Source of the DNA: a phage | Length of the DNA: 64,000 nucleotides | Sequence record: OZ335964.1 | Direction: 5' to 3' (one strand) | Translations under genes and position numbers: made by a program | Part shown: positions 1 to 64,000 of the stretch, piece by piece | Position numbering within the stretch: the stretch's first letter is position 1 | How the letters are laid out: each line of letters starts with the position of its first letter | The notes under the pieces: model-generated | What the model saw: only the letters and a program-made list of their open reading frames with translations | What the model was told of the DNA's origin: nothing | Databases searched by the model: none

Positions 1-239
1 CACTCCGCAATCACACATTCCATAATATTAAATGCTAACACATCTTCATCAATGTTGTAAACACTTGCTGCCTTCACTTTAACTAATGTGTCTCTGCGAT
101 CTGGCAGCATGATCACATAATCCAGTGTCGCCGGATCATATGTCATAAAGGGATCAATGTAAATCCCTTTATTCAATGCCAGATATTCGCGAAGACCTTC
201 TATAACCCTGTGTCTAAGGTAGGTCATCGATAGAATCAT
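1..239 (-). CDS. hypothetical protein, N-terminal fragment (gene continues beyond window start)
   Basis: ATG at 239 overlapping upstream stop in ATGA fashion; open frame runs to position 1 (MILSMTYLRHRVIEG...). Confidence 0.35.
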   Translation of the reverse strand, partial: MILSMTYLRHRVIEGLREYLALNKGIYIDPFMTYDPATLDYVIMLPDRRDTLVKVKAASVYNIDEDVLAFNIMECVIAE

Positions 240-808
240 TTTAGTTTATGTTCCTCTAAAAATTCTTCAATTTCACCTTGCAGGTCTTCCGCTTGTTGTT
301 CCAGAATATCGCGAAATTCACCTACAGTCAAGCGATAATCACACTTCACCAGTCGATGTGGGAGAATATACCCTTTATACATCGTCTCTGACGCTTCCAG
401 GAATACCCCACTATGCATGACAGAGATCCAACCTGTTAGCGTCAATGGAGTATTCGGAAAATAATACTTGCTGGATTGTTTCCACTGGACGAAAGCACCA
501 TATACAATCGGATTATATTCACCAACCACACTCTTAATAATGGCTTCTACTTTGTCTTTTACAAATACGCCAATGTCCATAGTTACCATCAAATCCTGTG
601 GATGAATCACTTTAAGGTAACGACGATAACCGTCATCATACCACATCTTAACCACTGGCTGACCCCACATTTTAGCAATACGCGCTTTCAGATAGCCATA
701 GATCGGATTCTTGCAATGTGATTGTTTTAGTGTGTATGTGTGCACCAATTCAATAAAATGTTCCATTACCAGCGAATCAGAATCAGCCGCGACCATAGTC
801 GTATTCAT
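236..808 (-). CDS. hypothetical protein
   Basis: ORF track 236..832; likely start ATG at 808 preceded by GAGGAA RBS. Confidence 0.5.
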   Translation of the reverse strand: MNTTMVAADSDSLVMEHFIELVHTYTLKQSHCKNPIYGYLKARIAKMWGQPVVKMWYDDGYRRYLKVIHPQDLMVTMDIGVFVKDKVEAIIKSVVGEYNPIVYGAFVQWKQSSKYYFPNTPLTLTGWISVMHSGVFLEASETMYKGYILPHRLVKCDYRLTVGEFRDILEQQAEDLQGEIEEFLEEHKLK

Positions 809-1100
809 AATATGTTCCTCGTTCAATTTCATATTGTTTCAGGTCTTCTAAAAGCTCATCCATTGCTTGTTTCAGCGTATGACGTAGCGTAAAGTAATAG
901 CTTTCATCAAATTCTATTTCTGCGCGAGGGATAGAGCGAAACTTACACTTAACGGTAGTATCAGTGAGTCGCTTTTCGACCATCATCCGAACTTCTTCAT
1001 GCTCTTTGGAATACCATACATCAACGGAGATCCCCTTACGTCGAGCAAACATAGGCAAAGCTGCATTAAATTCTACTACTTTTTGTGCAAGTGTTTTCAT
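783..1100 (-). CDS. hypothetical protein
   Basis: ORF track 783..1127; internal ATG at 1100 with GGAG RBS, directly after stop of upstream gene. Confidence 0.5.
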   Translation of the reverse strand: MKTLAQKVVEFNAALPMFARRKGISVDVWYSKEHEEVRMMVEKRLTDTTVKCKFRSIPRAEIEFDESYYFTLRHTLKQAMDELLEDLKQYEIERGTYYEYDYGRG

Positions 1101-1101
1101 T

Positions 1102-1347
1102 TTACATACTCCACGATTCACGGGCAATCACATTCTGGGTAATATCAGCAATCTTACGGGATACGATGTTTGTTAGCCCCTCTTTGGTGATATTTTCACG
1201 ATCAAATGGGATTTCGTCATGAGTCCATAACCCAGAGTTAGACCGAAATGATAGCATATACTGACCATCTCGCACAACCTCAAATACATGGATCTTTGTG
1301 AACTTCGCTAAACCTTCGTTGATTTCTTTCAGTGCATTAGTAATCAT
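1102..1347 (-). CDS. hypothetical protein
   Basis: ORF track 1102..1359 begins with TTG; ATG at 1347 preceded by GGAGG. Confidence 0.45.
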   Translation of the reverse strand: MITNALKEINEGLAKFTKIHVFEVVRDGQYMLSFRSNSGLWTHDEIPFDRENITKEGLTNIVSRKIADITQNVIARESWSM

Positions 1348-1402
1348 AACAACCTCCAATCAATTTTTTAGAGAGTATAACGGGGATTTCTCCCCGCGTC
1401 AA

Positions 1403-2428
1403 CTAACTTTTTGCGCTATTTACTTCGGCTAAAAGTTCATCAGAAATACGCTTGACCGCCGCAAGTTCTTCTGGTTCTAGGTTTTGTTCTTCCAGATATT
1501 CATAGACCATCTGAATAGTGCTTTTAACTTCAATAACACCTGTTTCCTGTGATGCGCTACTCTCCAGCTTATGGACCACTTTTAGCTTGTGCACAACGGC
1601 CTCTAACGCGCTTTCTAACTTAGTTAACCCATTATCAGCGACCGTTGCGATAAGACGCACACTAAGCCCCTTAAAGCGTTCTACATCGATTTTATCATCT
1701 GACGGGTAAGTAATACGCACATGATAAGTTTTGTCATTCTGAATAAACTCTTTTTTGTGTGTATCGGTATCGAATACCCAAAAACCACGCGGATCGTTTT
1801 CGTCACCCGCCGTTAGTGTGTATGGTGTACCAATATATGTTACGTTACCGCCATCGCTGATAGTATGAAAGTGACCGGAAAACACTTCACGGTATTTCTT
1901 GAGGAAGTCCGCGCTATAACCTTCGGATTTTAGCCCTTTATAGAAATAGTAACCGGACAATTCCCAATGGCCTACACAATATTCGCTGAATGAGTTTTGA
2001 ATAAACTCTAAAATCTCTGATTTATTGTCATCACAAAACCACGGGAACAGATCAAATGATACACCATCAAAGGTAACTGTTTCCGGCTTATCAATGACCT
2101 TAATGCAATCATACTGGCTTAACACTTCACGCGGTGCGTTAGGCTGGATCTTATTGCGCTTAAACATATCATGATTCCCGACCGTGATATAACAAGTAAT
2201 ACCAGCCTCTTCCAGTAACGGGATGACCTTAGTACGGTTAAATTTCATGGTTTCATGAGTAATTGCTTTTCGGCAATCAAACCAATCCCCTGTTTGAATC
2301 CATGTCTTAATATTATGCTCTTTGGAGTATTCAACCGCTTTCTTGATGGTATCAAGAATATACTCATGCACCCACGGATCATCGCCACCGATACCAGTAT
2401 GCAGATCACCTAAAAGCAAAATTTTCAT
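1403..2428 (-). CDS. 47: recombination endonuclease subunit gp47 (Mre11/SbcD-like phosphoesterase)
   Basis: 341 aa; MKILLLGDLHTG...GDWFD...GNHD...GHFH phosphoesterase motifs; near-colinear with remembered T4 gp47; RBS GAGGAAGAG. Confidence 0.9.
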   Translation of the reverse strand: MKILLLGDLHTGIGGDDPWVHEYILDTIKKAVEYSKEHNIKTWIQTGDWFDCRKAITHETMKFNRTKVIPLLEEAGITCYITVGNHDMFKRNKIQPNAPREVLSQYDCIKVIDKPETVTFDGVSFDLFPWFCDDNKSEILEFIQNSFSEYCVGHWELSGYYFYKGLKSEGYSADFLKKYREVFSGHFHTISDGGNVTYIGTPYTLTAGDENDPRGFWVFDTDTHKKEFIQNDKTYHVRITYPSDDKIDVERFKGLSVRLIATVADNGLTKLESALEAVVHKLKVVHKLESSASQETGVIEVKSTIQMVYEYLEEQNLEPEELAAVKRISDELLAEVNSAKS

Positions 2429-2470
2429 AGTCTCTTCCTCTCTTCGTTTTCGATGCTCTCACTATATCAC

Positions 2471-2508
2471 AGAAAAATAAAAAGGGAAACCCCTTTCGGA
2501 GTCTCCCT
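2471..2508 (-). terminator. intrinsic terminator
   Basis: minus-strand hairpin GGGAGAC..GUUUCCC followed by U-run. Confidence 0.55.
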
Positions 2509-2518
2509 TATAAAGCCA

Positions 2519-2806
2519 TTACAGCATACTTAATACCGTTTGCCGTGTACTGACCCACATAGCAGAAAGCAGTTCTGGCGTGTGTGGCTGTTTGTAGATA
2601 TCACGTAACTTTCCGATAGCGTAGATATACGCATCACGGTTATCATCGATGATAGCTTGTTCAGCCCACCGCTTAAGGCGTGCAATCTCTCGCGAGTTCT
2701 TACGCAAGATCTTTTCCGCTTTCTTAGCGGCTTTCGCCTCTAGTTCTGCTTGAACTTTGTCTACTTCATTCACTACAATCTGGTCATGTTGTTCATCGTA
2801 AGTCAT
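2519..2806 (-). CDS. hypothetical protein
   Basis: 95 aa ORF, ATG + AGAAGGAAA RBS; intrinsic terminator downstream. Confidence 0.5.
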   Translation of the reverse strand: MTYDEQHDQIVVNEVDKVQAELEAKAAKKAEKILRKNSREIARLKRWAEQAIIDDNRDAYIYAIGKLRDIYKQPHTPELLSAMWVSTRQTVLSML

Positions 2807-2807
2807 A

Positions 2808-3041
2808 TTATTTTCCTTCTGGGATATAGTCGATGATTAAAGAAAATTCATCTTCTGATACATTATAGCTATGTGAGATTGTACCCGTAAAGACCTCAAG
2901 ATCCGGTGACTTGATATTACACGGATCGATAATCACCGGAACGCCGCAATCTCTCAAAAATAATTTGGCGAAATACGGCACAAGGTCAGTTTCAAACTCT
3001 GCTTCTTCCAGCAAACGGGAAATGTTAATTTTCAATCTCAT
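2808..3041 (-). CDS. hypothetical protein
   Basis: 77 aa ORF with ATG start, tightly packed between gp55 and next gene. Confidence 0.45.
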
Positions 3042-3558
3042 AAAATTGGTCCAGGCTAGGCAATTCCTCGGTCAATACATCTTCAACCTTTGGCGCTTTC
3101 GGTTTATTGACCGATTCCTCGTAGTTGTTGATTTTATCGTAAATGTCCTGTATGAATGCCTCATCCGCAATCTGGCACATATCAGCGTCGCGTTCGTCAT
3201 ATACATGATGCACAAAATATTTGTATTTTGCGGCTGTCGCTGTTCTTTCTTTTTTAATGCGCTGCACAAAAGCATTAAAGCACGCTTGCGTAATGTAAGC
3301 ATGAGGATTTTTATACTTTGTCTCGTCAAAATTAATCAAACCCTTGACCGCCGCTTCGATTCCGTCGTCGATCATTTCTTCGCGCCATGTTTGACTATAG
3401 CCAGAAAAGTTAAAACGCCGTGATAGATTTTTAGAGATTTGCATAATTGCTAGACCGATTTGGTCGCTCATTGGCACTTGCCGACCTTCTGCTGCAATTC
3501 GTTGTTTCCAACGGCAAATTTCTTCGTAAAGCTCTTTATTGTTTACATAATCAGACAC
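3025..3558 (-). CDS. 55: late-transcription sigma factor gp55
   Basis: 177 aa; YVNNKEL...FNFSGY...[29 protein letters not shown] matches remembered T4 gp55; GTG start with GAGGGT RBS. Confidence 0.9.
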
Positions 3559-3598
3559 TTCGCACCCTCGCTATTATTTAGGAAATAACCCTTTCGGG

Positions 3599-5068
3599 CT
3601 ATTCCCCATTACCATTATACTTTCTTTGCTTAGTTATCCACACTCTAACCATTTCTACTGATTCGCCGTCAGACGGATCAAGAGTTTTTCCTTTTTTCTT
3701 CATGCGGTACTTAAATCCGTTAAATCTTGCATTCTCTTGCTCGTTAAAGTCGAACATCTTTTTAAATGATTTTCGCCCTTTACGCTCACCACATTCTAGC
3801 GGAATCATTCGGTCTGTTATTACATTGGCATTAGGTAGAAACGTTTTTAGATAATCCACCAACGCCCAATCAGGAACATATAGATTAACATTCTCCTTGC
3901 TCTCGTTGTCTCTCAGGTTACAACGCAAACATAATTGAAATGCTGGTTCCAGATAATCAGACACATGACGCGCTTTCAAAAACTCGTTTGTCGGGAGATC
4001 ACAACTATTAGCAAGACCTTTTAAAATATCAATCTCCCATCGTTGAGGGTTAAAGCTGAACATCACAGCAACATTTTTATGATGAATGTAAGAGTTAAGA
4101 CCATAAGATCCGTAAGGTATCCGCTCACCAATACCATTTGTGCACGCTTCTCGGTCCCGATTCACGGTATAAATGAAGTCATCACCACATTCATTTTTAA
4201 CCATATCAACAAGACGTTCAAAGGTATTGTTTGTTTCTGACTGGTGACGCGACCATCGTTCAGAGTCCGTCATAAGGATGATGTTAACTCTATCTGTATT
4301 TTTATACTCTTTGAAATATAGTCTGGATTCTAGCGCACTCGGAACAAAATCGCAATTTGCATAGTATCGTAGATACTTCCCACTATATGTATCAAAGAGA
4401 TTTGCACATGCTATCGTAACCTTTTTAAAGTCTCCCCACGTACCGTGTTTGTTATCGTTCAAGAAAACAATTTTCGACCCATTCTTCCGGTGTCCTTCGT
4501 TATGTTTTACCATAACGTTGATTTTCTTCTCTAATAACGCCTCATAAAGCCCTCTAAGCGAAGAATCGATCATATCAGTACCATCCTTCGCACTTTCTAT
4601 CTTTTCTTTGATAGCGGACTTCTCAGAGTCTTTTAGAACTAAGTTCTGTAGGCATTCCGATTCGTCGGCGATTGGTTCGCAATGCTTCGTGATAAGTTCA
4701 AGATTAGACTTAAACGGATACTCATTAAATTCAACCAGTTGAGGAACTTCATCAATGTAAAGAGCATAATCACCAAACATTTTTGAACGTTCCATATTAG
4801 ATAACGCTGTATGTGTAATGAATATCACATCAGCACCGTCTTTAACTGATTGCATTATCGACGCTTGCACTGTCTTAAGGCTTCTTAGTCGTGTGCTATC
4901 AATCAAGACAGCACGACCGCCCATTCTTTTAAACTTATTGTAAGATTGTTCACTTAAAACACGAGATGGCGAAGCAATAACCGCTTTTTCTTTTGTCTCT
5001 AGGACGTGGGAAAGTATAGCATCAGTTTTCCCCGCCGCTGGCAATGCGATTAATGTTTCAATCTTCAT
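3599..5068 (-). CDS. P-loop NTPase of unknown function (Walker A ALPAAGKT, Walker B ALYIDE)
   Basis: 489 aa; Walker A/B motifs read directly; sits after gp55, next to the slot where T4 has a-gt; no family assignment possible without search. Confidence 0.6.
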   Translation of the reverse strand: MKIETLIALPAAGKTDAILSHVLETKEKAVIASPSRVLSEQSYNKFKRMGGRAVLIDSTRLRSLKTVQASIMQSVKDGADVIFITHTALSNMERSKMFGDYALYIDEVPQLVEFNEYPFKSNLELITKHCEPIADESECLQNLVLKDSEKSAIKEKIESAKDGTDMIDSSLRGLYEALLEKKINVMVKHNEGHRKNGSKIVFLNDNKHGTWGDFKKVTIACANLFDTYSGKYLRYYANCDFVPSALESRLYFKEYKNTDRVNIILMTDSERWSRHQSETNNTFERLVDMVKNECGDDFIYTVNRDREACTNGIGERIPYGSYGLNSYIHHKNVAVMFSFNPQRWEIDILKGLANSCDLPTNEFLKARHVSDYLEPAFQLCLRCNLRDNESKENVNLYVPDWALVDYLKTFLPNANVITDRMIPLECGERKGRKSFKKMFDFNEQENARFNGFKYRMKKKGKTLDPSDGESVEMVRVWITKQRKYNGNGE

Positions 5069-5355
5069 TAGAAACCCTTACGTCGTGCTTTCTGGCATTT
5101 CTTGATCATTTTATCAGAAATTTCGCGCTTAGGTGCAATCTCTTTCACACCGAAAGCACTAATGCCAAATTCAGAGAGAATATATTCAACCAACAATTCA
5201 CGCACACGCGCTTTACCGATATTCACGCCGTTATTTTTCAGATATGTCTGGCCTTCGACTTGCATCAGATCTAAATCTGCGTCGGTAATATTGATTTCTT
5301 CCATGCGCCCAAATCGAGAATAAACCATGTGTGCGATTGCATTGTGTACTAACAT
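5068..5355 (-). CDS. hypothetical protein
   Basis: ORF track 5068..5373 begins with TTG; ATG at 5355 preceded by GAGGAA. Confidence 0.45.
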   Translation of the reverse strand: MLVHNAIAHMVYSRFGRMEEINITDADLDLMQVEGQTYLKNNGVNIGKARVRELLVEYILSEFGISAFGVKEIAPKREISDKMIKKCQKARRKGF

Positions 5356-5376
5356 AATATATTCCTCACTCAAGAA

Positions 5377-5535
5377 TTACTTAATGATACTTACTTTACC
5401 AGATCCATGACAATGAGCGCAACACCCATCACCACGCAATCCTGTTCCGTTACAGTGTTTACACTTCTTCAACGGTAAAGCCATTATAGCAAATAAAGCA
5501 ATAATGAATACCGAAACTAAATTCTCAATAATCAT
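5377..5535 (-). CDS. small membrane-anchored protein with two DnaJ-type CxxCxGxG zinc-finger repeats
   Basis: 52 aa not in ORF track: MIIENLVSVFIIALFAIMAL (TM) then CKHCNGTG...CAHCHGSG; start overlaps stop of upstream glutaredoxin. Confidence 0.4.
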   Translation of the reverse strand: MIIENLVSVFIIALFAIMALPLKKCKHCNGTGLRGDGCCAHCHGSGKVSIIK

Positions 5536-5794
5536 AAATCGCCCTCAGTTCTTTATAGCCTCCAATGTGCTCGTTGTCAATGAATATCTGGGGGTATACA
5601 AACCGGAGGCTCTTTGAGTTCAGCCTCCCCGCCAGTTCTTCAATCATATCACGGTCGGGAATAATGTCAACCCCGACCTGCTTGAATACTGGTTTAAGTG
5701 TATACGGAATACCCAGATCATCCAGTAGCTTCATTGCACTAATACAACCATAACAATGATAAGCCTCTTTCGGTATACCGTATATCTCGATCAT
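5525..5794 (-). CDS. nrdH: glutaredoxin-like protein (NrdH-like)
   Basis: 89 aa; CYGC redox motif, YPQIFIDNEHIGGY glutaredoxin signature; position between gp55 and nrdG as in T4. Confidence 0.8.
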   Translation of the reverse strand: MIEIYGIPKEAYHCYGCISAMKLLDDLGIPYTLKPVFKQVGVDIIPDRDMIEELAGRLNSKSLRFVYPQIFIDNEHIGGYKELRAIYDY

Positions 5795-6267
5795 TTCTCA
5801 GCCTTTAATCTTTCTAGTTCTTCTTCCAGTTCCTTGATCCGTTGGTCACGTTCAAAGTCACGCTGTAACTTAGTGGCGAATACTCGTTTAAACTGATTGT
5901 AATCATCGATTTTAAACACTTCTTCTTCGCCATAGCGACGCACAGAAACTTCGTAGTTATTGAAGAATTGTTGCATCATTGCTTCGGATGATAGCTCTGC
6001 TGATACCACTTTAAAATATTGATCTTCTGTAGGCGAAAACCAATTACAAGCATAAAGATAAACCTTTTCATTGTCTGGACACTGGTAAGCCTTACCATCG
6101 ATTTCAATCACAGAAACATATTCAGGTATACTAGATGAATCAATAGCTAAGACTTTAAACGCACGGTCCCCGATAAACTCGGAGATCACACGATTCGCAT
6201 CACTGGTTGCAAATGCTTTACGCGCTTGTTCGTTTTTCCACTGATAGGTCATACCAACAACAAACAT
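5791..6267 (-). CDS. paralog-family protein (GxTYxWK beta domain + C-terminal coiled coil)
   Basis: ATG at 6267 with GAGGA RBS; MFVVGMTYQWKNE...VIEIDGKAY... then EELERLKAEK-type coiled coil. Confidence 0.55.
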   Translation of the reverse strand: MFVVGMTYQWKNEQARKAFATSDANRVISEFIGDRAFKVLAIDSSSIPEYVSVIEIDGKAYQCPDNEKVYLYACNWFSPTEDQYFKVVSAELSSEAMMQQFFNNYEVSVRRYGEEEVFKIDDYNQFKRVFATKLQRDFERDQRIKELEEELERLKAEK

Positions 6268-6268
6268 A

Positions 6269-7093
6269 TTACCATCCTCGCTCTTTACCAATCAAAAATT
6301 CAACTTCACGACGTTTAATGTCTTCTTGAAGGTCTTTAATCTTCTGGCGATCTTGCATGATTTCATCCATCTTGTCAAGTGCCGCAATGAAATCATCGAA
6401 ACGTTCAAAGGTTTTACCTTCATTTGCTTCGCCAAATTTAACCATTGTCAGTCCGTAACGACTACTAAACAGACGTTTCAACTGTCCAACGATCTTAGAA
6501 TCAGTGGTTATAACTTCCAATTCTTCTACTTCACGAAAGAATTTTCTATCAGAATCAATAAACCAGCTAGTTCCTTTATGGTCTCTATCTTCGGTTGCGC
6601 TCATTAGAGTATGGTCTTTACCATCAATTTCAATTACATCAATTTGCCCACATGGACTAACATTTTTAACAGTAAAAGGTCTATAATTTATTGCTCGTGC
6701 AATAACATAATTAAGGTTAGATACGTTTTCAGCATAATGGCAGAAGTCGGTCATAGCATTCGCATCTTTCCAAGTATAAGTTTTACCAACTTCCCATTTC
6801 TGGGGAACTTCTTCAACTTCACGAAAGAATTTTCGATCGAATGGACTAAAGAAATATGTTGCAGTCCAAATGTCTTTTCCTGTAGCAGTTTTCGCCGTAT
6901 GATAAACACCGTCTAGCTCTATTGCATTAATCCAACCGTTACCCTCGATCTCGATGATGGTAAATGGCTTGTCACCAATAGCTGCACTAATATCGCTGTT
7001 AAGTGGAGAAAGAACACCTTCTCCGTTAGTAATAAACTCAGTTTTAGCGTTTTCATCTTTCCAAGTGTAAGTTTTACCAATTTCCCATTTCAT
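6269..7093 (-). CDS. paralog-family protein with two tandem KWEVGKTYTWKD...DRKFFREVEE domains
   Basis: 274 aa; the ~90 aa domain occurs twice in this one protein. Confidence 0.6.
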   Translation of the reverse strand: MKWEIGKTYTWKDENAKTEFITNGEGVLSPLNSDISAAIGDKPFTIIEIEGNGWINAIELDGVYHTAKTATGKDIWTATYFFSPFDRKFFREVEEVPQKWEVGKTYTWKDANAMTDFCHYAENVSNLNYVIARAINYRPFTVKNVSPCGQIDVIEIDGKDHTLMSATEDRDHKGTSWFIDSDRKFFREVEELEVITTDSKIVGQLKRLFSSRYGLTMVKFGEANEGKTFERFDDFIAALDKMDEIMQDRQKIKDLQEDIKRREVEFLIGKERGW

Positions 7094-7105
7094 AATATAT
7101 TCCCC

Positions 7106-7570
7106 TTAACCGATTTTATCAAGTTCGTTTAATGCTTTCTCTGCTTCCTGTATAGCTTGCACCCTTTCCGGCATTTTGTCAAGAAAATCTTTCAACTCTT
7201 CAAAACTGGAGATATGACGCAAGGCGTTAGCACCGATAGCCGCATGTGATTTGCATTCAAAGCGAATTTTATAATTATCCATCGCCAACTTGAGAAGATC
7301 AATTAGTTTAGATTCTTCTGGAATACTAATTTCTTCAAATCTGCTACGGTCGTGATCCAGAAACCAACAAGATAGACCTACATCGGTTGAACTCATATAA
7401 GTTCCATCATGAAGATATACAGATCGCACGTATCCTTTTTTCGCATCAACCGACGCAACTTTAAACGGTAATCGCAGATATTTCAAATAATCAACATCAT
7501 ACCATTTAAAAAATTGGTTTGCATCTTTTACATCTTTCCACGCATAGGTCTTACCAACTTCCCATTTCAT
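7106..7570 (-). CDS. paralog-family protein (single KWEVGKTY domain)
   Basis: ORF track 7106..7585; homologous start MKWEVGK at 7570. Confidence 0.55.
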   Translation of the reverse strand: MKWEVGKTYAWKDVKDANQFFKWYDVDYLKYLRLPFKVASVDAKKGYVRSVYLHDGTYMSSTDVGLSCWFLDHDRSRFEEISIPEESKLIDLLKLAMDNYKIRFECKSHAAIGANALRHISSFEELKDFLDKMPERVQAIQEAEKALNELDKIG

Positions 7571-7574
7571 AATA

Positions 7575-8099
7575 TCATCTCTCATTTTTGATACGTGATT
7601 CTAATTGGATCATACGGTCTCGCGTTTGCTTGTATTCACGGATATTGCCGATCCGGCTAGGCATACCATCAAGCACGCTCTTAATCCCTTCTAGGGTAGT
7701 GATTTTAGCAATGCTATTATGTAACCCCATCTTATCGATCAACTGAATGTCGTAGGCTTCCATAAGCAGACCCAGACGTTCTAAAGTTAGGTCTTCTTTT
7801 TCTTCCGATTCTGGAATCTTAGGTTCAATAGTAACTTCGGTAAAGAAACGACGCTCACCAGCCCAAAACCACACACCGGAAAAGCCAATAGGGGATTCTT
7901 TTAACGTCATAGAGTCGTAACCACTGCCGATAATAGTAATTTCTCTAACATCACCATCATCGTCAATGTCTTCTACCCTAAACGGGCGACCAGCCAACAA
8001 GTCCACAATACGTCTGTTAATAGACGACGAAAATTTAGTCAGTTCGGCTTTCGACGCTTCGCATTCAATCTTGTAAGTTTTACCAACTTCCCATTCCAT
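7575..8099 (-). CDS. paralog-family protein (MEWEVGKTY domain)
   Basis: ORF track starts with GTG at 8108; ATG at 8099 with GAGGTGA RBS. Confidence 0.55.
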   Translation of the reverse strand: MEWEVGKTYKIECEASKAELTKFSSSINRRIVDLLAGRPFRVEDIDDDGDVREITIIGSGYDSMTLKESPIGFSGVWFWAGERRFFTEVTIEPKIPESEEKEDLTLERLGLLMEAYDIQLIDKMGLHNSIAKITTLEGIKSVLDGMPSRIGNIREYKQTRDRMIQLESRIKNER

Positions 8100-8109
8100 A
8101 ATAATCACC

Positions 8110-8613
8110 TCAAATAATTTTCACTGGAATACTATTAACAATCTTGTATTGTACTTGATTGTCAGACCCCCGCCACGGCTTCTTCGTTGGCATATCTTTA
8201 ATATAACGCCCATCGATGAACATGTCAACTGATTCTACAATTTTTCTTTGCTCATCATTCAATTGGTCAAGGGTATAACCGGACCATAGCCAAATATCTT
8301 TATTTGGCATCCATGATTTTACCTCATCGATGATCCGCTGTACACCCTTTAAATTGCGTTTATACAGTGGATCACCACCTAAGAATGTTAGCCCCTGAAT
8401 AAAATCAGGTCTAAGCAGATCCAGAATCAATCCCATTGTATCATCGGTGAATGGTTCCCCGTTCTTAGGATTGAGTAGGCTAGCATTAAAGCAACCATCA
8501 CATGCGTGTGAACATCCGGTAACGTAAAGGGAGACTCTCACTCCCTCACCGTTAACCATATCACAATCTTTAATATCGGCATAGCGTAGTTTGCCGTATG
8601 TATCAGAACTCAT
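8110..8613 (-). CDS. nrdG: anaerobic ribonucleotide reductase activating protein NrdG (radical SAM)
   Basis: CSHACDGC radical-SAM cysteine motif; size and position as T4 NrdG. Confidence 0.85.
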   Translation of the reverse strand: MSSDTYGKLRYADIKDCDMVNGEGVRVSLYVTGCSHACDGCFNASLLNPKNGEPFTDDTMGLILDLLRPDFIQGLTFLGGDPLYKRNLKGVQRIIDEVKSWMPNKDIWLWSGYTLDQLNDEQRKIVESVDMFIDGRYIKDMPTKKPWRGSDNQVQYKIVNSIPVKII

Positions 8614-8755
8614 ATTCAATTACCCCGAACTCGTTTACAATCTGCGCTTTATAGTAACCACCGCGAGATGCCAATAGATAAGCTGGGCTTAGGTATTCGC
8701 ATTCACGGATTTCTACTTGTGCGTTTTCAGTTTCCCAAATCAGTAAAGTCCACAT
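8603..8755 (-). CDS. small hypothetical protein (promoter-stem-loop cassette ORF)
   Basis: ORF track 8603..8830 overlaps the promoter; ATG at 8755 with AGGAGAATCAAAT leader. Confidence 0.35.
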   Translation of the reverse strand: MWTLLIWETENAQVEIRECEYLSPAYLLASRGGYYKAQIVNEFGVIEYEF

Positions 8756-8797
8756 ATTTGATTCTCCTGTAAAGTTGTATCTCGTCTTGATGAATAT

Positions 8798-8826
8798 AGT
8801 ATAGGGGATCTCGCGATCCCCGTCAA
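8798..8826 (-). promoter_or_regulatory. sigma70-like early promoter with spacer stem-loop (TTGACG-N17-TATACT)
   Basis: minus strand; spacer is palindrome GGGGATC..GATCCCC; A-rich upstream tract. Confidence 0.5.
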
Positions 8827-8830
8827 GCAT

Positions 8831-9358
8831 TTATTTTAAATTTTTTCGAATGTATTCAGACCATTCTCTGCCAGTAAGTTCGGTCCCATTCTGGAAACTG
8901 AAATACTCATACGGCATCGAGTCAAGATAAAACAGGATCATACATCGCGCCATATAATACCAATCACGATTAAAGTAAACTACGTTATCACCAGTACCAT
9001 CAACCCCTTTATCATAACCATCGCGGGTACGGGCGACCCATTGAATAGTATCATTTTTCTCACGGATCGTAACAGGTTCCCAATATCCAGCACATCCAGC
9101 ATGACCACACGAACAAGTAAGGAAATATTGACCTTTTGCTTTGTTGTCATCCCATTCACGATGGATTGGTTCGATCTCGTGAAACAGTGCTAAGCAATCA
9201 TGATTATGCAACACTGGCTTACCATCAATCAATGCATGGAATGTATACAAACGACCAGTAGACAAATAGCTATCCTCACGCTCAACCAGTTCAATAGCAA
9301 TCTTTTTAGCTCGTTCTTTGTGTCGTTGTGCTTTACGCTTACGGTTTAATGATTTCAT
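8831..9358 (-). CDS. hypothetical protein
   Basis: ORF track 8831..9379 begins with TTG; ATG at 9358 with GAGGTGA RBS. Confidence 0.5.
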   Translation of the reverse strand: MKSLNRKRKAQRHKERAKKIAIELVEREDSYLSTGRLYTFHALIDGKPVLHNHDCLALFHEIEPIHREWDDNKAKGQYFLTCSCGHAGCAGYWEPVTIREKNDTIQWVARTRDGYDKGVDGTGDNVVYFNRDWYYMARCMILFYLDSMPYEYFSFQNGTELTGREWSEYIRKNLK

Positions 9359-9375
9359 ATTCACCTCACACATTA

Positions 9376-9918
9376 TCAAAGGTCGCGATATAGTACATTA
9401 TGAAAATGAGAACTTGCATTACCAATATTGTAGATAATAAATTCTTCATCCGGCGCTTGCGCTACAAATTGAGTATGAGCAACCGCCACAACCTTAAAAA
9501 TACGATCCGTGATCTTGTGTTTAATTTCGGCTCCTACTTCCATAGGAACATATTCATGTGTTTCTGTTTCAGTCGCAAAACAGCCATCTTCTTCATAAGC
9601 ACGAACAAATCGATCGCAATCAGTACGCTTAACAAATTCAAGAGTATACAATTCTCGTGAATTGTCGGTATAGACCAATACAGAATTATTATGATAGCGA
9701 ATCACATACAGGTTATTATCATCGTCAATTACGCAAAAGCTACGGATTCCTTCGCCTATACTCCAGCAGATATTAACCACCGTTCCTCTAATAAAAAAAC
9801 TTTCCTTTAAATTAAAACTAGTCAATGTGCTAGCGTGCATTTTAACAACAACACCATCGCCAATTTCCAGTTTACGAAGTTTAACTTCTTTGCTCAGTAC
9901 ACAAAACATCATCATCAT
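9376..9918 (-). CDS. hypothetical protein
   Basis: 180 aa; ATG run (MMMM) with GAGAGGA RBS; promoter-stem-loop element upstream. Confidence 0.5.
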   Translation of the reverse strand: MMMMFCVLSKEVKLRKLEIGDGVVVKMHASTLTSFNLKESFFIRGTVVNICWSIGEGIRSFCVIDDDNNLYVIRYHNNSVLVYTDNSRELYTLEFVKRTDCDRFVRAYEEDGCFATETETHEYVPMEVGAEIKHKITDRIFKVVAVAHTQFVAQAPDEEFIIYNIGNASSHFHNVLYRDL

Positions 9919-9937
9919 GTTGTCCTCTCGTTGTTTT

Positions 9938-9965
9938 CGATGTGAGCATTATACATTAGCTAATC
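9938..9965 (-). promoter_or_regulatory. sigma70-like early promoter (TTGACA-N16-TATAAT)
   Basis: minus strand, directly after nrdD terminator, upstream of gene 9376..9918. Confidence 0.55.
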
Positions 9966-9971
9966 ATGTTG

Positions 9972-10003
9972 TCAACACCCCAAAACGAAAAAGCCGACCC
10001 TTT
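9972..10003 (-). terminator. intrinsic terminator after nrdD
   Basis: GC hairpin with GAAA loop and U-run on minus strand. Confidence 0.6.
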
Positions 10004-10018
10004 CGGATCGGCTAAAAA

Positions 10019-11881
10019 TTACATGTGCTTAACGCGGTTTACCATCTCGGAGTGTTTCCCGTGGTTAAATGGACGCAGATCAACAGATCCAAGATATCCA
10101 CTAACGCGCCGGATAACATTCATCTTTTCCAGATTGTCATTGCCGCAATCAGGACAAACAAAACCAGACTCGGTCGCTCTCATTTCCTTAGTAGATCCGC
10201 ATACATGACATACATCAGAAGGAGTATTAACACCGAAGTAATGCAATTTATCCATTGCATAGTCTACTACAGTTTCAAGACCTTTCAGGTTGTTTTTCAT
10301 GTCTGGGAACTCAACATAAGAGATCATGCCACCGGACGCCAGCCAGTGATAATCTTTCTCAAAGTCGATTTTCTCAAACGGTGTGACTTTCCGGTCTACG
10401 TCAAGATGGAATGAGTTGGTGTACCAGTCTTTATCGGTAGCACCCTTAACAATACCAAATTGCTCTCGATCCAGTCGATTAAATCGATAGCAAAGGCTCT
10501 CGGCTGGCGTACCGTAAAGACTAAACCCAAGTCCGGTTTCGTCCTTCCATTTTTCAGTATAATGACGCAAGATCTTAAGAATATGTTTACCGTATCGCTG
10601 CGCATCTTCCGAATCAAACGGATGAACACCAAACAGGACGCTCAATACCTCATGTAAACCAATATATCCAAGAGAGATACTAGCGCGACCATCTTTCAAC
10701 ACTTCCAAAATTTCATCGTTTTGATGAATACGGAAAAATGCACCTTCTGTATACAGCACAGGAGCAACATTGGCTTTAGCCCCTTTTAAAGCGTCTACGC
10801 GACTCATCAGCGCATCAAAGCAAATAGGCATACGATTAGCTAGCTCTTGTTCGAATAGCTCAATTCTGCGCATTACAGACGCTTTACCAGCACGACGCGC
10901 GGCAATAAGAGCAATACGCGGAAGATTCAGAGTCACAACACCTAAGTTATTACGTCCGTCTAATACTTCTTCGCCTTTCTCATTATGCCACACACCCAGG
11001 AAGCTACGACAACCCATCGGGCTAACCGGAACACTAGATCCAGTGATACTACGGTTATTCTTCGCAGAGATATAATCAGGGTAAAGACGCTTACTAGAAC
11101 ATTCCAATGCAAGTTGCTTAATGTCGTAGTTCGGATCTTCCGGTTTAAGGTTTAATCCTTCTTCTAAGAACATCACCAGCTTAGGAAACACCGGAGTGAT
11201 ACCATCTTTACCTAAACCTTTAGTTCGAACGTTCAGGATCGCTTTCTGAATCAGTTTTTCTTCCCAGCTAGTACCCATACCAAAGGTTAAAGTCACAAAA
11301 GGCGTTTGACCGTTGGTAGAGAACAAAGTGTTGATCTCATATTCCAACGCCTGATATCCGTCTAACGTTTCTTTTTCTGTCTTCTCTTGTGCATAGAGAG
11401 TATCAGCTTTGATTCCGTAGGTTTCGGCATCAGCAAGGTGTTTATGATATGTTTTCTCAACATACGGTGCTAACACCTGATCGATGTTTGCAATTGTGGT
11501 CCCGCCATATTGATGACTTGCCACCTGTGCGATAATTTGAGCGGTTACAGCACAAGCAACGCCGATTGATTTCGGACTTTCGATTTGTGCACTACCCAAT
11601 TTAAAACCATTCTCTAACATGTCTTTGAGATTAACAAGACAGCAGTTAGTAAACGGCATAGCGGGTGCATAATCCATATCATGATAATGAATATCACCGT
11701 CTACATGCGCTTTATAGATGTGCTCAGGTAACACGGTTTTAGCAATCTGTTTAGACACAGCACCAGCAATCAGATCTCGACGTGTCGGGAATGTTCGCGC
11801 GTCTTTGTTCGCGTTCTCTTTGCTTACTTCGTTTTCTTTACCCGTTGCGATCTCTGTAATGTCTTTGATTAGTTTTTCCAT
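10019..11881 (-). CDS. nrdD: anaerobic ribonucleoside-triphosphate reductase NrdD (glycyl radical enzyme)
   Basis: 620 aa; C-terminal RVSGYLG glycyl radical motif and CPDCG zinc site. Confidence 0.9.
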   Translation of the reverse strand: MEKLIKDITEIATGKENEVSKENANKDARTFPTRRDLIAGAVSKQIAKTVLPEHIYKAHVDGDIHYHDMDYAPAMPFTNCCLVNLKDMLENGFKLGSAQIESPKSIGVACAVTAQIIAQVASHQYGGTTIANIDQVLAPYVEKTYHKHLADAETYGIKADTLYAQEKTEKETLDGYQALEYEINTLFSTNGQTPFVTLTFGMGTSWEEKLIQKAILNVRTKGLGKDGITPVFPKLVMFLEEGLNLKPEDPNYDIKQLALECSSKRLYPDYISAKNNRSITGSSVPVSPMGCRSFLGVWHNEKGEEVLDGRNNLGVVTLNLPRIALIAARRAGKASVMRRIELFEQELANRMPICFDALMSRVDALKGAKANVAPVLYTEGAFFRIHQNDEILEVLKDGRASISLGYIGLHEVLSVLFGVHPFDSEDAQRYGKHILKILRHYTEKWKDETGLGFSLYGTPAESLCYRFNRLDREQFGIVKGATDKDWYTNSFHLDVDRKVTPFEKIDFEKDYHWLASGGMISYVEFPDMKNNLKGLETVVDYAMDKLHYFGVNTPSDVCHVCGSTKEMRATESGFVCPDCGNDNLEKMNVIRRVSGYLGSVDLRPFNHGKHSEMVNRVKHM

Positions 11882-11925
11882 TGTATCACCTATGAAAAAG
11901 CGGGATTTCTCCCGCTCGTTGATAG

Positions 11926-12420
11926 TTATTTTACCAGTTCTGCTAATTCTTTTTCCGCCGCTTCCAGTTCAGCTTTCAGTTGTTTGATCTCTTGTCGCTT
12001 CTTATTAGCGGCTTCCTGCTTACTATTTCGGATAACCTGATCTAGATACAACTCCCAATCCTGAATATTTTTGATAATGTAGCCGTCAACGTTCAGAGCT
12101 TTAATATTAAGAACTTCTTCCAGCTTACTTAAAGAACGTTGTGTTTCTGGGAAGAAATAGTCATATTCACCTCGGTCAAACCAGTAGCTTATGCCAGCTT
12201 TATCTAAACGACGATGCAATTCATAAAAATCTCTACCATCTTCGACGATGAGTTTGTCTACATCGCCATTACAGTTAACAGAGACTTTGAATCTAATATT
12301 ATCAACCCCACCAAAAACATCAATAAGGATAGTTCCGATCGTGTTATCCGCGCTTCCAGTATCCATAAAAGATTCTAGTTTTTCTTGATTAGTAACGTAC
12401 CAAACATCTTGTTTCCACAT
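11926..12420 (-). CDS. hypothetical protein with C-terminal coiled coil (distant paralog-family member)
   Basis: 164 aa; beta-rich N-terminal part, KQLKAELEAAEKELAELVK tail. Confidence 0.5.
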   Translation of the reverse strand: MWKQDVWYVTNQEKLESFMDTGSADNTIGTILIDVFGGVDNIRFKVSVNCNGDVDKLIVEDGRDFYELHRRLDKAGISYWFDRGEYDYFFPETQRSLSKLEEVLNIKALNVDGYIIKNIQDWELYLDQVIRNSKQEAANKKRQEIKQLKAELEAAEKELAELVK

Positions 12421-12450
12421 AATATAATCCTCTCGTTGTTAAGTGGGAGT

Positions 12451-12478
12451 ATTATAGCATACTCCCTTCGCATGTCAA
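12451..12478 (-). promoter_or_regulatory. sigma70-like early promoter with stem-loop (TTGACA-N16-TATAAT)
   Basis: minus strand; hairpin GGGAGTAT..ATACTCCC overlaps spacer and -10. Confidence 0.55.
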
Positions 12479-13653
12479 GCACTAACTTTTTTCTTTACTG
12501 CTTTCACCTTCTGGCGAATTGCTCGAATCTCTTCGATCTCTTTTTCAGTCTCTTTAACAATTTCTTTGCGATTCTGAATATCTGTATCGAGATTATCATC
12601 AAGTTTAGGCAGCATGTCAATCAAGAACTTTTTAAAGTCTTTCAGGTTTCTGATAACAGCACCTTCACCCATTACCGCCACCCCTACACCATCCGGCAGA
12701 TCGCCAAACAGTTTAACCAGTTCAGACAGATGATCATGATCTTCTAGTGCTTCTTCCGGTTCAGATGGCAGTTCAACAAAGTTATAACGTTCATCATTGC
12801 TGATGATGTGATACCAGCAAAGCCCGAATGATTTCGGTGTATATTCTACACCATCAATTTCAACCGAGTCAACACTTCCATAATCATCTACTTTAGTTAC
12901 CTTAAATCCTTGTCCCAGCTTTTGAACAATTTCAACAACATGACTTGATACAGTTTCAGCGGTAAACCAATATGGCAAATTATGCTGATTTGGCTTGTAG
13001 CGTTCACCTACTTTAAATCTCTGACCAGCCGCTTGCATAGCATGAAATTGTTGTTTCGTGATTTCCGCGAAGTATTCAAATTCGCTACCATCAAACAAGC
13101 AATTCCATTGATCACAAAAACGATCCGCCTTGACGGTTTCACCTTTCGCGGTGATCACGGTAGCTGATCCGTGCAATTCTTCTTCAACTAAAAAGCCATA
13201 TTCGACAAAATCGACAAGTTTCATGGCTTCTTTGTGCTCTGGATCATTCTCTCCCCAGAATCGCTTAAATTCTTGCAAACCTTCCGGGGTAAACGAATAA
13301 CATTTACCTTTTTCAAAGTAAGTCGGCATTGCATCCTCTTTCTTGTTCATAGCTTCGTATGCCTCTTTTGAGATACGTTTAAAGTATTTGCGCTCATTGT
13401 GCATAATCATAGTAGCCCAATAATAAACGATATCCTCAGCGGAATAAACTACATCTCCAGCTTCAATAGTAATAACATGACCGTGGTCATCTTTTTCTAA
13501 TACTTTAAAGCCCTTTTCTACGATTTCAGCAACCCGAATATGACCACGGCGCGAAGCATCGGTCAGAATAATTGAATAGCGAGAAAAGTCTAGAAACTCA
13601 TCTTTACCGCCTTCACGGAATGCATAGTAATGACCTTCAAAGAATTTAGCCAT
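12475..13653 (-). CDS. paralog-family protein, multi-domain (ERKYFKRI and DERYNF repeats)
   Basis: 392 aa; repeated FKV..VD..G.V..IE.DG..Y units. Confidence 0.6.
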   Translation of the reverse strand: MAKFFEGHYYAFREGGKDEFLDFSRYSIILTDASRRGHIRVAEIVEKGFKVLEKDDHGHVITIEAGDVVYSAEDIVYYWATMIMHNERKYFKRISKEAYEAMNKKEDAMPTYFEKGKCYSFTPEGLQEFKRFWGENDPEHKEAMKLVDFVEYGFLVEEELHGSATVITAKGETVKADRFCDQWNCLFDGSEFEYFAEITKQQFHAMQAAGQRFKVGERYKPNQHNLPYWFTAETVSSHVVEIVQKLGQGFKVTKVDDYGSVDSVEIDGVEYTPKSFGLCWYHIISNDERYNFVELPSEPEEALEDHDHLSELVKLFGDLPDGVGVAVMGEGAVIRNLKDFKKFLIDMLPKLDDNLDTDIQNRKEIVKETEKEIEEIRAIRQKVKAVKKKVSA

Positions 13654-13684
13654 AATATAATCCTCTCGTTGTTTAGACGGGAGT

Positions 13685-13713
13685 ATCTTACTACTCCCGT
13701 TTCATCATGTCAA
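13685..13713 (-). promoter_or_regulatory. sigma70-like early promoter with stem-loop (TTGACA-N17-TAAGAT)
   Basis: minus strand; hairpin ACGGGAGTA..TACTCCCGT. Confidence 0.45.
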
Positions 13714-14276
13714 GCGTTAAATGACTTTTGGATCTCTTTCAGTTCAGCTACTTTATCGGCGCTGAATTTAGCGTAGGTATCATGTCGAATAATTTCACTT
13801 TCAAGAAAGGTTTCCAGCCGAGATCTATTTTCAATAAGGAACTCTTTCAGGTCTTCCGCGTTCTTGATAAAGATTTTATTGTCGGTAATGTCATCTTCAA
13901 TCGCAAAGGAGATAGAGCGAACTTTACCAAACAAGTTAATCAGATCTTCCAGAGATTCTTCTTTCTTAACTGGTTTCATTTCTTCAAACTGCTTTTTAGT
14001 GATGCGTTTAAAGTATTTGCGCTCGTTTGCAGCAATCAGAACAGATGCACCTTCATACTCATGAGTTTCTACCAGATACACACGACCCATCGCATCAACA
14101 GTGAGAACTTTAAAGCCGTTACAAAGCACGTCATACAAGAACTTATTATGTTGCGGACATCGTTTGATAAATTCCTCTGCGGACTCAGCATTACGGAAAG
14201 TGTAATAACGACCTCGTTCAAAAACAGCATCAGTTGAAGACTTAGCCGGATACAATTTATACGTTTTCTGTACCAT
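13710..14276 (-). CDS. paralog-family protein (ANERKYFKRI domain)
   Basis: ORF track 13710..14294; ATG at 14276 with GAGGATTATATT leader. Confidence 0.55.
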   Translation of the reverse strand: MVQKTYKLYPAKSSTDAVFERGRYYTFRNAESAEEFIKRCPQHNKFLYDVLCNGFKVLTVDAMGRVYLVETHEYEGASVLIAANERKYFKRITKKQFEEMKPVKKEESLEDLINLFGKVRSISFAIEDDITDNKIFIKNAEDLKEFLIENRSRLETFLESEIIRHDTYAKFSADKVAELKEIQKSFNA

Positions 14277-14290
14277 AATATAATCCTCTA

Positions 14291-14563
14291 TCATTTCACT
14301 AATTGAACAGCACGAAACAGAATGCGGTCACACGGAAGAAGCATAAATTCCCAACGCGGATCAAAGTCTTTAGCGGTATATGTTTTCCCATCAACCGAGA
14401 TTTCACTTACATAACCAATAGGTGACACTTTAAGAATAGTAAATCCATTCTTGATGACTTCGTAGGTATCTTTCAATCCTTCGTAGTCATCCTCTAGGAA
14501 GTCTTTACGTGCTTGCTCAGATTTAAAAACATAGGCCACACCGGATTTAAACATCTTACGCAT
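14291..14563 (-). CDS. paralog-family protein (single domain)
   Basis: 90 aa; FTILKVSPIGYVSEISVDGKTY; AGAAGGAGAATCAACA RBS. Confidence 0.5.
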   Translation of the reverse strand: MRKMFKSGVAYVFKSEQARKDFLEDDYEGLKDTYEVIKNGFTILKVSPIGYVSEISVDGKTYTAKDFDPRWEFMLLPCDRILFRAVQLVK

Positions 14564-14594
14564 TGTTGATTCTCCTTCTTGATTAGATGGGAGT

Positions 14595-14623
14595 ATTTTA
14601 CTACTCCCATTTCATGCTGTCAA
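14595..14623 (-). promoter_or_regulatory. sigma70-like early promoter with stem-loop (TTGACA-N17-TAAAAT)
   Basis: minus strand; hairpin ATGGGAGTA..TACTCCCAT; overlaps gp49 stop. Confidence 0.45.
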
Positions 14624-14626
14624 CTA

Positions 14627-15100
14627 CTATCTTAATCTTTGTATAAATTGTTTCTTATACTTCTTCGTGATCTCTTCTCTTGTATCCGCGTCACAATAAT
14701 CGAAACCTTCTGCGTCCATAATAGCAACCATCTCCGCGCGTGTCAAGCGTGAAAATCGTTTTACTTTATCAACAGCATATTGAGGATGTAAATGATTGTT
14801 GGTGTAGTCTCCTTTGATGTAATTAACATAGTTTGTAGCCCAAACAACGAAATCAGCACCTAAAGCACCAACACCAAACCGTTTAAAGTCTCCGGTCAAC
14901 GATCCTTCTAGGCGGTTGCAACACGAATGAAGCAATCCCCTTACGCGGCCTTGCCCTTTCCCATCTAGATCGTGGTCGTGGTCAAGATGGTTTTTGCTCA
15001 TATCCTCAAAAAGTGGCAATTGACAAAGGGGGCAAATGCCCCCCTGTTTTTCGAATAGTTCTTGTTTGTACTCTTTAGCACTCTTAGCAGTCAGTAACAT
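14627..15100 (-). CDS. 49: endonuclease VII (Holliday junction resolvase) gp49
   Basis: MLLTAK...CPLCQ...HLDHDHDLDG...GRVRGLLHSCCN matches remembered T4 EndoVII; ATG at 15100 after GGAGGG. Confidence 0.9.
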   Translation of the reverse strand: MLLTAKSAKEYKQELFEKQGGICPLCQLPLFEDMSKNHLDHDHDLDGKGQGRVRGLLHSCCNRLEGSLTGDFKRFGVGALGADFVVWATNYVNYIKGDYTNNHLHPQYAVDKVKRFSRLTRAEMVAIMDAEGFDYCDADTREEITKKYKKQFIQRLR

Positions 15101-15124
15101 AAATTCACCCTCCAAAGAAGGTAT

Positions 15125-15406
15125 TTAACCATTAATCTTGTTTTTGACTACAAAGGATCGGAACTCATCAAAGCCACCAATATAATCACCATTATAGAAA
15201 ATCTGCGGCATGGTGGCAATAACTTCTACCCCTGCGCGATCCTGAATATCGGCAATGATAGAATCAATCTTTACAGGGCGACCGTTTTCGTCAACACCAT
15301 CATTAACCGGAATGTAGATGTAAGGGATCTTACGCGATTCACAAAGGCGCTTTGCATTCTGGCAATACTTACAGTTGTAACCTTCAAAACCAAAAATTTC
15401 TACCAT
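15125..15406 (-). CDS. nrdC: glutaredoxin/thioredoxin NrdC-like
   Basis: CKYC active site, MPQIFYNGDYIGGFDEF; ATG at 15406 with GAGGT RBS. Confidence 0.8.
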   Translation of the reverse strand: MVEIFGFEGYNCKYCQNAKRLCESRKIPYIYIPVNDGVDENGRPVKIDSIIADIQDRAGVEVIATMPQIFYNGDYIGGFDEFRSFVVKNKING

Positions 15407-15414
15407 ATTATACC

Positions 15415-16227
15415 TCAATCTACGTTAGTTACATAAACTTCTTGTGTATCAGAAGACTTGCCTCCTGAACGATCTAGGCAATAGGTCTTATTCAACAGGA
15501 CGCAGTTTAGATCATTCCTCTTGATAAAGTCAAGAAGATGATCATTTACCTTTCCCTTATGATGCGTGACATTACTGATACCAAACTGAAAACCACGCAC
15601 CATAATAGATTCCACCCACTGATAGAATTTAATCTCTTCCTCGTCACTCCAGAACTTATTATATTCCGCAGAAGTGATAAGGTACGGCGGGTCCAAATAA
15701 ACGAAATCGCCTGGCAAGATCTCGATCTCGTCATATCGTCCAGAAGTAAAATTGATTCGACCGTCTTTGTTTTCTTCTTTAAAATTCAGGACACGCTCTA
15801 CCGCGTTTTCGTTAAAAGTCCGGCGACCAAAATTAGCATTAAATTCGCCCTTCCGGTTATGTCGGTTAATGTTGCTAAAACTATGCTGAATCAACACAAA
15901 CAGCGATAGCGGATCTGGATTCTCGTTATACTTCTTACGGAATGTCATGTAAGCGTCTTTATCTTCGCGAGACAAACCATTCTCGGCAATAATCCGCTTG
16001 ATCGTAGAAACCGGATCAGGACACTCGTCAATGGCCTTGTAAGCGTCAATTAAACGATGGTCGTAGTCATTAGCCAGCACATCACCTTCGACGTACAGAG
16101 ACACGCTCAAGCCACCACAAAAGGCATCGACAAAGCGGTTATAGTGCTTAGGGAAATACTTACTAACACCAGGCAATAACTTTTCCTTATTGCCCGTATA
16201 GGGAATTAAACCTAATGCTTTCTTCAT
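15415..16227 (-). CDS. dam: DNA adenine methyltransferase Dam (GATC-type N6-adenine MTase)
   Basis: FVDAFCGGLSVSL SAM motif, DFVYLDPPYLITSAEYNKFWSDEEE matches remembered T4 Dam. Confidence 0.9.
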   Translation of the reverse strand: MKKALGLIPYTGNKEKLLPGVSKYFPKHYNRFVDAFCGGLSVSLYVEGDVLANDYDHRLIDAYKAIDECPDPVSTIKRIIAENGLSREDKDAYMTFRKKYNENPDPLSLFVLIQHSFSNINRHNRKGEFNANFGRRTFNENAVERVLNFKEENKDGRINFTSGRYDEIEILPGDFVYLDPPYLITSAEYNKFWSDEEEIKFYQWVESIMVRGFQFGISNVTHHKGKVNDHLLDFIKRNDLNCVLLNKTYCLDRSGGKSSDTQEVYVTNVD

Positions 16228-16658
16228 TATCCCTTCCTCAAATACGTTCGCTCAATCTCTACCAGTTCGAAAAATTCTTGCCAACCGCAAGGAAAATTGC
16301 AGTTTCCAAAATGATCCTCTTTGTAAAGTTCTTTACCGGATGGCAGCTTAATATCTGTTACGCTGTAGTATCCGCAACAATCGCAATCACCCTCTGTATA
16401 TTCTGTTTTAGTCGGAATATCCATCATTGCCAGATACAAAGGTACATCGTCTTGCTCAAAGTTCATGTAACCTTCATGGTCAAACGAAACAAAATTGTCA
16501 TCACCGCCGAAAGGGATATAATGGTCATAATCGGTTACAGGTTGACCGTGTAATTCCCATTCTACAATTTTAACATTACCGCTAAAATTGATACCCATAA
16601 TTTCAACAAGAAAATGAGTATCGTCAATGTAAATCTTACTAGGAGTTGGATAAACCAT
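16227..16658 (-). CDS. hypothetical protein
   Basis: 143 aa; GAGGATTATATA leader. Confidence 0.5.
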   Translation of the reverse strand: MVYPTPSKIYIDDTHFLVEIMGINFSGNVKIVEWELHGQPVTDYDHYIPFGGDDNFVSFDHEGYMNFEQDDVPLYLAMMDIPTKTEYTEGDCDCCGYYSVTDIKLPSGKELYKEDHFGNCNFPCGWQEFFELVEIERTYLRKG

Positions 16659-16668
16659 TATATAATCC

Positions 16669-16962
16669 TCATATCTCAGAGAATAGAATCTCTGTTAATC
16701 GCACTGACTGCTCTCTGAATGTTAGCGTATACTCGAAAGGAAAGTCAACACCTAATTTCAGAAGAGAATAGCCTACCGCCTCTTTATGCTTATCTGTTAG
16801 GGCAATCCTAACCAATTCCCGTTGAATCTCTTTAGGCGGTGAATGGATAGTAACACGGGTATCATGTAATGTCCAGTCACCATTTCGAATTAAGATTAAC
16901 GGTTTATCATCATTGAAGATCACCGACCCCTTTCCGGTCGGTGAGTGTTTTATACTAATCAT
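16669..16962 (-). CDS. hypothetical protein
   Basis: ORF track starts with TTG at 16965; ATG at 16962. Confidence 0.45.
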   Translation of the reverse strand: MISIKHSPTGKGSVIFNDDKPLILIRNGDWTLHDTRVTIHSPPKEIQRELVRIALTDKHKEAVGYSLLKLGVDFPFEYTLTFREQSVRLTEILFSEI

Positions 16963-17176
16963 CAAATTCTAAGAAATATTCTGGAACGATATAACCGTTA
17001 AAGTCATTGCACTTATAAAAATGTGGTGCATTTAATGCTGGATGAGCATTAGTAAAGAGTTTACCCTCTAGAAACAGAATGTAATTAATAGGTCTAATAC
17101 CGACAGAATCAGGATCTAATCCCTTTTCTCTCAGTTCAGCCAGCGTTAAAACTCGTCCAGATCGTAACTTAGCCAT
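16955..17176 (-). CDS. hypothetical protein
   Basis: 73 aa ATG-initiated ORF. Confidence 0.45.
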   Translation of the reverse strand: MAKLRSGRVLTLAELREKGLDPDSVGIRPINYILFLEGKLFTNAHPALNAPHFYKCNDFNGYIVPEYFLEFDD

Positions 17177-17462
17177 GATTTACCCCAAATTCATCAAGAT
17201 TGTGTCGCAGCATTTCAGAGTATTTTTCTACTTCCTTGATCTTAGTGTGGATATCCACGATCTCATCTTCACTATCAGATAGTTTAATGGCAATCGCGAG
17301 CGTGCTTTTACCAGCTTTCATAGTCTCTTTCCGTTCAACCAATAGATCCGCGTGTTTCAATAGCAATTCTTCACGTCGAACATAAGCGACGGTCAAAGCC
17401 TCATCAGCAATTTCTAAAGCATTTTCAGCGACACCAACAACCATTTTACGAGTAGACAGCAT
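17169..17462 (-). CDS. hypothetical protein (predicted helical)
   Basis: 97 aa ATG-initiated ORF. Confidence 0.45.
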   Translation of the reverse strand: MLSTRKMVVGVAENALEIADEALTVAYVRREELLLKHADLLVERKETMKAGKSTLAIAIKLSDSEDEIVDIHTKIKEVEKYSEMLRHNLDEFGVNHG

Positions 17463-17476
17463 AAATTCACCTCACA

Positions 17477-17785
17477 TTATTTCACGTTAACGCCGTCATC
17501 AATCCAGCCGACGCTATTTGGTTTAACAGTTTTACCATAGGATGCATACTTAATCAAGCATGGTTTAACATCGTTATCAAATCTTCCTAAACGTACTCCA
17601 AAATCAGGAATATCCATGTATGCGGCTTTATATCCCCATGTGCCATATTCAGAATCAATCTCAACCGGACGGCCTTTAAAAGCATACACTACACCGTGAC
17701 GGTCAACGATAACATAGCAATAGCCAGCCGGAAGATACACAGTTTCGCCGTAAACTTTAACTGGAGTAGCAGAAGAGATAAACAT
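17477..17785 (-). CDS. hypothetical protein
   Basis: 102 aa; GAGGATTATATT leader; promoter-stem-loop upstream. Confidence 0.5.
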   Translation of the reverse strand: MFISSATPVKVYGETVYLPAGYCYVIVDRHGVVYAFKGRPVEIDSEYGTWGYKAAYMDIPDFGVRLGRFDNDVKPCLIKYASYGKTVKPNSVGWIDDGVNVK

Positions 17786-17819
17786 AATATAATCCTCACA
17801 TCGTTCATTTGATGCGGTT

Positions 17820-17848
17820 ATTATAGGATAACCGCATTTTCATGTCAA
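17820..17848 (-). promoter_or_regulatory. sigma70-like early promoter with stem-loop (TTGACA-N17-TATAAT)
   Basis: minus strand; hairpin GCGGTTAT..ATAACCGC in spacer. Confidence 0.55.
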
Positions 17849-17854
17849 CAGTTT

Positions 17855-18163
17855 TTAAAAATCTTCTTCCGGTTTATATCGACCGTCATCGACTGGTTTT
17901 GGACTGAATCCTGTATGTGTGCGCGGTTTAACTTCCGGTTTGCCAGCAATCATCAAACCAAAACATTTCAATCCTTTATAGCACATAACAATATTAACCA
18001 CTGTCCACGTTATAGGCCATACGATTGCAGCAATACAAAATGCTCCTGTATCGACCTCTTTGGTGTCCTTGTCGAATCTGGCGTACAAGCAGAATACTAG
18101 ATACGAGATCATTGCACCTGTAGGCCAGATATAAAGCACATTAACAATATCTTGTGTTGTCAC
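17855..18163 (-). CDS. small membrane protein
   Basis: ORF track 17855..18229; GTG start at 18163 preceded by GGAGGATAAC right after upstream stop; hydrophobic helices. Confidence 0.5.
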   Translation of the reverse strand: MTTQDIVNVLYIWPTGAMISYLVFCLYARFDKDTKEVDTGAFCIAAIVWPITWTVVNIVMCYKGLKCFGLMIAGKPEVKPRTHTGFSPKPVDDGRYKPEEDF

Positions 18164-18173
18164 GTTATCCTCC

Positions 18174-18452
18174 TTACATGTCTTGCAGTGCATAAAAGCA
18201 TTTTTCTTCGTAGTCATAGAAAATGTCAAAGTATGCTTTTTCTACATACTCGCCATTGATCCAAGCGGCAGTAACAATCAGAGTGGTCCAGTTAGATCCG
18301 CTCTCAACGGTAAAGGTTTTAATACCCAGCTTCGCTGCTAAGTCGAACGCAAACCGGACGCAACCACGGCAGGAAGTGATATTGGAAGTTTTGATTTTAA
18401 AGCCACCGCGAGTTTTAGAAATTTCTACTTTAGCGAAAGACAGGTTGCTCAT
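18174..18452 (-). CDS. hypothetical protein
   Basis: 92 aa; AAGGAGAATCAAA leader; promoter-stem-loop upstream. Confidence 0.5.
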   Translation of the reverse strand: MSNLSFAKVEISKTRGGFKIKTSNITSCRGCVRFAFDLAAKLGIKTFTVESGSNWTTLIVTAAWINGEYVEKAYFDIFYDYEEKCFYALQDM

Positions 18453-18494
18453 TTTGATTCTCCTTAAGAAAGTGTGTTTCGTTTTGATGTGTGT

Positions 18495-18523
18495 AGTATA
18501 GGGGATCGGTGATCCCCTGTCAA
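18495..18523 (-). promoter_or_regulatory. sigma70-like early promoter with stem-loop (TTGACA-N17-TATACT)
   Basis: minus strand; spacer is palindrome GGGGATCACCGATCCCC; conserved leader ...AAAACGAAACACAC...AAGGAGAATCAAA. Confidence 0.55.
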
Positions 18524-18532
18524 CAACTTTTT

Positions 18533-18862
18533 TTATGAGTTTAGTGAATTAACTACTACATCAAAATGATGTACAGAGTACACCTTATTAAACACATACT
18601 CATCGTGTTTAGGAATAGCCCCTAATCGCTCTATTTCGCTCGCTAACACGATAAACCGTTTATCCGGTGCATTTACCTTATATGCTTCAACAACGCACGG
18701 GAAACGCGTTTCAGAGAGTTCTGGATAGTTTTCTGAATCCATCAGGACAATGAATACCCTGTTACATTGATTGTAGAATCCTGTTTTTGATTTCATCAAG
18801 TTTTCTTCTCTGTACAATTCGTGCAATCTTCCTTTCATGATTTCGTTGGTTCTTGTCTTCAC
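18533..18862 (-). CDS. hypothetical protein (start uncertain; candidates 18838, 18796, 18742)
   Basis: ORF track coordinates; overlaps upstream gene, no unambiguous RBS. Confidence 0.35.
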   Translation of the reverse strand: MKTRTNEIMKGRLHELYREENLMKSKTGFYNQCNRVFIVLMDSENYPELSETRFPCVVEAYKVNAPDKRFIVLASEIERLGAIPKHDEYVFNKVYSVHHFDVVVNSLNS

Positions 18863-19100
18863 AGTTTACCCACTCAACAAGATCTTTACCTAACTCGAAA
18901 GCCCATTCTCGGTCTTGCTTTACGTTTTGTAGGTATGGACTTTCTGACACTCTACGAAGTGATGTTGTCGTAACAAGAATGATCCCAAGAATGGTCGGAT
19001 GTTCCTTTCCATATACAATAGGACGCGAGTCACTATCAATACCTTGTAAGAAGGTGTATCCTGAATCACTTAGAATCATATACTTTTTCATTTCACACAT
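18762..19100 (-). CDS. hypothetical protein
   Basis: ORF track starts with GTG at 19103; ATG at 19100. Confidence 0.45.
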   Translation of the reverse strand: MCEMKKYMILSDSGYTFLQGIDSDSRPIVYGKEHPTILGIILVTTTSLRRVSESPYLQNVKQDREWAFELGKDLVEWVNCEDKNQRNHERKIARIVQRRKLDEIKNRILQSM

Positions 19101-19357
19101 CACAGTTTCCTCAACCAGTTATTAAAGCGAGCAAACCATGATGCTTTTCGTGCTTCTTTTACTTTATGTGCACGAAAACCACTGAAACACCATTCATAAT
19201 CATCACCGAAACATGATTCAACAGGAACACCCGCATTTCGTAGTTCTCTGGTCTTTATCATAAATCCTTGACATAAGGGGCGACCTTCAACAATGATAGG
19301 AAGTTTAACTTTTTCCATGAAAGTATACCCAGCACGGTCAATAATTTCAATTTTCAT
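19100..19357 (-). CDS. hypothetical protein
   Basis: 85 aa ATG-initiated ORF. Confidence 0.5.
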   Translation of the reverse strand: MKIEIIDRAGYTFMEKVKLPIIVEGRPLCQGFMIKTRELRNAGVPVESCFGDDYEWCFSGFRAHKVKEARKASWFARFNNWLRKL

Positions 19358-19602
19358 TTTACATTGTCTCCATAGATCTTTCCATCAATATCAATTTCAC
19401 CAGCACGAACATCTAGGATAAGATGCGGTAGGTGTATGCAGTTTTCCCACCCTACGCGCTTCATTTCTTCTACGGTAACGTAAGCCCATCCGTTCGCTGT
19501 AATAAAGTCTACTTCAACCTTGAGAGGAAAGCAAGACTTTTTTATGTCTTCAAATCCGACAATGTGTTTTGTCGTTGAATATGGAATATATCCGGTGATC
19601 AT
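19354..19602 (-). CDS. hypothetical protein
   Basis: 82 aa; GGAGATCACAAA leader. Confidence 0.5.
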   Translation of the reverse strand: MITGYIPYSTTKHIVGFEDIKKSCFPLKVEVDFITANGWAYVTVEEMKRVGWENCIHLPHLILDVRAGEIDIDGKIYGDNVK

Positions 19603-20033
19603 TTTGTGATCTCCTTATACTCAACACACCATAAGCGGGTAGCCCATGATAAACGCTCATAACGCTGGCAGAAATCGGACCATAGATATTGTGTACCGTC
19701 TTGCATAGTTGAAATATGCGTTTTCTCTCCTACTTTCACGAATGAAGTATTCGATTTTGTGATCTCGACCGGAGTATATCCGAAAGCTGGTTCCAAGTCA
19801 ACATCTGAACTAAATGCTAATTTAACAGAATTTGTTTTTCTGACCGCTGTCCGGTTTCCTTCTGGGTACAGCACAGCAGGTTTAGCGCCTAAGCGGATAA
19901 ACTCAGTGTTTTTAATAAACAGAATATCATGATAACCGTCATATTCCGACACTTCCATAGTAACAGGAAAATCGACATGTTCTAAACCCGGTAGATCTCG
20001 CATATCATGAAATGTAGCCATCAACTTTTTCAT
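19599..20033 (-). CDS. hypothetical protein
   Basis: ORF track 19599..20060; ATG at 20033 with GAGGAA RBS, no overlap with upstream gene. Confidence 0.5.
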   Translation of the reverse strand: MKKLMATFHDMRDLPGLEHVDFPVTMEVSEYDGYHDILFIKNTEFIRLGAKPAVLYPEGNRTAVRKTNSVKLAFSSDVDLEPAFGYTPVEITKSNTSFVKVGEKTHISTMQDGTQYLWSDFCQRYERLSWATRLWCVEYKEITK

Positions 20034-20043
20034 TCTATATTCC

Positions 20044-20241
20044 TCACTCTTCTGTTTCATTTCTTTTATATGGTACTATAACAGGATTAATACAGCAAGC
20101 ACCAATTACGTTATGAGCACCACAATTTAAACATTTATAGTCATGGAACTTATTAAGGAATCGACCAAACTCATAACCGACTAGCGCCGCATGTACTTGA
20201 GTCTCGATCTCATCCATATCAGCCAATGTTTTAGCCTTCAT
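20044..20241 (-). CDS. small Cys-containing hypothetical protein
   Basis: ORF track 20044..20280; ATG at 20241 with GAGGATTATACT leader; CLNCGAHNVIGACC. Confidence 0.45.
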   Translation of the reverse strand: MKAKTLADMDEIETQVHAALVGYEFGRFLNKFHDYKCLNCGAHNVIGACCINPVIVPYKRNETEE

Positions 20242-20251
20242 AGTATAATCC

Positions 20252-20542
20252 TCAAACGGTAGTTTTGCGAAGATGGTCATTACATGCTTTTAATGCATCA
20301 GTCGCGGTGTCATAGCGAGTATTATCATAGCACCAGTAACCATCGGTCAACTGATAAATCAATCCATCCCTTTTAGCTTCGATGAAAGATAACTCTTTGA
20401 AAGTTTCTACTTTCTTTGCTGATACTCCACGGTCACGGCGCTTATAGAGTTTAGCTAAAATGCGTTCAGCTTGTTCCTCTTTATCACCAGACAGATCCCA
20501 AATAATGTTGCGGATATGTTTGATTAATTGTTCAGTGGTCAT
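20252..20542 (-). CDS. hypothetical protein
   Basis: 96 aa; AAGGAGAATCAAAG leader; promoter-stem-loop upstream. Confidence 0.5.
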   Translation of the reverse strand: MTTEQLIKHIRNIIWDLSGDKEEQAERILAKLYKRRDRGVSAKKVETFKELSFIEAKRDGLIYQLTDGYWCYDNTRYDTATDALKACNDHLRKTTV

Positions 20543-20571
20543 CTTTGATTCTCCTTAGTTGGTATGTGTGC

Positions 20572-20599
20572 ATTATAGCACTATGACTTTCATTGTCAA
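20572..20599 (-). promoter_or_regulatory. sigma70-like early promoter (TTGACA-N16-TATAAT)
   Basis: minus strand; preceded by intrinsic terminator and A-tract. Confidence 0.55.
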
Positions 20600-20602
20600 C
20601 AA

Positions 20603-20638
20603 CTAAAAACAAAAAAGGCTACCCCTAAGGATAGCCCA
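20603..20638 (-). terminator. intrinsic terminator after gp38-like gene
   Basis: GGCUAUCC..GGGUAGCC hairpin + U6 on minus strand. Confidence 0.65.
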
Positions 20639-20643
20639 TAAAA

Positions 20644-21444
20644 TTACACGCGAGCACCGTAGATCGTGCCTACTTTATCCCAGCGAGGGGCATTGCCAGT
20701 AACAGCCTTACCAGCTGCACCAGCACCACTGGCATTATAGTTTGATGTACGAACGGCAGCACCACCAGCCGCACCAACGTTACCACCAGCACCACTCATG
20801 TTATTACCATCAACGGTTACTTTACCACCTGCGGCGGTTAACGATGCATTACCACCATTACCACGACCACCACGACCACCTGTACCGAAAGGACGACCAC
20901 CACCGCCGCCTGCAACGCCAGCTAATGTGAAGTTATAGTCTATGGACCATCCGCCGCCGCCACCGCCACCGCCAGCAATTGCACCATTATTCGTAATACG
21001 TAAGCGTGTACCGATGCCATTATTGATCGCTGTACCCCCGGCGGTCGCACGAACTAAAGCATCTCCAGATCCACCACTAGACCCAGATCCGTTACCGCCA
21101 CGACCATATACAGTGACGCCGGAATTAATGATAAGAGTTACATATTCATTAGTTAATGAGCTAGGGAAATCCAGACACGGAACACCAGCAGAATTAGAAA
21201 CAAGATCCCCGGTAATAGTAACTACTACCGGAGTAGACCCCTGTGATTTTAGATAGTTAATCAGAGTATCTTTATTGTAGTTGTGGTTTGCACCAATGCT
21301 ATAATGAATCTCTTTAGAGCGTCCGACCATCGCCGACATATACGCCGGACGACCTAAGCGAACAGCTTGCATTGCGGCGCTCATCCACCGTTGACCAGTC
21401 TCAGCAACAGCCGATGATCCTACCCAACCTGCTTTAATTGCCAT
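20644..21444 (-). CDS. 38: gp38-like receptor-recognising adhesin with glycine-rich motifs (T2-type)
   Basis: 266 aa; N-terminus MAIKAGWVGSSAVAETGQRWMS resembles remembered T2-type gp38; C-terminal half has poly-Gly tracts (GGGGGGGG, GGGGGRPFGTGGRGG); GAGGAAACC RBS. Confidence 0.65.
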   Translation of the reverse strand: MAIKAGWVGSSAVAETGQRWMSAAMQAVRLGRPAYMSAMVGRSKEIHYSIGANHNYNKDTLINYLKSQGSTPVVVTITGDLVSNSAGVPCLDFPSSLTNEYVTLIINSGVTVYGRGGNGSGSSGGSGDALVRATAGGTAINNGIGTRLRITNNGAIAGGGGGGGGWSIDYNFTLAGVAGGGGGRPFGTGGRGGRGNGGNASLTAAGGKVTVDGNNMSGAGGNVGAAGGAAVRTSNYNASGAGAAGKAVTGNAPRWDKVGTIYGARV

Positions 21445-21457
21445 AAGGTTTCCTCAC

Positions 21458-21480
21458 AAGAAAAGCCCCATTTAAGGGGC
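21458..21480 (-). terminator. intrinsic terminator
   Basis: GCCCCUUAAAUGGGGC hairpin + U-run on minus strand, 14 nt before gp38-like RBS. Confidence 0.6.
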
Positions 21481-21498
21481 ATTGATTGATAATATTAC

Positions 21499-21720
21499 TT
21501 AGATGATCTCTGCTTCACCATTCAGGAAGAAAGACCATGTTTTGTTAGGATAGCGAAGCGCCCATGATTCAGCAGTTTTAACACCAGCTTCGAACAATTG
21601 ACGGCTGGTCACTTTAGCCATACCATCTTCGATGGCAACGTTTTCAATAATCATCGGGTACTTAGCTCCACGCATGAAACCGAAGCCAGCGGAAGATTTG
21701 ATAATTTTAACAGTTGCCAT
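21499..21720 (-). CDS. hypothetical protein
   Basis: 73 aa; promoter-stem-loop upstream, terminator downstream. Confidence 0.5.
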   Translation of the reverse strand: MATVKIIKSSAGFGFMRGAKYPMIIENVAIEDGMAKVTSRQLFEAGVKTAESWALRYPNKTWSFFLNGEAEII

Positions 21721-21761
21721 TTTTGATTCTCCTAGAAAGTGTATCTCGTTTCGATGGGTGT

Positions 21762-21790
21762 ATTATGCAATAACACCGGATCGCTGTCAA
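21762..21790 (-). promoter_or_regulatory. sigma70-like early promoter with stem-loop (TTGACA-N17-CATAAT)
   Basis: minus strand; conserved leader CATCGAAACGAGATACAC. Confidence 0.5.
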
Positions 21791-21808
21791 CACTTTCTAA
21801 GAAAAATT

Positions 21809-22093
21809 TTAAATTAATCGAATATAGCCCAGAATTTCAGCACTTTTAGCCAGTCCTAAAACTTCCCATTCAAGGTCGCCGTAGTCATAATTTGCAACCA
21901 TCAGTTCACCATTTTTCATGCAGCAATCATGAGAGAAAATTTGCCCCGCATAAACTACGATAGTGATAAACTTTCCTGATTCTGGCGGTGTGGAAGACAA
22001 AGCGACCATATGACCATTCAGCTTAGTCACCAGTGATGGAACAATAAAATTCGGGCTTACCTGAATACCGTTAAATTCGTTTGTGTCTTTCAT
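21809..22093 (-). CDS. hypothetical protein
   Basis: 94 aa ATG-initiated ORF. Confidence 0.5.
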   Translation of the reverse strand: MKDTNEFNGIQVSPNFIVPSLVTKLNGHMVALSSTPPESGKFITIVVYAGQIFSHDCCMKNGELMVANYDYGDLEWEVLGLAKSAEILGYIRLI

Positions 22094-22440
22094 GCCAGAC
22101 CTCGCAAAACACTAATAGCATAATCATGCTGGTTATTCATAATATCAATTGCATTGTGATAACGAGCTAAACCATCAAGAATAAATTCTTGTTTATCCTG
22201 TTTTAGCTTAGTATCACGCGCAGCCATAAGAGCATCAAGAACAGGTCCAAAGTGATTATCTAATTCATCTTCGGTTGCAATGTTTCCTATTGCCTCGTCG
22301 ATCCGTGATTCTAATTCTTGCTTTTCGTTGATCACTTGCTGGGTATATTCCAACACATCAAGAATATCGCGGGTAACGTCGCCATGATAAGGTATTCCCG
22401 CATGAAGGTGATCAATTAGTCGTTGAATGTCAATGTTCAT
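22090..22440 (-). CDS. hypothetical protein
   Basis: 116 aa; ATGA overlap with neighbour. Confidence 0.5.
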   Translation of the reverse strand: MNIDIQRLIDHLHAGIPYHGDVTRDILDVLEYTQQVINEKQELESRIDEAIGNIATEDELDNHFGPVLDALMAARDTKLKQDKQEFILDGLARYHNAIDIMNNQHDYAISVLRGLA

Positions 22441-22775
22441 TCGTAACCCTCCTCTGAAAGCACATCCCAGATCGTTGCGTCAAGGTGCATTAAATTCCAC
22501 ATAATAGAGTCATAACTACCGAAGCCAGAAGTAAAAATTACATCACACTGGCGATAGGTCTTATGAAAATCGGTGGCTGTCTCTGCATCAATCGGCATAT
22601 CGTCACCGGAAAGCACCAGACATTTAAGAATCATAACTCTGTTAGCCGTTGGCGCTTGCTTAGTCTTTTCAGCATATTTTTCGATGATCCGTTTTGCCTT
22701 TTCTTCTTTGATACGTCCAGAATAGACACGGTTTCGGTATTGATTCATAATAACTTCAATTACATCATTTTGCAT
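22437..22775 (-). CDS. hypothetical protein
   Basis: 112 aa; GGAGA RBS. Confidence 0.5.
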   Translation of the reverse strand: MQNDVIEVIMNQYRNRVYSGRIKEEKAKRIIEKYAEKTKQAPTANRVMILKCLVLSGDDMPIDAETATDFHKTYRQCDVIFTSGFGSYDSIMWNLMHLDATIWDVLSEEGYE

Positions 22776-22974
22776 TCTTCACGGTCTCCATAATTGTTTT
22801 GTAAGCCAGTTTAAGATGATCACCGAAAAACTTTGCAGTGTTACCCTTCGGATCGCGAAGCATGGTTTCTACGATCTCATCGGCAGTAACAATTTCACCT
22901 TTCTTTGCTGCGTGTTCTACCATATACTTCAAAGTTTCTTCGGAAGCAAGTGCTGCGGCTACTGGATTAATCAT
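22765..22974 (-). CDS. hypothetical protein
   Basis: 69 aa; GGAGAACCAAA leader; promoter-stem-loop upstream. Confidence 0.5.
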   Translation of the reverse strand: MINPVAAALASEETLKYMVEHAAKKGEIVTADEIVETMLRDPKGNTAKFFGDHLKLAYKTIMETVKNAK

Positions 22975-23003
22975 TTTGGTTCTCCTTTGTTGTCGATGTG
23001 TGC

Positions 23004-23032
23004 ATTATGCTATACCCTATTCTTGTTGTCAA
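23004..23032 (-). promoter_or_regulatory. sigma70-like early promoter (TTGACA-N17-CATAAT)
   Basis: minus strand; directly after terminator of the 712 aa gene. Confidence 0.5.
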
Positions 23033-23035
23033 CAC

Positions 23036-23069
23036 CTAAAAACGAAAAAAGCCACCCTTTCGGATGGCT
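23036..23069 (-). terminator. intrinsic terminator after 712 aa gene
   Basis: GCCAUCC-GAAA-GGGUGGC hairpin + U6 on minus strand. Confidence 0.65.
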
Positions 23070-23078
23070 TTTGATTAA

Positions 23079-25217
23079 TTAAGGATTTCGGCCAGGGTAA
23101 TGCTTAAATCGACCGTAACCAGTTTCAATGCTCATATCTCGTTGACGCACAATCGCCCAATAACCGTTGCAGGAATCTTGAAGATATAGATCCTTACCTT
23201 TTAGGAACTCATTAAAAATAGTGATCTGCCAATCATAATAGACCGCATCAGCAAGACTACCCATCCAACCGTGCGGATCTTCCATCAGTTCGACAAGTTC
23301 ATCAATTACCCAATATGGACAAGGGCTAAATTTACCCTTACTAAAATCGCTGAACATAGTAACGATCTTGACTTCCGGTCGAGGCTGATCGGGAATATCT
23401 GGACGTTTGTTAACTACGACTTGCACATATTTTGTGTAGCCTACAATTTCACCTTCATCTAAGTTAGTGTTATTGTTTTTGTCGGCAAATGCAACAAATT
23501 TGTAAACACCAGAATCATTTAATGTTGCATTAGCTTTACGATATACCGGAACACTGGAATCTGCAATAGGTAATTTAATACCACTTTTACTAAATTCATA
23601 GGTCGGCACATAGTTAGATGGCGGTTTAATCATGGTTGCTTCCAGCACCAACGGATCACCCTCAGTAATTTGCACCGGATGCGGACCGTCAAATTCCATA
23701 TTAGGAATTACTTCAACTTTATAGGTTGCACGTCCTGCAATATCATATCCGGTATGCGCACTATGAGGATCTCGGCTAGGACTATCGCGATATTCATGCG
23801 ACCAGATACCATTATGTTCTTTATCCGCCGCATCAGTGATCTTATATTCTTTCGTTTCAATCGGCAATTCTGTTACAAGAACATCGTTTTTCAAAATTGC
23901 TAACGAACGAGTTTGAGTCGGATCATTACTTGCTGGAGGTTCTGGATCAACAATTTTAATAACAATAGGTTCCCCAACCTCAATACCGCTATAATCATGC
24001 TCGACGTCATAGATATCTAACATACGGCGATCATAAAATAACGGGCGAGAAGTTGGAGTTCTCTGCGGATCATCATCACGCGCAGGAGCTACCAACAATT
24101 GCAGGGCTACACTATTATCATATTGCAATTTCTCAAGACTAATACGGTCATAACCAGGATCACCATATTTCTTGCTTTGTAATTGCGTACCACCTAACAT
24201 CCACGTAAAGTAGACATTATTTGTTAATAAACCATAATGTCGGTTCCATGAATTATCAACAGGGGAAACTGGCATATCAATACTAACAGAAGACCCAGAA
24301 GGATAACGAAATTCAATAGCAGAAAAATCTCGGCTAAAAAATTCGTTTTCCTTGACGTTAACGCGGAATCGATGGCGCTGACCTTCCAGATACGATTCAC
24401 TACTACCAGGACCATTTTCAACCTTATAGGAACGAATACAAGCGACATAATCACCTGCATCTGCTTCGGTAGCATGTTTCGTCACATATAAAGTTTTATT
24501 CTTTGATTCATAAACCAAAGTACCATCGCCACGTTCCAGACGATAACGAACTATGGTATGTTCAGCGTCATTTGGGGCATCGTCTTCTACAGTATAATAG
24601 GCAGGTGCATATTTTTGTACATTGAATACAGCTAAATTTTCTCGAATTGTTGCTGTAAACGGATATACAAATTTAACATCACCTGTTTCGTCGCTTAATT
24701 CCATTCGATAAAGACCGGAAAATTCAGGCCATGCGAATTTTGCAATTTTAAATTCACGATGGTCCAATCCCAAATCACCATCTACGGAATCAACTAGACC
24801 ATTATTATAATACAAGTCAACAGAGATATTAGCAGGAATATTACTACGAAAAACAATTTTCGCTTTAAGTTCATCACCAATATTAAATGATGTCGGAGGA
24901 TATACATGTTCAACATATGGATTATCAAATAACTTAAATGTAAAGTTTTCCGTGCCAATATCGATAGAATCACCACTAAATGATGTGTCGCCTAGCGCAT
25001 AACCTCGAACGTTTACAGACCATCCGGTAACATCGTCTTCTTTAACGGAATCCAATGTAAATGTCGGAGAGGCACTTGTTGCTATAATCTGGTCATTTTT
25101 CTTCCAGACATAACCTTTTTTCGGTTTTGTTGAATCAGGGCTTTCATCAACAATACAGCAGCTAAAATCGTGCGGCATCCAAATCATATTATTGACCGTG
25201 GTGTTTACTACTGCCAT
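23079..25217 (-). CDS. large protein with Ig-like domain signatures (possible virion decoration or adhesin)
   Basis: 712 aa; DxGxYxC-type Ig motifs (EADAGDYVACI, LNDSGVYKFVAF); strong AGGAGGATTC RBS; own terminator. Confidence 0.55.
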   Translation of the reverse strand: MAVVNTTVNNMIWMPHDFSCCIVDESPDSTKPKKGYVWKKNDQIIATSASPTFTLDSVKEDDVTGWSVNVRGYALGDTSFSGDSIDIGTENFTFKLFDNPYVEHVYPPTSFNIGDELKAKIVFRSNIPANISVDLYYNNGLVDSVDGDLGLDHREFKIAKFAWPEFSGLYRMELSDETGDVKFVYPFTATIRENLAVFNVQKYAPAYYTVEDDAPNDAEHTIVRYRLERGDGTLVYESKNKTLYVTKHATEADAGDYVACIRSYKVENGPGSSESYLEGQRHRFRVNVKENEFFSRDFSAIEFRYPSGSSVSIDMPVSPVDNSWNRHYGLLTNNVYFTWMLGGTQLQSKKYGDPGYDRISLEKLQYDNSVALQLLVAPARDDDPQRTPTSRPLFYDRRMLDIYDVEHDYSGIEVGEPIVIKIVDPEPPASNDPTQTRSLAILKNDVLVTELPIETKEYKITDAADKEHNGIWSHEYRDSPSRDPHSAHTGYDIAGRATYKVEVIPNMEFDGPHPVQITEGDPLVLEATMIKPPSNYVPTYEFSKSGIKLPIADSSVPVYRKANATLNDSGVYKFVAFADKNNNTNLDEGEIVGYTKYVQVVVNKRPDIPDQPRPEVKIVTMFSDFSKGKFSPCPYWVIDELVELMEDPHGWMGSLADAVYYDWQITIFNEFLKGKDLYLQDSCNGYWAIVRQRDMSIETGYGRFKHYPGRNP

Positions 25218-25238
25218 GAATCCTCCTTATAACTGACA

Positions 25239-25637
25239 TTAAGCCAGTCGAGTGAGTTTATAAATTGTTTTAAAGCATAAAACTTTAATATCGTCTAAAA
25301 CGCTCTGCAAAGAGCTATCAACATCATTATAAATCTCACTAGCCATTTGCGTTAATTCCTGCAAATAGGCAATTTCGTTAATCTCCTTACGGACGACCAA
25401 CGTTGGTTGATACCGACCAGTGATCCCAATATTGGTTTCTGTGAAATTATCAACCAATTCTTGCATTTCAAGATAGAACTCTTCTAGAGCCTTATGTTTT
25501 GAATAAGACCCAGGTCCAGTTACCCCAAAATGCGCAGAATGCATATAAGTAACGCTCATTAGGCATTCACCAATAAAGCGGTCTACTTTATTAGCTTTTC
25601 CTCCCTCGGAAGTCTGCCTAAATTCACTGAATTTCAT
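25239..25637 (-). CDS. ferritin/Dps-like protein (putative)
   Basis: 133 aa; HSAHFGVTGPGSYSKHKALEEFY resembles the Dps HxxHW.V.GP.F..LH..FEE.Y helix motif; GGAGAA RBS. Confidence 0.4.
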   Translation of the reverse strand: MKFSEFRQTSEGGKANKVDRFIGECLMSVTYMHSAHFGVTGPGSYSKHKALEEFYLEMQELVDNFTETNIGITGRYQPTLVVRKEINEIAYLQELTQMASEIYNDVDSSLQSVLDDIKVLCFKTIYKLTRLA

Positions 25638-25923
25638 TATATCGATTCTCCATTTTATTAAGCACAATAAATTGATTTGCGGCATACTCTCCCATCATGA
25701 AACAATGTTTAGCATCCATACATTTACTACGTGCGTATGTTTTCATTATGTGGTCATGAAATTTTTGACTTGTCTCCACCGATGGTTGTATTTTGTTTAT
25801 ATACACGATCATAGCACCGTCGAAGTAATCAGTAAAGTCACCAACAGGACACTGATCGGCACTTACGCTACCAACTGCCATAACGCATATACCCGCAACG
25901 AGTGTTTTACGAATAAATGACAT
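25624..25923 (-). CDS. secreted small protein, RI-like (candidate lysis-inhibition antiholin)
   Basis: 99 aa; N-terminal signal-anchor; size, Cys pair and position next to tk as T4 rI; MKTYARSKC...C resembles T4 RI MRTTYKNDPC...C. Confidence 0.45.
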   Translation of the reverse strand: MSFIRKTLVAGICVMAVGSVSADQCPVGDFTDYFDGAMIVYINKIQPSVETSQKFHDHIMKTYARSKCMDAKHCFMMGEYAANQFIVLNKMENRYNEIQ

Positions 25924-25984
25924 AAGTCATTCCCCCAGATTAAAAATTTCAAGTATATTTATAATCTGGGGATATATTTACGCC

Positions 25985-26581
25985 TTAGTGGGTAGATCCA
26001 TCAATAAAATGTTTACGACAAACAGAAATATATTTATCTTCCGCACCAATTTCGATTTGAGCACCATCGCGAATAACATTACCATCTTTATCTACGCGAA
26101 GGACCATAGTTGCTTTCTTTCCACAATGACAAATACCCTTCATTTCGACCAGTTTATCAGCAAATGCCATCAATGCCGCAGATCCTTCAAATAGATTGCC
26201 CTGAAAGTCGGTGCGAAGGCCATAGCACAGTACAGGGATATTTGCATCATCAACAAGCGCACACAAGCCTAAAACATGCTCTTTAGTCATAAATTGGGCT
26301 TCATCTACAAATACAGCATCAGGACGCCATCGATCCGATCTACGCTTACCTAGTGATTCACGATAAACTAAGTCGAAAAGATCATCCGATTTAGTGAACG
26401 TAATAGCCGGAGCACTTAGACCAATTCGGGAAACAACTTCACTATCTGAATCACGATTATCAATCGCTGGTTTAAGAATTAATACTCGCATATCACGTTC
26501 GGTATAGTTATAAGCACTTTGTAACAGGGAAGTTGATTTGCCAGCGTTCATAGATGCATAGTAGAAATATAGTTGCGCCAT
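25985..26581 (-). CDS. tk: thymidine kinase
   Basis: 198 aa; MNAGKST P-loop, CHCGKKAT zinc site. Confidence 0.9.
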   Translation of the reverse strand: MAQLYFYYASMNAGKSTSLLQSAYNYTERDMRVLILKPAIDNRDSDSEVVSRIGLSAPAITFTKSDDLFDLVYRESLGKRRSDRWRPDAVFVDEAQFMTKEHVLGLCALVDDANIPVLCYGLRTDFQGNLFEGSAALMAFADKLVEMKGICHCGKKATMVLRVDKDGNVIRDGAQIEIGAEDKYISVCRKHFIDGSTH

Positions 26582-26874
26582 TAATTAATCTCCAAAAATC
26601 CAGCAAGACCTAAACCAACATAAACCCAGATGCAAAGGAAAAAGAAGCAAACACCCATAGCAAAGATAAATCCGCGTAGTGTCTTTGGATAACCTACCCA
26701 ATATTCCCGACCATCTTCTAACCGGATCAGTTTATTGCCTTGAGAGTCCATGTCAATCACAACATGCTTATTTCGAGATTGCAATAGATATTGTTTTACA
26801 ATCTCTACACCCGCCATAATAACAATAACGAAATTAAAAGTCCACATAACAAGGTTAATGATAGTCTCAAGCAT
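26581..26874 (-). CDS. small membrane protein
   Basis: 97 aa with two hydrophobic helices. Confidence 0.5.
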   Translation of the reverse strand: MLETIINLVMWTFNFVIVIMAGVEIVKQYLLQSRNKHVVIDMDSQGNKLIRLEDGREYWVGYPKTLRGFIFAMGVCFFFLCIWVYVGLGLAGFLEIN

Positions 26875-27085
26875 TTTCTATCACCTCCACCCAATCAGGC
26901 GTTTCCTGAAATACTCCTTCGCCTTCGTGGTGGATGCATCCTTTATTGCTACAATACATCCACCAATCCCACATTCCCCACGGTAAACGCTGCATATCGT
27001 CGTTACAGCAAGTGAAGATGATAGGCCAACCACATCTAACACATCGGCAGTTTTCTTTCATGTGAGCGGTATTAGGCTTCTTCAT
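26867..27085 (-). CDS. Cys/Trp-rich small protein (putative zinc binding)
   Basis: ATG at 27085 with GGAG RBS; CRCVRCGW...CC...C. Confidence 0.45.
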   Translation of the reverse strand: MKKPNTAHMKENCRCVRCGWPIIFTCCNDDMQRLPWGMWDWWMYCSNKGCIHHEGEGVFQETPDWVEVIENA

Positions 27086-27276
27086 AGATGACTCCAATAT
27101 AATCGACATTTACATTTAGGGCAATGCGGTTCTTTAATATAATACCCGTCTGTCTTTGGAACACTAACAGGAGCGGTTTTTATATTGTATTCAGTGAAAC
27201 AACGAAAACAAGTTACGTTTTCTACAGACTGACGTTTCACCCAATCACCGGAATAGAGATCATTTTTATTTGTCAT
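27082..27276 (-). CDS. Cys-rich small protein (zinc-ribbon-like)
   Basis: ATG at 27276; CFRCF...HCPKCKC. Confidence 0.45.
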   Translation of the reverse strand: MTNKNDLYSGDWVKRQSVENVTCFRCFTEYNIKTAPVSVPKTDGYYIKEPHCPKCKCRLYWSHL

Positions 27277-27721
27277 ATTCAACCACCACAATGTTAATGT
27301 CTGGAGTAGCAATATTAATGATCTCTTCTACACATTCCCACTCAAGGCCACCGATACCGCAACCGATTTTAGGAATATAGAAAGGCTGTATAGCACCTTC
27401 AAAAACATCATTGATAGTCTCAAATCCTTTCAGGATAGCACCATATTCAGCATTTGGACCCGGTCGGAATTGGGTATAGAGATTCACCCCGCACCAGTTA
27501 TAACCATTAACTTGATGCGTCCAGACACTAAACCCACCCAGCTTTTCTACCTTACCGCGAGAAGTTTGCTTGTCAATTTCTAACGCTTGCGGGAACTCTT
27601 TCGCGATATCCGCAGCAATACCAGCGCCCATAGTATGAAAACAATTACAACCATGAATTAAATGACCGTTTCCTTGTTTAAACAGGGCGATGAGATCGCC
27701 CTTTACAGTATCAATAATCAT
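27266..27721 (-). CDS. macro-domain-like protein (putative ADP-ribose binding/processing)
   Basis: 151 aa; HGCNCFHTMGAGIAADI resembles the macro-domain N..N...G.G(V/I) loop. Confidence 0.55.
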   Translation of the reverse strand: MIIDTVKGDLIALFKQGNGHLIHGCNCFHTMGAGIAADIAKEFPQALEIDKQTSRGKVEKLGGFSVWTHQVNGYNWCGVNLYTQFRPGPNAEYGAILKGFETINDVFEGAIQPFYIPKIGCGIGGLEWECVEEIINIATPDINIVVVEYDK

Positions 27722-27736
27722 AATATAAACCTCTCA

Positions 27737-28096
27737 TTAGTCACGGGAAGACAACCCAGCCATAAAACGGCTTAAAAGCGTGTCACGATAAGCAAAGCAT
27801 AATTGCTTATCAGGGGCAGTATCACACAGGTTGCGTTTTGTTTTAGCAAAGCTGGCAATACTCAGATCCCACGCTCGATTTTTTCGTTTTTCATCTCGAC
27901 CTTGTTTGTATGCCTCGTCAAGTTCAAGTGCGATAAAATCGCTACACATGTTATCATCATCACAGAAGGTTTTAATGATCTTTTTGTTGATCTCAAATCC
28001 TTTGTATTCGACCTTTGGATAAGGGCGCTCATTACTAGCAAGCGCACCAGCCGAGAACATCATAGCAATCATAGCAATTATTGTCAACTTTTTCAT
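27737..28096 (-). CDS. secreted protein of unknown function
   Basis: 119 aa; signal peptide MKKLTIIAMIAMMFSAGALA. Confidence 0.5.
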   Translation of the reverse strand: MKKLTIIAMIAMMFSAGALASNERPYPKVEYKGFEINKKIIKTFCDDDNMCSDFIALELDEAYKQGRDEKRKNRAWDLSIASFAKTKRNLCDTAPDKQLCFAYRDTLLSRFMAGLSSRD

Positions 28097-28103
28097 ATAT
28101 TCC

Positions 28104-28694
28104 TCAATAGCGTTTAGTTTTAAGAATGCCTTTACTCTTTAGATGGTTAGCCTTTTTTAGTACGTCATCAGCATAACCCAATCCGGCTTTATAGTTCCAT
28201 CCAGCATTGTAAGAAGCTAGCGCGAGTCGGATATTACCGTTTCGAACATCCAGCCAGTATGCTAACTCATCCATCGCGTAGAATGCAGAAACCTCGCGAT
28301 TCATGATAAATTTGATAGTCTGGCGATCACTCATTTTAACACCGCGCTTTGCATTTTTCGCTTTCACCGTTTTAAGGTAATTTTGAAATAATCCATAAGC
28401 ATGATGATTTTTCTTTGGTGCTAAGTTTGCACCCGCGCTTGATTCTTGCCATGCTATACCCGCCAGGATGTGGCCTAAACCCTTTCCGTCATAGCGAATA
28501 TTCGGATGGTCATTTTTCAACTTACCGCTTTTCTCGAATTGTTCGCCATATTGATAGGCGAAATGTAAATTATCTAGTTGGTGTGCTGTAAAGTTGTCTA
28601 TCGGCGCTTTTTTGATCGGTGCGCTAGTCGATGCGTGTGTAGCACCAACGGCTAGTGACAGACTCAATACTATCGCTTTTAGAACTTTTAACAT
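28104..28694 (-). CDS. secreted lytic transglycosylase (SLT domain)
   Basis: 196 aa; signal peptide; SLT motifs GIAWQESS, AYGLFQ, ALASYNAG. Confidence 0.75.
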   Translation of the reverse strand: MLKVLKAIVLSLSLAVGATHASTSAPIKKAPIDNFTAHQLDNLHFAYQYGEQFEKSGKLKNDHPNIRYDGKGLGHILAGIAWQESSAGANLAPKKNHHAYGLFQNYLKTVKAKNAKRGVKMSDRQTIKFIMNREVSAFYAMDELAYWLDVRNGNIRLALASYNAGWNYKAGLGYADDVLKKANHLKSKGILKTKRY

Positions 28695-28779
28695 TAATTT
28701 CTCCTGTTTGGCTTAACTTTCTGATTCCATAATATAGCCCTATCACCAGAAAGTCAAGCATTATTTTAACCAATCTCCA

Positions 28780-29202
28780 TTATTGGTCCACTTTCAAAAC
28801 AACAGCCGACATTTTACCCGCCAGTCGTTTTGGATTCTCTATAATCATTCGACAGCATAGACCGTGATATGGCTTGCCGTCTTCAATTAGGTCTACTGTC
28901 ATCCCGATCCACATGTTACCGTCAGTAATTTCTAATCGATTAGGTCGGTCTTCCATTTTCAGGAAGTCGAAGATCTCCGGCAAACGAGTTTCTACCTTAT
29001 TGAATAGTTCCATTGTCTTATGTTCATCGATATGACGATCGGTTAGACGGTCGATCATATGCGGACTAAAGCGAATGAAAATATACTCACCGTAACCATC
29101 ATTCAAGCACTTTTCTTTGATCTGCGCATTGGTTTTGCGCATTTCGGTTTCGAAGAATCTACGCAGCTTACTACGGCGAACGTGTACATTAATTGTTTCC
29201 AT
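28780..29202 (-). CDS. regB: site-specific endoribonuclease RegB
   Basis: METINVHVRRSKLRRFFETE...NRLEITDGNMW matches remembered T4 RegB; ATG at 29202 after AAGGAGAATAAA. Confidence 0.85.
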   Translation of the reverse strand: METINVHVRRSKLRRFFETEMRKTNAQIKEKCLNDGYGEYIFIRFSPHMIDRLTDRHIDEHKTMELFNKVETRLPEIFDFLKMEDRPNRLEITDGNMWIGMTVDLIEDGKPYHGLCCRMIIENPKRLAGKMSAVVLKVDQ

Positions 29203-29203
29203 T

Positions 29204-29542
29204 TTATTCTCCTTTCTTAAACAAATTGCGAAGCCAGTATACAAACGGGATTTCTTTAAACTTGAACTTGTCAATAGTTAATTCTTTAGTAGCAAGATGA
29301 ATACCATAAGCATCATGTGTCACGATATGCCATTTTCTATAGCCCAAATGTGAACAACCGTCTGAATCTAGGTTAATAAGAGTTTCTCGCTCACTAGGAT
29401 TATTTTTCCACAATTTTGTAACCGGGTCGCACATAATTCGACCTAGCGTACCATGAATAATCTCACAACGGTAAAGTTTTCCAGCAGTGAGATAGGCGCA
29501 CCCGTCATAGTCGGTATAAACAAACACTTCTTTAACACTCAT
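29204..29542 (-). CDS. small paralog (C.HL.G..W family), double-domain member
   Basis: ATG at 29542; DYDGCAYLTAGKLY and DSDGCSHLGYRKWHIV. Confidence 0.5.
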   Translation of the reverse strand: MSVKEVFVYTDYDGCAYLTAGKLYRCEIIHGTLGRIMCDPVTKLWKNNPSERETLINLDSDGCSHLGYRKWHIVTHDAYGIHLATKELTIDKFKFKEIPFVYWLRNLFKKGE

Positions 29543-29573
29543 TTTAATACTCCTTTGTTGTTTCGATGGGGGT

Positions 29574-29602
29574 ATATTACTACCCCCGATCATGTGTGTC
29601 AA
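29574..29602 (-). promoter_or_regulatory. sigma70-like early promoter with stem-loop (TTGACA-N17-TAATAT)
   Basis: minus strand; hairpin GGGGGTA..TACCCCC. Confidence 0.45.
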
Positions 29603-29848
29603 CTACTTTTTCAAGAATTTTTTAATTGCGTTCCAAAGACCTTTATTCTCAGGTTGTTTTGGTTCTTCGATCAGCGTCCATGTTCGACCGTCTAAGTGTG
29701 CACAATTTTTAAGGCAAATAAAAATCTGGTGTCCCTTATCATCACGGATATAACCACTATTCGCAAATCTTTCATGTGGTGTATATTCATACAGTGTATT
29801 TGGTGTAATATACTTGCGGTTACTATAAGGTGTCATCACATACATCAT
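29603..29848 (-). CDS. small paralog (C.HL.G..W family)
   Basis: ATG at 29848 (ATGA overlap), GGGAG RBS; CAHLDGRTWTLI. Confidence 0.5.
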   Translation of the reverse strand: MMYVMTPYSNRKYITPNTLYEYTPHERFANSGYIRDDKGHQIFICLKNCAHLDGRTWTLIEEPKQPENKGLWNAIKKFLKK

Positions 29849-30039
29849 GGTACTAACTCCCAACGATCACCGCGAAGATGAGAACATCCACCATCAAGAA
29901 GGATCGTAATACGAAACCCCGCATCATCTTCAATATACCCGATAGTCGGTGGATGTTCGTCGTCTCGTGCCGGGGTAAAATCATACATCTTTCCGGGCGT
30001 AATATCTTGTCCTTTATTGCTATTGGTATAAACTTGCAT
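29845..30039 (-). CDS. small paralog (C.HL.G..W family)
   Basis: 64 aa; CSHLRGDRWELV. Confidence 0.5.
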   Translation of the reverse strand: MQVYTNSNKGQDITPGKMYDFTPARDDEHPPTIGYIEDDAGFRITILLDGGCSHLRGDRWELVP

Positions 30040-30060
30040 TTTCTTAATCTCCTATATTAA

Positions 30061-30759
30061 CTAACCACGGGTATAGTGTTCCAGAACAACGGTCAGATGA
30101 ATATATTCTAATAAATCTTTCCAAAAGTCAACATCTGGTTCTTCCGGCATACCGTTTTTCTTTGCCTCTTCACGCGCGAGTTTAACACGCTCGTAGAGAT
30201 CTTTCAATTCTTCCCGCACATTATCAAAGGTTCTTTCTCCTAACTTACACGCTAAAATAGAAGAACGTCGCGCGAGTGGGAATTGTAGATCACCTGTCTG
30301 ATAGATTTCAAGTAGCTGATAACCAACACGCAGAGCATGAGAAAGATCTTTCCAGTTACTGAAATACTTTTCAGATTTTGCTACCTGCTTTTTGAGATAA
30401 CCAGACAAACCCCACATCCCAACATGATAGAATTTATCGCGATGTGTTCGGATGTATTCCCATTCTCTGGAGGATTCAATCAACATGTTACTAGGCGCGT
30501 GCACCATGTCAATAGCGCCAATATCACCTTTACATGCCAGATTGATAAACCGTTTTAGACTGAACATATTAACGTCAATATCGTCTTTGGTGTTCTTGAT
30601 ACCTTGACCGCTAGTGCTTTGGTCATAGTGTTCTTTCATCGTTCCTAAGATAATTTCTTTCGCAGTCGGAACAAAGATACCACGATAATCTTTATCGGAA
30701 TTTTCAGTATCAAGACCGTATAAGTGAGATCCGAAGACCATTTTAACCATTGTATGCAT
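30061..30759 (-). CDS. Pol-beta-superfamily nucleotidyltransferase (putative)
   Basis: 232 aa; FGSHLYGLDTENSDKDYRGIF = GS...G...SD.D nucleotidyltransferase motif near N-terminus. Confidence 0.6.
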   Translation of the reverse strand: MHTMVKMVFGSHLYGLDTENSDKDYRGIFVPTAKEIILGTMKEHYDQSTSGQGIKNTKDDIDVNMFSLKRFINLACKGDIGAIDMVHAPSNMLIESSREWEYIRTHRDKFYHVGMWGLSGYLKKQVAKSEKYFSNWKDLSHALRVGYQLLEIYQTGDLQFPLARRSSILACKLGERTFDNVREELKDLYERVKLAREEAKKNGMPEEPDVDFWKDLLEYIHLTVVLEHYTRG

Positions 30760-30801
30760 AATTAAACCCTCAGTTGATTAAGAGATTGCATCATATCATC
30801 A

Positions 30802-30835
30802 TAAAACGAAAAAGCCAACCCTTTTCGGATTGGCT
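30802..30835 (-). terminator. intrinsic terminator after GrcA-like gene
   Basis: AGCCAAUCC..GGGUUGGCU hairpin + U-run on minus strand. Confidence 0.65.
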
Positions 30836-30845
30836 TGATGAAAAA

Positions 30846-31262
30846 TTAGAGAGATTCGGTAAAGGTGCGCGAAATAACATCACGTTGTTGGTCTGGAGTC
30901 AGACTATTGAATCTTACGGCATATCCGCTAACGCGAATGGTTAGTTGCGGATACTTATCAGGATTAGCAACCGCATCAAGAAGAAGATCGCGACTCATCA
31001 CATTGATATTCGCGTGCTGACCTCCTTCGACAACCGGAGCACCAGTATCTACAATAACAGGACGGAAGCTAGTTGTGTGCAGTGCCAGCGAATCGACGTC
31101 TTCTGCGGTGATCACATGGTCTTCTGCGAAAGTTTTACTAACAATTACTTTAGCGCCGATCAGTGCTTTCGGTTCGGATACCAGAATCATAGGCGCGAAA
31201 TGTCCACCAATAATAGTACCTTTATGCTCACCTTTCATGATTTGAATTGCTTTAAATTCCAT
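30846..31262 (-). CDS. grcA: autonomous glycyl radical cofactor GrcA/YfiD-like protein
   Basis: 138 aa; C-terminus [33 protein letters not shown] matches remembered E. coli GrcA/PflB glycyl radical domain. Confidence 0.85.
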
Positions 31263-31397
31263 AATTCACCTCTTATAGATCAGGACGTTCGTCATTAATT
31301 TTACCAACCAAAACACCATAGAGTTTATCAGGTTGGACTTTACGATTCTTATTGATTGTAGCACGAAATCGACGAGCTACGCTATCTTTATTTTTCA

Positions 31398-31883
31398 TCA
31401 GTTGATACCTAAGCCAATGAAAATAGGTTGGTCTTCTACATTACCCATTCCAACACTACGTCGATTTAATTCTAAAAACTGCAATACGCTGTCAGTAAAT
31501 CCGCGCATGGTAGTATCTAGGATAAAAATTGTTTTGTCAAGACTACGACCTCGCCAAGTGATCGGATTCAGGAAAGTTCGGATCGACGTGCAATCTACAT
31601 TTGAAATGTTGACATTTTCACCGCGACCGCGATCTCGGATCGTTTTGGCATGTTCCCGCGTCGTTGAAACGATAAAGACACTATAGCCCTTTCGCGTATA
31701 ATGGTCATATAACTTGATTGTAGCGTCTGTATGCCCTGTCTGACGGCCTAAATTGATTGAGACAATGGAATCTAGGTCATCAGCAAAATTGCGTCGCTTA
31801 CGACGTTCTATGATGTCATTTACGGCAGATACACACGCAGCATAAATCAAATCTTTACTTTCTAATTTTACATCAATATTCAT
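31398..31883 (-). CDS. hypothetical protein
   Basis: 161 aa ATG-initiated ORF. Confidence 0.5.
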   Translation of the reverse strand: MNIDVKLESKDLIYAACVSAVNDIIERRKRRNFADDLDSIVSINLGRQTGHTDATIKLYDHYTRKGYSVFIVSTTREHAKTIRDRGRGENVNISNVDCTSIRTFLNPITWRGRSLDKTIFILDTTMRGFTDSVLQFLELNRRSVGMGNVEDQPIFIGLGIN

Positions 31884-31945
31884 GGTAAAGTCTCCAGTGA
31901 ACGGGGAGAGATCCTTAGATTGTCTCCCCGTTGATGGTTAATATT

Positions 31946-32335
31946 TTATTTTGGATCTGGGTATTTGCTGTGTGGCAATTGTAGATGAGGACCATCTTTA
32001 AACGATACCCAATCCCCACCCCATTCAACAGGAACACCCAATTCTCGACCAGCTTGTTTAAATGCATCAGCGATCATGCGGTAATATTTCATGTTCCATG
32101 TATCCTTATCTTTCGGATACGCTACAACGTCAACCGCGAAACCGTGAAGATGACGAGATTTCATAGTCTTAGATTTACCTTCCGCAACATATTTCTTTTG
32201 CGTTTCTAGACTACGCACACCTTCCGTAATACCAAAATCGACCGGAGTCAGTTCTAATGCACGATGAACGACTTTTACCAGGTCTGGATGTACACCAACA
32301 AGCCGATCTTTGCTTCTTTGAGATAATTTAAACAT
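31946..32335 (-). CDS. peptidase M15 (LAS metallopeptidase, VanY-like) - probable endolysin
   Basis: 129 aa; SRHLHGFAVDV...DGPHLQL zinc ligands; occupies the position of T4 e. Confidence 0.7.
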   Translation of the reverse strand: MFKLSQRSKDRLVGVHPDLVKVVHRALELTPVDFGITEGVRSLETQKKYVAEGKSKTMKSRHLHGFAVDVVAYPKDKDTWNMKYYRMIADAFKQAGRELGVPVEWGGDWVSFKDGPHLQLPHSKYPDPK

Positions 32336-32363
32336 TATTCACCCCCTTTGTGAGTGATAATAT

Positions 32364-32555
32364 TTAGATTCCAGTGATCCTGCATAGAGTTCTTGTATTA
32401 GCACCAATCAGGATCGCATTAACGACAACCATTCCCCAATCAACCCACTGATTATTATAAATGCTAAACCCGTTTGCAAGACCAAATACAAGCATTCCGG
32501 TACACATACTCAGAGCAATAATCAACATCACGGTAAAACCAAATGCAAATCTCAT
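32364..32555 (-). CDS. small hydrophobic membrane protein
   Basis: 63 aa, hydrophobic throughout. Confidence 0.45.
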   Translation of the reverse strand: MRFAFGFTVMLIIALSMCTGMLVFGLANGFSIYNNQWVDWGMVVVNAILIGANTRTLCRITGI

Positions 32556-32556
32556 A

Positions 32557-32772
32557 TTATTTTCCTTTTCTCTGTTTACGTTTATAAAAGTAATACATTA
32601 CCTCATCGCGTCCGGTGATCCAACATGCTAGGGCGGTAAACAGGTTTACAATTCCCAACACACCTACGGATGCGGCGCTGTCAACAGACATAGGAACAGT
32701 AAAGGCCATAGCTAACATAGCAACGCCACAAATGACATTAAGCACCATTATAATAAGACCGAAGAAAACCAT
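32557..32772 (-). CDS. small hydrophobic membrane protein
   Basis: ATG at 32772 with GGGAGGA RBS. Confidence 0.45.
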   Translation of the reverse strand: MVFFGLIIMVLNVICGVAMLAMAFTVPMSVDSAASVGVLGIVNLFTALACWITGRDEVMYYFYKRKQRKGK

Positions 32773-32774
32773 TG

Positions 32775-32954
32775 TCAATCCTCCCAAATAAGAAAACCAA
32801 CAATCACGCCAGTGATAAGACATGATGCGCCGCTAATCAGACAACCCGCGCCAAGTGATTCCCACCAGATCAGAGAAGCGACAATAACGCAAATTCCCCA
32901 GACTACCGCAATCACAACATAGGCAATGGTCGCCAAAAACATATATTTGTTCAT
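32775..32954 (-). CDS. small hydrophobic membrane protein
   Basis: ATG at 32954 directly after upstream stop. Confidence 0.4.
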   Translation of the reverse strand: MNKYMFLATIAYVVIAVVWGICVIVASLIWWESLGAGCLISGASCLITGVIVGFLIWED

Positions 32955-33139
32955 AATAAATCCCATTCACCAAACAAATAAGAAAAAAGCCATATCAACA
33001 GAAACGAGGCAATTGATCCGGCAAGCAAAATGATATTAGAGAATCCACCGTTTATCCAGTTGACAAAACAGAATACGCCAGTATAGAAGCATAAACCCAT
33101 TACAAAGCATACTATAAGCAACCATAGATAAAACGCCAT
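32951..33139 (-). CDS. small hydrophobic membrane protein
   Basis: 62 aa; GGAGGG RBS. Confidence 0.45.
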   Translation of the reverse strand: MAFYLWLLIVCFVMGLCFYTGVFCFVNWINGGFSNIILLAGSIASFLLIWLFSYLFGEWDLL

Positions 33140-33200
33140 AGAAAGCCCTCCAGCGAGATAAATTAGTGCGGGTAGGGGAATGTACTACCCGCTTTGTTAA

Positions 33201-33359
33201 TCAACGCAGGGCTTGTTCTAGCGCGATCCCAAACCATCCACAAACAACGCCCATACAGACAGCTACAAGAAGATTCATTCTCTCTTTAGGGATCATTGCA
33301 ATCATAACAACAACCATACAGAAAGCCATTACCATTGAAGTTAACATTTGTTCAACCAT
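33201..33359 (-). CDS. small hydrophobic membrane protein (not in ORF track)
   Basis: 52 aa MVEQMLTSMVMAFCMVVVMIAMIPKE... with AAGGTG RBS. Confidence 0.4.
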   Translation of the reverse strand: MVEQMLTSMVMAFCMVVVMIAMIPKERMNLLVAVCMGVVCGWFGIALEQALR

Positions 33360-33361
33360 TA

Positions 33362-33694
33362 TCACACCTTTAAAGTCATAGACGCATAAACATTAACACC
33401 AGGCCAGTTAGGATCGCAATTATACTCAACATCCCACAAATAAAGCGGTTTAGATGTATCAGCCAAGTTTTTAAAATCTTCTACCCACATTTCAATGCTA
33501 TATGATGGATAAACTAGGCTGTCATATCCTCCGTAACGTTGGCCTACTGGTCGGTCAGTAAAAACTACCTCAAGATCCGGTAATTCTTTTTCAAGGATAA
33601 CCGCCAGCGCATAAATCAGACGGTCTTCCTTGTTACGCTGCCGAAGGACCGTTGTCAGTTGGCTTTTCTGGTTCACTAGCAAGCACCTCCACAT
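33362..33694 (-). CDS. hypothetical protein (start uncertain)
   Basis: ORF track 33362..33700 (GTG); overlaps upstream gene by about 60 nt. Confidence 0.35.
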   Translation of the reverse strand: MWRCLLVNQKSQLTTVLRQRNKEDRLIYALAVILEKELPDLEVVFTDRPVGQRYGGYDSLVYPSYSIEMWVEDFKNLADTSKPLYLWDVEYNCDPNWPGVNVYASMTLKV

Positions 33695-33953
33695 TTTCAC
33701 AGAATGAAATTTTCACAGACACAATTTTACCATAAGTGAAGAATGAATATACATTATCGAGATATTCAACGTCACCTACAATCACATCAAACTGCGGATC
33801 AGCAACCGCCGCAACATATTCTACCAGTTCATCAAGAGAATGCAACTTAATTTCATCAATTCGGCTGTATTTGGTTGCATCTTTGATTTTAAAACCACGT
33901 TCTTTCAGCTTATCAATTAGAATTTCACGCGGAGTTTCAAACAGTTTGCTCAT
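33633..33953 (-). CDS. hypothetical protein
   Basis: 106 aa; GAGGATTATACT leader. Confidence 0.5.
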   Translation of the reverse strand: MSKLFETPREILIDKLKERGFKIKDATKYSRIDEIKLHSLDELVEYVAAVADPQFDVIVGDVEYLDNVYSFFTYGKIVSVKISFCENVEVLASEPEKPTDNGPSAA

Positions 33954-33975
33954 AGTATAATCCTCACATAGTTAA

Positions 33976-34170
33976 TCAATGGTCAATAATCTTGCACATT
34001 ATAACAGAAAGAACAAAGACCGCAACCCACATATAGATCCCAGCAATCAATGCAATTTCAATATCACAATATCCAAGATATACAACAGGAATAAAAACAA
34101 ACATACAGACCAGCGCAAAGAAACTAGCAAAGGCGCTAGAAAATCCGATAGCAGTATTAGTAATATTCAT
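33976..34170 (-). CDS. small hydrophobic membrane protein
   Basis: 64 aa, two predicted TM helices. Confidence 0.45.
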   Translation of the reverse strand: MNITNTAIGFSSAFASFFALVCMFVFIPVVYLGYCDIEIALIAGIYMWVAVFVLSVIMCKIIDH

Positions 34171-34171
34171 A

Positions 34172-34354
34172 TTAACAATCCTCGCGGCTTAAGTCAACAG
34201 CAATTGCATACAGCATAATGAATATGCTAGCCGATCCGAGAATCAATACACCCTCACATTTTGAAACTCGCTCATCAAAATGTAACATTATCCAACCGAG
34301 GATGTTAAAGGCGCAGACCGCGCCTATGTTCGCTAACCAATTAATCTTTTTCAT
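34172..34354 (-). CDS. small hydrophobic membrane protein
   Basis: 60 aa. Confidence 0.45.
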   Translation of the reverse strand: MKKINWLANIGAVCAFNILGWIMLHFDERVSKCEGVLILGSASIFIMLYAIAVDLSREDC

Positions 34355-34362
34355 AATATACC

Positions 34363-34689
34363 TTAGAAAGAAACAGTTTTCAAGAAATCCAGATTTTTAG
34401 TACCGAAAACAGAAAAGTAGTGTTTTCCTTTTTCGGTTTTAGAGAAAGCGATTGTCTTCTCTACATGGTGACGGAAGCCAGACAGACGATCACCCAGGTC
34501 AAGGCGGCAAGCGTAAGTAGTGCCGTTTTCGAAAGTAACCTCGATTTGAGTTTTGTCATATTCGCTTTCATAGGCTTTTGCTGCCGCGTCCTGTGCTTTA
34601 CGCTCGAAGTCTTCGAAGTGGAATACTTCGTTTGCGTTAGCGAATACAGAAGATTCAGAGAAGATAACTTTAACAGATACTGGTTTCAT
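34363..34689 (-). CDS. hypothetical protein
   Basis: 108 aa; promoter-stem-loop upstream. Confidence 0.5.
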   Translation of the reverse strand: MKPVSVKVIFSESSVFANANEVFHFEDFERKAQDAAAKAYESEYDKTQIEVTFENGTTYACRLDLGDRLSGFRHHVEKTIAFSKTEKGKHYFSVFGTKNLDFLKTVSF

Positions 34690-34731
34690 TTTGATACTCC
34701 TTAGTAGTTCGTGTTTCGTTTCGATGGGTGT

Positions 34732-34760
34732 ATTATGCTATACACCCTCTCGCGTGTCAA
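34732..34760 (-). promoter_or_regulatory. sigma70-like early promoter with stem-loop (TTGACA-N17-CATAAT)
   Basis: minus strand; hairpin GGGTGTAT..ATACACCC; leader CATCGAAACGAAACACG. Confidence 0.5.
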
Positions 34761-34768
34761 CAACTTTT

Positions 34769-34957
34769 TTAGTCTTTTTTCATAATTTCTAGAGCAGTTT
34801 CTACAGCACCTTTCCAACCTTCCCACATAATGGACATAGTAAGGAAGTTAAAGCACCCGCAGGAATCAACCTTTTTAGAGATAAACCATTCTACAAACGC
34901 TTCGCTCATACCATGCTCTTTAGCGGATTCGCGTAATTGTTCAATTTGGTCTTCCAT
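34769..34957 (-). CDS. hypothetical protein
   Basis: 62 aa; GAGGTGATACT leader. Confidence 0.45.
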   Translation of the reverse strand: MEDQIEQLRESAKEHGMSEAFVEWFISKKVDSCGCFNFLTMSIMWEGWKGAVETALEIMKKD

Positions 34958-34979
34958 AGTATCACCTCAACACTTAACG

Positions 34980-35174
34980 TTATTCAAACTCAAACGGTCT
35001 ATTCAACCTATTGTAAAAGTACATATAACAAGCAAAATTATGCTTTGGCTGTACCGTATCAGATAGACACGCTTTTACAGCCTCGCGGTCCGATGGGTCT
35101 ACACCCTCAGCTTTAAGTAATGCTAAAATCTGGTTATAGCGTACTCTTAGTTGTACTAATGGTTTATCCCCCAT
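34980..35174 (-). CDS. hypothetical protein
   Basis: 64 aa; AAGGGGG RBS. Confidence 0.45.
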   Translation of the reverse strand: MGDKPLVQLRVRYNQILALLKAEGVDPSDREAVKACLSDTVQPKHNFACYMYFYNRLNRPFEFE

Positions 35175-35183
35175 ATTACCCCC

Positions 35184-35411
35184 TTATAGTTGATCAGCAA
35201 TGTATGCGGTGCATTTGCGGAGTTTAGCCATAGCACCACCTTTCATGTCGCTTGCGCCTACAATGTTCATGATCTCTAAGCGATCAGCCGGATTCAGTCT
35301 AGTAGCCCAGATCTGGTTAGCCAGTTCCATTTTACCCATCTGCGGTTCCATCTCAAACATTTCACGCTCAAAGTCGATAATTTCTTTTGCTGCGTCTTTA
35401 AAGTTAATCAT
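35184..35411 (-). CDS. hypothetical protein
   Basis: 75 aa; GGGAGGACCAAA leader; promoter-stem-loop upstream. Confidence 0.5.
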   Translation of the reverse strand: MINFKDAAKEIIDFEREMFEMEPQMGKMELANQIWATRLNPADRLEIMNIVGASDMKGGAMAKLRKCTAYIADQL

Positions 35412-35440
35412 TTTGGTCCTCCCGTTTCGTTGATGGTTGT

Positions 35441-35469
35441 ATTGTAGGGGAGTTATCCTCCCCTGTCAA
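35441..35469 (-). promoter_or_regulatory. sigma70-like early promoter with stem-loop (TTGACA-N17-TACAAT)
   Basis: minus strand; hairpin AGGGGAG..CTCCCCT in spacer. Confidence 0.5.
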
Positions 35470-35477
35470 CACTTTTA

Positions 35478-35663
35478 TCAGAAATATGCAATATAGTTTG
35501 CCAGTCCTACAGAGTCATCATTCGGCATTGCTTTTACCGCCAGTTCAAACCCTGCTTCAACTTTCTGTTTAGCGGATTCTTCGTTATAACCCCAGATGAC
35601 CAGAATAGCTACTACGTTTTCTTTGCTTACTGCTTTCAGTGCTTTAGTGATGCGACGTGCCAT
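35478..35663 (-). CDS. hypothetical protein
   Basis: 61 aa; GGAGAATCAAATT leader; promoter-stem-loop upstream. Confidence 0.45.
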   Translation of the reverse strand: MARRITKALKAVSKENVVAILVIWGYNEESAKQKVEAGFELAVKAMPNDDSVGLANYIAYF

Positions 35664-35709
35664 AATTTGATTCTCCGTTTAAGAAAGTGTGTTTCGTTTC
35701 GATGGGTGT

Positions 35710-35738
35710 ATTATGCTATAGGCGTGATCTGGTGTCAA
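35710..35738 (-). promoter_or_regulatory. sigma70-like early promoter (TTGACA-N17-CATAAT)
   Basis: minus strand; leader CATCGAAACGAAACACAC; directly after terminator 35765..35793. Confidence 0.5.
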
Positions 35739-35764
35739 CAACTTTTTTAAAAAATTTTAGGCAA

Positions 35765-35793
35765 TAAAAAAGCCACTCCGAAGAGTGGCTTAT
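35765..35793 (-). terminator. intrinsic terminator
   Basis: AGCCACUC-UUCG-GAGUGGCU hairpin + U6 on minus strand. Confidence 0.65.
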
Positions 35794-35935
35794 AGGGAAG
35801 GTAGCGAATCTTCCTTGTCTCCAACCTGCTAGCGGCCTAGCAAGTGAATGCTTTAGCGTACCGGATCACCCCATACGCTGCAATAAATGCGGCTAGGTGA
35901 CGTCCAAATCATTCTAACCGCGCTGTCTTTAGTTC
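35794..35935 (-). ncRNA. candidate small non-coding RNA or structured 3' UTR (between a late-promoter motif and an intrinsic terminator)
   Basis: about 140 nt with no ORF; TATAAATA on minus strand at 35948..35941; three stem-loops (GCGUA..UACGC, GCUAG..CUAGC, GGAAG..CUUCC) then terminator; T4 carries small RNAs (rnaC/rnaD) in the equivalent neighbourhood. Confidence 0.3.
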
Positions 35936-35939
35936 ACTA

Positions 35940-36158
35940 TTATTTATATCGCTTTCTCTCGCGACGTTTTTGATCTTCTTCCTTGATAGAGTTAAATGCA
36001 TCAAAAAGACACATGACACTGATAATGAACATAACCGTATTTTCTACGATATCCCACGGCTTCGCATCAGTACAGATCCCCCAAACGGTAAGAAATGCAA
36101 ATAGTGCAGAAGAGATCACAAGCATGATACTTGCTAAGATATAAAAAGTCATTTTCAT
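35940..36158 (-). CDS. small hydrophobic membrane protein
   Basis: 72 aa, TM helices, basic C-terminus. Confidence 0.45.
   Translation of the reverse strand: MKMTFYILASIMLVISSALFAFLTVWGICTDAKPWDIVENTVMFIISVMCLFDAFNSIKEEDQKRRERKRYK
35941..35948 (-). promoter_or_regulatory. T4-type late promoter motif TATAAATA on minus strand
   Basis: plus-strand TATTTATA; precedes the ORF-free 140 nt stretch ending at a terminator. Confidence 0.4.
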
Positions 36159-36337
36159 GGTTTTACCTCAATTCTTCGATATTCATCACACATCCACGCA
36201 GTAAGCAAGAATCCCAGCACATAAGCAACAAAATACGTTAATGCTTCTTCTGGTTCTGTGCTGTGTATCATCATTAAACCAGCTAGAACGGTCTTAACAA
36301 TTACATTTAAAATAATTAGCCACGCAAATAATTTCAT
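36155..36337 (-). CDS. small hydrophobic membrane protein
   Basis: ATG at 36337 in ATGA overlap with upstream gene. Confidence 0.45.
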   Translation of the reverse strand: MKLFAWLIILNVIVKTVLAGLMMIHSTEPEEALTYFVAYVLGFLLTAWMCDEYRRIEVKP

Positions 36338-36558
36338 CGTTTGCCCCATTTCGGTCGAGTCTTTTCAAACTTATACATTCCGTAACAATCTCGAATCATC
36401 CACGTAACAAGAGCACCAGTCAACACAGACAATACACAGAAGAAGTAAAACGGTCCGGTTGCATTATCAACATGAGCAAGCCAGGTAAAGAAAACACATG
36501 CTAAGAATGTGAAGAACATCATAAAACACAAGAAAGCAAAATATTTTATGCTACTCAT
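36334..36558 (-). CDS. small hydrophobic membrane protein
   Basis: ORF track starts with TTG; ATG at 36558 with GGTGG RBS. Confidence 0.45.
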   Translation of the reverse strand: MSSIKYFAFLCFMMFFTFLACVFFTWLAHVDNATGPFYFFCVLSVLTGALVTWMIRDCYGMYKFEKTRPKWGKR

Positions 36559-36661
36559 AGCGCCACCATACAACAGATCATAAGAAACCCCAACGCAATA
36601 AGAATTGCATCAAATTTAGTGAACTCAGGTCCACCTATCAACATCATTCGTTCCTGTTCAT

Positions 36662-36859
36662 TCATAGATCACAGAGCCATCTTAAAGCACCACATAAAGC
36701 GAGCAGAATACTAGGTATAAAAGAGACCAAAACAAGTTCGCAAAAATCATCTAAGGTAACACCGGAATAGCTACCTACTGTAACAACACCGATCATCAGA
36801 CACAGAAAGAAAACAAATGCAATCAGAAACAAAGTATTGCTAAACAGTTTAGTGATCAT
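36662..36859 (-). CDS. small hydrophobic membrane protein
   Basis: ATG at 36859 with GGGGTG RBS; longer track ORF would overlap upstream gene. Confidence 0.4.
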   Translation of the reverse strand: MITKLFSNTLFLIAFVFFLCLMIGVVTVGSYSGVTLDDFCELVLVSFIPSILLALCGALRWLCDL

Positions 36860-37052
36860 TAGACACCCCACGACGATCAATTTCAAAAACTTTTTTATCA
36901 TCAACGAAGCATGTCACAACTGCCTCGTTGACTTCCGCAAATTGTTGTGTTACCCACTTAAGGTCAGATCGAAACAATGTTTTGTTAATAACAAATGTTT
37001 TACCGCTCTTATCCTTACCCATAAATTTTGCTTTAACCATATCCAATTCCAT
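36849..37052 (-). CDS. hypothetical protein
   Basis: 67 aa soluble; AAGGTGATAAT leader. Confidence 0.45.
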   Translation of the reverse strand: MELDMVKAKFMGKDKSGKTFVINKTLFRSDLKWVTQQFAEVNEAVVTCFVDDKKVFEIDRRGVSNDH

Positions 37053-37061
37053 ATTATCACC

Positions 37062-37220
37062 TTATTTGCTAATCGCTAAACCCAATCCGAAGAGAGCACC
37101 CGATGCTACAGTATACCCGAAAGTTTCAAATGCAGTAAAGATATCTAAGCCACCAGCTAACAGAGTTGCAGTAAACAGAGTACCAGCTACGAACATAAAA
37201 GTTTTACCGATAAATTTCAT
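37062..37220 (-). CDS. small hydrophobic membrane protein (not in ORF track)
   Basis: 52 aa MKFIGKTFMFVAGTLFTATLLAGG...; GGAGAATCAAAATG leader; promoter-stem-loop upstream. Confidence 0.4.
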   Translation of the reverse strand: MKFIGKTFMFVAGTLFTATLLAGGLDIFTAFETFGYTVASGALFGLGLAISK

Positions 37221-37251
37221 TTTGATTCTCCTTTCGTTTGTTTGTGGGGGT

Positions 37252-37280
37252 ATCTTACTACCCCCGTTTCATGTTGTCAA
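37252..37280 (-). promoter_or_regulatory. sigma70-like early promoter with stem-loop (TTGACA-N17-TAAGAT)
   Basis: minus strand; hairpin GGGGGTA..TACCCCC. Confidence 0.45.
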
Positions 37281-37286
37281 CTGTTT

Positions 37287-37661
37287 TTAAGAAAATTTTA
37301 CTTCGTCTACAATGTCTTTCATGACATTGATTTCCATTCCGGTCAGAACACGTTGGAACATGTGCTGCACATACGCTTTCAGATATTCATTTGATGGCTT
37401 GCTATCAAAAGTCTTTTTAGTATAGTAGTCATCACCGAAAGCTACTGTAATTACATTTTCGTCGTCGTTCCAAGCGATATAAGCAAATTTGCCGTTATCC
37501 CAGAAGCGAGCACTAATTGCTACTTTTGTTGAATCGAATCCTACTTCGCTGTGAGATTCAAGAACTACTTGCGTGCCAGTTTCTTTATGAATGTAGTAGC
37601 GGGATACTAAGTCAAAGTTACGAGTGTAGTGACATTCGAATTTATCTTTAAACATCATCAT
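37287..37661 (-). CDS. hypothetical protein
   Basis: ORF track 37287..37730 overlaps promoter; ATG run at 37661 after GGAGAATCAAAA leader. Confidence 0.5.
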   Translation of the reverse strand: MMMFKDKFECHYTRNFDLVSRYYIHKETGTQVVLESHSEVGFDSTKVAISARFWDNGKFAYIAWNDDENVITVAFGDDYYTKKTFDSKPSNEYLKAYVQHMFQRVLTGMEINVMKDIVDEVKFS

Positions 37662-37698
37662 TTTTGATTCTCCTAGTGTGTTTCGTTTCGATATGTGC

Positions 37699-37728
37699 AT
37701 TATGATATAGTCGTTTATGGTTGTCAAC
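37699..37728 (-). promoter_or_regulatory. sigma70-like early promoter (TTGACA-N18-CATAAT)
   Basis: minus strand; directly after terminator of the Acb1-like gene. Confidence 0.45.
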
Positions 37729-37734
37729 ACCTAA

Positions 37735-37763
37735 AAACAAAAAACCCCGAAAAATTTTCGGGG
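37735..37763 (-). terminator. intrinsic terminator after Acb1-like gene
   Basis: CCCCGAAAAUUUUCGGGG hairpin + U-run on minus strand. Confidence 0.6.
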
Positions 37764-37770
37764 TATAAAA

Positions 37771-38235
37771 TTACAGTTTGGTCGTCCACTCCAGGTCTAG
37801 ATCTTCGACATACTCATGAGATCGGACAATCTCTAAATCGAACTCTAGGTCAGTGCCAAATTTACGCGCACCAACATCATAAGAAAGCGTGATATGCGGT
37901 ACATATTCAGGATAATCCCACGTCGCGCCTAAAGCAGTTCCGATATCGTGTCTGAATTGCATGTAGTCGCTTTCAAATGCCAGCACAAGTGCATTAGTAC
38001 CGGATTGAGTTTCAAACACTTTCAGATGACACAGAGAGCCTAAGAACTTTTCCCCTTCTTCTGGGATAAACGGAACATAGACACGAGAATATAAGATAGT
38101 GCTATGAAGTTTATCACGAGGAACGGCATTAGGCAGATCGTAGAACTCCTGCAATTTTTCAATGCGGTCTAGTGTATCCTCAGTGAATTTAACCGCCGCA
38201 TATGTACCTTTAACGGATTCTCGAAACGGGGTCAT
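37771..38235 (-). CDS. 57B: 2H-phosphoesterase-fold protein, Acb1 (gene 57B)-like cyclic-oligonucleotide phosphodiesterase
   Basis: two H-x-T/S motifs (KLHSTIL, VPHITLS); position immediately before 57A and gp1 as T4 57B; ATG at 38235 after GGAGG. Confidence 0.65.
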   Translation of the reverse strand: MTPFRESVKGTYAAVKFTEDTLDRIEKLQEFYDLPNAVPRDKLHSTILYSRVYVPFIPEEGEKFLGSLCHLKVFETQSGTNALVLAFESDYMQFRHDIGTALGATWDYPEYVPHITLSYDVGARKFGTDLEFDLEIVRSHEYVEDLDLEWTTKL

Positions 38236-38237
38236 AA

Positions 38238-38489
38238 TCAAGCCTCCGTGATCAGTTCTACTTCCTCTTCTGCGTCTTCGCCTTTAGGGAGAAGTGATTT
38301 CACTTCTTCGACAATAGCATCAAGGGAAACAGTGCCGTTTTCGTCTGGCTGAATACCCAGAATGCGTACCAGTTCCATCAATACACGCTCACGATCTTTC
38401 AGTTGGCCTTCTAAGAATGCGGCCTTTTCTTGAGTGTCAAACAGACGGACTTTCAGGACATTAATCATTTGTTCATGCTGATTGGACAT
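38238..38489 (-). CDS. 57A: tail fibre assembly chaperone gp57A-like
   Basis: 83 aa acidic coiled-coil protein directly before gp1, as T4 57A. Confidence 0.55.
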   Translation of the reverse strand: MSNQHEQMINVLKVRLFDTQEKAAFLEGQLKDRERVLMELVRILGIQPDENGTVSLDAIVEEVKSLLPKGEDAEEEVELITEA

Positions 38490-38522
38490 ATTCACATCTC
38501 CTACTTGTTGATAACTTTTTTA

Positions 38523-39179
38523 TTAAATGTTCGCGAGAATCGCGCTTTCAAATTCTTCTAATGTACCATTATTTATGATAATTGTTTCACCGTCAATAGG
38601 CACAATTCCTTTTTCGGTGGAGTGAGTAGATACAATACCAGTATCACGCTGAATATGCAACACCTTAGCACCCATAGAACGCATGAGAGCAATTTCAATA
38701 GGCTGGCGCACATCAACCACTACAAAATACCCTTCTTCATTTTTGCGCTTCATAAACTCATTCACGAAGAGATTACACCAATAAAGCGGATTGATCAAGT
38801 TAACCATTATATCAGTACCGAGAGTGGTTAACATGAGACGAATAGACCAGACGTTATTATGTTTTTCGCCGATCTCATTAACGACCTTGTAAATCTCAGC
38901 CAGACGATCACAAGTAAAGGAACTACCGCCATACTTCGAATCTAGCATAAGCAGACACTGAATAAACCACTTATGCGCGGTGTAGGTATCAATACCTAGA
39001 TCGGCTTCTCTGTCACGCCCTAACCCGTCAAAGTCAAGATAAGTCAGACCTAAGTCTGGTTGACATTCGCACAATATTTCTTTGATCGGTGCTGCCAGTT
39101 GATAACTATGTCCATCAATGATTAACGCGGCAGTGTCTTTTCCTACTCGCTTTTTACCACAAAGTGCAATCAATTTCAT
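38523..39179 (-). CDS. 1: deoxynucleoside monophosphate kinase gp1
   Basis: 218 aa; P-loop GKKRVGKDT; synteny 57A-1-3-2-4. Confidence 0.85.
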   Translation of the reverse strand: MKLIALCGKKRVGKDTAALIIDGHSYQLAAPIKEILCECQPDLGLTYLDFDGLGRDREADLGIDTYTAHKWFIQCLLMLDSKYGGSSFTCDRLAEIYKVVNEIGEKHNNVWSIRLMLTTLGTDIMVNLINPLYWCNLFVNEFMKRKNEEGYFVVVDVRQPIEIALMRSMGAKVLHIQRDTGIVSTHSTEKGIVPIDGETIIINNGTLEEFESAILANI

Positions 39180-39194
39180 TATATAAGCCTCTTA

Positions 39195-39785
39195 TTACTT
39201 TCTAAAAGCAGGGTGCATAGCTTTAATACCTTCCACCCGCTGACGATCCGCCGCCTGAATTGCAGGGCGAGGAACGATCAGTTGACCATCACGTTCAATG
39301 CTCATTGTTTTAAAGGGAAGAATTGCAGTACACACCAGAGATTCATGCATATCATCGGTGTATGTTAACTCAAGTTCCCCCAATTGTGAACACCAACAAC
39401 CATAAAAGTTAAAAGTGCACACAATGTTACGGCGTTCGTTGTCCATCATGTGAACTTGAACGGCTTCCGGCATTGAATCCTTCCACGCAGTGGAGTTACC
39501 GTTATTGTAGTCTACTATAGAAAGCATCCATGTGTAAAGGTTTAGATAGCTTTCTAGATGTTCATCGACAATAAACCGAACGACCAACGGGTCAAACTCC
39601 ACATGACTAGACGGATAATCAGCGACCGCCAAACCATATTGACCAGCAACTTGCTTAGTCGGTGGAATGGTTATAGCCGGAAGTGTAACACCTTGACAGT
39701 TTAAAGTAAAGCCTTTTGTTAGCTGTCCATCTGGAATATTGATCTGCCAGTTGCTAGGGTTAGCATAGTTAAAGAGATTAGACAT
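39195..39785 (-). CDS. 3: tail completion / sheath stabiliser gp3
   Basis: 196 aa; position between gp1 and gp2 as in T4. Confidence 0.7.
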   Translation of the reverse strand: MSNLFNYANPSNWQINIPDGQLTKGFTLNCQGVTLPAITIPPTKQVAGQYGLAVADYPSSHVEFDPLVVRFIVDEHLESYLNLYTWMLSIVDYNNGNSTAWKDSMPEAVQVHMMDNERRNIVCTFNFYGCWCSQLGELELTYTDDMHESLVCTAILPFKTMSIERDGQLIVPRPAIQAADRQRVEGIKAMHPAFRK

Positions 39786-39974
39786 TACTGATTCCTCAAA
39801 TGAAAATATTTATTAACAATTGTCGCTTCGCGACGTGCCGTAGGCACTGACTACTTTTTAACCGAAACAAATTTTTATTATTCTAAAGATCTTTCTTCGT
39901 TTTGGTTATGTTTTAACCAATAACTATATTTTTATACAGTAATAAATAAAACGGGTACTATACGAGGACTTCTT

Positions 39975-40229
39975 ATGACAGAAGACATTTTGTTAAAACT
40001 CTATGATCGTTTGGATAACGAATTAGCAACATTGCGGGGTGAAGTTCTCTATTTGTCTAAATGCAATACAGATCTGCTTAAGCAGATTGCAGAAAGGGAT
40101 GATCAAATAAAATCCCTTTCAGGTGCATTACGTGATCGCGACAAGGCATTAGAGATTTTACAGCGTGTTACCAATAAGGAAGAATTAAAAGACTTCTTAC
40201 ATGGTTATGCTCATGCTATCGATCTATAA
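39975..40229 (+). CDS. hypothetical coiled-coil protein
   Basis: 84 aa plus-strand ORF with ACGAGGAC RBS, convergent with the Zn-ribbon nuclease gene; shared terminator hairpin. Confidence 0.45.
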   Translation: MTEDILLKLYDRLDNELATLRGEVLYLSKCNTDLLKQIAERDDQIKSLSGALRDRDKALEILQRVTNKEELKDFLHGYAHAIDL

Positions 40230-40258
40230 TAAAAAAGCCCGTCAATGACGGGCTTAAT
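40229..40258. terminator. bidirectional terminator hairpin between convergent genes
   Basis: AGCCCGUCA..ACGGGCU hairpin; strong U-run on minus side, weaker on plus side. Confidence 0.55.
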
Positions 40259-40259
40259 G

Positions 40260-41402
40260 TTAACTATTGATCATATCAATGACGTTTTGTAGCTCTGATA
40301 TGGATAGCGTTTCTGTATATCCATCGGGCATATCTTCTTTACTAACATAGAAACCTTTATACTTTTTCTTTATTGCACATTCCATAGAAAGAGCATCATC
40401 ACCGTTATCGTATTTTTTATAAAATGTCAACTCATGACGAAATATAGATTTTGAAGATTGGTTTTGTATTCTTTTTATTAATCTGTTGTTGGTTATACCA
40501 AATTTTATAGCAACCGCAACATCTTCTTTGTATAAAGTTTGTACATAAATGTATGCAGGTTTATTCCTCTTAAATCCATGATTGCTACACATAGGGCAAC
40601 CGCTATTTTTTGATACGTAGTCTCCTAAGTTTGGCGTAAATTCATGTCCGCTACTACAACGCATTACCAATTTTGTTTTTAGCATTCCTCTATACTCACC
40701 GCCAACAAAATCAACAAATGTATCACCTTTATCAATCGCCTTATCTGTTATTTCCTTTACTACTTGCTCAGTTGACTTCTTGTTTTTACCTGAACATAGT
40801 TTACATCTAGATCCATTAACTAAAAACGAGTGACCAGATGCAGTATATTCATGTCCATTAGGACATTTAACTAAGATATTTCTTTCATAAAAATCTTTAT
40901 AATCAGACACATAGCCAATAACTTCGTGGTCTTTTTGGGCATTCCTCATCTCTGTTAGCAACTCTTCGCTATTCCAGCGTTTACCCTTAACGCAGAGACA
41001 ACCATGACCTTGATAAAGATATATAAATTTCTTAGTAAAGTTTTTGTTACAGTCAGGGCAGTGCATTAGTAATTCTGTCATTTGACCTGTATACCCTTTA
41101 GGAATATCGATCAATGTGTATTTTCCGCATATTGTCTTTAATGCATCATCTATTCTTTCTTTGGTCCAGCGTAAGCGACCAGTGCATTCATGACATTTTA
41201 CACCCAGTCTAAGAGTATCTAAACTAAATATAGTTGACGTATGTCCTTTATCACATTTTAACTTAAATCTAGTATCCTTTGCGTTGGTGTATTCTCCAAC
41301 TAGACCATACCATTCATAACCACATGGGATATGTTCTTTTACCTTCTCTAGATATACACCGAACGGTCTAGGAACTGAATTAGGTTTTCTTTCTTTAGTC
41401 AT
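40260..41402 (-). CDS. multi-zinc-ribbon protein with C-terminal GIY-YIG-like (T5orf172-type) nuclease domain; probable free-standing homing-endonuclease-like gene
   Basis: 380 aa; four about 45 aa Cys modules (CDKGH..CHEC, CPDC, CPNGH..CKLC, CSSGH..CPMC) then KPAYIYVQ...KFGITNNRLIKR; inserted between gp3 and gp2. Confidence 0.5.
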   Translation of the reverse strand: MTKERKPNSVPRPFGVYLEKVKEHIPCGYEWYGLVGEYTNAKDTRFKLKCDKGHTSTIFSLDTLRLGVKCHECTGRLRWTKERIDDALKTICGKYTLIDIPKGYTGQMTELLMHCPDCNKNFTKKFIYLYQGHGCLCVKGKRWNSEELLTEMRNAQKDHEVIGYVSDYKDFYERNILVKCPNGHEYTASGHSFLVNGSRCKLCSGKNKKSTEQVVKEITDKAIDKGDTFVDFVGGEYRGMLKTKLVMRCSSGHEFTPNLGDYVSKNSGCPMCSNHGFKRNKPAYIYVQTLYKEDVAVAIKFGITNNRLIKRIQNQSSKSIFRHELTFYKKYDNGDDALSMECAIKKKYKGFYVSKEDMPDGYTETLSISELQNVIDMINS

Positions 41403-41457
41403 ATTTTATATCCTGTAAATTAAAGCGCCGTCACCAGCGGCGCTATTTTTATAATCA

Positions 41458-42279
41458 TTAAAACAATTTCCACACCTTACGAGCATCATATTTCTTGTCT
41501 TTGCTCATAAACTGGTAGGTCGGAAGATACACGACCGTGCTCCAATCTTTTGGTGCGATCTCAATCAGTTTTGTTTGGATGTGTCCAGGCAAATATGCTT
41601 TGATCATGTGGTCTGCGCCTCTCATACCTTTAACATCACTCCATTTAATTTTTAAACGAGTTTTATTACTAAGAGTAGGTGTACTCGCGTATTGTCGCAA
41701 CAACGCTTCTAAGAACTGCTGGCGAGCTTTAGGTGGCGCATAGTGCAAGTTCAAACCTAGCATAATCTCGTTTCCCGCTTTAGATGTACCAAATCCTAGA
41801 CAGATAATCAAGGGGTATCGGTCAAAGAATGGCAAAGAATCCCGATATTTTGGGTTATACGCATAAGTATAGATCCGTCCCACTTGTGGTTTTACTACCT
41901 GATGACCTTTTACACCCGCCTTGATAGTCTTCATAAACCATTCTTGCGACTTCTCTTTAGGGCGACTCTTTGATACAGCACGCATAGACGCACGAAAATC
42001 ATTAATCATCATCATTGCGCGTTGCTGCTTATTGAGACCCTTTGCGCCTTTCCCTTTTAGTTTTTCAACTTCTATTGCTGTTTTAATTTCGCTGGCATAA
42101 CGAGACATACTTTTAGTGAAAGTTGCATAGGCTATTCCCTTAGAATCTGCAAATGCTTTAGCTGTCATGCCTTTGGCTTTTGCTTTCGCAAATTCTACAC
42201 CCAATTCGACCCACTGTTTAGACTTTCGTTTTTGGGGAGACGGCTTTTCGTCTTCTGTGATTATTTCAAATACGCTCAT
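41458..42279 (-). CDS. 2: DNA end protector protein gp2
   Basis: 273 aa; size and position match T4 gp2. Confidence 0.8.
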   Translation of the reverse strand: MSVFEIITEDEKPSPQKRKSKQWVELGVEFAKAKAKGMTAKAFADSKGIAYATFTKSMSRYASEIKTAIEVEKLKGKGAKGLNKQQRAMMMINDFRASMRAVSKSRPKEKSQEWFMKTIKAGVKGHQVVKPQVGRIYTYAYNPKYRDSLPFFDRYPLIICLGFGTSKAGNEIMLGLNLHYAPPKARQQFLEALLRQYASTPTLSNKTRLKIKWSDVKGMRGADHMIKAYLPGHIQTKLIEIAPKDWSTVVYLPTYQFMSKDKKYDARKVWKLF

Positions 42280-42290
42280 AATATTATCCT

Positions 42291-42764
42291 CTATTTGTTA
42301 AGCCCTTTAAAGCCAAATACTTTCTTTAATGCATGTTCGGTGATGATCTTAAACTCCATGTTATGCTTTTGGCATAATTTCACGGCAGCTAACCATTTTT
42401 CAGTATTTTTTGTGTACGTCCATACTTCATGCATATATCGTTGCTTTGTCTTTGCGGTCATTCTTTTTGGCTTTTCCGGTGGCCTTGTCTCTTTAGCTGG
42501 TTTAACTTCCCATAAATGCTCCTTGCCATCATCAAACTTAACGTAAAAATCCATAAAGTATCTGTGTCTTTTTCCGTCTGTTGATGACTCATAAGGAATT
42601 ACTACGGTCTCAGATCCCCATTTTGCAACTCTAGGATTGCGGTCTAGCCACTGCATGATCCATCTTTCCCAGCTTGAACGGTATGTGATCTTACGTATAT
42701 CCCCTTTATACTTTTCCTTATTCTCAGGAACATACTTACCCTTATAAGTGTTAGATCCTCCCAT
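42291..42764 (-). CDS. 4: head completion protein gp4
   Basis: 157 aa; divergent from gp53 as in T4. Confidence 0.8.
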   Translation of the reverse strand: MGGSNTYKGKYVPENKEKYKGDIRKITYRSSWERWIMQWLDRNPRVAKWGSETVVIPYESSTDGKRHRYFMDFYVKFDDGKEHLWEVKPAKETRPPEKPKRMTAKTKQRYMHEVWTYTKNTEKWLAAVKLCQKHNMEFKIITEHALKKVFGFKGLNK

Positions 42765-42779
42765 TTTAGCACCCTTTAT

Positions 42780-42787
42780 TATAAATA
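42780..42787 (+). promoter_or_regulatory. T4-type late promoter TATAAATA (upstream of gp53)
   Basis: exact TATAAATA 33 nt upstream of gp53 ATG. Confidence 0.6.
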
Positions 42788-42819
42788 CATAATACTATTT
42801 ATCAATTGAGGGTGCTAAA

Positions 42820-43374
42820 ATGCTCTTTTCTTTCTTCCCTGCCATTGAATACAACGGCAAGATGATTACTGACATTGTGCGCAATTACCGCGCATATTTC
42901 AACGCAATAATTTCTGATTATAACATACAAACATATTACATTCAAGGTAGTCCACGACCGGAACAAGTTGCATATGAAGTATACGGAAACCAACAACTTT
43001 ATTGGATCTTGCTGATGCTTAATGACGTATACGATCCGTTCCATGACTGGATCACCGATCAAGAGACAGCATATGAATCAGCCGAACAACGATATGCAAA
43101 CGTAGGAGGAAATCAAGTATTATACCACGTTGATATTGACGGAAACAAGTATTGGAATCTTACCGAATATCCGAAAGGATCAAGCAATTGGTATGATAAA
43201 GGGGATATTCATCACCGTTATTTGCAGTTTCATGGTGCATTATCGGCGGTAGACACACTGGAAGATGCGATCCTCCGCAATGAGGAACGACGCAAGATCA
43301 AGATCATAGATCCTACACAAATTAAACAATTTATTAACGCATTCATTCGAGAAATGGAAAAGGCTGATGTGTAA
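42820..43374 (+). CDS. 53: baseplate wedge protein gp53
   Basis: 184 aa; first gene of the plus-strand late module; TATAAATA upstream. Confidence 0.75.
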   Translation: MLFSFFPAIEYNGKMITDIVRNYRAYFNAIISDYNIQTYYIQGSPRPEQVAYEVYGNQQLYWILLMLNDVYDPFHDWITDQETAYESAEQRYANVGGNQVLYHVDIDGNKYWNLTEYPKGSSNWYDKGDIHHRYLQFHGALSAVDTLEDAILRNEERRKIKIIDPTQIKQFINAFIREMEKADV

Positions 43375-43385
43375 GGTGATTAATT

Positions 43386-45185
43386 ATGCTAATGTTTAAT
43401 AACTCCGTTAAATGGTTTACCGGAATTGTAGAAAACAGGGAAGACCCATTAATGCTGGGGCGCGTTCAGGTTAGGATTCATGGTATACATCCTTCGCTAT
43501 CCGCACACGGTGACATTCAAGGTCTTCCAACCGAAGATCTATTATGGATTACGCCAGTACAAGATATTACAAGTGCGGCGATCTCCGGTATAGGTCAAAG
43601 CCCTACTGGTATTGTTGAAGGTTCAATGGTATTTGGTTTGGCTTTAGATGAACGTTATTTAAACTGCGTTATTCTTGGTACTATTGCCGGACAATATACA
43701 GAGAAACCACTCACGACAGAAGGTTTTTGTGACCCTTCTGGTGCATATCCTCGTTATATTGGTAATGATGTTAATATTCTTGCTCGTGGCGGTATTAACC
43801 CAGAAACCGGACAAACAACAAAACCTGATAGTGTCTATATTCGAGATGAAAACACTGGAGTTGCCGTAAATCCAGACGACGAGCCATTAGACCAAATTCC
43901 GGTTGATGATAATCCTGATTTTACAATAGAAAAAATGCTGCGGGGCGATGAGGGATATCGCGAGAAATGGTATCTTGATTCAGAAGGATATCCGACAATA
44001 GGCATCGGGCATTTGATCATTTATAAGAAAACCAGTGATCTTGGTATTATCAATAATGAACTTTCTAAGCTGGTAGGGCGTGAAGTTACAAACGGAAGAC
44101 TTACAGCCGAAGAAGTTAGTAAAGTATTTGCTGACGATATAGAAAAGACTCGTCGTGATATGCGCAAACATCCACGAATTGCACCTGTCTATAATAAATG
44201 TAATGCCTCACGTCGTATGGCATTAGAAAATATGGCGTTTCAAATGGGTGTTGGTGGATTGGGTAAATTTAAGAATAGTCTTGCTGCGATGTTAGCGGAA
44301 GAATGGAAACAAGCCTATGATGGATTACGTCAATCTGTATGGGCTAATCAAACTCCAGGACGCTCCAGCCGTGTTTCTAAAATTATTTTAACTGGTAACT
44401 TAGAATCATATGGCGTAATTGCTCCAAAGAAAGAGGAATCAATTTCGGATGATCCGCGAGCACGTTTAAGAAATGCCCGTATTGCTGCCTATAAGACACA
44501 GAGAGCAGAAGAAGACCCAGAAGCACCGTTTACCCCACAAGACACACGAATCATGTTTAAAGAGCCTAAGAGTTCGTATTCTGCAAGGTATCCTTATAAC
44601 CATGTGTACGAGTCAGAGAGCGGTCATATTATCGAGATTGATGATACTCCTTCTCATGAGCGATATCATCGTAAACATCCTTCTGGTACATTTGAAGAAA
44701 CCAGACCGGACGGAACGAGGGTAGAAAAGATTGAAGGTGATGATTATCTAATCGTTAAACAAGGCCGTAAAGTAAACGTTAAGGGTAATTTGCAAGTTGT
44801 TGTTGAAGGTGACGCGCAAGTTTATTATATGGGTAATGTGATGCAAACCGTTGATGGTAACGTCACTGAATTTATTCGTGGCAATGTTAATCAGACCGTT
44901 GAAGGTACTGCTAACATGCATGTTGTCGGTGATGTTATCGCACAGCTTGACGCTAATTTGACGGCTAATGTCAAGGGTAATGCTGAATTAATGATCGAGG
45001 GTAACACTACAGAGACAATTAAAGGTAACTATGATTTAACCGTTGAGGGTAATTTTAATATGACCGTCAATGGCACTAAATCAGATCAGGTTAATGGTGA
45101 CTGGTCCCGTAATTGTGGTGCAAGCGTTAAAGATATTGCATCTGGTACAGTTAAAATTGATGGTAGCCGTATTGATCTTGGGTGA
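43386..45185 (+). CDS. 5: baseplate hub + tail lysozyme gp5 (cell-puncturing device)
   Basis: 599 aa; N-terminal OB-fold, central lysozyme domain (GYREKWYLDSEGYPTIGIGHL), C-terminal beta-helix V.G repeats. Confidence 0.9.
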   Translation: MLMFNNSVKWFTGIVENREDPLMLGRVQVRIHGIHPSLSAHGDIQGLPTEDLLWITPVQDITSAAISGIGQSPTGIVEGSMVFGLALDERYLNCVILGTIAGQYTEKPLTTEGFCDPSGAYPRYIGNDVNILARGGINPETGQTTKPDSVYIRDENTGVAVNPDDEPLDQIPVDDNPDFTIEKMLRGDEGYREKWYLDSEGYPTIGIGHLIIYKKTSDLGIINNELSKLVGREVTNGRLTAEEVSKVFADDIEKTRRDMRKHPRIAPVYNKCNASRRMALENMAFQMGVGGLGKFKNSLAAMLAEEWKQAYDGLRQSVWANQTPGRSSRVSKIILTGNLESYGVIAPKKEESISDDPRARLRNARIAAYKTQRAEEDPEAPFTPQDTRIMFKEPKSSYSARYPYNHVYESESGHIIEIDDTPSHERYHRKHPSGTFEETRPDGTRVEKIEGDDYLIVKQGRKVNVKGNLQVVVEGDAQVYYMGNVMQTVDGNVTEFIRGNVNQTVEGTANMHVVGDVIAQLDANLTANVKGNAELMIEGNTTETIKGNYDLTVEGNFNMTVNGTKSDQVNGDWSRNCGASVKDIASGTVKIDGSRIDLG

Positions 45186-45193
45186 GGTAACTA

Positions 45194-45760
45194 ATGGTTG
45201 AAATTCTTCCGATGAGTTCAAAATTGGAGGATATCAGCGAGCGAGAAATCTTTGAGGTGGTGTTCTCTTATAAAGCAACGCCACCGGATGCAAATACCAC
45301 ATACACGATTAAAGAGTTTAAGATCAGCGAGTATCGCCCTAATAAGGGCGTTACCGTTGAAGAAACTAAAATATCTGGTGAGTATCGGGATAGTTTTTCG
45401 CTTGGCGCGGATTCTCTTAAATATATAACGAAAGATCGAATTAAAAAATCTGCCGGAAGTTTTGATGATTTACCAGATCCAACTACCGCAGATCTATATT
45501 ATTTTAACGCTCCTACACGTCTACAGGAGGTGTATACTTATAAAGTAACCCTAACCTATATCCAATCTGTTTCAGAGTCTTCTGGTGGTTCCGGTGAAGG
45601 AAATAGTGGTGGTTCCAATAGCCGAGAGGGTGCTGGTGAAACTAATCCGCCTCCGGTAGTAACCGAGCACACAATAGAGAAAGTTTATACTCAAACCGTT
45701 TTTGGAAATTGGGATGTGTGGGCGCAGCAACTAAGAGATTATGTACATAGGGGTGTTTAA
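45194..45760 (+). CDS. hypothetical baseplate-region protein (gp5.1 position)
   Basis: 188 aa with Ser/Gly-rich segment; between gp5 and the PAAR gene. Confidence 0.5.
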
Positions 45761-46053
45761 TGGCTGGATTATCCTACGATAAAGCTAAAACTACAGGGCA
45801 CGGAAACTACCCACCTACGGTAATTAATGCAACTCAATCTAAGGTATTTGTTGAGGGTATCCCTGTATTAGTCGAAGGAGACCCAATTACACCACATACA
45901 AAAACAACGAAGCCTTATGATACACACGGGGGAACTACGGTCGCCAGTACCCCGAAAGTATTTGTTACCGGAAAGAAAGCAATTCAAATGGCAGATCGTA
46001 TTAGCTGTGGCGATACCGTCGCTGTGGCATCACCGAAGGTATTCATAAAATGA
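45760..46053 (+). CDS. 5.4: PAAR-repeat spike tip protein gp5.4
   Basis: 97 aa; size and position match T4 gp5.4; ATGA overlaps. Confidence 0.75.
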
Positions 46054-47954
46054 CAAAGCAAAAGATTACACAAATTCCTGATATTTTTAATGCTGCTACA
46101 TTCGATGAAATTAAAAGCGCATTAACAGACTGGATGAGAAACCAGGAAGAATTTAAAGATTTTGATTTTAATGGTGCTGGTATTAACGTATTGATGGACT
46201 TGCTCGCATATAATACCCTTTATATTCAGCAATTCGCCAACGCCGCGCTATATGAATCTTTTATCAGAACAGCAATTAAGCGTAGTTCCGTTGTTCAAGC
46301 CGCGCAAGATTTAGGATATTTGCCAGCGAGTAAAACTAGTGCATCAACTACTATTATGTTGCACGTATCACATCCGCGAAATCCGGCAAGTATTCGAATC
46401 CCACGAGGAACTAAATTTATTGCAAGTGTGGATCGCCAGACGTCTTATCCGTTTGTGACTACAGAAGACGTTGTGAGCGTTTTAGGTTCAAATGGTTTAT
46501 ATACGCCTATGCTTAAAGTCGCACAAGGTCGTATTGTTCGTACAGAAATGTTATTTGATCCGAAGAAACAAATTCTGATCCGTGATCCTGATATTGACCG
46601 CGCTCAGGTTAAATTGTGGGTGGATGGTGCTGAATGGAAAGACTGGACACGAGAAAGCATTGTTAATGCAACTGGTGCAAGCAATATTTTCTATATGCGT
46701 GAAACCGTAGACGGTCATACAGAAATTTTCTTTGGTGAAGGTGAATCAACTTTATCTGCTGCTGGCGGTGCACTGGAAGCAAATTATATTGGTGGACTTA
46801 AACCGTCAACTGGTGCTAATATTGTTATCGAATATATCAGCACTAAAGGCGCGGAAGCTAACGGATCTGTCAATTTCACATACGCGGATACCCTTGCATC
46901 CATCTCTATTGTTAAAATTATTGAGAATCCGACAAATGACCGTGATTATGTAGGTGCTGATGGTGGCGGTGATCCTGAATCAATCGAACGTATTCGTGAA
47001 CTTGCTCCGGTAATGCGTGAATCTCAGCGTCGTTGTGTAACTGCTTCCGACTACGAGGCTTTTGTGTCTAGCCGTTTTGGTAGTATTGTTCAGGCGGTAC
47101 AATGTTTCACCGACCGAGAAAAACCGGGTTATGCTTTTGTTGCTGTTAAGCCTAAATCTGGCTTGCGCTTGACAACTGTTCAAAAAGAAGATATGCGGGA
47201 TTATCTGGCAAAATATAATCTTGCTCCTATCACGCCGAGCATCATTGACCCTAACTATCTGTATATTAAACAGAATATTAAAGTTTCCTATTCAATCAAT
47301 GACTTGTCAGAATCAGAGCAGTGGTTGCGCGGTGCGGTTATTGATCAGATTGATGCATATTATACCGACGAAGTGGAAATTTTTAACCAGACCTTTAGTA
47401 AGTCTAAAATGCTTGCGCGTATTGACAAAGCTGATGTATCTGTGATAGGTTCTAGTGCAGAAATCGAGATGGTGCGAGAGATCGACAACTTCTATAAAGC
47501 ACCGATGGCTGGAATCAAGTTTTTAAACCAGTATAAGAGCGGAATCAAGTCTAGTTCATTCAACTTCGAAAAGGACGACAAGCAATATCCGATCCATTAT
47601 GTAAGTACAGAAATGAACAAAGAATCCGGTTTAGCTAAATTGCTGGTTGGACCTTTCCCTGTTGGTTCTACAATCGCTTTACCGCACTATTCCGGCACTG
47701 ATTTTGATAAAGAGGTTATCGACGGTGCGGACCTATACTTTGAGGTTGGAGAGGTTCAGCATTATGAAGACCTTATTTCATGGGATCTGGGTAAACTGAA
47801 TATCAATAGCGATCGCTTTACTGGTTCATATATTGAGTTGACAGCTAAACCGATTGCTGATAACATCTTTACTAAAGACGGTTCTTTGATCGTGTTTGAA
47901 AACGATCTCCGTCCTCAGTACACAACTATTAGTCTGGAGGCAATTGCTCAATGA
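46050..47954 (+). CDS. 6: baseplate wedge protein gp6
   Basis: 634 aa; synteny 5-6-7-8. Confidence 0.85.
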
Positions 47955-50900
47955 TTAAAGCGCCTAGTGTAACTAGCTTGACAATAGAAAAATTGTCTGC
48001 TAATCAGGCGTATATCACATGGGATGACGTAGGCGAAAACTTCTTTTATTTTGTGGAGTTAGCCGAAACCAGAACACGAGACGGGGAGATCATCCCCGTC
48101 GATGAGTTAAGCTGGGTAAACCTGGGATATACTGCCGACCAAAACTGGTTTGAGGATAAAAACCTTTTTCCAGAATATTATTACAAGTTTCGTGTAGCAG
48201 TAGCCGCAGAAGGATTTGAACAAAGTAAATGGGTTGAGACAGAAGAGTTTCAGACATTTAAAACAAACGCATATAATTTTTCTATGATGCGAGAGTTCAA
48301 CCTTGCAAACGAGTTTATAAAGGAAAAATTTACATACGATAATAGAGAGTATGTCAAGTTTAATACCGACCTTATTCAAGCATCATTGATGAAGGAAGAT
48401 TTTGTCTTTAGTCCTGAATATGCAAACATGACAAATATCTCAAACTACATTGTAGTTGATGAGAACTTTCATGAAATACAGGACCACATAGAAAAAGTTT
48501 GTACTGATATAAACCGCACAATGTTAGCGGAAATGAACGGTGTTTTGTACCTTTTCGAACGGTTCCAGCCGATCGTGAAAGTGTCAAATGATAAAGGTCA
48601 ATCATGGAAAGCATACAAGGCTTTTAATGATCGTGTAGGCAATCCGGTTTCCCGTACATGCGTTTATCAGTCTAAAACCACTACTTACGTTTTAGGATAT
48701 GACCGAATCTTTTACGGACGACAAGCTAGCGATACTCGATGGAGCGCGGACGATGTTCGATTTAGTGATGATACGATCACTTTTGCAAAGGTTGGTGACG
48801 AGAACGATTTAGGCTTTGATGTTGAGGTATTTGGCGTATTTTCCAGATTAACAGGTGATACCACAAAATACGCCGAAGCTATGGCGTGTAGCGATGACTA
48901 TTTGTGGGTTGGTGCTAAAGATGTTATTCGCCGGATTCGTCTTAAGAATACTCCGGTTGATACCGTTCAGGGTTCGCCTACGTTTGGCGAAAAAATATTC
49001 GATCCTGATGTTATCCGAGTAACAGGAAATGATAAAGCTGTCATTCAGAAAATGGATGTAATCGACGGTAAATTGCTTGTATTTGTTACTGGTGAAGTTA
49101 AACAGCGTTATCAAGATCCAACTAAACCGGAAAACGTTGTTCCGTCAGATGATGCGGGTGTATACTTAATCGGGAGTGATGGTCTGTCTTTTCAGAGAGT
49201 ATTTGGCAACACTCCGCAGGAAAGGGAATATATTCAGCATGGGTTCAGTAATATGTCAACCAATGGTGATGAGGTGTTCATAAGCCATTATAATCATCAC
49301 TTCGAAAGCATTTTACCTGATCCAGAAACTGCCGCGAAATATGAATTGGGCGAAGCTGTAAAATATTCTCAGGAGCCAACTTATCTAACTGATAAGAAAA
49401 TACATCAAACTACTTTCAGAGCAAGTTATGATGATTTGCGTATTTGGGAGCTAGGTCCACAAGCATATTATAACGAGGCTGATTATACATGGATGCGTCG
49501 AAACGGTGTCCGTGTGTGGATCACAAATGATAATCGCCCGTTGGTTGTTTATCCAGAGGTTATCTATACTCAAGAAGTTGATACGTCTGGCATTCTTGAC
49601 CAAAATAGGGTTAACCGAGAAGTTTATGATAAAGGGACCGTGACCTGTTATCTTAACAATGTTAAATTTGAAGGATTCAAACAATATGCATCCGGTGTAA
49701 TGTTCCATAAAAACACGGGAGAGATCATAGGATTCTATCAATTTAATTATCGTGTTCGTGATCAGGTTGGTGTATATTGGAAACCTACAAATGTAGCATT
49801 TGTTGCTGAATTGCAAAATCAAGTTAGAGAGGTTCCCTGGGTTCCGGTTCACTACGATCGAGAGCAAGATCCAGATTTGCGACCTTTACTGAATAAGATG
49901 ACACCGGATAGCTTTTTACTTGAGAACGAAAATTTCAGAAAATTCTCTGAATATTATCTGCAATTCTTAAGTGATGGTTCAGGAACATATTATAATAAAC
50001 TAAAAAATCTGATTAAAAACAAATATCCACGCGAGCAAGATGCATATGAGTATCTTTGGTCAGAGATGAACAAACGAAACATCTATGCAGATAAAAACAA
50101 GCGAGATGCGGTAGTAAGATTCTTTGAATCCCGCAAATCAGATTTTTATTCCACTAAGGGCGTGGAGGCTTCTTATAAGTTCTTGTTTAAGTTACTTTAT
50201 AATGAAGATGTGGAAATTGAGGTTGAATCACAAGCCGGACTAGAGTATGATATTGTTGTTAGTTCAACGAACATTGACGAGGATATCGTAGGTCGCACGA
50301 TTTATACTCCGACCGGACGGGCTAACGTGACGTATCTTGAAAGGGAATATGAAGGTGGTCGCCTACGCTGGCGAGTAACCATTCATAACCTGATCGGGCG
50401 GTTCGAAGAAGGTCAAGTGATCAAATCAGAGAAAACAGCGTTTGAAGGGATGATCCTTGTTGGTGTACGTGGTAAAGAGTTGTTGAGTAGTTCAATCGAC
50501 TATATCAACCGCTCACGAAGCCAATACACCATGAAGATTAAAAGTGCATTGCCAGTTTCGCGCTATGCAAATGATGTAATGCGATTTGTTCATCCTGTCG
50601 GCTTTGGGTTTATCGGTGTTACCCTGCTTACGATGTTCATTAACAGCGGGTTGAGCATGAAGCACACCGAGACTATAATTCAATCTCTGAAAAATTATAA
50701 GTTTGACAGCGGATTGCCTAGCGTGTATCCTGATCGGGTGGCAGACCTTGACGTTGACGGAAACATTAAGAAAGACCCGCTTACCGGAAAAGCATTATAT
50801 TTGACTTCACCTTTAATTGGTGATGAATTTCCGGTTCCTCCTGAATATGACCAGGAGAACAGCGAATTGTTCCACGGACTTAAAGCAAGCGAACGAAGAT

Positions 50901-51037
50901 TTGCAATGAGTCCACTGTTTGACCAGTCGGCGGTAACATTCTCTATGTTCCGTGAACTTGTAGATAAACGGTTGAAGGACAATGTAGGGAATCCACGAGA
51001 TCCGAAGAATCCGACACAGAGGAAAATTAATGGCTAA
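47951..51037 (+). CDS. 7: baseplate wedge initiator gp7
   Basis: 1028 aa (T4 gp7 about 1032 aa); synteny. Confidence 0.85.
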   Translation: MIKAPSVTSLTIEKLSANQAYITWDDVGENFFYFVELAETRTRDGEIIPVDELSWVNLGYTADQNWFEDKNLFPEYYYKFRVAVAAEGFEQSKWVETEEFQTFKTNAYNFSMMREFNLANEFIKEKFTYDNREYVKFNTDLIQASLMKEDFVFSPEYANMTNISNYIVVDENFHEIQDHIEKVCTDINRTMLAEMNGVLYLFERFQPIVKVSNDKGQSWKAYKAFNDRVGNPVSRTCVYQSKTTTYVLGYDRIFYGRQASDTRWSADDVRFSDDTITFAKVGDENDLGFDVEVFGVFSRLTGDTTKYAEAMACSDDYLWVGAKDVIRRIRLKNTPVDTVQGSPTFGEKIFDPDVIRVTGNDKAVIQKMDVIDGKLLVFVTGEVKQRYQDPTKPENVVPSDDAGVYLIGSDGLSFQRVFGNTPQEREYIQHGFSNMSTNGDEVFISHYNHHFESILPDPETAAKYELGEAVKYSQEPTYLTDKKIHQTTFRASYDDLRIWELGPQAYYNEADYTWMRRNGVRVWITNDNRPLVVYPEVIYTQEVDTSGILDQNRVNREVYDKGTVTCYLNNVKFEGFKQYASGVMFHKNTGEIIGFYQFNYRVRDQVGVYWKPTNVAFVAELQNQVREVPWVPVHYDREQDPDLRPLLNKMTPDSFLLENENFRKFSEYYLQFLSDGSGTYYNKLKNLIKNKYPREQDAYEYLWSEMNKRNIYADKNKRDAVVRFFESRKSDFYSTKGVEASYKFLFKLLYNEDVEIEVESQAGLEYDIVVSSTNIDEDIVGRTIYTPTGRANVTYLEREYEGGRLRWRVTIHNLIGRFEEGQVIKSEKTAFEGMILVGVRGKELLSSSIDYINRSRSQYTMKIKSALPVSRYANDVMRFVHPVGFGFIGVTLLTMFINSGLSMKHTETIIQSLKNYKFDSGLPSVYPDRVADLDVDGNIKKDPLTGKALYLTSPLIGDEFPVPPEYDQENSELFHGLKASERRFAMSPLFDQSAVTFSMFRELVDKRLKDNVGNPRDPKNPTQRKING

Positions 51038-52025
51038 TGAAAATAGTGTGATCTATCGCTCAATCATTACTAGCAAATTCAGGACAGAGAAACTTCTGAA
51101 TTTCTATAATTCTGTAGGCGATGGGGCAAATCAAATTACAATTTATGGAACGTTTGGACGTTCGGAGCCGTGGTCAGAAAACGAAAAAGAGGTGGGCTTT
51201 GCCCCACCTTATCCGACCGATTCAACGGCTGGCGTTGTTGATATGTGGACCCATATGATGGGGGCGGTTAAGATTAACAAATCACTTCTTGATGCGGTTA
51301 TCCCTCGTAAAGATTGGGGTGATACCGGACAGGATAACCCGCGCACATTCTTTATCAATGATATTGTTGTTGTTAACTCAGCACCATATAACCGAACTGA
51401 TGTTGGTAGCGGCTGGATGGTGTATCGCGTAACCGATGTTCCTGATCGCGGTTACTGCTCGATTTCAAGCATTGACGCTAAAGTAGAGTGTTTGAAGCTG
51501 GGCGGAAAGTGGACACCTACCCATGAATCAATTGCGCCACCTGTAGGAAAGGGCGATTCTATTGATATGGGTGATGGGTATCGTTGGGAATATCTGTACA
51601 CAATTCCACCTGATGCGGCGATCAACCGTTGCACCAATGAACATATTGTTGTACCGTTCCCCGATGAACTGCGACAAGATCCGGCGCGTTGGGGCTATGA
51701 CAATGTGATCACCTGGTATAATGACTATAATCTGCTTTATCGGCTGAAAGTAGTAACTTTGCGTTTTCAGGCTTATATGGACTCTGCGCAATTCCCAACT
51801 ACCGCGTTAGTGGGTAATACTGGTTTCCGTCAGTTAAGCATTATCCTTAACCCATTGGAAAAGAAAGCACGCCCTAGCGATCCAGACGTTAAAGCGGTTA
51901 AAGATAAGTACCGACCGCAAGACTTAGAGCCACACTCAGGCGAAATGATCTACATGGAAAACCGACAACCTATCGTTCGGTCATTAGATCAAACAGAACT
52001 TGTTTCTGTATTGTTTGAGTTCTAA
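51030..52025 (+). CDS. 8: baseplate wedge protein gp8
   Basis: 331 aa; synteny; terminator follows. Confidence 0.85.
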   Translation: MANENSVIYRSIITSKFRTEKLLNFYNSVGDGANQITIYGTFGRSEPWSENEKEVGFAPPYPTDSTAGVVDMWTHMMGAVKINKSLLDAVIPRKDWGDTGQDNPRTFFINDIVVVNSAPYNRTDVGSGWMVYRVTDVPDRGYCSISSIDAKVECLKLGGKWTPTHESIAPPVGKGDSIDMGDGYRWEYLYTIPPDAAINRCTNEHIVVPFPDELRQDPARWGYDNVITWYNDYNLLYRLKVVTLRFQAYMDSAQFPTTALVGNTGFRQLSIILNPLEKKARPSDPDVKAVKDKYRPQDLEPHSGEMIYMENRQPIVRSLDQTELVSVLFEF

Positions 52026-52040
52026 GTGTATGATTTAAAA

Positions 52041-52066
52041 GCCAATTCGAGAGAGTTGGCTTTTTC
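52041..52066 (+). terminator. intrinsic terminator after gp8
   Basis: GCCAA..UUGGC hairpin + UUUUU. Confidence 0.6.
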
Positions 52067-52077
52067 TATTTTGGGTG

Positions 52078-52106
52078 TTGACAGTCTTGTCTGGTAAAGG
52101 TATAAT
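52078..52106 (+). promoter_or_regulatory. consensus sigma70 promoter (TTGACA-N17-TATAAT) driving the methyltransferase moron
   Basis: exact consensus hexamers with 17 nt spacer, 30 nt upstream of ATG 52136, right after gp8 terminator. Confidence 0.7.
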
Positions 52107-52135
52107 GTTCACATCTAAACAACGGAGGATAAATT

Positions 52136-52393
52136 ATGGCACGTCGTAAATTTACAGATAATTGTGAAGCAATTCAGGTATCCCCTTGCGGTTGGGATGT
52201 GATCGCGAACGGTGAAAAGATCGGAGAGATCATCGATCATACTCATTCATCACTAGCCGATTACACCGATGAACTGTGGGAGGGTATCAACTTCATGAAT
52301 GACACTAAACGATTCAAGACTATCGACGAAGCTATCTATTTTGTGTATAATCCAACTTTCGGTATGTGGGGAACTAGAAAATGGCACGCGTAA
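52136..52393 (+). CDS. hypothetical protein (moron gene 1)
   Basis: 85 aa; GGAGG RBS; downstream of consensus sigma70 promoter. Confidence 0.5.
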   Translation: MARRKFTDNCEAIQVSPCGWDVIANGEKIGEIIDHTHSSLADYTDELWEGINFMNDTKRFKTIDEAIYFVYNPTFGMWGTRKWHA

Positions 52394-52713
52394 ATATTAA
52401 ATTGCATTACACAATGAATAAAGCTAAGTTCCCAATGCAAAAGCATTACTATGGTCTACGTGCACAAGATCCAAAACTCTATGGTACTCATTGGTTTTGT
52501 AAACATGATAACCAATGGCACACATACGAAGAAATGCACGAGATGATGAAACAGGGTATTGAATTTAGTTATTCTAATTATGACCATCGTATAACTTGCA
52601 TTCGAAAATTGAAACGATGGATTCGTAAGAATCCGCAATTTAAAAACTTTGTGTTCTTTATGTCTCATGTTTATTTGGGGCATAGCGTTACCGTAACAGC
52701 AAAGGTTAAATAA
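52381..52713 (+). CDS. hypothetical protein (moron gene 2)
   Basis: 110 aa; overlaps gene 1 stop; same ATGGCACG start context. Confidence 0.5.
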   Translation: MARVNIKLHYTMNKAKFPMQKHYYGLRAQDPKLYGTHWFCKHDNQWHTYEEMHEMMKQGIEFSYSNYDHRITCIRKLKRWIRKNPQFKNFVFFMSHVYLGHSVTVTAKVK

Positions 52714-53552
52714 TGGCACGACTTTCTAAACAAGAACAAAAATTACACGATCGAGCAATGGAGTTGATTAATTCAGATCGTCCATTGACATATGAAGAAA
52801 AAGAATTTTGCTATAATAACTATCATGGCGATGGGCTAGGTGGTTCCGGTGCATTCTTTACACCAGAAGGTCTTGCATGGGATTTTACCATCGATGCACA
52901 TTGCACAGGAAAAGTATTAGATCTTTGTGCTGGGATCGGTCGCTTATCTTTTTGTATGTTACATCGTTGTAAGCCAGAAAAGATCGTATGCGTCGAACTC
53001 AATCCAGAATTTGCGCGTATAGGTAAACGACTATTACCGGAAGCAGAATGGATCACCAGCGATGTATTCGAATTTGAGTCAAACGAAAAATTCGATGTGG
53101 TGATCAGCAATCCACCTTTCGGGAAAATCAATACAACCGACACAAAGGATGTATTTGAGTACACTGGCGGCGAATTTGAATTTAAGGTTATGACATTAGG
53201 CCAGAAGTTTGCCGATGTAGGTTATTTTATTGTTCCTACTGGTTCCGCTGGTTTTGCCTATTCTGGTAGACCTTATTATGACGGGACCATGAAGTCTAAT
53301 AAATATCTAAAATGGAGCAAACAAACTGGTTTGGTGACTTATGCCGGATGTGGGATCGATACATCAATCTATCGCGATGAATGGCATAGTACCAACGTTT
53401 TAACAGAAGTGGTTGAGGTTCGGTATTACGAGAAAGAAGCCGTAGAAGCGCCTAAATCACGTCCTAACGAACAAATAGAAGAAAGTAAGGAGATTACCTT
53501 ACCGAAACAGGAAAGCGAGTCTGGGACGCTCTCAGATTTGTTTGACATTTAA
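52713..53552 (+). CDS. gamma-class N6-adenine methyltransferase (putative DNA MTase)
   Basis: 279 aa; motif order FFTP, then VLDLCAGIGRL (SAM binding), then NPPFG (catalytic). Confidence 0.7.
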   Translation: MARLSKQEQKLHDRAMELINSDRPLTYEEKEFCYNNYHGDGLGGSGAFFTPEGLAWDFTIDAHCTGKVLDLCAGIGRLSFCMLHRCKPEKIVCVELNPEFARIGKRLLPEAEWITSDVFEFESNEKFDVVISNPPFGKINTTDTKDVFEYTGGEFEFKVMTLGQKFADVGYFIVPTGSAGFAYSGRPYYDGTMKSNKYLKWSKQTGLVTYAGCGIDTSIYRDEWHSTNVLTEVVEVRYYEKEAVEAPKSRPNEQIEESKEITLPKQESESGTLSDLFDI

Positions 53553-53556
53553 TTAT

Positions 53557-53583
53557 AAGCCGTCCTTGTGGGCGGCTTTTTTG
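53557..53583 (+). terminator. intrinsic terminator after methyltransferase moron
   Basis: GCCGUCC..GGCGGC hairpin + UUUUUU. Confidence 0.6.
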
Positions 53584-53592
53584 TATGTATTT

Positions 53593-53600
53593 TATAAATA
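53593..53600 (+). promoter_or_regulatory. T4-type late promoter TATAAATA (upstream of gp9)
   Basis: exact TATAAATA 28 nt upstream of gp9 ATG, after the moron terminator. Confidence 0.6.
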
Positions 53601-53627
53601 ATACATCATAACATGAGGAATTAAACA

Positions 53628-54482
53628 ATGGCACAAGTTCCAAAGAAAAGAATAGACACAGGTACTGTCGGCAATCCATCGACTGGCGATATCTTATATG
53701 ATGGCGGTAATAAAATTAACGATAACTTTGATTCAATATATGACGCATTTGCTGATCAGCGGTTTAAAGACGTAGACCACGGCGTGGGAAGAATGGTTAT
53801 TCATGCAACCGGATACTATCAGAAGCATCCACGTCAAAGCTACGCTGGTTCCGCTGTTGAGATTGGGAGTCTACACGATATCGATACAACTCAAGGCGCA
53901 CTTATTGCTATTCTACCTAAAGCAAAGGTTGGCGAGGGTGTTGTATTCATAAATAGTAACGGTAGCCTTTCAACGACGACACCGCTCAATATTCGAACTC
54001 AAGCAGGTGATTCTATTAGCGGTTATTCCGGTGATGCTACAATAACACAACCATTTTCAAAAGTCACTGTTTGGTGTACTGCCGTTGAAGGTAGTCGCGT
54101 AACATGGCGATTGGGTATCGAAAGTATGTTTACCGATACAACGACGCCATTAGATAAAACAGTTAACGTAACTGGAGTAGCAACAAACGTTGCTATTGCC
54201 GCAAAAACAGAATACGTTTCCATCAAATTATTAACTACCGCTAGCAATACATCCGGTTCAAAAATGCGTTCAAGTGAAACGCTACTGATGATTGATTCTA
54301 AAGCCGGAAAAGTTTATGCGACGGAATATGCAGTTTTGCAGAAGACAGAAGATGAACTATACACGGTTCGTTATTTCATCGGTTCCGGCGATAAAGTATA
54401 TGCAGAGTATAAGGCTACTGGCGAAAATATTCGTTTAGCAGTTAAAGCCGTAGACACTATTAAAATCGGGGTTGCTACATGA
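53628..54482 (+). CDS. 9: baseplate wedge / long-tail-fibre socket protein gp9
   Basis: PKKRIDTGTVGNPSTGDILYDGGNKINDNFDSIYDAF...HATGYYQK matches remembered T4 gp9 N-terminus. Confidence 0.9.
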   Translation: MAQVPKKRIDTGTVGNPSTGDILYDGGNKINDNFDSIYDAFADQRFKDVDHGVGRMVIHATGYYQKHPRQSYAGSAVEIGSLHDIDTTQGALIAILPKAKVGEGVVFINSNGSLSTTTPLNIRTQAGDSISGYSGDATITQPFSKVTVWCTAVEGSRVTWRLGIESMFTDTTTPLDKTVNVTGVATNVAIAAKTEYVSIKLLTTASNTSGSKMRSSETLLMIDSKAGKVYATEYAVLQKTEDELYTVRYFIGSGDKVYAEYKATGENIRLAVKAVDTIKIGVAT

Positions 54483-56281
54483 AACAATTAATTAATATCG
54501 GTAACGTTGTTGATGACGGTACAGGTGATTATCTAAGAAAAGGTGGTCAAAAGATTAATGACAACTTTTCTGAACTTTACACTAAGCTGGGGGATGGTGA
54601 TATCCCTCATGCATCCGGCGCGTGGAAAACTCACACACAACCAGTATTAAAACCAAATTTTGGTGATGCATGGGCGATTAATACAACGAACAACGCTGTT
54701 TCTGTTGAATTGCCTAAAGGAAGCGCGAGTGATTATAATAAAACAATTAAACTTCGTGATGTTTGGCGCTCATGGGCTGCACATAACGTAACGTTGAAGC
54801 CAGCACAAGGTGATACCATTAAGGGATCTCCAATCGACCGTGAGTTGTATAAAGATTTCATGGATGTTGAATTGGTTTATTGTGCGCCTGGACGTTGGGA
54901 ATATGTCGAAAATAAACGAGTAGATACTATCACCACTTCCGATTTAAGCACAGTCGCTAAGGAAGTTTATATTGCAACCGAAGGACAAACAGACTTCCCC
55001 AATGTGTTTGGTTCCAATACTTACAATATTCGAAATGTTGAAGTTTATTATCGCGGTAACTTGCTTTATTATGGCAAGGATTTAACCGATGATTCTAACT
55101 ATGGTTCAATCGGTGAAAACGGTGATATTGTTCCTCTGGACGGTAAAAGTATTAAATTGCGCTTCCCTTGTTCGGCGGGTGATACCATTCAAATCATCAC
55201 TTATATGGACGGTATCGCATCCTTCCGGTCAAGCTATATTACTCATACAATCCGCGTTTATGAAACAGGAATGACAACTTTGGAATCCATCCCCGGTGAA
55301 GTTTGGGTTGGTGAACTAGCTAATAAGAAAGAATTTACTAATGCTGAATTAGGCGTAAGTAAGCGAGATCTTATTAATCCAAATTCATTTGAATTGCTGA
55401 TCAACGGCACACAAATGATTAAAGCGGGTGATGCGGATTTACCTTCCTTTATTTGTGAAGGTGCTGACGGTGAAACAGAAGAAACCTGCGTACTTGCTGG
55501 CGGTCAATGGGTAGAATCTGGGGAAGATTATTCATTGATGTTCGACGAAAACAGCGTGGTGACTGGTATTAAATTATCTAAAGCACTAGATAACCGAGAT
55601 ACTATCACAATTCGCTGGTTTAATAATGATATCGGAACATTAATGGAATGGGACGGTGTAGGCGGTATTAAAGAAAAAGCAGATCAATTTTATCTTAATA
55701 ACGAAGATGAAGTTACTCTGACAAATCGAATTGAATATACTGACTTCCAGAATCCAAGTCAAGCAACTAAACGCCCGATGGAAGATTATACAGGTCGTGT
55801 GATGGATATCTATGCCATCTTTGACATTTTCCATCCTATAGGCACAATTTATGAAAATGCGCATAACCCAGCCAACCCAGCGACCTATATGGGAATTGGT
55901 ACATGGGTACGTTATGCGGAAGGTGAATTTCTGGCTGGTTGGTCATCTGACGCAAGTGACCAGAATTTTGCATTAAACAATAATGATCTTGATAGTCATG
56001 GTCAACCTACACATACCGCAGGTGGTAAAGGTGGTGATGTTGCATACCAGATCAAGAAAAACATGATTCCTGAATTACAGAGCAACGATCGAGTTCTTGT
56101 AAAAGATGATAACGGAAATATTATTATCGGTGGTTGTCAGGTAGACCCTGATGCAGTAGGTCCAGCATTTACCAAATACCGCGAGGATACTGTAAAAGTT
56201 AATCAGGGGAATACAGACCCATCAATGATGGGTATTCTTCCTCCATACAGAACTGTCTATCGTTGGCTAAGGGTAGGTTAA
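54479..56281 (+). CDS. 10: baseplate wedge / tail pin protein gp10
   Basis: MKQLINIGNVVDDGTGDYLRKGGQKINDNFSELYTKLGDGD matches remembered T4 gp10. Confidence 0.9.
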   Translation: MKQLINIGNVVDDGTGDYLRKGGQKINDNFSELYTKLGDGDIPHASGAWKTHTQPVLKPNFGDAWAINTTNNAVSVELPKGSASDYNKTIKLRDVWRSWAAHNVTLKPAQGDTIKGSPIDRELYKDFMDVELVYCAPGRWEYVENKRVDTITTSDLSTVAKEVYIATEGQTDFPNVFGSNTYNIRNVEVYYRGNLLYYGKDLTDDSNYGSIGENGDIVPLDGKSIKLRFPCSAGDTIQIITYMDGIASFRSSYITHTIRVYETGMTTLESIPGEVWVGELANKKEFTNAELGVSKRDLINPNSFELLINGTQMIKAGDADLPSFICEGADGETEETCVLAGGQWVESGEDYSLMFDENSVVTGIKLSKALDNRDTITIRWFNNDIGTLMEWDGVGGIKEKADQFYLNNEDEVTLTNRIEYTDFQNPSQATKRPMEDYTGRVMDIYAIFDIFHPIGTIYENAHNPANPATYMGIGTWVRYAEGEFLAGWSSDASDQNFALNNNDLDSHGQPTHTAGGKGGDVAYQIKKNMIPELQSNDRVLVKDDNGNIIIGGCQVDPDAVGPAFTKYREDTVKVNQGNTDPSMMGILPPYRTVYRWLRVG

Positions 56282-56282
56282 T

Positions 56283-56927
56283 ATGATTTCTAAAACACGT
56301 TCAAAAGCTAGTGCATTTTCCAGCGATGCGGCGTTTATTTCATACGATCCAGGATCGAAAGATCCTGTTATCGGTGGTTCTCGTCCTATTGGTGGTGTTA
56401 ATGTCGATCAATCAAGAAAAGGTTCCTATGTAAACAACGTTCAATCTGCAATTGATGACCTTTATTCGTTGTCAATGATCCGAATTGGTGACGTTTTAGT
56501 AACAACAAATTCAACTGCACCACAATCGGCAGGGCAAATTGAAACATTAACATTTGCAGGAAGTGTTAATAATCAACATAACCCAGAAGCAAAGAAAGTA
56601 TTAATTGATGTTTTGGGTTATCCATTTATTGTTGATGTTGGGTCTTCCGGCGTTTCTCTATGTGAGAAAGTAACGGAAAAATTTACCGAACTAATGAATA
56701 AAAACATTATGTTCAAAGAAGTAAAAAGAAAAGGAAGTAGCAACGACCAATTAGAAATTCATTATATCGATTCTCTTGAACATCCACCAACCGATATTAA
56801 CAAGTACGGAATTACAATCACAGGAAATGTTGATTCCCCTGCCCGTGTTGGTTATGGTTCATGGTCTCGCATGGGAACAGAAGAAAAATTTAATACAACT
56901 TTATACTATTTCAAACGTATTGCATAA
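56283..56927 (+). CDS. 11: baseplate wedge / short-tail-fibre connector gp11
   Basis: 214 aa; synteny 10-11-12. Confidence 0.85.
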   Translation: MISKTRSKASAFSSDAAFISYDPGSKDPVIGGSRPIGGVNVDQSRKGSYVNNVQSAIDDLYSLSMIRIGDVLVTTNSTAPQSAGQIETLTFAGSVNNQHNPEAKKVLIDVLGYPFIVDVGSSGVSLCEKVTEKFTELMNKNIMFKEVKRKGSSNDQLEIHYIDSLEHPPTDINKYGITITGNVDSPARVGYGSWSRMGTEEKFNTTLYYFKRIA

Positions 56928-56938
56928 GGTGATGTATA

Positions 56939-58339
56939 ATGGCAAACAATACTATTAACCATGTAAAAGACGATGCTCAATACGTCAAGTTTAACCCTGT
57001 AAATGATTGGCCTCAAAGCATTACCAACGTACAAGCGGCTTTAGCCGCTATTAACGGCTTTGCCGTAAATGGATTACCGGACGCTACGGAAGATACAGCC
57101 GGGATCGCTGCAATCGCAACTCAGGAAGAAGTAAACGACGGTACAGTAGACAATAAGATCGTGACTCCAAAAACACTGGCTGTTAAAATGTCACGTCCAG
57201 ATGCCACAAAAGAAGTAAAGGGTATCACCCGATTTGCCACGATGGAAGAATCGCTGCAAGAGAGCAACGAGAACATGGCAATCGGTCCAGACACACTAAA
57301 CCATTACTTCACCACTAAAAAGGCGTCAGAGAGCGTTCAGGGGACTATTAAGATATGTTCTCTTGAGGCAGCAAAGATTGGCAGTGATGACACAATGGCA
57401 GTAACACCGAAAAAGATGCACACTGCTATTGCACAGATTGTACCGGGATTAATTCCAGATCAAAACACAGCAACCGAAAGCGCACAAGGTTTAGTTCAGT
57501 TAGCAACCAATGCGCAAGTTTTACAAGGCCAGATTCGAGAAGGTTTTGCAATTAGCCCTTATGCATTTGCAAATGCTCGCGCCAATGAGAATCAGGCGGG
57601 TACTGTTAAGATCGCCAACCAGTCACAGATGAATGCTGGTTCAGATGATACTGTAGTTGTTTCTGCTAAGAAGTTTGCAAGCACTAAGGCAACAACGTCT
57701 CAATACGGTATTGTTAAACTACGAGACACCGTAGGAAGTGAGGCTAACGCTGCACTATCAGCAAATGCTAAGGTTCTTCCTAGCACTGGCGGTACGGTAA
57801 GCGGAAACGTCTATAAAGGTTCTAACTCAGACGGCAACCAGTTTGTTACTAAAAATGAATTAGCGAATCACGCAATGCCAATTGGTGGTATTATCCTTTC
57901 TGGATTCAATGCTGATCGCGGTGACTTTCTGATCTGTAATGGTCGTTCACTGAATAAAAATCAATATCCGCAATTATTTTCTGCGATTGGTTATACCTTT
58001 GGTGGTTCAGGTAACAATTTTAACCTTCCTGATATGCGTGGTTTAGTTGCTCGTGGTTGCGATCATGGAAGAAACTTTGATCCAGGCCGTCGATTTGGTT
58101 CTTATCAAGAAGACGCAATGCAGAGAATTACTGGTAAATTCCCTGTAGCTGACCGCTGGCGCGGTTGGTATGGTGGCGCATTTACTGCACAGCGCGGTCA
58201 ATGGAGCACGAACTATAAAAACGGTGGGGGTGATGATTGGGGTTCTACTGTTAACTTTGACTCAGGAAGATCCGTAAGAACGGCTAACGAGACTCGCGTC
58301 AAGAGTCTGGCATTAAACTACATCATAAGGGTGCGCTAA
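56939..58339 (+). CDS. 12: short tail fibre protein gp12
   Basis: MANNTINHV...YVKF...VQAALAAIN..VNGLPDA and C-terminal LPDMRGLVARG...LNYIIRV match remembered T4 gp12. Confidence 0.9.
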   Translation: MANNTINHVKDDAQYVKFNPVNDWPQSITNVQAALAAINGFAVNGLPDATEDTAGIAAIATQEEVNDGTVDNKIVTPKTLAVKMSRPDATKEVKGITRFATMEESLQESNENMAIGPDTLNHYFTTKKASESVQGTIKICSLEAAKIGSDDTMAVTPKKMHTAIAQIVPGLIPDQNTATESAQGLVQLATNAQVLQGQIREGFAISPYAFANARANENQAGTVKIANQSQMNAGSDDTVVVSAKKFASTKATTSQYGIVKLRDTVGSEANAALSANAKVLPSTGGTVSGNVYKGSNSDGNQFVTKNELANHAMPIGGIILSGFNADRGDFLICNGRSLNKNQYPQLFSAIGYTFGGSGNNFNLPDMRGLVARGCDHGRNFDPGRRFGSYQEDAMQRITGKFPVADRWRGWYGGAFTAQRGQWSTNYKNGGGDDWGSTVNFDSGRSVRTANETRVKSLALNYIIRVR

Positions 58340-60108
58340 TGATCGAACAATTAAACATTCGTAACATTCCTAACGTTGATGGTGTACCGGGCGAAGGCCA
58401 ACACTCAATCATGTGGATGAAAAATGGTGAATGTTTAAGCGCAGCAACTACCCAGACTGGTCATGACGGTACGCTTAACCGCGTACCTTATGCTATTCAG
58501 GAAAACGTTGTTCGCTTAGACGAAAACGCTAAAACAACTAAGACAAAAATTAATGAGATCGTAACTGCCGTTAATGACATTAAAACGACTTTAGGTGCAA
58601 TCGGTGACGGTAGCGTTATTGATATTGTAAACCAAACAATCGAACATGTCAATGCAGTCGAGGAAAACTTAGGAGAAACCGCAAGAACTCTCCAGACTGC
58701 CGTAACTGGTCTGGAAGGTGTTCAAATCAAGATCGGTGTTCGTCCAGCAGCAGATCCGAGCACACGAACGATCTATGATGATATTTCCTTCATTAAACAG
58801 GAGATGGGTGCATATCCGGGATTTAACATCAACGGACAGCCGGAAGCAGATAACTCCGGTTCTGGTATGAAATATCGTTTAATGCAGAATACAGCAGCAT
58901 TAAACAACCACGGTCAACGAATCTCCCAATTAGAAAGCGATTGGCAAGATTCTGATGTGGGCGATCTGACCGAGAAGGTAAACAAATTTCGTAGCGAACT
59001 AGGCGACACTTCCCTAGCCACACAGGATAATGTTTATCTTCGCTTGCGTACCAATACCCGCAATATTGCTAACTTATCAAATGAAGTCTTAGAAGTCAAG
59101 AAAGCAATTTTATTCGATGCGGTTCCTGATATCGGGACGAAAGTAACAAACCTTACTGCAAACTTTGACCGTTTAGACAGTGAAGTCAACGGCGTAGATT
59201 CTGGTATTCGTCCGCGACTGACGGCAATCGAAAATAAAATTGGCAATCCTCAAGCCGCAGGAAGTCTTGATTATCGTTTAACTAATCAGGAACGAGAATT
59301 TAATGACCTGAAAGTTACAGTTGGTGTTAGTGGCGCAGATGGCCTACGCGGTGAAGTTGCACGGTTGACTAACCAGATCGGGACCGACGTTGATCGTCAT
59401 ACTATCGCCGGACGAATCAAGATTATCGAAAACACACAAGGCCGTTTAGAAGCAAGTGTCCAGGACATTGAGCAAATGGTAGGCAATGCGCAATCCGGTA
59501 TTGTCGCTGGTGTGATGAAACTGTCAACTGATATGTATGGTGATCCACAAGGCGCTGATCAGTTTACTCAAGATGGTATTGTGAAAACTGTCAAGGCGAT
59601 CCAAAAATCTGATGCTGGTAAAGTCTCCGATGTTCCTGATGATGGGTATCATTATCTGCGTAAACACGGTGAATGGGTACAAGTGGCATATGCGGCGGGG
59701 GCATTCAAAAACACTACCGATATTACACTAGAACTTGATGCACAAGACACATACAAGGGTATTCCTTTGACGGACATGACCGCAGAAGTTCCGGTACGTC
59801 AGATGGTTAAAAGCGATTCGCTGGTTACTGTACAGGATAAAGGTTTATTCCGTTGTGTATTCCGCACATCGATTCACGCACAGCATAATGCTACCTTCGT
59901 GGTCGGTATTTTCAAAAACGGGCAAATTGTGCACGAGGTAAGAAATGGTCATTATGGCACTGATGAATTGACCAGCTATTCCACCAGTGCATTCCTAAAT
60001 ATTGAAAATGGCGATAATATAGATATTCGTATTAAGGGTGTATCTGCCGAGGCAGTAGCACAACCAGCACAAATTAAAGAGTTCCTCTTTGGGATTTCTC
60101 CGGTATAA
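58339..60108 (+). CDS. wac: fibritin (whisker, wac) with additional C-terminal domain after the foldon
   Basis: N-terminus VDGVPGEGQHSIMWMKNGE as T4 wac; foldon-like DGYHYLRKHGEWVQV followed by about 125 extra residues. Confidence 0.8.
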   Translation: MIEQLNIRNIPNVDGVPGEGQHSIMWMKNGECLSAATTQTGHDGTLNRVPYAIQENVVRLDENAKTTKTKINEIVTAVNDIKTTLGAIGDGSVIDIVNQTIEHVNAVEENLGETARTLQTAVTGLEGVQIKIGVRPAADPSTRTIYDDISFIKQEMGAYPGFNINGQPEADNSGSGMKYRLMQNTAALNNHGQRISQLESDWQDSDVGDLTEKVNKFRSELGDTSLATQDNVYLRLRTNTRNIANLSNEVLEVKKAILFDAVPDIGTKVTNLTANFDRLDSEVNGVDSGIRPRLTAIENKIGNPQAAGSLDYRLTNQEREFNDLKVTVGVSGADGLRGEVARLTNQIGTDVDRHTIAGRIKIIENTQGRLEASVQDIEQMVGNAQSGIVAGVMKLSTDMYGDPQGADQFTQDGIVKTVKAIQKSDAGKVSDVPDDGYHYLRKHGEWVQVAYAAGAFKNTTDITLELDAQDTYKGIPLTDMTAEVPVRQMVKSDSLVTVQDKGLFRCVFRTSIHAQHNATFVVGIFKNGQIVHEVRNGHYGTDELTSYSTSAFLNIENGDNIDIRIKGVSAEAVAQPAQIKEFLFGISPV

Positions 60109-60114
60109 GAAATT

Positions 60115-60139
60115 AAAGGGGCGTTAAGCCCCTTTTTCG
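60115..60139 (+). terminator. intrinsic terminator after fibritin
   Basis: GGGGC-GUUAA-GCCCC hairpin + UUUUU. Confidence 0.6.
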
Positions 60140-60154
60140 TTTATAGGTGATATT

Positions 60155-61087
60155 ATGTCAGGATATGTAACCAATAACCCTAGAGAATTAAAAGACGCTA
60201 TTCTACGTCGTTTAGGTGCACCAGTAATTAACATCGAGGTGACAGAAGACCAGATTTATGATTGTATTCAACGGGCATTAGAACTCTATGGAGAATATCA
60301 TTTTGATGGCGTGAATAAAGGTTATAAGGTATTTCATGTTAGCGCAGAACAAGCACAACACGGGGTATTTGATTTAAGCGATTCCGGCGTGTATGCGGTA
60401 ACTAAAATAATTCGAACAAACGTAGGAAGTGCTGCCACGATGGATGGTACTGCCGTTTATCCGTGGTTTACTGACTTTCTGTTAGGTTTAGCGGGTGTAA
60501 ACGGTGGATTGGGATCTGGTTGCAGTAAATTCTATGGTCCAAATGCAATGGGTGGTGATTTGGGTTATTTCGCCCAGCTTATGAGCTATCGTGCTACTAT
60601 GCAAAATATGCTTAATCCGCTTCCTGATTACTGGTATAATAGCGCAAACGGACAATTAAAAATTACGGGTAACTTCCGTGCTGGTGATATTATTGTCGCG
60701 GAGGTTTACGTGAAAAGCTATGTGGATGTTCCTGATATGATCGGGGCGGTTGCTGGTTATGCTCACGCTGGCGGGTGCGCTACTATCGGTGGAATCGATG
60801 CAATTTATGATAATCCTACCGCTGGATTAAATGGCATTGTTGCTGGTATGGGTTCTTCTCGTGAAAATAGTCAAGGCGCATATAATAACCGTTGGGTTAA
60901 AGATATGGCGGTTGCATTTACGCGTGAACTTTGGGGACAGATTCTGGCTAAACATCAAGGTCTGCAATTACCCGGTGGTATCACGGTCGATGGGGTTCGA
61001 ATCATCGAAGAAGCACGCGTCGAAATTGAAAGACTACGTGAAGAATTGGAATTGCTCGATCCGCCAGCAGGGATCATTATGGTATGA
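60155..61087 (+). CDS. 13: neck protein gp13
   Basis: 310 aa; synteny wac-13-14-15. Confidence 0.85.
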
Positions 61088-61123
61088 TTAATTGGGGGAA
61101 TATTCCCCCATTTGGAGTAACAC

Positions 61124-61864
61124 ATGTTCAATAATACTCTTTTTGCTCGCTTAGAATCCCAGAAAGACTACGAGAATACACGACAAACCGAGATTCTCAA
61201 TCCCTATGTAAACTTCAACGGTCATACTAATACCCAGACACTGGCTGATGTAATGGTTGCTGAATCTATCCAGATGCGCGGTGTAGAATTGTATTATATC
61301 CCTAGAGAATTTGTCAAACCGGATATGATCTTTGGTGAAGATGTTCAGAGCAAATTTACTAAAGCATGGAAGTTTGCTGCATATATCAATTCATTTGAGG
61401 GATATGAAGGTGCTGGTAATTTCTTCTCTAGTTTCGGGTATCAAGCTAATGATGAATTAACTTTTACGGTGAATCCGAATCTATTCAAACATCAAGTAGA
61501 CGGAAACGAGCCGAAAGCGGGGGATTTGATTTATATTCCTATGAGTAATGATTTATTTGAAATCAACTACTTAGAGCCGTATCAACCGTGGTTCCAGAAT
61601 GGCGCTAATGCTATGCGTAAAATCACAGCAGAGAAATTTGTGTATAGTGGCGAAGAACTTCGACCAGAATTACAGCGTAATGATGGAATTAATGTTGATG
61701 AGTTCGCGGATCTGGATCTTGCACCAATTACCAATCTTGATGGGCTGACAGATATTAACCTTGATCAATATAAAGAAGATAAGCAATTCAGAGACGAAGG
61801 TCGAGACTATATTCAACCGTTTGATCCGATTAATGGCACTGGTTCTCCTTTCGCCGATTTTTGA
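61124..61864 (+). CDS. 14: neck protein gp14
   Basis: 246 aa; synteny. Confidence 0.85.
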
Positions 61865-61904
61865 TAAATACTTGTATTGATATAATATAAGGATCTAATG
61901 ACTT

Positions 61905-62660
61905 ATGAAAAACTATTATCTATACGAAATAAAGAACAATATAAATGGTAAGATATATGTTGGCATTCGTGGGTATGATGGTGACATAAGTCAAGATCCT
62001 TATATGGGTAGTGGATTGACTCTTAAGAGGTCTATTAAAAAGAACGGGATAGAAAACTTCACAAAAACAATTCTCAAAACGTTTGACTCATGGAAAGAGG
62101 CAAGGAAAGCAGAAAGAGAAATAGTTACAGAGGAATTTGTAAAAAGAGAAGATACCTATAATGTTTCGGTTGGTGGACAAGGTGGAAATACTCACGCCGG
62201 GATGAGCGAAGAACGAAGAAAACTTGCAAGCGAAAGACACGCAGAAGCAAACCGAAATAGAGTATGGAAGCAAGAATCTAGAGATAAGGTTAGCGCAAGA
62301 TTCAAAGGTCATAAGCTATCACAGAAGCAGATAGACGCGCTAAAGAAGGCAAACACAGGAAGAAAGTTCACAGAAGAACACAAGTTCAAAATAGGTAAAA
62401 CGTGGCGAGGAAAGAAACGACCAGATATAGGAGAGAAGGTTGCGGCAAAATTAACAGGGAGAAAACTACCCCCAGAACATGTGGCAGCAATAACGCAAAA
62501 TACACCGAGAGGAAAACAACACTTTAGGGCAAAAAGATTCTTCATCGACGATATGGAATTTTATATTTTGAGTGATGCAGCTAAAATGTTTGGTATAAGT
62601 TATAAAACGGTTAAAGCTAGACTTCTCTCAGATAAGTTTCCTACATGGAGATATGAATAA
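61905..62660 (+). CDS. GIY-YIG homing endonuclease (Seg-like, free-standing)
   Basis: N-terminal YLYEIKNNINGKIYVGI GIY-YIG motif; Lys/Arg-rich DNA-binding C-terminus; inserted between gp14 and gp15; visibly AGA/AAA-rich codon usage. Confidence 0.8.
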   Translation: MKNYYLYEIKNNINGKIYVGIRGYDGDISQDPYMGSGLTLKRSIKKNGIENFTKTILKTFDSWKEARKAEREIVTEEFVKREDTYNVSVGGQGGNTHAGMSEERRKLASERHAEANRNRVWKQESRDKVSARFKGHKLSQKQIDALKKANTGRKFTEEHKFKIGKTWRGKKRPDIGEKVAAKLTGRKLPPEHVAAITQNTPRGKQHFRAKRFFIDDMEFYILSDAAKMFGISYKTVKARLLSDKFPTWRYE

Positions 62661-63494
62661 ATGTTTTCACATTTTTACAATTCGTCAATTAGACGGTATA
62701 TTGTATTGCTGGGTAATCTATTCTCCGGTGTACAGATTAAAAGGGTGCGTAGCGATGGTGATCGATTCATTAAAGTTCCTATTACCTACGCAAAGAAAGA
62801 AAAATTTATGATGAGTCTGGACAAGTATAATAATATTTCAAGTGAAGAAGATGTAGCAAAGGTAGAAACTATTCTACCGCGTATGTGTCTTTCTTTGATT
62901 GATATGACATACGCCCAGAACTTTAAAACCAATATTGCTAATAAAACAACTCCGAGATATACAGAAAACGGGATAAGAAGTATTACACAATATAATCCGG
63001 TTCCGTATAAATTTACGTTTGAATTGGGGATTTATACGCGTAACGAAGATGATATGTTTCAGATCGTCGAACAAATCCTCCCGTATTTTCAACCACATTT
63101 TAACTGCAAGATAAAAGAATTGCATGGTAATGATGTATGGATTGACCGAGATATTCAGGTTACTATTAGTTCAATCACTCCCGACGAACAGGTAGGCGAA
63201 GATAAGTTTTCTCGTCGCCGTCTGGAATGGACTATTATGTTTGAGTTCATTGGGTTTATCTATCCTCCAGCTACAGACGTTAGAGGTGAAATTAGAACGG
63301 TATATCTAGATTTTCATGCTAATTCTCGTGAATTGAATCCTAGCGGTAATTTTGAATCTGTGGATCATGAGGTGGTAAGTCGAAATGTAGATCAAAGCAA
63401 ATGGGATGGAAATAGTAAAGAATCATATTCTAGTGATATTCCTGTACCAGTTGCACCAACTCCACCGGGTCCACGTATTGTAAGAGAATTTTAA
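62661..63494 (+). CDS. 15: tail sheath stabiliser / completion protein gp15
   Basis: MFSHFYNSSIRRY...KVPITYA...DMFQIVEQILPYFQPHFN...FHAN matches remembered T4 gp15. Confidence 0.9.
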   Translation: MFSHFYNSSIRRYIVLLGNLFSGVQIKRVRSDGDRFIKVPITYAKKEKFMMSLDKYNNISSEEDVAKVETILPRMCLSLIDMTYAQNFKTNIANKTTPRYTENGIRSITQYNPVPYKFTFELGIYTRNEDDMFQIVEQILPYFQPHFNCKIKELHGNDVWIDRDIQVTISSITPDEQVGEDKFSRRRLEWTIMFEFIGFIYPPATDVRGEIRTVYLDFHANSRELNPSGNFESVDHEVVSRNVDQSKWDGNSKESYSSDIPVPVAPTPPGPRIVREF

Positions 63495-63516
63495 GAGGTA
63501 ATTATTATGTCAGATC

Positions 63517-64000
63517 TAGGCTTAGATATGAAGCAATTAATGAATTTCGAAAGTCTAGGTCTTCCGGGGTCATTCGACGCGGAAGAAGATCGAGTGAGTT
63601 ATGATCCGCTCGTCTTGACTCCGGTCGAAAGTCACCCAGAAGATCGTAATATTGACTTACAACGAGATTATAATGAGGCACGTCAGAATATTCATTTTCA
63701 GAATCAGATGATGATGGACGCAGCAAAGATTTATCTTGAACTTGCAAAAAATAGTGAGTCTCCGAGGTTCCTACAAGCGTTTAATGGCCTCATGCAGCAA
63801 ATGAGTAATAACAATAAAGAATTACTGAATATCCATAAGGATATGAAGAAAATCACCGAGCAAGCTGGAGAGAAAAAGAAAGATAATACCCCAGCCGCAC
63901 CAGTTAATATCCAGAATGCGACCGTCTTTATGGGTTCTCCTAGTGATTTAATGGATGAAATCGAAGACGAGGAAGCGCGAGTTATTGAAGGTGAGACAGT
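63517..64000 (+). CDS. 16: terminase small subunit gp16 (partial, continues past window end)
   Basis: Own translation: MSDLGLDMKQL...HFQNQMMMDAAKIYLELAKNSESPRF...NIQNATVFMGSPSDLMDEI matches remembered T4 gp16; absent from ORF track because no stop in window. Confidence 0.85.

Follow-up and report, generated by a model that had tools for sequence, protein, structure and literature searches.

The wall-active proteins of the window, a 64,000-nucleotide stretch of phage DNA (sequence record OZ335964.1), are gp5, the vs.1/vs pair and the endolysin, and they are best explained as proteins that work at different times and in different places, a reading to which we give a probability of about 0.8. 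The window is a normal piece of the genome of a Krischvirus, an RB49-like, T4-related coliphage, with a DNA identity to RB49 of ~95%. The four open reading frames from which the initial annotation had read multiple cell-wall-active enzymes are all present, and the three that lie within positions 27737–32335 are all encoded on the minus strand. These three correspond to genes called in RB49 and in GEC-3S, whose DNA is ~95% identical. Catalytic residues were checked in the endolysin, Vs.1 and gp5, and none is missing. The observation is correct, and almost all of it was already known.

The endolysin gene (31946..32335, minus strand) encodes a protein of 129 amino acids that was assigned, from Pfam, PHROG and PDB identity, as a Zn2+ L-alanoyl-D-glutamate peptidase of the EndoRB49 type (M15C). 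The protein matches the Pfam profile PF13539 (Peptidase_M15_4) with an E-value of 2.2e-11 and 44.6 bits, against a cut-off of 25 bits, and the PHROG endolysin family phrog_465 with an E-value of 2e-68. It is identical to PDB entry 23ri_A at 128 of 129 residues, is also close to 8q2g_A, and carries V110 in place of T110 as its sole change relative to RB49. The active-site residues of EndoRB49 are H62, D69, W109, D114 and H117 (PMC10487532); in the window protein the Zn2+ ligands H62, D69 and H117 are all present at the published positions, as are the catalytic D114 and the conserved W109 that adjoins the active site. The RB49 endolysin has been shown by experiment to be an M15 peptidase that cleaves the L-Ala-D-Glu bond of murein (PMC8140593, PMC10487532), and the enzymology and structure established for that protein, one residue apart, would by analogy apply to the window enzyme. 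The profile match and the near identity to a solved structure bear out the earlier proposal that the endolysin is a peptidase rather than a T4-type lysozyme. The single-domain, signal-less architecture and the same set of zinc ligands and active-site residues are shared with the EndoRB49/EndoT5 family (MEROPS M15C; PDB 23ri, 8q2g, 2mxz, 8p3a); the difference from EndoT5 is that the RB49-type enzyme is described without ion (Ca2+) regulation (PMC10487532). Neither an export signal nor a SAR segment was found in the endolysin, the N-terminal 12-residue maximum reaching only 1.33 on the Kyte-Doolittle scale. Lacking an export signal, the cytoplasmic peptidase would have to depend on the holin, and its cleavage of the stem peptide, at the L-Ala-D-Glu bond, would fall at the end of infection.

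The M15 gene occupies the position of T4 e, as the initial annotation had also claimed: vs.8 immediately precedes it, and a series of small ORFs for membrane proteins follows. The genes denV, ipII and ipIII are absent around the endolysin gene. The endolysin may thus be regarded as a non-orthologous replacement of T4 lysozyme e at the same genomic position. Folding of the region further revealed an RNA hairpin (32329..32366, minus strand) that pairs the Shine-Dalgarno sequence and AUG of the endolysin gene with upstream sequence (MFE -15 kcal/mol; z = -2.48, 200 shuffles), and which was flagged by a terminator-like scan too. As judged from the predicted pairing, translation might be controlled here in the manner of T4 e.

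The gp5 baseplate hub and tail lysozyme (43386..45185, plus strand; 599 amino acids) carries the Pfam domains Gp5_OB (1.9e-65), Phage_lysozyme (3.2e-8), Gp5_C and Gp5_trimer_C, with the lysozyme domain at residues 181–342 (nt 43926–44411). This domain is 43% identical to T4 lysozyme e, and its residues E189, D198 and T204 align with E11, D20 and T26 of the T4 enzyme, leaving the catalytic triad intact. The gp5 lysozyme of the initial annotation therefore stands as an intact T4-lysozyme domain, but it is located outside the range 27737–32335 in which it had been listed. A tblastn search with T4 e as the query found no T4-lysozyme-like sequence elsewhere in the window. The protein resembles T4 gp5 in its OB domain, in its T4-lysozyme domain with the E/D/T catalytic residues and in its C-terminal beta-helix, with no difference of note. 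Because the entry role of T4 gp5 is established biology and both the domain and the triad are intact here, the lysozyme domain on the tail tip would open the murein locally at entry.

The product of the gene at 28104..28694 (minus strand) is an orthologue of T4 Vs.1. Pfam, its homologues and an AF2 model identify it as a single-domain, family-1 SLT lytic-transglycosylase-like protein of 196 amino acids that is predicted to be Sec-exported. It shows 49% identity to T4 Vs.1 and matches phrog_600 with an E-value of 3.5e-60, while residues 76–167 match the Pfam SLT profile (PF01464) with 25.9 bits (gathering score 21.3; E 7.7e-6). In T4, too, the gene lies between regB and vs, and its product has this signal peptide and these SLT motifs; the RB49-type protein is set apart by 12 inserted residues behind the signal peptide. 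More than 2,000 phage records contain a member of the family. Among 23 homologues, E84 and S86 of motif I are invariant, as are, in motif II (Y100-G101-L-F103-Q104-N105), the residues AYGxFQN and, in motif III (S161-Y162-N163-A164-G165), the residues SYxAG, with N163 nearly so. The codon of Glu84 is located at 28443–28445. An exported SLT protein at this position is what the initial annotation had described, and the profile score above the gathering threshold, the signal features and the catalytic Glu agree with it. This reading is not new. The similarity of vs.1 to SLT was published in 2006 (PMC1524935), and GenBank labels on Vs.1 include 'putative lytic murein transglycosylase, putative periplasmic secretion signal' and 'transglycosylase SLT domain-containing protein'.

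The AF2 model of Vs.1 has a mean pLDDT of 84, with a core above 90. A Foldseek search of the PDB with this model returned Slt, MltD, Slt70 and Cj0843 as the top 19 matches, save for one chitinase, with probabilities of 0.75–1.00 (best 0.96–1.00) and E-values of only ~0.02–0.5; the structural alignments to Slt or MltD are ~20% identical. By hhalign, E84 of Vs.1 falls on E505 of the Slt70 precursor, in a match that by itself has little statistical weight (E 0.12). We take this precursor residue to be the catalytic E478 of the mature enzyme. Like the family-1 lytic transglycosylases (Slt70 of E. coli, Slt and MltD of P. aeruginosa), Vs.1 has one catalytic Glu, placed in an E-S motif, together with GLxQ and AYNxG motifs, and its predicted fold resembles that of goose lysozyme. 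It differs from them in its very divergent sequence, in having neither accessory domains nor a lipobox, and in being phage-encoded and paired with a small four-cysteine protein.

The divergence of Vs.1 is also the point in favour of a reading in which the SLT fold alone was retained and the protein is catalytically dead or binds murein without being an enzyme. A sequence-only profile search of the PDB found no relative, the Foldseek E-values are no better than ~0.02, and the scores of many family members do not reach the Pfam SLT threshold (PMC1524935). The catalytic Glu, the Ser that follows it, G-x-F-Q and S-Y-N-A-G are nevertheless the most conserved positions of the family, and they are retained down to ~40% identity, a pattern that is expected from selection on catalysis; we consider a dead enzyme improbable. 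The literature searched yielded no muralytic assay of a Vs.1 protein. From the conserved residues we infer that Vs.1 acts as a family-1 lytic transglycosylase, most likely in a limited, non-lytic cleavage of glycan strands in the periplasm during infection. Small exported SLT proteins of a 'specialised' type are components of secretion and conjugation systems (VirB1, IpgF/IagB, EtgA, P19). Vs.1, which consists only of a signal peptide and one SLT domain of ~170 amino acids, presumably has the architecture of the VirB1-type proteins.

Signal peptides were judged by simple rules, namely a positive n-region, an uncharged h-region of ~10–15 residues and small residues at positions -3 and -1. The N-terminus of Vs.1 begins with MLK or VLK, followed by a 12-residue hydrophobic core and the sequence T-H-A|S, so that the predicted signal peptide spans approximately residues 1–21 (nt 28632–28694). 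Vs has an N-terminus of the same kind (MKK...A-L-A|S). The rules were satisfied by 22 of 23 Vs.1 homologues and by 40 of 41 Vs homologues, and the failures look like truncated entries. No Cys and no lipobox occur in the signal regions of the window Vs.1 and Vs. Vs.1 was also considered as a SAR endolysin. This assignment was rejected, as a heuristic judgement, because the core (AIVLSLSLAVGA) comprises only ~12 residues, against ~18–20 in the uncleaved, weakly hydrophobic and Gly/Ala-rich transmembrane segments of SAR proteins, and because it is followed by a cleavage-type site (T-H-A|S) and a disordered linker (residues 17–29, pLDDT <50).

In the window, the neighbours of vs.1 are regB and vs, and no holin, spanin or endolysin gene adjoins it, in line with the earlier remark that the exported SLT is not part of the classical lysis cassette. 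The neighbourhood is different in other phages. In Cronobacter phage S13 (locus L049), the gene order is alc, the Vs.1-like gene, two Rz-like spanin genes and pseT, in which the Vs.1 homologue abuts both annotated T4-type spanin genes, with an Rz-like i-spanin directly next to it; at a second locus (L050) the gene right behind the homologue also encodes an Rz-like i-spanin, and the record of a Felix-O1-sized phage labels its homologue 'putative lysin'. These cases speak for a lysis-related role of the Vs.1 family. Vs.1 might even be a lysis-stage enzyme, either a second exported endolysin or a spanin helper, rather than an early periplasmic remodeller. Several features of the gene in the window and in T4 make this unlikely. 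It is placed among early genes, and a consensus scan identified a sigma-70-type promoter-like site (TTGACT-17-TATTAT, 10/12 matches; 28729..28757, minus strand) immediately upstream of vs.1, whereas no late-promoter motif (TATAAATA) was found near the gene. The GEC-3S annotation likewise places a promoter at this position upstream of vs.1, and potential -35/-10 elements are annotated upstream of ORF 61.4 (= vs.1) in T4. The Shine-Dalgarno sequence of vs.1, GGAG with an A/U-rich tract, is moreover of the kind that RegB inactivates after the early period. Finally, T4 phages that carry transposon insertions in vs.1 remain able to form plaques (46/52 TA sites hit).

The gene downstream of vs.1 (27737..28096, minus strand) had been described as an adjacent secreted protein. 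The signal-peptide features (predicted signal peptide at residues 1–20, nt 28037–28096) support that part of the description, but the protein is not anonymous: PHROG and its homologues identify it as the orthologue of T4 Vs, the 'valyl-tRNA synthetase modifier'. The 119-amino-acid protein matches phrog_1256 (E 2.5e-33) and is 29% identical to T4 Vs, and PF26829 is precomputed in Pfam for all Vs matches. The only invariant residues in 41 Vs homologues are C45, C51, C91, C100, G66, G114 and L115, and the AF2 model (pLDDT 75) shows a mature part of four helices. With T4 Vs (PF26829, phrog_1256) it shares the position after vs.1, the signal-like N-terminus and the four cysteines; nothing structural differs between the two, and the family name implies a cytoplasmic role that these features do not fit.

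In 38 of 42 close IMG/VR loci, which are all the loci that have both genes, the start of vs lies -8 to +7 nt from the stop of vs.1, and the same arrangement is found in T4, Stupor, PS2, KPV15, PM2 and Vettismorki. The Shine-Dalgarno sequence of vs (GAGGA) overlaps the stop codon of vs.1, and vs is probably translationally coupled to vs.1. The two genes, apparently co-transcribed from the host-type (early) promoter, would yield two products that are both predicted to be Sec-exported. Aeromonas T4-like phages and S13 have Vs.1 but no Vs, so that Vs is not generally required for Vs.1. In T4 transposon data, insertion reads in vs and vs.1 are ~10-fold below those of their neighbours in LB, with a further drop in M9 (log2FC -2.19 for vs and -0.87 for vs.1), and vs is the strongest minimal-medium hit (bioRxiv 10.1101/2025.11.20.689424). 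For the insertions in vs.1, a mere polar effect on vs could be responsible.

The name of Vs refers to a cytoplasmic activity, the binding of the host valyl-tRNA synthetase, which conflicts with export. A cytoplasmic binder or modifier of this enzyme, with an N-terminus that exports only partly or not at all, cysteines that bind metal, and a position next to vs.1 that is simply inherited gene order, is a doubtful reading. It follows a long-standing T4 annotation, copied over hundreds of records, and the literature cited in PMC8076793 ascribes the binding to the T4 protein, of 115 amino acids. It is also compatible with the existence of several lineages that have Vs.1 without Vs; the defect that a vs deletion shows in M9 could have its cause in translation or in the supply of amino acids, and four cysteines could in principle form a zinc site. 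By contrast, the n-, h- and c-features of a Sec signal are maintained in 40 of the 41 homologues while the N-terminal residues drift freely, as is typical of signal peptides. The C-x5-C and C-x8-C pairs sit at helix–helix turns of an all-helical model, which is unusual for a zinc site, and the start of vs is coupled to vs.1 wherever both genes occur. The 1986 sequence record gives only an unnamed 'ORF 60.9', and direct evidence linking the tau peptide to the vs ORF was not traced in the literature searched.

We infer instead a small, helical, four-cysteine protein that would most likely work with or on Vs.1 in the periplasm. [quoted passage not shown] In T4, vs insertions do more harm in M9 than vs.1 insertions, and Vs might therefore restrain Vs.1. 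With T4 Spackle (gp61.3), a small, exported and helical inhibitor of the gp5 lysozyme, Vs would share no more than a concept: a small helical protein that is made early, leaves the cytoplasm through Sec and, once in the periplasm, acts on a muralytic enzyme of the phage.

Taken alone, the finding matters little: the genes are already annotated in dozens of Krischvirus genomes, and the endolysin among them has published enzymology and solved structures. Its residual value resides in the vs.1–vs pair, which may constitute a periplasmic two-gene module, and whose disruption, in the T4 transposon data, carries a measurable fitness cost. Should Vs prove periplasmic, a gene name that has stood for decades in the best-studied phage would have to be changed, and a new phage-encoded control of a murein-cleaving enzyme during infection would become testable.

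Around vs, vs.1 and the endolysin gene, 8 kb of the window share 95% DNA identity with RB49, Phi1, GEC-3S and over 50 further genomes of Krischvirus. The minus-strand order is that of T4 (rI.-1, rI, tk, tk.4, vs, vs.1, regB, nrdC.11, vs.6, vs.8, endolysin), and gp53 and gp5 lie further along the window on the plus strand. An antiholin homologue, rI (25624–25923, minus strand; Pfam Antiholin, E 1e-20), is preceded by a perfect copy of the late-promoter motif TATAAATA, approximately 33 nt upstream of its start (25956–25963, minus strand). The tk.4 orthologue (27266–27721, minus strand) is a macrodomain protein (Pfam Macro, with a weak NCBIfam DarG match), whose T4 counterpart was recently named AdfM, an anti-DarTG2 factor (bioRxiv 10.1101/2025.11.20.689424). 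Between vs.1 and vs.8 lie a 164-aa RegB reading frame with a TTG start, as called mechanically (28780–29274), an RlaP-type nucleotidyltransferase, NrdC.11 (30061–30759), and a GrcA-like glycyl-radical protein, Vs.6 (30846–31262), all on the minus strand. RegB is annotated in RB49 and GEC-3S as a shorter protein of 140 aa (423 nt with the stop codon) from an internal ATG (METINVHV...). Further along the minus strand, the window encodes an Acb1 anti-CBASS homologue (T4 57B; 37771–38241), and a 157-aa protein with a Pfam Tn7_TnsA-like_N endonuclease domain (E 4e-21) occupies the position expected for the head-completion protein gp4 (42291–42764). Between the apparent gp3 (39195–39785) and gp2 (41458–42279), where T4 has no gene, a 380-aa ORF (40260–41402, minus strand) combines a CapR-homology domain with a treble-clef zinc-finger domain (DUF4379); it may be a mobile or defence-related gene that was inserted here.

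The 129-aa endolysin (31946–32335, minus strand) matches Pfam Peptidase_M15_4 (E 2.2e-11) and, among the PHROGs, belongs to the endolysin family phrog_465 (E 2e-68). It is identical at 128 of 129 positions to PDB entry 23ri_A and nearly identical to 8q2g_A, a "peptidoglycan L-alanyl-D-glutamate endopeptidase", with ChiX (5opz) and the T5 endolysin (2mxz/8p3a) as remoter relatives; a single difference, V110/T110, separates it from the RB49 protein. EndoRB49 is a zinc L-alanoyl-D-glutamate peptidase in which H62, D69 and H117 bind zinc, D114 is catalytic and W109 is essential (PMC10487532, PMC8140593), and all five residues are kept in the window protein. The gene directly follows vs.8 and precedes ORFs for small membrane proteins, which is the position of T4 e; denV, ipII and ipIII are missing from this region. 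A search of the window for a second lysozyme of the T4 e type found none, the only T4-lysozyme-like sequence being the gp5 domain. The family match, active-site residues, gene position and lack of another such sequence outside gp5 show that the initial annotation was right to place a peptidase endolysin at the position of T4 e, a point already established. The N-terminus has no hydrophobic segment, which indicates an endolysin of the classical cytoplasmic, holin-dependent type. The ribosome-binding site lies in a predicted 15-bp RNA hairpin (32329–32366, minus strand; −15 kcal/mol, z −2.5) in which the Shine-Dalgarno sequence and the AUG are base-paired to upstream nucleotides. The first bases of the hairpin's 5' arm, TCTAAATA, agree with the T4 late-promoter box at 7 of 8 positions. 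The T4 lysozyme gene e is under translational control, which this hairpin resembles even though the two enzymes are unrelated. Just past the endolysin come seven small ORFs of 54–88 aa with a visible abundance of hydrophobic residues (32364–34354, minus strand), in a position analogous to the predicted membrane proteins e.2–e.8 of T4; each matches only one small PHROG family of unknown function.

The domains of gp5 (43386–45185, plus strand) are Gp5_OB, Phage_lysozyme, Gp5_C and a trimerisation domain. Over the lysozyme domain it shares 43% identity with T4 e, and E11, D20 and T26 of T4 lysozyme correspond to E189, D198 and T204.

The protein encoded by vs.1 (28104–28694, minus strand; 196 aa) is 49% identical to T4 Vs.1, belongs to phrog_600 ("unknown function", E 3.5e-60) and scores above the Pfam SLT gathering threshold (25.9 versus 21.3 bits). 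Across 23 homologues, down to approximately 40% identity, the invariant residues include E84, S86, H97, A99-Y100-G101, F103-Q104-N105, S161-Y162 and A164-G165, with N163 nearly so; these positions correspond to the E-S, G-L-x-Q and A-Y-N-x-G motifs of family-1 lytic transglycosylases. An AlphaFold2 model built from the same alignment has a mean pLDDT of 84 (core above 90), with disorder confined to residues 1–3 and 17–29, the end of the signal peptide and a linker. In a Foldseek search of the PDB, the model comes closest to P. aeruginosa Slt, MltD, E. coli Slt70 and C. jejuni Cj0843, with probabilities of 0.75–1.00 (best 0.96–1.00) and modest E-values of approximately 0.02–0.5. A profile comparison with Slt70, weak at E 0.12, sets IAWQESS...YGLFQN opposite IARQESA...SGLMQI and aligns E84 with precursor residue 505, the catalytic glutamate E478 of the mature enzyme. 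Searches of PDB sequences with Vs.1, by single sequence and by profile, returned nothing meaningful, and NCBIfam holds no matching model for the endolysin, Vs or Vs.1. The assignment of Vs.1 as a putative SLT-type protein, similar to family-1 lytic transglycosylases, is therefore supported by the Pfam match, the motifs and the predicted fold in combination.

The N-terminus of Vs.1, MLKVLK-AIVLSLSLAVGA-THA|STS, is laid out in n-, h- and c-regions like a cleavable Sec signal, and 22 of the 23 homologues pass a simple rule check for such features. For the window protein, a SAR endolysin was rejected on account of a hydrophobic core too short for a signal-anchor, and a lipoprotein for want of a lipobox; the annotation of an Ackermannviridae Vibrio phage calls its homologue a lipoprotein. 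The proposal of a signal-peptide-bearing SLT protein is thus borne out at the level of prediction, and alignment finds the catalytic residues present in the endolysin, Vs.1 and gp5 alike. Earlier literature and annotations already cover both the SLT character of Vs.1 and its export signal. A "marginally significant" SLT match was described in all six vs.1 orthologues then known, and was said to bear out PSI-BLAST matches that T4 vs.1 had given in earlier work (Nolan et al. 2006; PMC1524935). GenBank labels read [quoted passage not shown] in phage Stupor and "transglycosylase SLT domain-containing protein" in UFV-AREG1. No biochemical test of Vs.1 was found in the literature searched.

The Vs.1 family extends to 2,084 phage records, among them T4-like genomes and others of Ackermannviridae or Felix-O1 size. 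The vs.1 homologue of Cronobacter phage S13 (Straboviridae; NC_028773, locus L077, 3495–4677) directly adjoins a T4-type spanin pair, in the order alc, Vs.1-like, two Rz-like spanins, pseT; in an IMG/VR locus (L050; 2929–3865), it is directly followed by an Rz-like i-spanin (phrog_739, E 1.6e-23). This lysis-cassette-like position, which is not shared by the window or T4, hints at a lysis-related family. S13, L050 and the Ackermannviridae Vibrio lineages have no Vs nearby, which makes Vs an add-on of some T4-like phages rather than a general requirement.

The adjacent protein (27737–28096, minus strand; 119 aa), described initially only as secreted, does carry a predicted Sec signal, and its identity can be added: it is the orthologue of T4 Vs (29% identity; phrog_1256, "valyl tRNA synthetase modifier", E 2.5e-33), which in the T4 sequence record of 1986 appears only as the unnamed "ORF 60.9". 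The only invariant residues in 41 homologues are C45, C51, C91, C100, G66, G114 and L115, and Sec-signal features are found by the simple rule check in 40 of them while the N-terminal sequence itself varies freely. The AlphaFold2 model (pLDDT 75) is a four-helix protein in which the C-x5-C pair lies at the turn between helices 1 and 2 and the C-x8-C pair at that between helices 3 and 4, an arrangement that would suit two disulfides. A single-sequence search of the PDB found no match. An exhaustive profile search of 1.84 billion proteins yielded 29 cluster representatives of approximately 77–134 aa, except for one weak match of 513 aa (E 1.3e-4), and no bacterial or multidomain context among them. 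The conserved Sec-type signal and the four invariant cysteines, together with G66, G114 and L115, point to a predicted periplasmic location, in conflict with a cytoplasmic role in binding valyl-tRNA synthetase.

The two genes are tightly linked. Of 69 IMG/VR loci that encode Vs.1 relatives, 42 are close; in 38 of these, vs comes after vs.1 at a distance of −8 to +7 nt, and the other four, all Aeromonas T4-like phages, have no vs at that place. Starting from Vs matches, vs.1 is directly upstream in T4, Stupor, PS2, KPV15, Vettismorki and PM2. The Klebsiella phage KPV15 has a full-length vs.1 ORF (1402–1923 of locus L006), annotated as a shorter CDS of 120 aa from an internal Met, and in the Proteus phage PM2 the gene (903–1464 of locus L081) is split by a frameshift in the record. 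The 288-kb Klebsiella phage vB_Kpn_AM_K4, which lacks an upstream vs.1, was left out of the count; here a part of Vs without its N-terminus is fused into a 296-aa ORF, and this sole exception among the Vs loci examined appears to stem from an assembly junction. The GAGGA Shine-Dalgarno sequence of vs in the window shares bases with the stop codon of vs.1; in T4 the two ORFs have 8 nt in common, ATGACTAA. Immediately before vs.1 comes a promoter-like site of the sigma-70 type (TTGACT-17-TATTAT), at a spot where GEC-3S has an annotated promoter; the T4 record of 1986 likewise marks a potential −35/−10 before vs.1, and only a ribosome-binding site before vs. No TATAAATA motif occurs near vs.1 or vs. 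The vs.1 Shine-Dalgarno sequence, GGAG followed by AAAUUAA, fits the RegB cleavage preference in part (PMC1702504), which hints that translation of vs.1 may be confined to the early period.

Fitness data for T4 (HIDEN-SEQ; 10.1101/2025.11.20.689424) show both genes to be non-essential in LB, with 30 of 32 TA sites hit in vs and 46 of 52 in vs.1. In the liquid LB control, insertion reads (vs 26.6, vs.1 22.6) are approximately 10-fold below those of the neighbours tk.4 (289.6), regB (178.6) and vs.3 (652.1). M9 glucose brings a further drop for vs (log2FC −2.19, adjusted p reported as 0.00000) and for vs.1 (log2FC −0.87, p 0.0055, adjusted 0.155), and the preprint confirms that a vs deletion causes a plaque defect on M9. 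Such a shared phenotype is consistent with a common function; it could also reflect polarity of vs.1 insertions on vs, the gene that follows. The stronger effect of vs insertions on M9 is weakly compatible with a restraint of Vs.1 by Vs.

Overall, the initial observation of several wall-active enzymes is confirmed and its interpretation supported, the endolysin and gp5 being textbook knowledge. That Vs, despite its name, is a periplasmic partner of Vs.1 is a tentative reading, to which we assign a probability of roughly 0.3. The rest of the finding is already known. Such a Vs/Vs.1 module is a moderately interesting and testable lead.

Follow-up and report, generated by a model that had tools for sequence, protein, structure and literature searches.

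Three long-diverged paralogs of a small phage domain with a predicted SH3-like fold lie between nrdC.11 and regB in a Krischvirus genome

The stretch of DNA analysed here (64 kb; hereafter, the window) belongs to the genome of a Krischvirus, an RB49-like coliphage of the T4 type, and is 97% identical over the region of interest to RB49, Phi1 and other Krischvirus genomes. Three small genes, here designated P3, P2 and P1, are arranged in the order nrdC.11–P3–P2–P1–regB, all on the minus strand, and are flanked by genes for an RlaP-type nucleotidyltransferase and for the endoribonuclease RegB (Table 1). Their RB49 counterparts are all annotated as hypothetical, a label dating from the sequencing of RB49. 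The stop codon of P3 overlaps the start codon of P2 in the sequence ATGA, a GGAG-type Shine-Dalgarno sequence precedes each of the three genes, and the Shine-Dalgarno sequence of regB is embedded in the last codons of P1. An intergenic gap of 60 bp, occupied in part by a promoter and stem-loop element (PeSL), separates P2 from P1. The locus is a hyperplastic region of a T4-type phage, and its three genes are, in this setting, ordinary accessory small-protein genes.

Table 1. Features of the interval from nrdC.11 to regB, with positions in the window.
Feature	Position	Strand	Description
nrdC.11	30061..30759	(-)	RlaP-type nucleotidyltransferase; Pfam RlaP, E=3.1e-14; upstream flank
P3	29845..30039	(-)	64 aa; from the list of open reading frames; RB49p097 orthologue
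C-x-H-L-x4-W match in P3	29860-29886		six-frame regular-expression search
P2	29603..29848	(-)	81 aa; from the list of open reading frames; RB49p096 orthologue
C-x-H-L-x4-W match in P2	29678-29704		six-frame regular-expression search
P2 tail	29606..29641	(-)	GLWNAIKKFLKK; amphipathic, basic; hydrophobic moment 0.76, net charge +5
PeSL cassette	29568..29602	(-)	TTGACA-17-TAATAT promoter overlapping a GGGGGTA/TACCCCC stem-loop; in the P2–P1 gap
P1	29204..29542	(-)	112 aa; from the list of open reading frames; RB49p095 orthologue
P1 N-terminal DYDGCAYL	29489..29512	(-)	residues 11–18; the 'second unit' of the original prediction
C-x-H-L-x4-W match in P1	29330-29356		six-frame regular-expression search
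P1 tail	29207..29269	(-)	KFKFKEIPFVYWLRNLFKKGE; helix predicted at residues 99–109
regB	28780..29202	(-)	endoribonuclease; Pfam REGB_T4, E=1.9e-48; downstream flank, outside the P1–P3 family

The original prediction, made from the sequence alone, regarded the three adjacent genes as paralogs, and this view was borne out: each corresponds to an open reading frame, and pairwise and profile comparisons agree. By BLASTP, P2 and P3 aligned with E=2e-12 (40% identity over 63 aa) and P1 and P3 with E=4e-5 (31% identity over 67 aa), the pair P1 and P2 yielding weak pieces only. The PHROG 6261 profile matched all three proteins (P1, 2.7e-36 over residues 3–76; P2, 6.5e-6; P3, 5.4e-29), and PHROG 15978 matched P2 (E=2.8e-60) and P3. 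A regular expression for the motif C.HL....W gave exactly three matches when run on the window translated in all six frames, all within P1–P3, compared to a mean of 0.135 matches in shuffles, and family HMMs detected no fourth copy in the window. The core reported as common to the three genes is therefore present as CxHL..W, but the similarity is considerably wider, spanning the whole domain of ~60 aa and including an N-terminal [IL]TxGKxY motif; moreover, the more specific form C-x-H-L-x-G-x-x-W holds for the family but not strictly for P1, in which the glycine is displaced by one position (CSHLGYRKW). The trio had also been set apart from a larger paralog family and described as a small domain of no known identity. 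Both statements stand, insofar as the seven-member family at 5794-14611 is unrelated to P1–P3 and no Pfam family matches any of the three. Among themselves, the proteins are 28–41% identical, and no DNA-level repeat is detectable among the three copies.

P3 corresponds to the bare domain: it is acidic (pI 4.6), canonical for the family, and possesses all of the signature residues. AlphaFold2 predicts an SH3-like small beta-barrel for P3 (pLDDT 90), with strands at residues 2–4, 18–22, 33–37, 43–47 and 61–63 and a helical turn at 53–55, giving the five antiparallel strands and the 3-10 turn before the last strand that characterize SH3-like folds. P2 extends the domain by a PKQPENKG linker and a C-terminal cationic amphipathic helix, and its window allele has N and T in place of the family G and K in the ITxGKxY motif; P2 and P3 share the derived features ITP..Y..TP and GYIxDD. 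P1 comprises one domain (residues ~6–75), a predicted helix (residues 76–87) and a C-terminal tail; it retains TAGKLY and CSHL..W, and its DDxG turn is replaced by 10 aa inserted into the distal hairpin. The AlphaFold2 model of P1 has a pLDDT of 77 overall and about 90 in the barrel outside the inserted loop, with the helices at 76–87 and 99–109 predicted at lower confidence (pLDDT 57–66 for the tail helix). A Foldseek search of the PDB with the P1 model returned nothing significant. The conserved residues are assumed to cluster into one site. Several GenBank records (e.g. JK32_00097 and SKERS_232) label P1 as an endoribonuclease or RegB; P1 has no Pfam match at E≤1 and no BLASTP alignment to the RegB of the window at E≤100, and these sequence comparisons correct the label.

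P1 had been proposed to carry the shared unit twice. A motif echo of eight residues does exist: residues 2–18 of P1 resemble residues 49–66 (DxDGC[AS][YH]L; z=6 versus shuffles), and the N-terminal DYDGCAYL corresponds to the family consensus DYxGCxY[IL] at this end of the domain, which in its longer form reads MKVKTDYxGCxYITAGKxY. There is, however, no second domain; the AlphaFold2 model of P1 contains one barrel, and P1 is therefore one domain followed by a tail. The same self-comparison found no internal echo in P2 or P3. An origin of the domain itself by internal duplication was likewise considered and rejected, since a profile–profile comparison of the N-terminal and C-terminal halves of 177 domain instances was not significant (P=0.085) and the motif echo is confined to P1.

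The tails account for the basic charge of full-length P1 and P2 (pI 8.3 and 9.3, respectively). The P2 tail is conserved in type in a distant orthologue (GVWAKIVEKFKKLL). P1 ends in FVYWLRNLFKKGE (hydrophobic moment 0.65, net charge +4), and its tail does not differ between the two P1 alleles described below and is recognisable in a distant orthologue (KFSFKELPFIHWLLNR), although this conservation may be due in part to the overlapping translation signals of regB. Similar tails occur in the family members P0025, P0051 and P0084. Hydrophobic moments of the tails range from 0.65 to 0.79, comparable to that of the membrane-targeting helix of FtsA (with MinD and FtsA sequences used for comparison), and both P1 and P2 show the sequence pattern of membrane-targeting helices, namely a short C-terminal helix of high hydrophobic moment and net positive charge. 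We infer that these tails would act as tethering helices, attaching P1 and P2 either to the membrane or to some partner.

Searched exhaustively with a profile, 1.84 billion representative proteins yielded 319 clusters at E≤1e-3, mostly of 58–70 aa; a word-indexed search retrieved only 21 relatives. The clusters consist almost entirely of small phage proteins, and the source names of their members are all 'hypothetical'. A length of 75 aa or less was found for 104 of the 170 proteins analysed, and among 69 diverse members, 64 and 61 matched PHROG 6261 and PHROG 15978, respectively. Members are present in Krischvirus, in Vibrio myoviruses and in Drexlerviridae (e.g. the BASEL phage Bas09), as well as in the 42-kb Shigella phage phiSD1 and in Pectobacterium and Morganella phages; wherever the context was inspected, the genes lie within runs of small, mostly unannotated genes. 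The domain is widespread, and many tailed phages of Gammaproteobacteria encode it by itself, as an early or accessory protein. As for P1–P3, no Pfam family was found for the 69 diverse members or for 10 multidomain relatives, a PDB sequence search gave no match, and a full-text literature search for the PHROG 6261 and 15978 identifiers found nothing. Marginal matches to DUF6501 were seen in 6 of the 69 members, and one fusion protein gave a sub-threshold Tad2-like match.

In sequence, the domain is marked by the three motifs [IL]TxGKxY, IxDDxG and CxHLxGxxW. Across the 177 domain instances, the Tyr of GKxY is invariant (100%) and the Trp is conserved in 98%, followed by Lys (92%), Cys and Ile36 (90% each), Thr (89%), and Asp39 and Gly41 of the DDxG turn (87% each); His occurs in 80% and is otherwise Phe, Tyr or Trp. 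An N-terminal Cys is found in 35% of family members, P1 included. In 79% of instances the domain is acidic; its median net charge is –5 and its median pI 4.8. Two or three profile-detected copies stand in tandem within single proteins (P0023, P0030, P0024, P0103 and P0166), two adjacent family genes are present in the Drexlerviridae phage W011D, and at the N-terminus of another unnamed domain it is found as one among several alternative modules. The commonest fusion partner (the WGEMTDAEKGALLLA...THRITFD domain) has 347 relatives, all unnamed, without a Pfam match and with varied N-terminal modules, and provided no functional lead. Tandem pairs and intragenic repeats arising repeatedly elsewhere suggest that the domain duplicates readily. 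This family, absent from Pfam, is hereby given a domain definition, consisting of a signature, a predicted fold and about 320 clusters.

The element between P2 and P1 resembles the PeSLs, early promoters combined with terminator stem-loops that mediate modular shuffling in the hyperplastic regions of RB49 and phi1 (PMC2839356). A sigma-70-like promoter and a polyG/polyC stem-loop occur together here in an intergenic position, and the composite motif is repeated, with 4 copies in the window compared to 0 expected. The RNA is predicted to fold with –17.3 kcal/mol (z=–2.2), and an Rfam search of the locus produced a chance-level match only. This PeSL is likely to be both an early promoter for P1–regB and a recombination site: the promoter motif indicates that transcription is probably early, and the location of an allele boundary at the element suggests that recombination occurs there. 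Its presence would lend support to early transcription of P1–regB and would provide a route for the replacement of alleles.

Such replacement is apparent for both P1 and P2, whose diverged alleles lie within flanks that are 96–100% identical. P2 exists as two deeply diverged alleles, with a dS of about 1 and a dN of about 0.17 in the domain core, set in flanks of 95–100% identity. The alternative allele of P1 encodes 103 aa and was found on 14 contigs (two of them 170,642 and 8,159 bases long); between the P1 alleles, the domain DNA is 33–61% identical, compared to 96% for the upstream intergenic element and 100% for the tail-coding 3′ end. Signature positions vary among these alleles. The alternative P1 allele is devoid of the family T, G and H, the window allele of P2 lacks the 92%-conserved Lys, and natural alleles without the His have CAYL in P2 and CVFI in P1.

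How the three genes came to lie side by side was approached by comparison with close and distant relatives. The original prediction read the array as a recent local tandem amplification; on this reading the copies would be young duplicates, and their number would be expected to differ between close relatives. The genes are indeed adjacent, on the same strand, and built on a common domain, and a hybrid gene with the N-terminal part of P3 and the C-terminal part of P2, joined at the shared GYIKDD stretch on one 3-kb metagenomic contig, shows that recombination between copies can occur; however, the contig begins 44 nt upstream of this gene, and the hybrid may be an assembly artefact. Against young duplicates stand the protein identity of 28–41% without any repeat at the DNA level and the constancy of the locus. 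The block from regB to nrdC.11 has a match of at least 80% coverage, at 90–99% identity, in 59 of 59 Krischvirus records of the phage collection, and all six records inspected (RB49, SSG23, JK32, Skers, PHB13 and JSE) have the three genes in the same order. Furthermore, the copies can be followed into a distant relative represented by metagenomic contigs, in which NrdC.11, GrcA and RegB are 57%, 68% and 88% identical to their counterparts in the window. One contig carries nrdC.11 followed by genes of the P3 type (58% identical) and of the P2 type (47%, amphipathic tail included), and others carry a P1-type gene (38%, with a tail) followed by regB, the P2-to-P1 junction being spanned by no contig; cross-scores reveal clear one-to-one orthology of each copy. 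P1–P3 are under purifying selection, with dN/dS values among seven Krischviruses of 0.21 for P3, 0.17 for P2 and 0.12 for P1, compared to 0.05 for both regB and nrdC.11. Given the distant orthologues, the fixed block, the low dN/dS and the lack of a DNA repeat, we conclude that the triplication is ancient and has been kept by selection; the idea of a recent amplification is refuted, and we give it practically no credence.

An old array need not have arisen by duplication in place, because each of the copies resembles family members of unrelated phages (41–46% identity, the P1 and P2 cores included) no less than its own neighbours (28–41%). These values would be expected if the genes had been acquired separately from other phages, as PeSL-flanked ORFan cassettes that landed next to one another, and the PeSL between P2 and P1, the replacement of whole alleles of both genes within near-identical flanks, and the cassette shuffling documented for RB49 and phi1 (PMC2839356) all point in the same direction. 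P2 and P3, however, share derived features, are translationally coupled and have no PeSL between them, and the fact that this domain recurs elsewhere in tandem pairs and as intragenic repeats also argues for duplication; in addition, the phylogenetic resolution needed to separate the two histories is beyond the reach of a 60-aa domain. Separate acquisition is accordingly a serious proposal that we nonetheless consider unlikely, and in-situ duplication is plausible on the sequence features, especially for P2 and P3. Overall, we are highly confident in the anatomy and evolution of the trio as described, which portray an old, subfunctionalised set with allele swapping and not a recent amplification.

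With respect to function, the interpretation that we favour treats P1–P3 jointly as long-diverged paralogs with an SH3-like small beta-barrel, of three specialised types, that would serve as early accessory binding proteins; as a combined statement, this seems to us somewhat more probable than its denial. The mechanism of binding is put forward tentatively, with less than even confidence. Each would act as a small protein that binds a component of the host or of its defences stoichiometrically, making contact through the conserved Lys, Tyr, Cys-x-His and Trp positions. P1 and P2 would be anchored by their tails in the membrane or on a partner. The three types are bare acidic P3, P2 with its linker and cationic amphipathic helix, and P1 with its insertion, extra helix and hydrophobic-basic tail; whole alleles would be swapped by recombination at the PeSL and at the conserved flanks. 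Tandem copies within proteins and use as an N-terminal module fit with a binding module. Because the window allele of P2 lacks the conserved Lys and the alternative P1 lacks T, G and H, one ligand common to all copies is not required. Binding of a host or defence component is, in our judgment, the best explanation for a combination of traits typical of such phage proteins: a tiny, acidic, stand-alone barrel with few invariant aromatic and polar residues; reuse of the module in tandem or at N-termini, together with an early accessory location; and three specialised, long-kept copies with deeply diverged alleles inside conserved flanks. No named homologue or informative fusion pointing to a function was found. 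A more far-reaching version, which we regard as speculative and on balance quite unlikely, is that the domain is an undescribed, widespread phage module whose Tyr/Trp/Lys/Cys-x-His ligand site would neutralise a conserved component of the host or its defences or sequester a small signalling molecule, with Krischvirus keeping one soluble and two tethered versions and the alleles recording an arms race. If the proteins do prove to be anti-defence or host-takeover binders, the three Krischvirus copies and their natural alleles would constitute a ready comparison set.

Two other functions were weighed against protein binding. The array is flanked by an RNA endonuclease on one side and an RlaP-type nucleotidyltransferase on the other, a position that could indicate nucleic-acid-binding barrels, comparable to Sso7d, KOW, Tudor or integrase C-terminal domains, that act together with RegB and NrdC.11 on RNA of the host or phage; P1 and P2 at full length are basic, and the invariant Tyr and Trp and the conserved Lys could stack on or contact bases. 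The basicity, however, resides in the tails, whereas the domain itself is predominantly acidic, and this speaks for the binding of proteins rather than of nucleic acids in general. Nor does the neighbourhood persist, as no adjacency to regB or nrdC.11 occurs in the contexts checked in Vibrio phage, Drexlerviridae, phiSD1 and metagenomic contigs, and the equivalent slot of T4 is occupied by the unrelated vs.3–vs.5; a nucleic-acid-binding role with the flanking RNA enzymes is therefore improbable. The conservation of Cys and His, with a second, N-terminal Cys in about a third of members including P1, might alternatively mean that the functional core is a metal site, in the form of a mini zinc-binding domain, or else a redox-active cysteine. 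Zinc sites need three or four ligands, whereas one Cys and one His are conserved here and P3 has a single Cys; the His gives way to Phe, Tyr or Trp in about 15% of instances, a pattern typical of residues involved in packing, and no Pfam zinc-finger family matches. A zinc-binding mini-domain was rejected on the number of Cys and His ligands, and a metal or redox core is in general very improbable.

The closest catalogued entries are PHROG 6261 and PHROG 15978, whose profiles match the full domain in all three genes; both are listed as of unknown function, and the catalogue divides the family in two, gives no structure, and contains neither the Krischvirus paralogy nor the domain signature. Gp54 of Escherichia phage Bas11 (PDB 9axb), a small beta-barrel of 66 aa that triggers the defence protein CapRelSJ46 (PMC11578894), shows no sequence homology to the P1–P3 family. 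Similarity to SH3 and SH3-like barrels (eukaryotic SH3, bacterial SH3b, KOW and the PhnA C-terminal domain) scores under the usual level of homology, and SH3 Pfam families gave no match at E≤1 for P1–P3 or for the 69 members. The TxGKxY, DDxG, CxHL and W positions moreover differ from the SH3 peptide-binding motif, and the proteins are thus, by sequence family and binding motif, not SH3 domains proper of the kind that binds proline peptides. In T4, the equivalent slot between regB and vs.6 holds three small early genes, vs.3, vs.4 and vs.5; orthology was rejected, the best E value being 0.4 in an hmmsearch with the family profile against 11 sequences (vs.3–vs.7, tk.1–3 and mobD.3–5). Further parallels lie with the PeSL cassettes of RB49 and phi1 (Arbiol et al. 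2010, PMC2839356), the text of which makes no mention of regB, nrdC.11 or the paralogs: the locus is likewise a hyperplastic region, has a canonical PeSL upstream of P1, and shows cassette-like replacement of alleles, here those of P1 and P2. Unlike the PeSL ORFans, however, P1–P3 belong to a family of 319 clusters and are fixed in the genus.

Seven ORFs on the minus strand of the window (5794-14611) are alike among themselves and presumably constitute the larger paralog family from which the original prediction held the tandem genes P1, P2 and P3 to be independent. That independence is borne out, as the seven ORFs have no similarity to the ~60-aa domain common to P1-P3. The window contains four PeSL promoter/stem-loop cassettes, each a copy of the composite motif TTGACA-N9-GGGrGTAGTAAnATACyCCC. 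Two plus-strand ORFs (29447-29692 and 37161-37391) each span one of these cassettes; they are spurious, and only the DNA repeat inside both makes them resemble paralogs.

PeSL cassettes in the window and endonuclease genes at the nrdC.11 locus of relatives (L numbers, loci from related phages or metagenomic contigs)
Feature	Location	Strand	Basis
PeSL cassette	13679-13713	minus	composite motif match
PeSL cassette	14589-14623	minus	composite motif match
PeSL cassette	29568-29602		composite motif match
PeSL cassette	37246-37280	minus	composite motif match
HNH/homing endonuclease gene	L005 469-1062		
HNH/homing endonuclease gene	L008 543-1073		
HNH/homing endonuclease gene	L013 747-1274		
HNH/homing endonuclease gene	L017 2674-3270		

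The P1 orthologue is named "endoribonuclease / RegB" in MK962753 (JK32_00097), MW748999 (SKERS_232) and MK327932/MK327947. Since P1 resembles neither RegB nor the Pfam family REGB_T4, the label looks like spill-over from the adjoining gene. Records also differ on the start of P2, which the RB49 record places at an upstream TTG (window 29863), whereas most others, like the original prediction, use the ATG at 29848. The overlap of this ATG with the P3 stop (ATGA) and the GGGAG 9 nt upstream of it favour the ATG as the probable start, with putative translational coupling.

In one metagenomic contig (ENA ERZ16268176 scaffold_28569, 45-296), an 83-aa gene joins the P3 N-terminal half to the P2 C-terminal half at the GYIKDD stretch common to both. 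If true, this hybrid would bring the array down to two genes; however, it could be an assembly artefact, because the contig begins just 44 nt upstream. Beyond the array, the stretch from vs.6/grcA to nrdC.11 includes a gene for an HNH or homing endonuclease in several relatives, namely JSE, JK32 and two metagenomic phages. At this position the window has just an 86-bp gap (30760-30845), in which there are a hairpin resembling a terminator and a site resembling a promoter.

The P1-P3-type domain also occurs as one of various small N-terminal modules on another phage domain, of ~105 aa, that is widespread but lacks annotation (WGEMTDAEKGALLLA...YRIKPEPKRETV...THRITFDxIDGEPD) and is found either C-terminal to such modules or alone (proteins P0071, P0085, P0091, P0093, P0124 and P0161, plus 347 relatives). 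In Escherichia phage vB_EcoS_W011D, adjacent genes (L011 2477-2689 and 2686-3423; products of 70 and 245 aa) both bear the P1-P3-type domain. This phage, an unrelated siphovirus (Drexlerviridae), likewise has neighbouring copies, and the arrangement has therefore arisen more than once.

Follow-up and report, generated by a model that had tools for sequence, protein, structure and literature searches.

A 64,000-nt stretch of phage DNA (sequence record OZ335964.1; the whole stretch is referred to here as the window) carries on its minus strand an open reading frame that a first-pass annotation had read as a Pol-beta-superfamily nucleotidyltransferase (NTase) of unknown substrate. The locus raises the questions of which family this NTase belongs to, whether its active site is intact, and what it acts on in the infected cell.

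The gene and its phage

The NTase gene runs on the minus strand from an ATG at 30757-30759 to a TAA at 30061-30063, and the opposite-strand ORFs listed for 30061-30759 are short and show no sign of being genes. The features of the gene and its upstream region are as follows.

30061..30759, minus strand: coding sequence, including the stop codon, of an RlaP-family nucleotidyltransferase (short-form NrdC.11 orthologue, 232 residues; ORF list and sequence)
30767..30771, minus strand: Shine-Dalgarno sequence GAGGG, 7 nt 5' of the ATG (direct sequence reading)
30790..30818, minus strand: candidate sigma-70-like promoter, TTGGCT-17-TATGAT with an upstream TG, directly before the gene (consensus scan)
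30812..30836, minus strand: terminator-like hairpin with a 10 bp stem and a T run, between the GrcA-like and NTase genes (consensus scan only)

The promoter candidate is a consensus match and not evidence of function. The hairpin, likewise a consensus match only, appears to close the gene upstream of the NTase gene. An Rfam scan found no families in 27-34 kb of the window, and a tRNA scan found no tRNA genes within the window.

Across the 5 kb surrounding the gene, the window shares 96-97% identity with 59 T4-type coliphages that resemble RB49 and Phi1 and belong to the genus Krischvirus. The NTase gene is present in 59/59 Krischvirus records, with at least 95% protein identity. Its counterpart in phage Phi1 is identical in length and is annotated as nrdC.11, 'nucleotidyltransferase'. 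Comparison of the window gene with that of Phi1 showed 11 synonymous differences and 1 non-synonymous difference (dN/dS 0.023). The 232-residue ORF is confirmed as a real gene, and it is under strong purifying selection.

Assignment to the RlaP family

The protein scored 53.7 bits on Pfam family PF10127 (RlaP), for which the cut-off is 23 (E 3.1e-14), with residues 7-191 aligned on profile positions 24-198 of 249, and matched phrog_388, 'nucleotidyltransferase', with an E-value of 1.8e-79. The first-pass annotation had named PF10127-like RNA-repair enzymes among the families to be compared, and the match lies above the Pfam gathering threshold and far beyond chance. Its Pol-beta-superfamily reading is therefore supported and can be narrowed to an RlaP member orthologous to T4 NrdC.11. 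A profile search of 1.8 billion representatives returned 6949 homologous representatives at E<=1e-3. By tblastn, relatives were found in 1724 phage genomes, including T4 at 45% identity and actinophages at 23-28%. NCBIfam gave no match, and a PADLOC scan for defence-system NTases gave nothing meaningful. Neither a sequence match nor a fold match to CD-NTases or cGAS/DncV-like enzymes was found for the protein; the earlier idea of an enzyme acting on defence-signalling nucleotides drew no support from Pfam or PADLOC, nor from the listed best fold matches, which include no CD-NTase.

To define the conserved residues, 41 sequences were aligned, comprising canonical RtcB-linked RlaPs and members from Bacillaceae, actinophages and the NrdC.11 clade. 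At twelve positions the same residue is kept in 38 or more of the 41 (G10, S11, G15, S21, D22, D24, D60, D62, G78, K137, H141 and R144), and the window protein keeps 12/12. They fall largely in three segments.

30688..30732, minus strand: Pol-beta NTase motif G-S-x3-G-x5-S-D-x-D, codons G10-D24 (alignment of 41 sequences)
30574..30585, minus strand: DDID, codons D59-D62 (alignment of 41 sequences and AlphaFold2 strand assignment)
30328..30351, minus strand: K-x3-H-x2-R, codons K137-R144, in the first long helix after the deletion junction described below (alignment of 41 sequences)

In the NTase motif G10, S11, G15 and D24 are invariant, and S21 and D22 nearly so. By sequence comparison, D22 and D24 are assigned as the two metal-binding aspartates. 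The motif hGS-x3-G-x5-SD-x-D noted in the first-pass annotation is fitted exactly by G10-S11, G15, S21-D22 and D24, and the peptide it quoted, FGSHLYGLDTENSDKDYRGIF, is residues 9-29 of the protein. Loss of the catalytic aspartates on proper alignment had been named there as a possible refutation; D22 and D24 are kept in the family-wide alignment (n=41). D62 is present in 41/41 sequences and D60 in 39/41. By standard Pol-beta topology, D62, which the model places at the beginning of strand 61-67, probably supplies the third catalytic carboxylate. K137 and R144 are found in 41/41 sequences and H141 in 38/41, making K-x3-H-x2-R, on the alignment, an RlaP-family signature of the helical domain. 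From the description of the PfRlaP structure, K137-R144 probably lines the substrate cleft. The RlaP catalytic set, that is G-S, D-x-D and a third Asp on the next core strand, is present, each element occurring in 39-41 of the 41 members. We regard RlaP membership with an intact active site as practically certain.

The name RlaP and the prediction behind it come from Burroughs and Aravind (2016), who, as quoted in later papers, proposed that the genes accompany RNA ligases and that RlaP restores nucleotides lost from cleaved RNAs before ligation. Two cluster-1 enzymes from Pseudomonas, PfRlaP and PaRlaP, whose genes sit between rtcB and rtcA, were studied by Carruthers, Fatma and Huang in an unreviewed preprint of December 2025 (bioRxiv 10.64898/2025.12.29.696909). 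According to this preprint, both add 1-2 NMP or dNMP to RNA 3'-OH ends with Mn2+ as the preferred metal, dATP is used efficiently on RNA primers, and DNA and E. coli proteins are no substrates. The enzymes label many E. coli RNAs, including RNAs of rRNA size and full-length tRNA, with little NTP specificity. With a mimic of cleaved tRNA, RlaP prefers the 5' half, choosing the broken end in the anticodon loop rather than the 3' end of the tRNA, and it partly restores aminoacylation of a tRNA lacking one anticodon-loop nucleotide. The authors discuss that a 3'-OH product fits a 5'-phosphate ligase such as Rnl1 and is a mismatch for RtcB systems. They place T4 NrdC.11 in the RlaP family as cluster 5, with no assigned role (bioRxiv 10.64898/2025.12.29.696909).

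The description "unknown substrate" is thus partly outdated, since RNA 3'-OH ends are the substrate of two relatives (bioRxiv 10.64898/2025.12.29.696909); for the phage enzyme, the same chemistry would follow from family membership. The window protein shares with PfRlaP and PaRlaP (PF10127 cluster 1a) the Pfam family, the domain order and the conserved catalytic aspartates, and by analogy would share the addition of 1-2 NMP onto RNA 3'-OH. In the preprint these two enzymes and T4 NrdC.11 fall in separate sequence clusters, and the likeness of the two enzymes to the window protein was drawn from their description. The Pseudomonas genes sit between rtcB and rtcA, whereas the window gene is not beside a ligase and its genome uses Rnl1, not RtcB.

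Predicted structure

An AlphaFold2 model built from a 54-sequence alignment was confident (pLDDT 92.7, pTM 0.88). The NTase domain contains strands 2-9, 23-30, 44-48 and 61-67, with the G10-D24 motif spanning the end of strand 2-9, the start of a helix and strand 23-30. The helical domain that the first-pass annotation had expected after the motif is borne out by the model and comprises residues 98-201, with K137-R144 on helix 136-155; a terminal helix covers residues 210-230. The modelled order of NTase domain, helical domain and terminal helix is that described for the PfRlaP crystal structure.

A PDB sequence search with the protein and the family profile gave chance-level matches only (haemoglobin, SAMTOR and DNA glycosylases). 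The best Foldseek matches were kanamycin ANT(4'), LinB and ANT(9), with TM-scores of 0.38-0.46 and 11-13% identity.

Probable loss of a clade-specific insertion

The closest well-known relative is T4 NrdC.11 (phrog_388, 336 residues, cluster 5), an orthologue with 45% identity over 96% of the query in two aligned pieces. It belongs to the same PHROG and has the same N-terminal NTase and C-terminal helical domains. T4-type proteins, however, have roughly 100-105 residues more than the window protein. At the position corresponding to S129/E130 they carry a YG-x-KGSR segment and an alpha/beta insertion, together about that length. In the clade this insertion sits between the NTase and helical domains.

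30370..30375, minus strand: deletion junction S129/E130 (alignments, long-form model and neighbour-joining tree)

In a model of the long form, the insertion, besides YG-x-KGSR, consists of a helix (137-148), a seven-stranded beta unit (strands within 154-208) and another helix (213-235). Both the YG-x-KGSR segment and the insertion of about 100 residues are absent from the window protein and from a second protein, P0002, in the alignments. P0002 has 234 residues, is 57% identical to the window protein, shares its short architecture and is encoded on a syntenic metagenomic contig (L088). Among the best 150 representatives, the architecture of the window protein is shared by P0002 only; the other 148 are of the long form, as judged by length and single-stretch matches.

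In a neighbour-joining tree, built without bootstrap, the two short proteins are nested in the long-form clade with long forms as successive outgroups, and the canonical short RlaPs lie further out than the long forms. Because of this nesting, the insertion was most likely lost secondarily in the window protein and P0002. The NrdC.11-like protein of Zavarzinella formosa (L026, 5971-6699, 242 residues) also has no insertion and groups with long forms in the same tree; it may thus have lost the insertion independently.

The aligned canonical RlaP paralogues from RtcB clusters, which score 240 bits on PF10127, likewise have no KGSR segment, and therefore its absence is not evidence of inactivity. 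By alignment, loss of the insertion restores the insertion-free architecture that the window protein has in common with these canonical paralogues. The small size remarked on in the first-pass annotation is thus normal for the RlaP family, in which canonical members have ~240-280 residues, but anomalous within the NrdC.11 clade (about 305-390 residues). Since the short form lacks both the clade-conserved insertion and KGSR, its substrate range may differ from that of the T4 enzyme; more speculatively, the natural loss of this clade-specific element could conceivably have retargeted the enzyme to another RNA end than that of T4.

Genomic association with RNA repair

The RlaP family takes its name from RNA ligase genes lying alongside. 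The NTase gene of Phi1 has no such neighbour; pseT and rnlA, the latter being the nearest RNA ligase gene, lie ~76 kb away. T4 nrdC.11 likewise has no such adjacency and no synteny with any RNA-repair gene. It is an accessory gene, flanked by a homing-endonuclease gene and an ORF without assigned function, whereas the window gene comes after a GrcA-like gene and is followed by three small paralogous ORFs and regB. Ligase adjacency is typical of the RlaP family but not required. Both pseT and rnlA are present in 59/59 Krischvirus genomes.

To examine the contexts of bacterial relatives, one genome per species was scanned and 80 loci were returned; neighbours within 4 kb were clustered, and recurrent clusters were annotated with Pfam. 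Long-form NrdC.11-like genes from bacteria and metagenome-assembled genomes were found in same-strand clusters of closely spaced or overlapping genes, of two kinds. One kind consists of Ro60 (TROVE+vWA), RtcB, the NrdC.11-like protein and a canonical RlaP, with all four genes in locus L039 (1861-7781). In L031 (1770-4895) this cluster has RtcB but no Ro60, and in L049 (2238-5873) Ro60 is present and RtcB-like ORFs occur only on the opposite strand. The other kind, in Campylobacterota, consists of a CCA-adding/poly(A) polymerase-type gene, the NrdC.11-like gene and RtcB (L067, 464-4305; L073, 4559-8600), with partial or rearranged versions in L078, L081, L055 and L058. These RNA-repair gene contexts tie the NrdC.11 clade itself, and not only cluster 1, to RNA repair. 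In some of the bacterial and metagenomic clusters a long NrdC.11-like RlaP and a canonical paralogue adjoin, and two RlaPs per cluster suggest distinct specificities.

Among actinophages, a short RlaP of Gordonia phage Octobien14 lies within ~4 kb downstream of polynucleotide kinase and RNA ligase genes and adjoins a tRNA cluster. No ligase was found within 5 kb of the RlaP gene of mycobacteriophage Aziz.

Proposed role and alternatives

We propose that the window protein is an active RlaP enzyme that fills in nucleotides lost from cleaved tRNA before sealing by Rnl1, and give this reading a probability of roughly 60%. The trimmed-tRNA target and the partnership with PseT and Rnl1 are suggested by the family's gene contexts and by co-occurrence of the genes. 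In this proposal the NTase domain (G10-S11, D22, D24, D62) would bind an NTP and two divalent metals, probably Mn2+. The other wall of a cleft holding the RNA 3'-OH end would come from the helical domain, with K137, H141 and R144, together with the C-terminal helix; one or two nucleotides would be added to this end without a template. The targets would be tRNAs of the host, perhaps along with other RNAs, that its ribonuclease defences have cleaved and that have lost one or more nucleotides. Phage PseT would remove the 2',3'-cyclic or 3' phosphate and phosphorylate the 5' end, the RlaP enzyme would refill the missing nucleotide or nucleotides, and phage Rnl1 (RnlA) would then seal the break. 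Such repair would defeat anticodon nucleases of the RloC type, which excise nucleotides.

If this is correct, T4-type phages would have a three-enzyme tRNA repair pathway, PseT, NrdC.11/RlaP and Rnl1, able to reverse both simple anticodon cuts and cuts with nucleotide excision of the kind made by RloC-type nucleases, which would extend the classic story of PrrC and T4 repair. T4 tolerates deletion of nrdC.11 under laboratory conditions, and any role is therefore conditional. We know of no nucleotide-trimming host nuclease tied to Krischvirus phages.

A more general tailing of RNA 3' ends, either of mRNA fragments cut by RegB and dephosphorylated by PseT or in maintenance of the tRNA 3' (CCA) end, is unlikely. 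That regB follows the NTase gene on the same strand at a distance of 0.8 kb would suit such a role, but this proximity is absent in T4. The broad labelling of E. coli RNAs by the Pseudomonas enzymes, with little NTP specificity, would suit it too, yet on the cleaved-tRNA mimic RlaP extends the anticodon-loop break in preference to the tRNA 3' end. In Campylobacterota the NrdC.11-clade gene is immediately next to a gene of the CCA-adding/poly(A) polymerase type, which also speaks for this reading, whereas the RtcB and Ro60 contexts point to break repair. The fold matches raise another kind of substrate, a protein or a small molecule. The enzyme could then be, for example, an AMPylase of the MntA kind, neutralising a HEPN RNase toxin, or it could modify metabolites or antibiotics as ANT/Lnu enzymes do. 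Kanamycin ANT(4') and the ANT/Lnu enzymes indeed share the two-domain KNTase-like architecture, a Pol-beta NTase domain with a HEPN-like helical domain, and lead the Foldseek matches. However, this architecture is generic to KNTase-like enzymes; the TM-scores are low, about 0.4 at 11-12% identity for these small-molecule enzymes, which were not found by sequence search. Both the K137/H141/R144 signature and the RNA-repair contexts are in keeping with a substrate of nucleic acid, and neither E. coli proteins nor DNA served the Pseudomonas RlaPs as substrates. We consider a protein or small-molecule substrate improbable.

Hailong HalB (PDB 9dbh/9dbj) is the nearest solved relative of the fold and, like the window protein, is small (217 residues), with its D-x-D at almost the same position (D21/D23 against D22/D24). 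It is a template-independent polymerase that extends a hydroxyl with (d)NMPs. Because of this kinship and the acceptance of dNTPs by RlaPs, phage NrdC.11-type enzymes might not repair tRNA but make short oligo(deoxy)nucleotides without a template, either free or primed by RNA or protein, which would serve as anti-immunity decoys or signals; one such use might be to replenish the oligo(dA) by which Hailong channels are held closed. We give this little credence. Less probable still is a HalB-like polymerase proper, making free or protein-primed oligo(deoxy)nucleotides, for instance as a decoy to hold a DNA-gated channel of the Hailong type shut, or as another mimic of a nucleic-acid signal. The efficient use of dATP on RNA primers would agree with it, but HalB makes long protein-primed oligo(dA), whereas the Pseudomonas RlaPs add only 1-2 nucleotides and label no protein. 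HalB works with the HalA channel in bacterial defence, and no such partner was seen in the RlaP contexts, which are those of RNA repair. Identity between HalB and the window protein is 13%, no sequence-level relationship was detected even by profile at E<=10, PADLOC gave no match, and RlaP membership is clear by sequence.

Least probable of all is a decaying or inactive remnant, in which the internal deletion of ~100 residues destroyed function. The missing insertion, the missing YG-x-KGSR that is nearly invariant in the NrdC.11 clade, and the dispensability of the T4 gene in the laboratory would be expected of such a remnant. We rejected it on the dN/dS of 0.023 and the retention of all family-wide invariant residues. 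It is also opposed by the persistence of the short form in a second lineage at 57% identity, the presence of the gene in 59/59 Krischvirus genomes, the confident folded model (pLDDT 92.7), and the lack of the KGSR segment in cluster-1-type canonical RlaPs of RtcB clusters too.

As a find of a genome scan, the tRNA-repair candidate is unsurprising: it is an ordinary, already annotated RlaP/NrdC.11 member, from a family held in Pfam and with recently reported chemistry. The only new element is the naturally minimised NrdC.11 form without the clade-specific insertion. At 232 residues, the Krischvirus enzyme would be a convenient subject for biochemistry, and the short form would offer a natural test of whether activity depends on the ~100-residue insertion of T4 or whether the insertion serves substrate choice alone.

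Neighbouring genes

Downstream of the NTase gene, the same-strand order is three small paralogous ORFs, regB, vs.1, vs and tk.4. RegB (PF10715, E 3e-48) lies 0.8 kb downstream on the same strand, as the first-pass annotation had noted. A conserved regB linkage was considered and rejected, being absent in T4. The 2H phosphoesterase that had been named with RegB as a neighbour lies ~7 kb off (37771-38241, minus strand). It is the sole such protein there, with 156 residues, two H-x-T/S motifs and a match to PF23474 (E 1.5e-51), and by sequence it is assigned as Acb1 (the T4 57B homologue), an anti-CBASS cyclic-nucleotide phosphodiesterase. It is not an RNA-repair 2H enzyme and was rejected as a repair partner. 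In the Phi1 annotation the Acb1 gene is labelled 'RNA ligase'.

The three small ORFs directly downstream of the NTase gene (29204-30039, minus strand) are tandem paralogues belonging to phrog_6261/phrog_15978, and have the motif GYI-DD-G..I.I.L..C(A/S)HL.G..W in common. Two copies also follow the 57%-identical short-form NTase gene on contig L088 (5278-5752). Directly upstream, Vs.6 (30846-31262, minus strand) is a 138-residue GrcA/YfiD-like autonomous glycyl-radical cofactor whose C-terminus matches PF01228; nrdD and nrdG are annotated elsewhere in the Phi1 genome. On contig L088 an HNH/NUMOD4 homing-endonuclease gene (3951-4547) lies between the GrcA-like and NTase genes. At this position the window has just a short intergenic region with the terminator-like hairpin and promoter-like site, and in T4 a homing-endonuclease gene also abuts nrdC.11.

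Tk.4 (27266-27721, minus strand) is a Macro-domain protein (PF01661, E 2.4e-6), which the Phi1 annotation calls just 'phosphatase'. Further away, an ORF of 380 residues (40260-41402, minus strand) contains several repeated units with Cys-x2-Cys/His. The Phi1 ORF at the equivalent position (ORF130.1) is annotated 'endonuclease', and the window ORF, situated between genes 3 and 2, may encode a mobile homing endonuclease.

Follow-up and report, generated by a model that had tools for sequence, protein, structure and literature searches.

A predicted autonomous glycyl radical cofactor of the T4 vs.6/Y06I type in a Krischvirus genome

Background

The E. coli protein YfiD, also known as GrcA, and the phage T4 protein Y06I, the product of gene vs.6, were shown to be autonomous glycyl radical cofactors by Wagner et al. 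2001 (BBRC 285:456), as recounted in PMC8683613. Both proteins are radicalised by the activase of pyruvate formate-lyase (PFL) and are able to reconstitute PFL that has been fragmented by oxygen (PMC8683613). YfiD and Y06I are the only spare parts of this kind that have been validated (PMC8683613). Residues 61-127 of GrcA share the fold of PFL residues 693-759, while the N-terminal half of GrcA is disordered and is required for the binding of cleaved PFL as well as for efficient installation of the radical (PMC8683613). In addition, proteins of the GrcA type bind to PFL and are competitors for the activase that serves it (PMC8683613).

In the study of Nolan et al. 2006 vs.6 was found to be conserved in six out of six T4-like genomes, including that of RB49, and to match the Gly_radical domain, and a role in nucleotide metabolism was guessed for it (PMC1524935). 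Beyond this study and the papers on Y06I, our literature search found nothing on phage-encoded grcA.

Here we describe the vs.6 gene of a stretch of phage DNA of 64,000 nucleotides (sequence record OZ335964.1), which is called the window in the following and to which all positions refer unless stated otherwise. An earlier note on this DNA had proposed that the gene encodes a GrcA/YfiD-like autonomous glycyl radical cofactor, that it occurs alongside NrdD and NrdG and that it may maintain the PFL of the host during infection. The gene type is already known, as the function of the T4 gene was worked out in 2001 and close relatives are labelled GrcA in GenBank; as one more copy of a known phage gene it therefore has small weight as a discovery. 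Its value lies in correct annotation, since many Krischvirus records call the gene product hypothetical or mislabel it as pyruvate formate-lyase or acetyltransferase-related.

Gene organisation and expression signals

The vs.6 (grcA-like) gene is located on the minus strand at positions 30846-31262 and encodes a protein of 138 amino acids followed by a stop codon; it is present in the list of open reading frames and matches phrog_1209, Pfam Gly_radical and the GrcA structure in the PDB. The boundaries of the reading frame coincide exactly with positions 30846 and 31262, stop codon included, and the strand, which had not been given before, can now be added. A strong Shine-Dalgarno sequence, AAGAGGTG (31267-31274, minus strand), was read from the sequence 4 nt 5' of the ATG. 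On the other side of the gene, 10 nt past the stop codon, a terminator scan identified an intrinsic terminator (30802-30836, minus strand) which consists of a GC-rich hairpin with a 10-bp stem, AAGCCAATCC / GGGTTGGCTT, and a subsequent T-run (TTTCGTTTT). This hairpin is kept in every Krischvirus locus that was compared.

Upstream of vs.6 two co-oriented genes are tightly packed (31273-31883, minus strand), namely a vs.8 homolog (31398-31883) and an ORF of 41 amino acids (31273-31398), which match phrog_1488 and phrog_13848 and whose stop and start codons overlap. The two genes and vs.6 probably share one transcript. No site with the late-promoter motif of T4, TATAAATA, was found near vs.6, and the sigma-70-like promoter matches located inside vs.8 are resemblances to the consensus and nothing more.

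Read along the minus strand, the gene order is an endolysin of the L-alanyl-D-glutamate peptidase type, the vs.8 homolog, the 41-aa ORF, vs.6 and nrdC.11, the latter being an RlaP-type nucleotidyltransferase gene, followed by three small ORFs and then by regB, vs.1 (with an SLT domain) and vs. Approximately 20 kb around vs.6 show 96% identity to Krischvirus genomes (JK32, JSE, Phi1).

Three minor observations concern the region upstream of vs.8. The endolysin (31946-32335, minus strand) belongs to Peptidase_M15_4 and is an L-alanyl-D-glutamate peptidase of the T5-like kind, not an e-type lysozyme as in T4. Between the endolysin gene and vs.8, JSE and FL04 carry a gene for an HNH-AP2 homing endonuclease, which is absent from the window. 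The same interval of the window contains a strong hairpin without a T-run (ACGGGGAGA...TCTCCCCGT, 31895-31935, minus strand), which may be an RNA processing or stability element or a weak terminator.

Domain architecture and family membership

Residues 78-138 (30849-31031, minus strand) constitute the predicted glycyl radical domain, which is collinear with PflB residues 700-760, counted from the start codon of the gene (699-759 in PDB numbering), and which matches the structured half of GrcA. Within this domain the motif RVSGYAV (R110-V116) is intact, and Gly113, encoded by the GGA codon at 30924-30926 (minus strand), is the predicted radical glycine. It is equivalent to G734 of PflB, stands at the position of G102 of GrcA and occupies an invariant column of the alignment. 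The N-terminal half, residues 1-77 (31032-31262, minus strand), corresponds to that of T4 vs.6 and appears to be homologous to that of GrcA as well, as judged from the alignments.

The earlier note had stated that the C-terminal 33 residues are nearly identical to the glycyl radical domain of GrcA and PflB, and this is borne out, 31 of the 33 residues being identical in E. coli GrcA and 27 in PflB. The alignment to both proteins, which the note had proposed as a check, gave 49/61 identical residues for GrcA (80%) and 46/61 for PflB (75%) over the last 61 residues, the corresponding value for TdcE being 45/61. In BLASTP against full-length PflB the match covers residues 78-138 with an E value of 2e-32 and 95% positives. 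Similarity is thus found on proper alignment, and Gly113 and its motif are present in the sequence.

Profile searches gave a consistent picture. Pfam Gly_radical matched residues 77-119 with 56.8 bits (cut-off 22.2, E 3.8e-15), covering profile positions 64-106 of 106, and the Pfam search of the 138-aa protein found no second domain. With phmmer against the PDB, GrcA (6OWR) was obtained with E 1.1e-29 and PFL (1H16) with E 9e-26. The match to phrog_1209, the phage vs.6/Y06I family, was a full-length one, in which residues 3-138 correspond to profile positions 1-121 of 121 (E 4e-48, 163.6 bits). An alignment of nine homologs from T4-like phages, T5-like phages, a Vibrio phage and E. coli indicated homology over the whole length; all of its 32 invariant columns are retained in the window protein. 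The segment A37-V52 aligns with ARCIVAKAGYAEDEV of GrcA, and the extreme N-terminus aligns loosely, with one invariant Gln.

The GrcA family (IPR011140, TIGR04365) comprises stand-alone proteins of about 14 kDa in which no domain can be recognised apart from the C-terminal portion of a glycyl radical domain. Both this architecture and the family motif were found in the window protein. The GrcA equivalog model TIGR04365 matches only residues 37-138 and scores 128.3 bits, below its cut-off of 170; E. coli GrcA reached 234.0 bits in the same test and T4 Y06I 151.1 bits, which also lies under 170. As the validated Y06I itself falls below the threshold, the cut-off delimits bacterial GrcA and not the function. 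Membership among the full-length enzymes of the PFL/TdcE type is contradicted by the length of 138 aa and by the fact that models of the PFL family match over their last 60 or so positions only. An NrdD-type radical domain does not apply either, as there are no cysteines before the radical loop and hence no zinc ribbon. The most precise classification, as far as it can be drawn from sequence, is therefore that of a phage autonomous glycyl radical cofactor of the vs.6/Y06I type.

A single-sequence AlphaFold2 model had a mean pLDDT of 42.3 and was uninformative; the fold of the C-terminal half is nevertheless fixed by its sequence identity to the solved structures 6OWR and 1H16. Among six Krischvirus orthologs dN/dS values ranged from 0.09 to 0.24 in both halves, and the gene is thus under purifying selection in this group.

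Comparison with T4 vs.6, GrcA and PflB

The gene is the ortholog of T4 vs.6 (Y06I), as concluded from its place beside vs.8 in a Krischvirus (RB49/JSE-like) genome, and its product is homologous to GrcA/YfiD of E. coli. The identification made in the earlier note is upheld in this more specific form, with homology to GrcA that appears to extend over the full length and synteny to the T4 gene. T4 vs.6 (NP_049730.1), which bears the RefSeq name "autonomous glycyl radical cofactor GrcA", is 53% identical to the window protein (E 1e-43). Both proteins belong to phrog_1209, have the same two-part architecture and an identical motif, and are encoded in the conserved tk-vs-regB early region. The T4 order vs.8, vs.7, vs.6, ..., regB, vs.1, vs, tk.4 is comparable to that of the window, while JSE and Phi1 are identical to the window in this respect. 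In the window, JSE and Phi1 vs.8 lies directly upstream of vs.6, whereas T4 has vs.7 in between, and the downstream neighbour is nrdC.11 in the window but vs.5 in T4. The window protein is also longer than that of T4 (138 versus 120 aa); its N-terminal half has two insertions, one of about 12 and one of about 5 residues, which are specific to Krischviruses.

The window protein and E. coli GrcA (6OWR) can be aligned over 104 residues with 60% identity (E 1e-39), and both have the radical glycine. They are small stand-alone proteins whose C-terminal half mimics PFL residues 693-759 and whose N-terminal half appears to be of the recognition type. They differ in that the first 36 or so residues of the window protein match GrcA weakly and that the equivalog score lies below the cut-off. 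Furthermore, the window protein is encoded by a lytic phage and is therefore beyond regulation by the host itself. The similarity to PflB and TdcE is collinear up to the very C-terminus and corresponds to the piece that PFL loses, or that is displaced from it, once oxygen has cut the chain at G734. As the barrel of about 700 residues and the catalytic cysteines are missing, the window protein cannot act as an enzyme by itself.

The radical domains of the window protein and of Y06I are not equally close to that of GrcA. In T4 Y06I 59 of 61 residues are identical to GrcA, while the window protein has 49 of 61 (12 of 61 differ), and at the nucleotide level the radical tract is 98% identical to grcA in T4 and 68% in the window.

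Within the Krischviruses, the vs.6 products deposited in GenBank (JSE, Phi1, RB49, kvi, JK32, 011D4) show 92-98% protein identity to that of the window, with phage 011D4 at 97.8%, and the copies of kvi, JK32 and Skers already bear the annotation "autonomous glycyl radical cofactor". The exact allele of 138 aa was found neither in the phage collection nor in the collection of 15 billion proteins that were searched. On a wider scale, 1580 phage records with a vs.6 homolog were detected by tblastn (T4-like, T5-like, Vibrio phages and others), many of the homologs being annotated as GrcA, and the family occurs widely among T4-like and T5-like phages of enterobacteria.

Divergence of the radical domain and homing endonucleases

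Comparison of the Krischvirus loci (L001, L007-L010, L015, L016) over window positions 30850-31080, the 3' half of vs.6, and 30760-30845 revealed a sharp hot spot of divergence which is confined to the radical-domain portion of vs.6. The first 228 nt of vs.6 and several kb on both sides are 95-100% identical among Krischviruses. In the last 183 nt, on the other hand, the type found in JSE and the window shares 73-85% identity with the types of Phi1 and kvi, and the type of FL04 and JK32, in which the loop reads RISGYAT, 64-70%. At least three strongly diverged allele types, as well as mosaics of them, exist. The window allele combines a radical domain of the JSE type with the last 25 nt or so (the last two residues) and the intergenic region of the Phi1 type, and in the mosaic vs.6 of kvi the breakpoint lies further upstream.

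Just past the terminator hairpin, JSE, 011D4 and Whisky carry a gene for a homing endonuclease of the HNH_3/NUMOD4 type, the JSE type being present in four records. A second, different HNH/NUMOD4 gene occupies the same site in FL04, JK32, G37-3, MIZ4 and others (the FL04/JK32 type, nine records), and in the window, KFS-EC, kvi and Phi1 there is no such gene at this position. The association between endonuclease and allele is not absolute, as KFS-EC and the window have an allele of the JSE type without an endonuclease gene. Taken together, the distribution of alleles may reflect recombination and co-conversion next to a site of homing endonucleases.

The vs.6 gene of T4 is chimeric. When the T4 gene (locus L002, positions 13558-13920 therein) was compared with E. 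coli K-12 grcA (locus L003, positions 8067-8450 therein), the last 178 nt or so were 98.3% identical (175/178), whereas the upstream part was 46% identical. A tract with 175 of 178 nucleotides in common implies that T4 recombined with the host gene very recently, and the Y06I protein that was tested biochemically consequently carries what is essentially the radical domain of the host.

These observations led us to consider, as a tentative idea that we think has less than an even chance of being correct, that the radical-domain segment is an exchangeable cassette with an allele turnover driven by endonucleases, a re-tuning through recombination with host and phage genes, and alleles specialised for their targets. 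In detail, the homing endonucleases may target the conserved sequence of the radical motif and thereby drive the turnover of alleles. Recombination with the host or with other phages may have re-tuned the segment repeatedly, and a specialisation of the divergent alleles for separate targets of the PFL type is conceivable. If true, such a turnover would be a neat case of an auxiliary metabolic gene that is shaped by recombination linked to homing endonucleases and to the host.

Proposed function and alternative explanations

In our opinion vs.6 very probably provides the phage with its own autonomous glycyl radical cofactor for the repair of host PFL that has been cleaved by oxygen. Our basis for this is homology, the intact motif, synteny, purifying selection and the expression signals. 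Trace oxygen would cleave active host PFL at the radical glycine G734, with loss of the C-terminal 26 residues. The phage protein would then bind the damaged enzyme, with its N-terminal half serving recognition, and its C-terminal 61-67 residues would replace the strand, the radical loop and the helix of PFL in the region of residues 693-759. The host activase PflA would put a new radical on Gly113, so that pyruvate could again be converted to acetyl-CoA and formate and fermentative ATP be supplied via Pta-AckA. No activase of the PFL type was found among the subset of window ORFs scanned, and NrdG, the one radical-SAM activase identified in the window, scores 27 bits on the PflA model (cut-off 232); activation is thus presumably performed by PflA of the host.

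A rationale for a phage-borne copy might be seen in the shut-off of host expression by T4-type phages, after which no new PflB or GrcA would be made; a copy of its own could allow the phage to keep the production of fermentative acetyl-CoA and ATP going under fluctuating oxygen. The Krischvirus variant is accordingly inferred to act as Y06I and YfiD do and to help the phage in habitats that are low in oxygen, e.g. the gut. Since the biochemistry of Y06I has already been worked out, including the restoration of oxygen-cleaved PFL (PMC8683613), the maintenance of host PFL suggested by the earlier note is the established interpretation and not a new one. The transfer of function to the window protein has to be made with some caution, because the radical domain of the validated Y06I is nearly that of E. 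coli GrcA itself and the domain encoded in the window is more diverged, the insertions in the N-terminal half being a further difference.

A connection to the anaerobic ribonucleotide reductase has been suggested by the role in nucleotide metabolism that Nolan et al. 2006 derived from the shared Pfam domain (PMC1524935), and the earlier note placed the gene alongside NrdD and NrdG. Both of these are indeed encoded in the window: NrdD, the class III anaerobic ribonucleotide reductase, at 10019-11881 on the minus strand (Pfam NRDD E 2e-175; NF006732 879.8 bits, cut-off 657) and its activase NrdG, with the motif CSHACDGC, at 8110-8619 on the minus strand (TIGR02491 165.9 bits, cut-off 126.1; phrog_626). 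They do not belong to the vs.6 unit, however, but lie at a distance of 19-22 kb from vs.6, and are thus not adjacent to it. In principle vs.6 could be a spare part or accessory of the phage NrdD which is activated by the phage NrdG and serves nucleotide metabolism, all the more as vs.6 and NrdD have the pentapeptide RVSGY in common, which surrounds the radical glycine, and the phage groups with vs.6 homologs also have NrdD, for which there are 2913 phage records, T4-like and T5-like phages among them. Yet BLASTP of vs.6 against the NrdD of the window itself was not significant (E 0.56), with RVSGY as the only part in common; the radical loop of NrdD is preceded by a zinc ribbon (CHVC...CPDC) which vs.6 does not have, whereas the vs.6 domain is 75% identical to the C-terminus of PflB and collinear with it. 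Moreover, nrdD and vs.6 lie 19 kb apart, the homolog in a T5-like phage sits among tRNA genes, and for T4 Y06I it is PFL, together with the PFL activase, that has been demonstrated as the partner (PMC8683613). We therefore consider a function for NrdD very unlikely and reject it on sequence grounds. As NrdD is found in the same phage groups without a sequence tie to vs.6, the link is one of co-occurrence in the genome, which reads as a shared low-oxygen lifestyle rather than as a functional pair. Enterobacterial T4-like and T5-like phages would in this sense carry a low-oxygen kit consisting of NrdD, NrdG and the PFL spare part.

Two further explanations were considered. The competition of GrcA-type proteins for the activase and their binding to PFL, as mentioned above (PMC8683613), would also be compatible with a decoy or modulator which soaks up PflA or occupies PFL, be it damaged or full-length and inactive, and redirects the flux of pyruvate. 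The unusual variability of the radical domain between close relatives, with RISGYAT in FL04 and JK32, could likewise reflect something else than a conserved repair function. This explanation appears unlikely to us, since the radical glycine, the loop and all invariant positions are kept in the window protein, dN/dS is low, and T4 Y06I restores PFL activity and does not inhibit it (PMC8683613). Even less probable, and in fact the least credible of the explanations considered, is a passenger without function, i.e. a recently captured fragment of host pflB, tdcE or grcA. The E. coli matches listed for the nucleotide sequence are confined to the 3' ends of pflB and tdcE, and the T4 copy has recently exchanged sequence with host grcA. 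The tract in the window, however, has 68-69% nucleotide identity to grcA, pflB and tdcE, and the gene is a full-length one with an N-terminal half of the phage type and relatives in 1580 phage records across several genera. Purifying selection as well as its own ribosome-binding site and terminator also argue against a passenger. On account of the low nucleotide identity to the host genes a recent host fragment is rejected for the window, while it does hold for part of the T4 gene. The repair of oxygen-cleaved host PFL thus remains the preferred explanation.

Other reading frames on the same strand

Several ORFs seen in the course of the analysis may be of use for annotation. A reading frame of 712 aa (23079-25217, minus strand) has no Pfam or NCBIfam match, and its C-terminal 200 or so residues alone give weak PHROG matches, to Hoc-like head decoration and to tail proteins. 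Between nrdD and nrdG, two ORFs of 180 and 182 aa are located at 8831-9918 (minus strand; phrog_14838, phrog_8242). Around the two genes, at 6269-8108 and 12475-13653 (minus strand), several neighbouring ORFs with the repeated N-terminal motif W-E-V/I-G-K-T-Y-x-W-K-D are present, one of which contains it twice, and these look like a small paralogous family.
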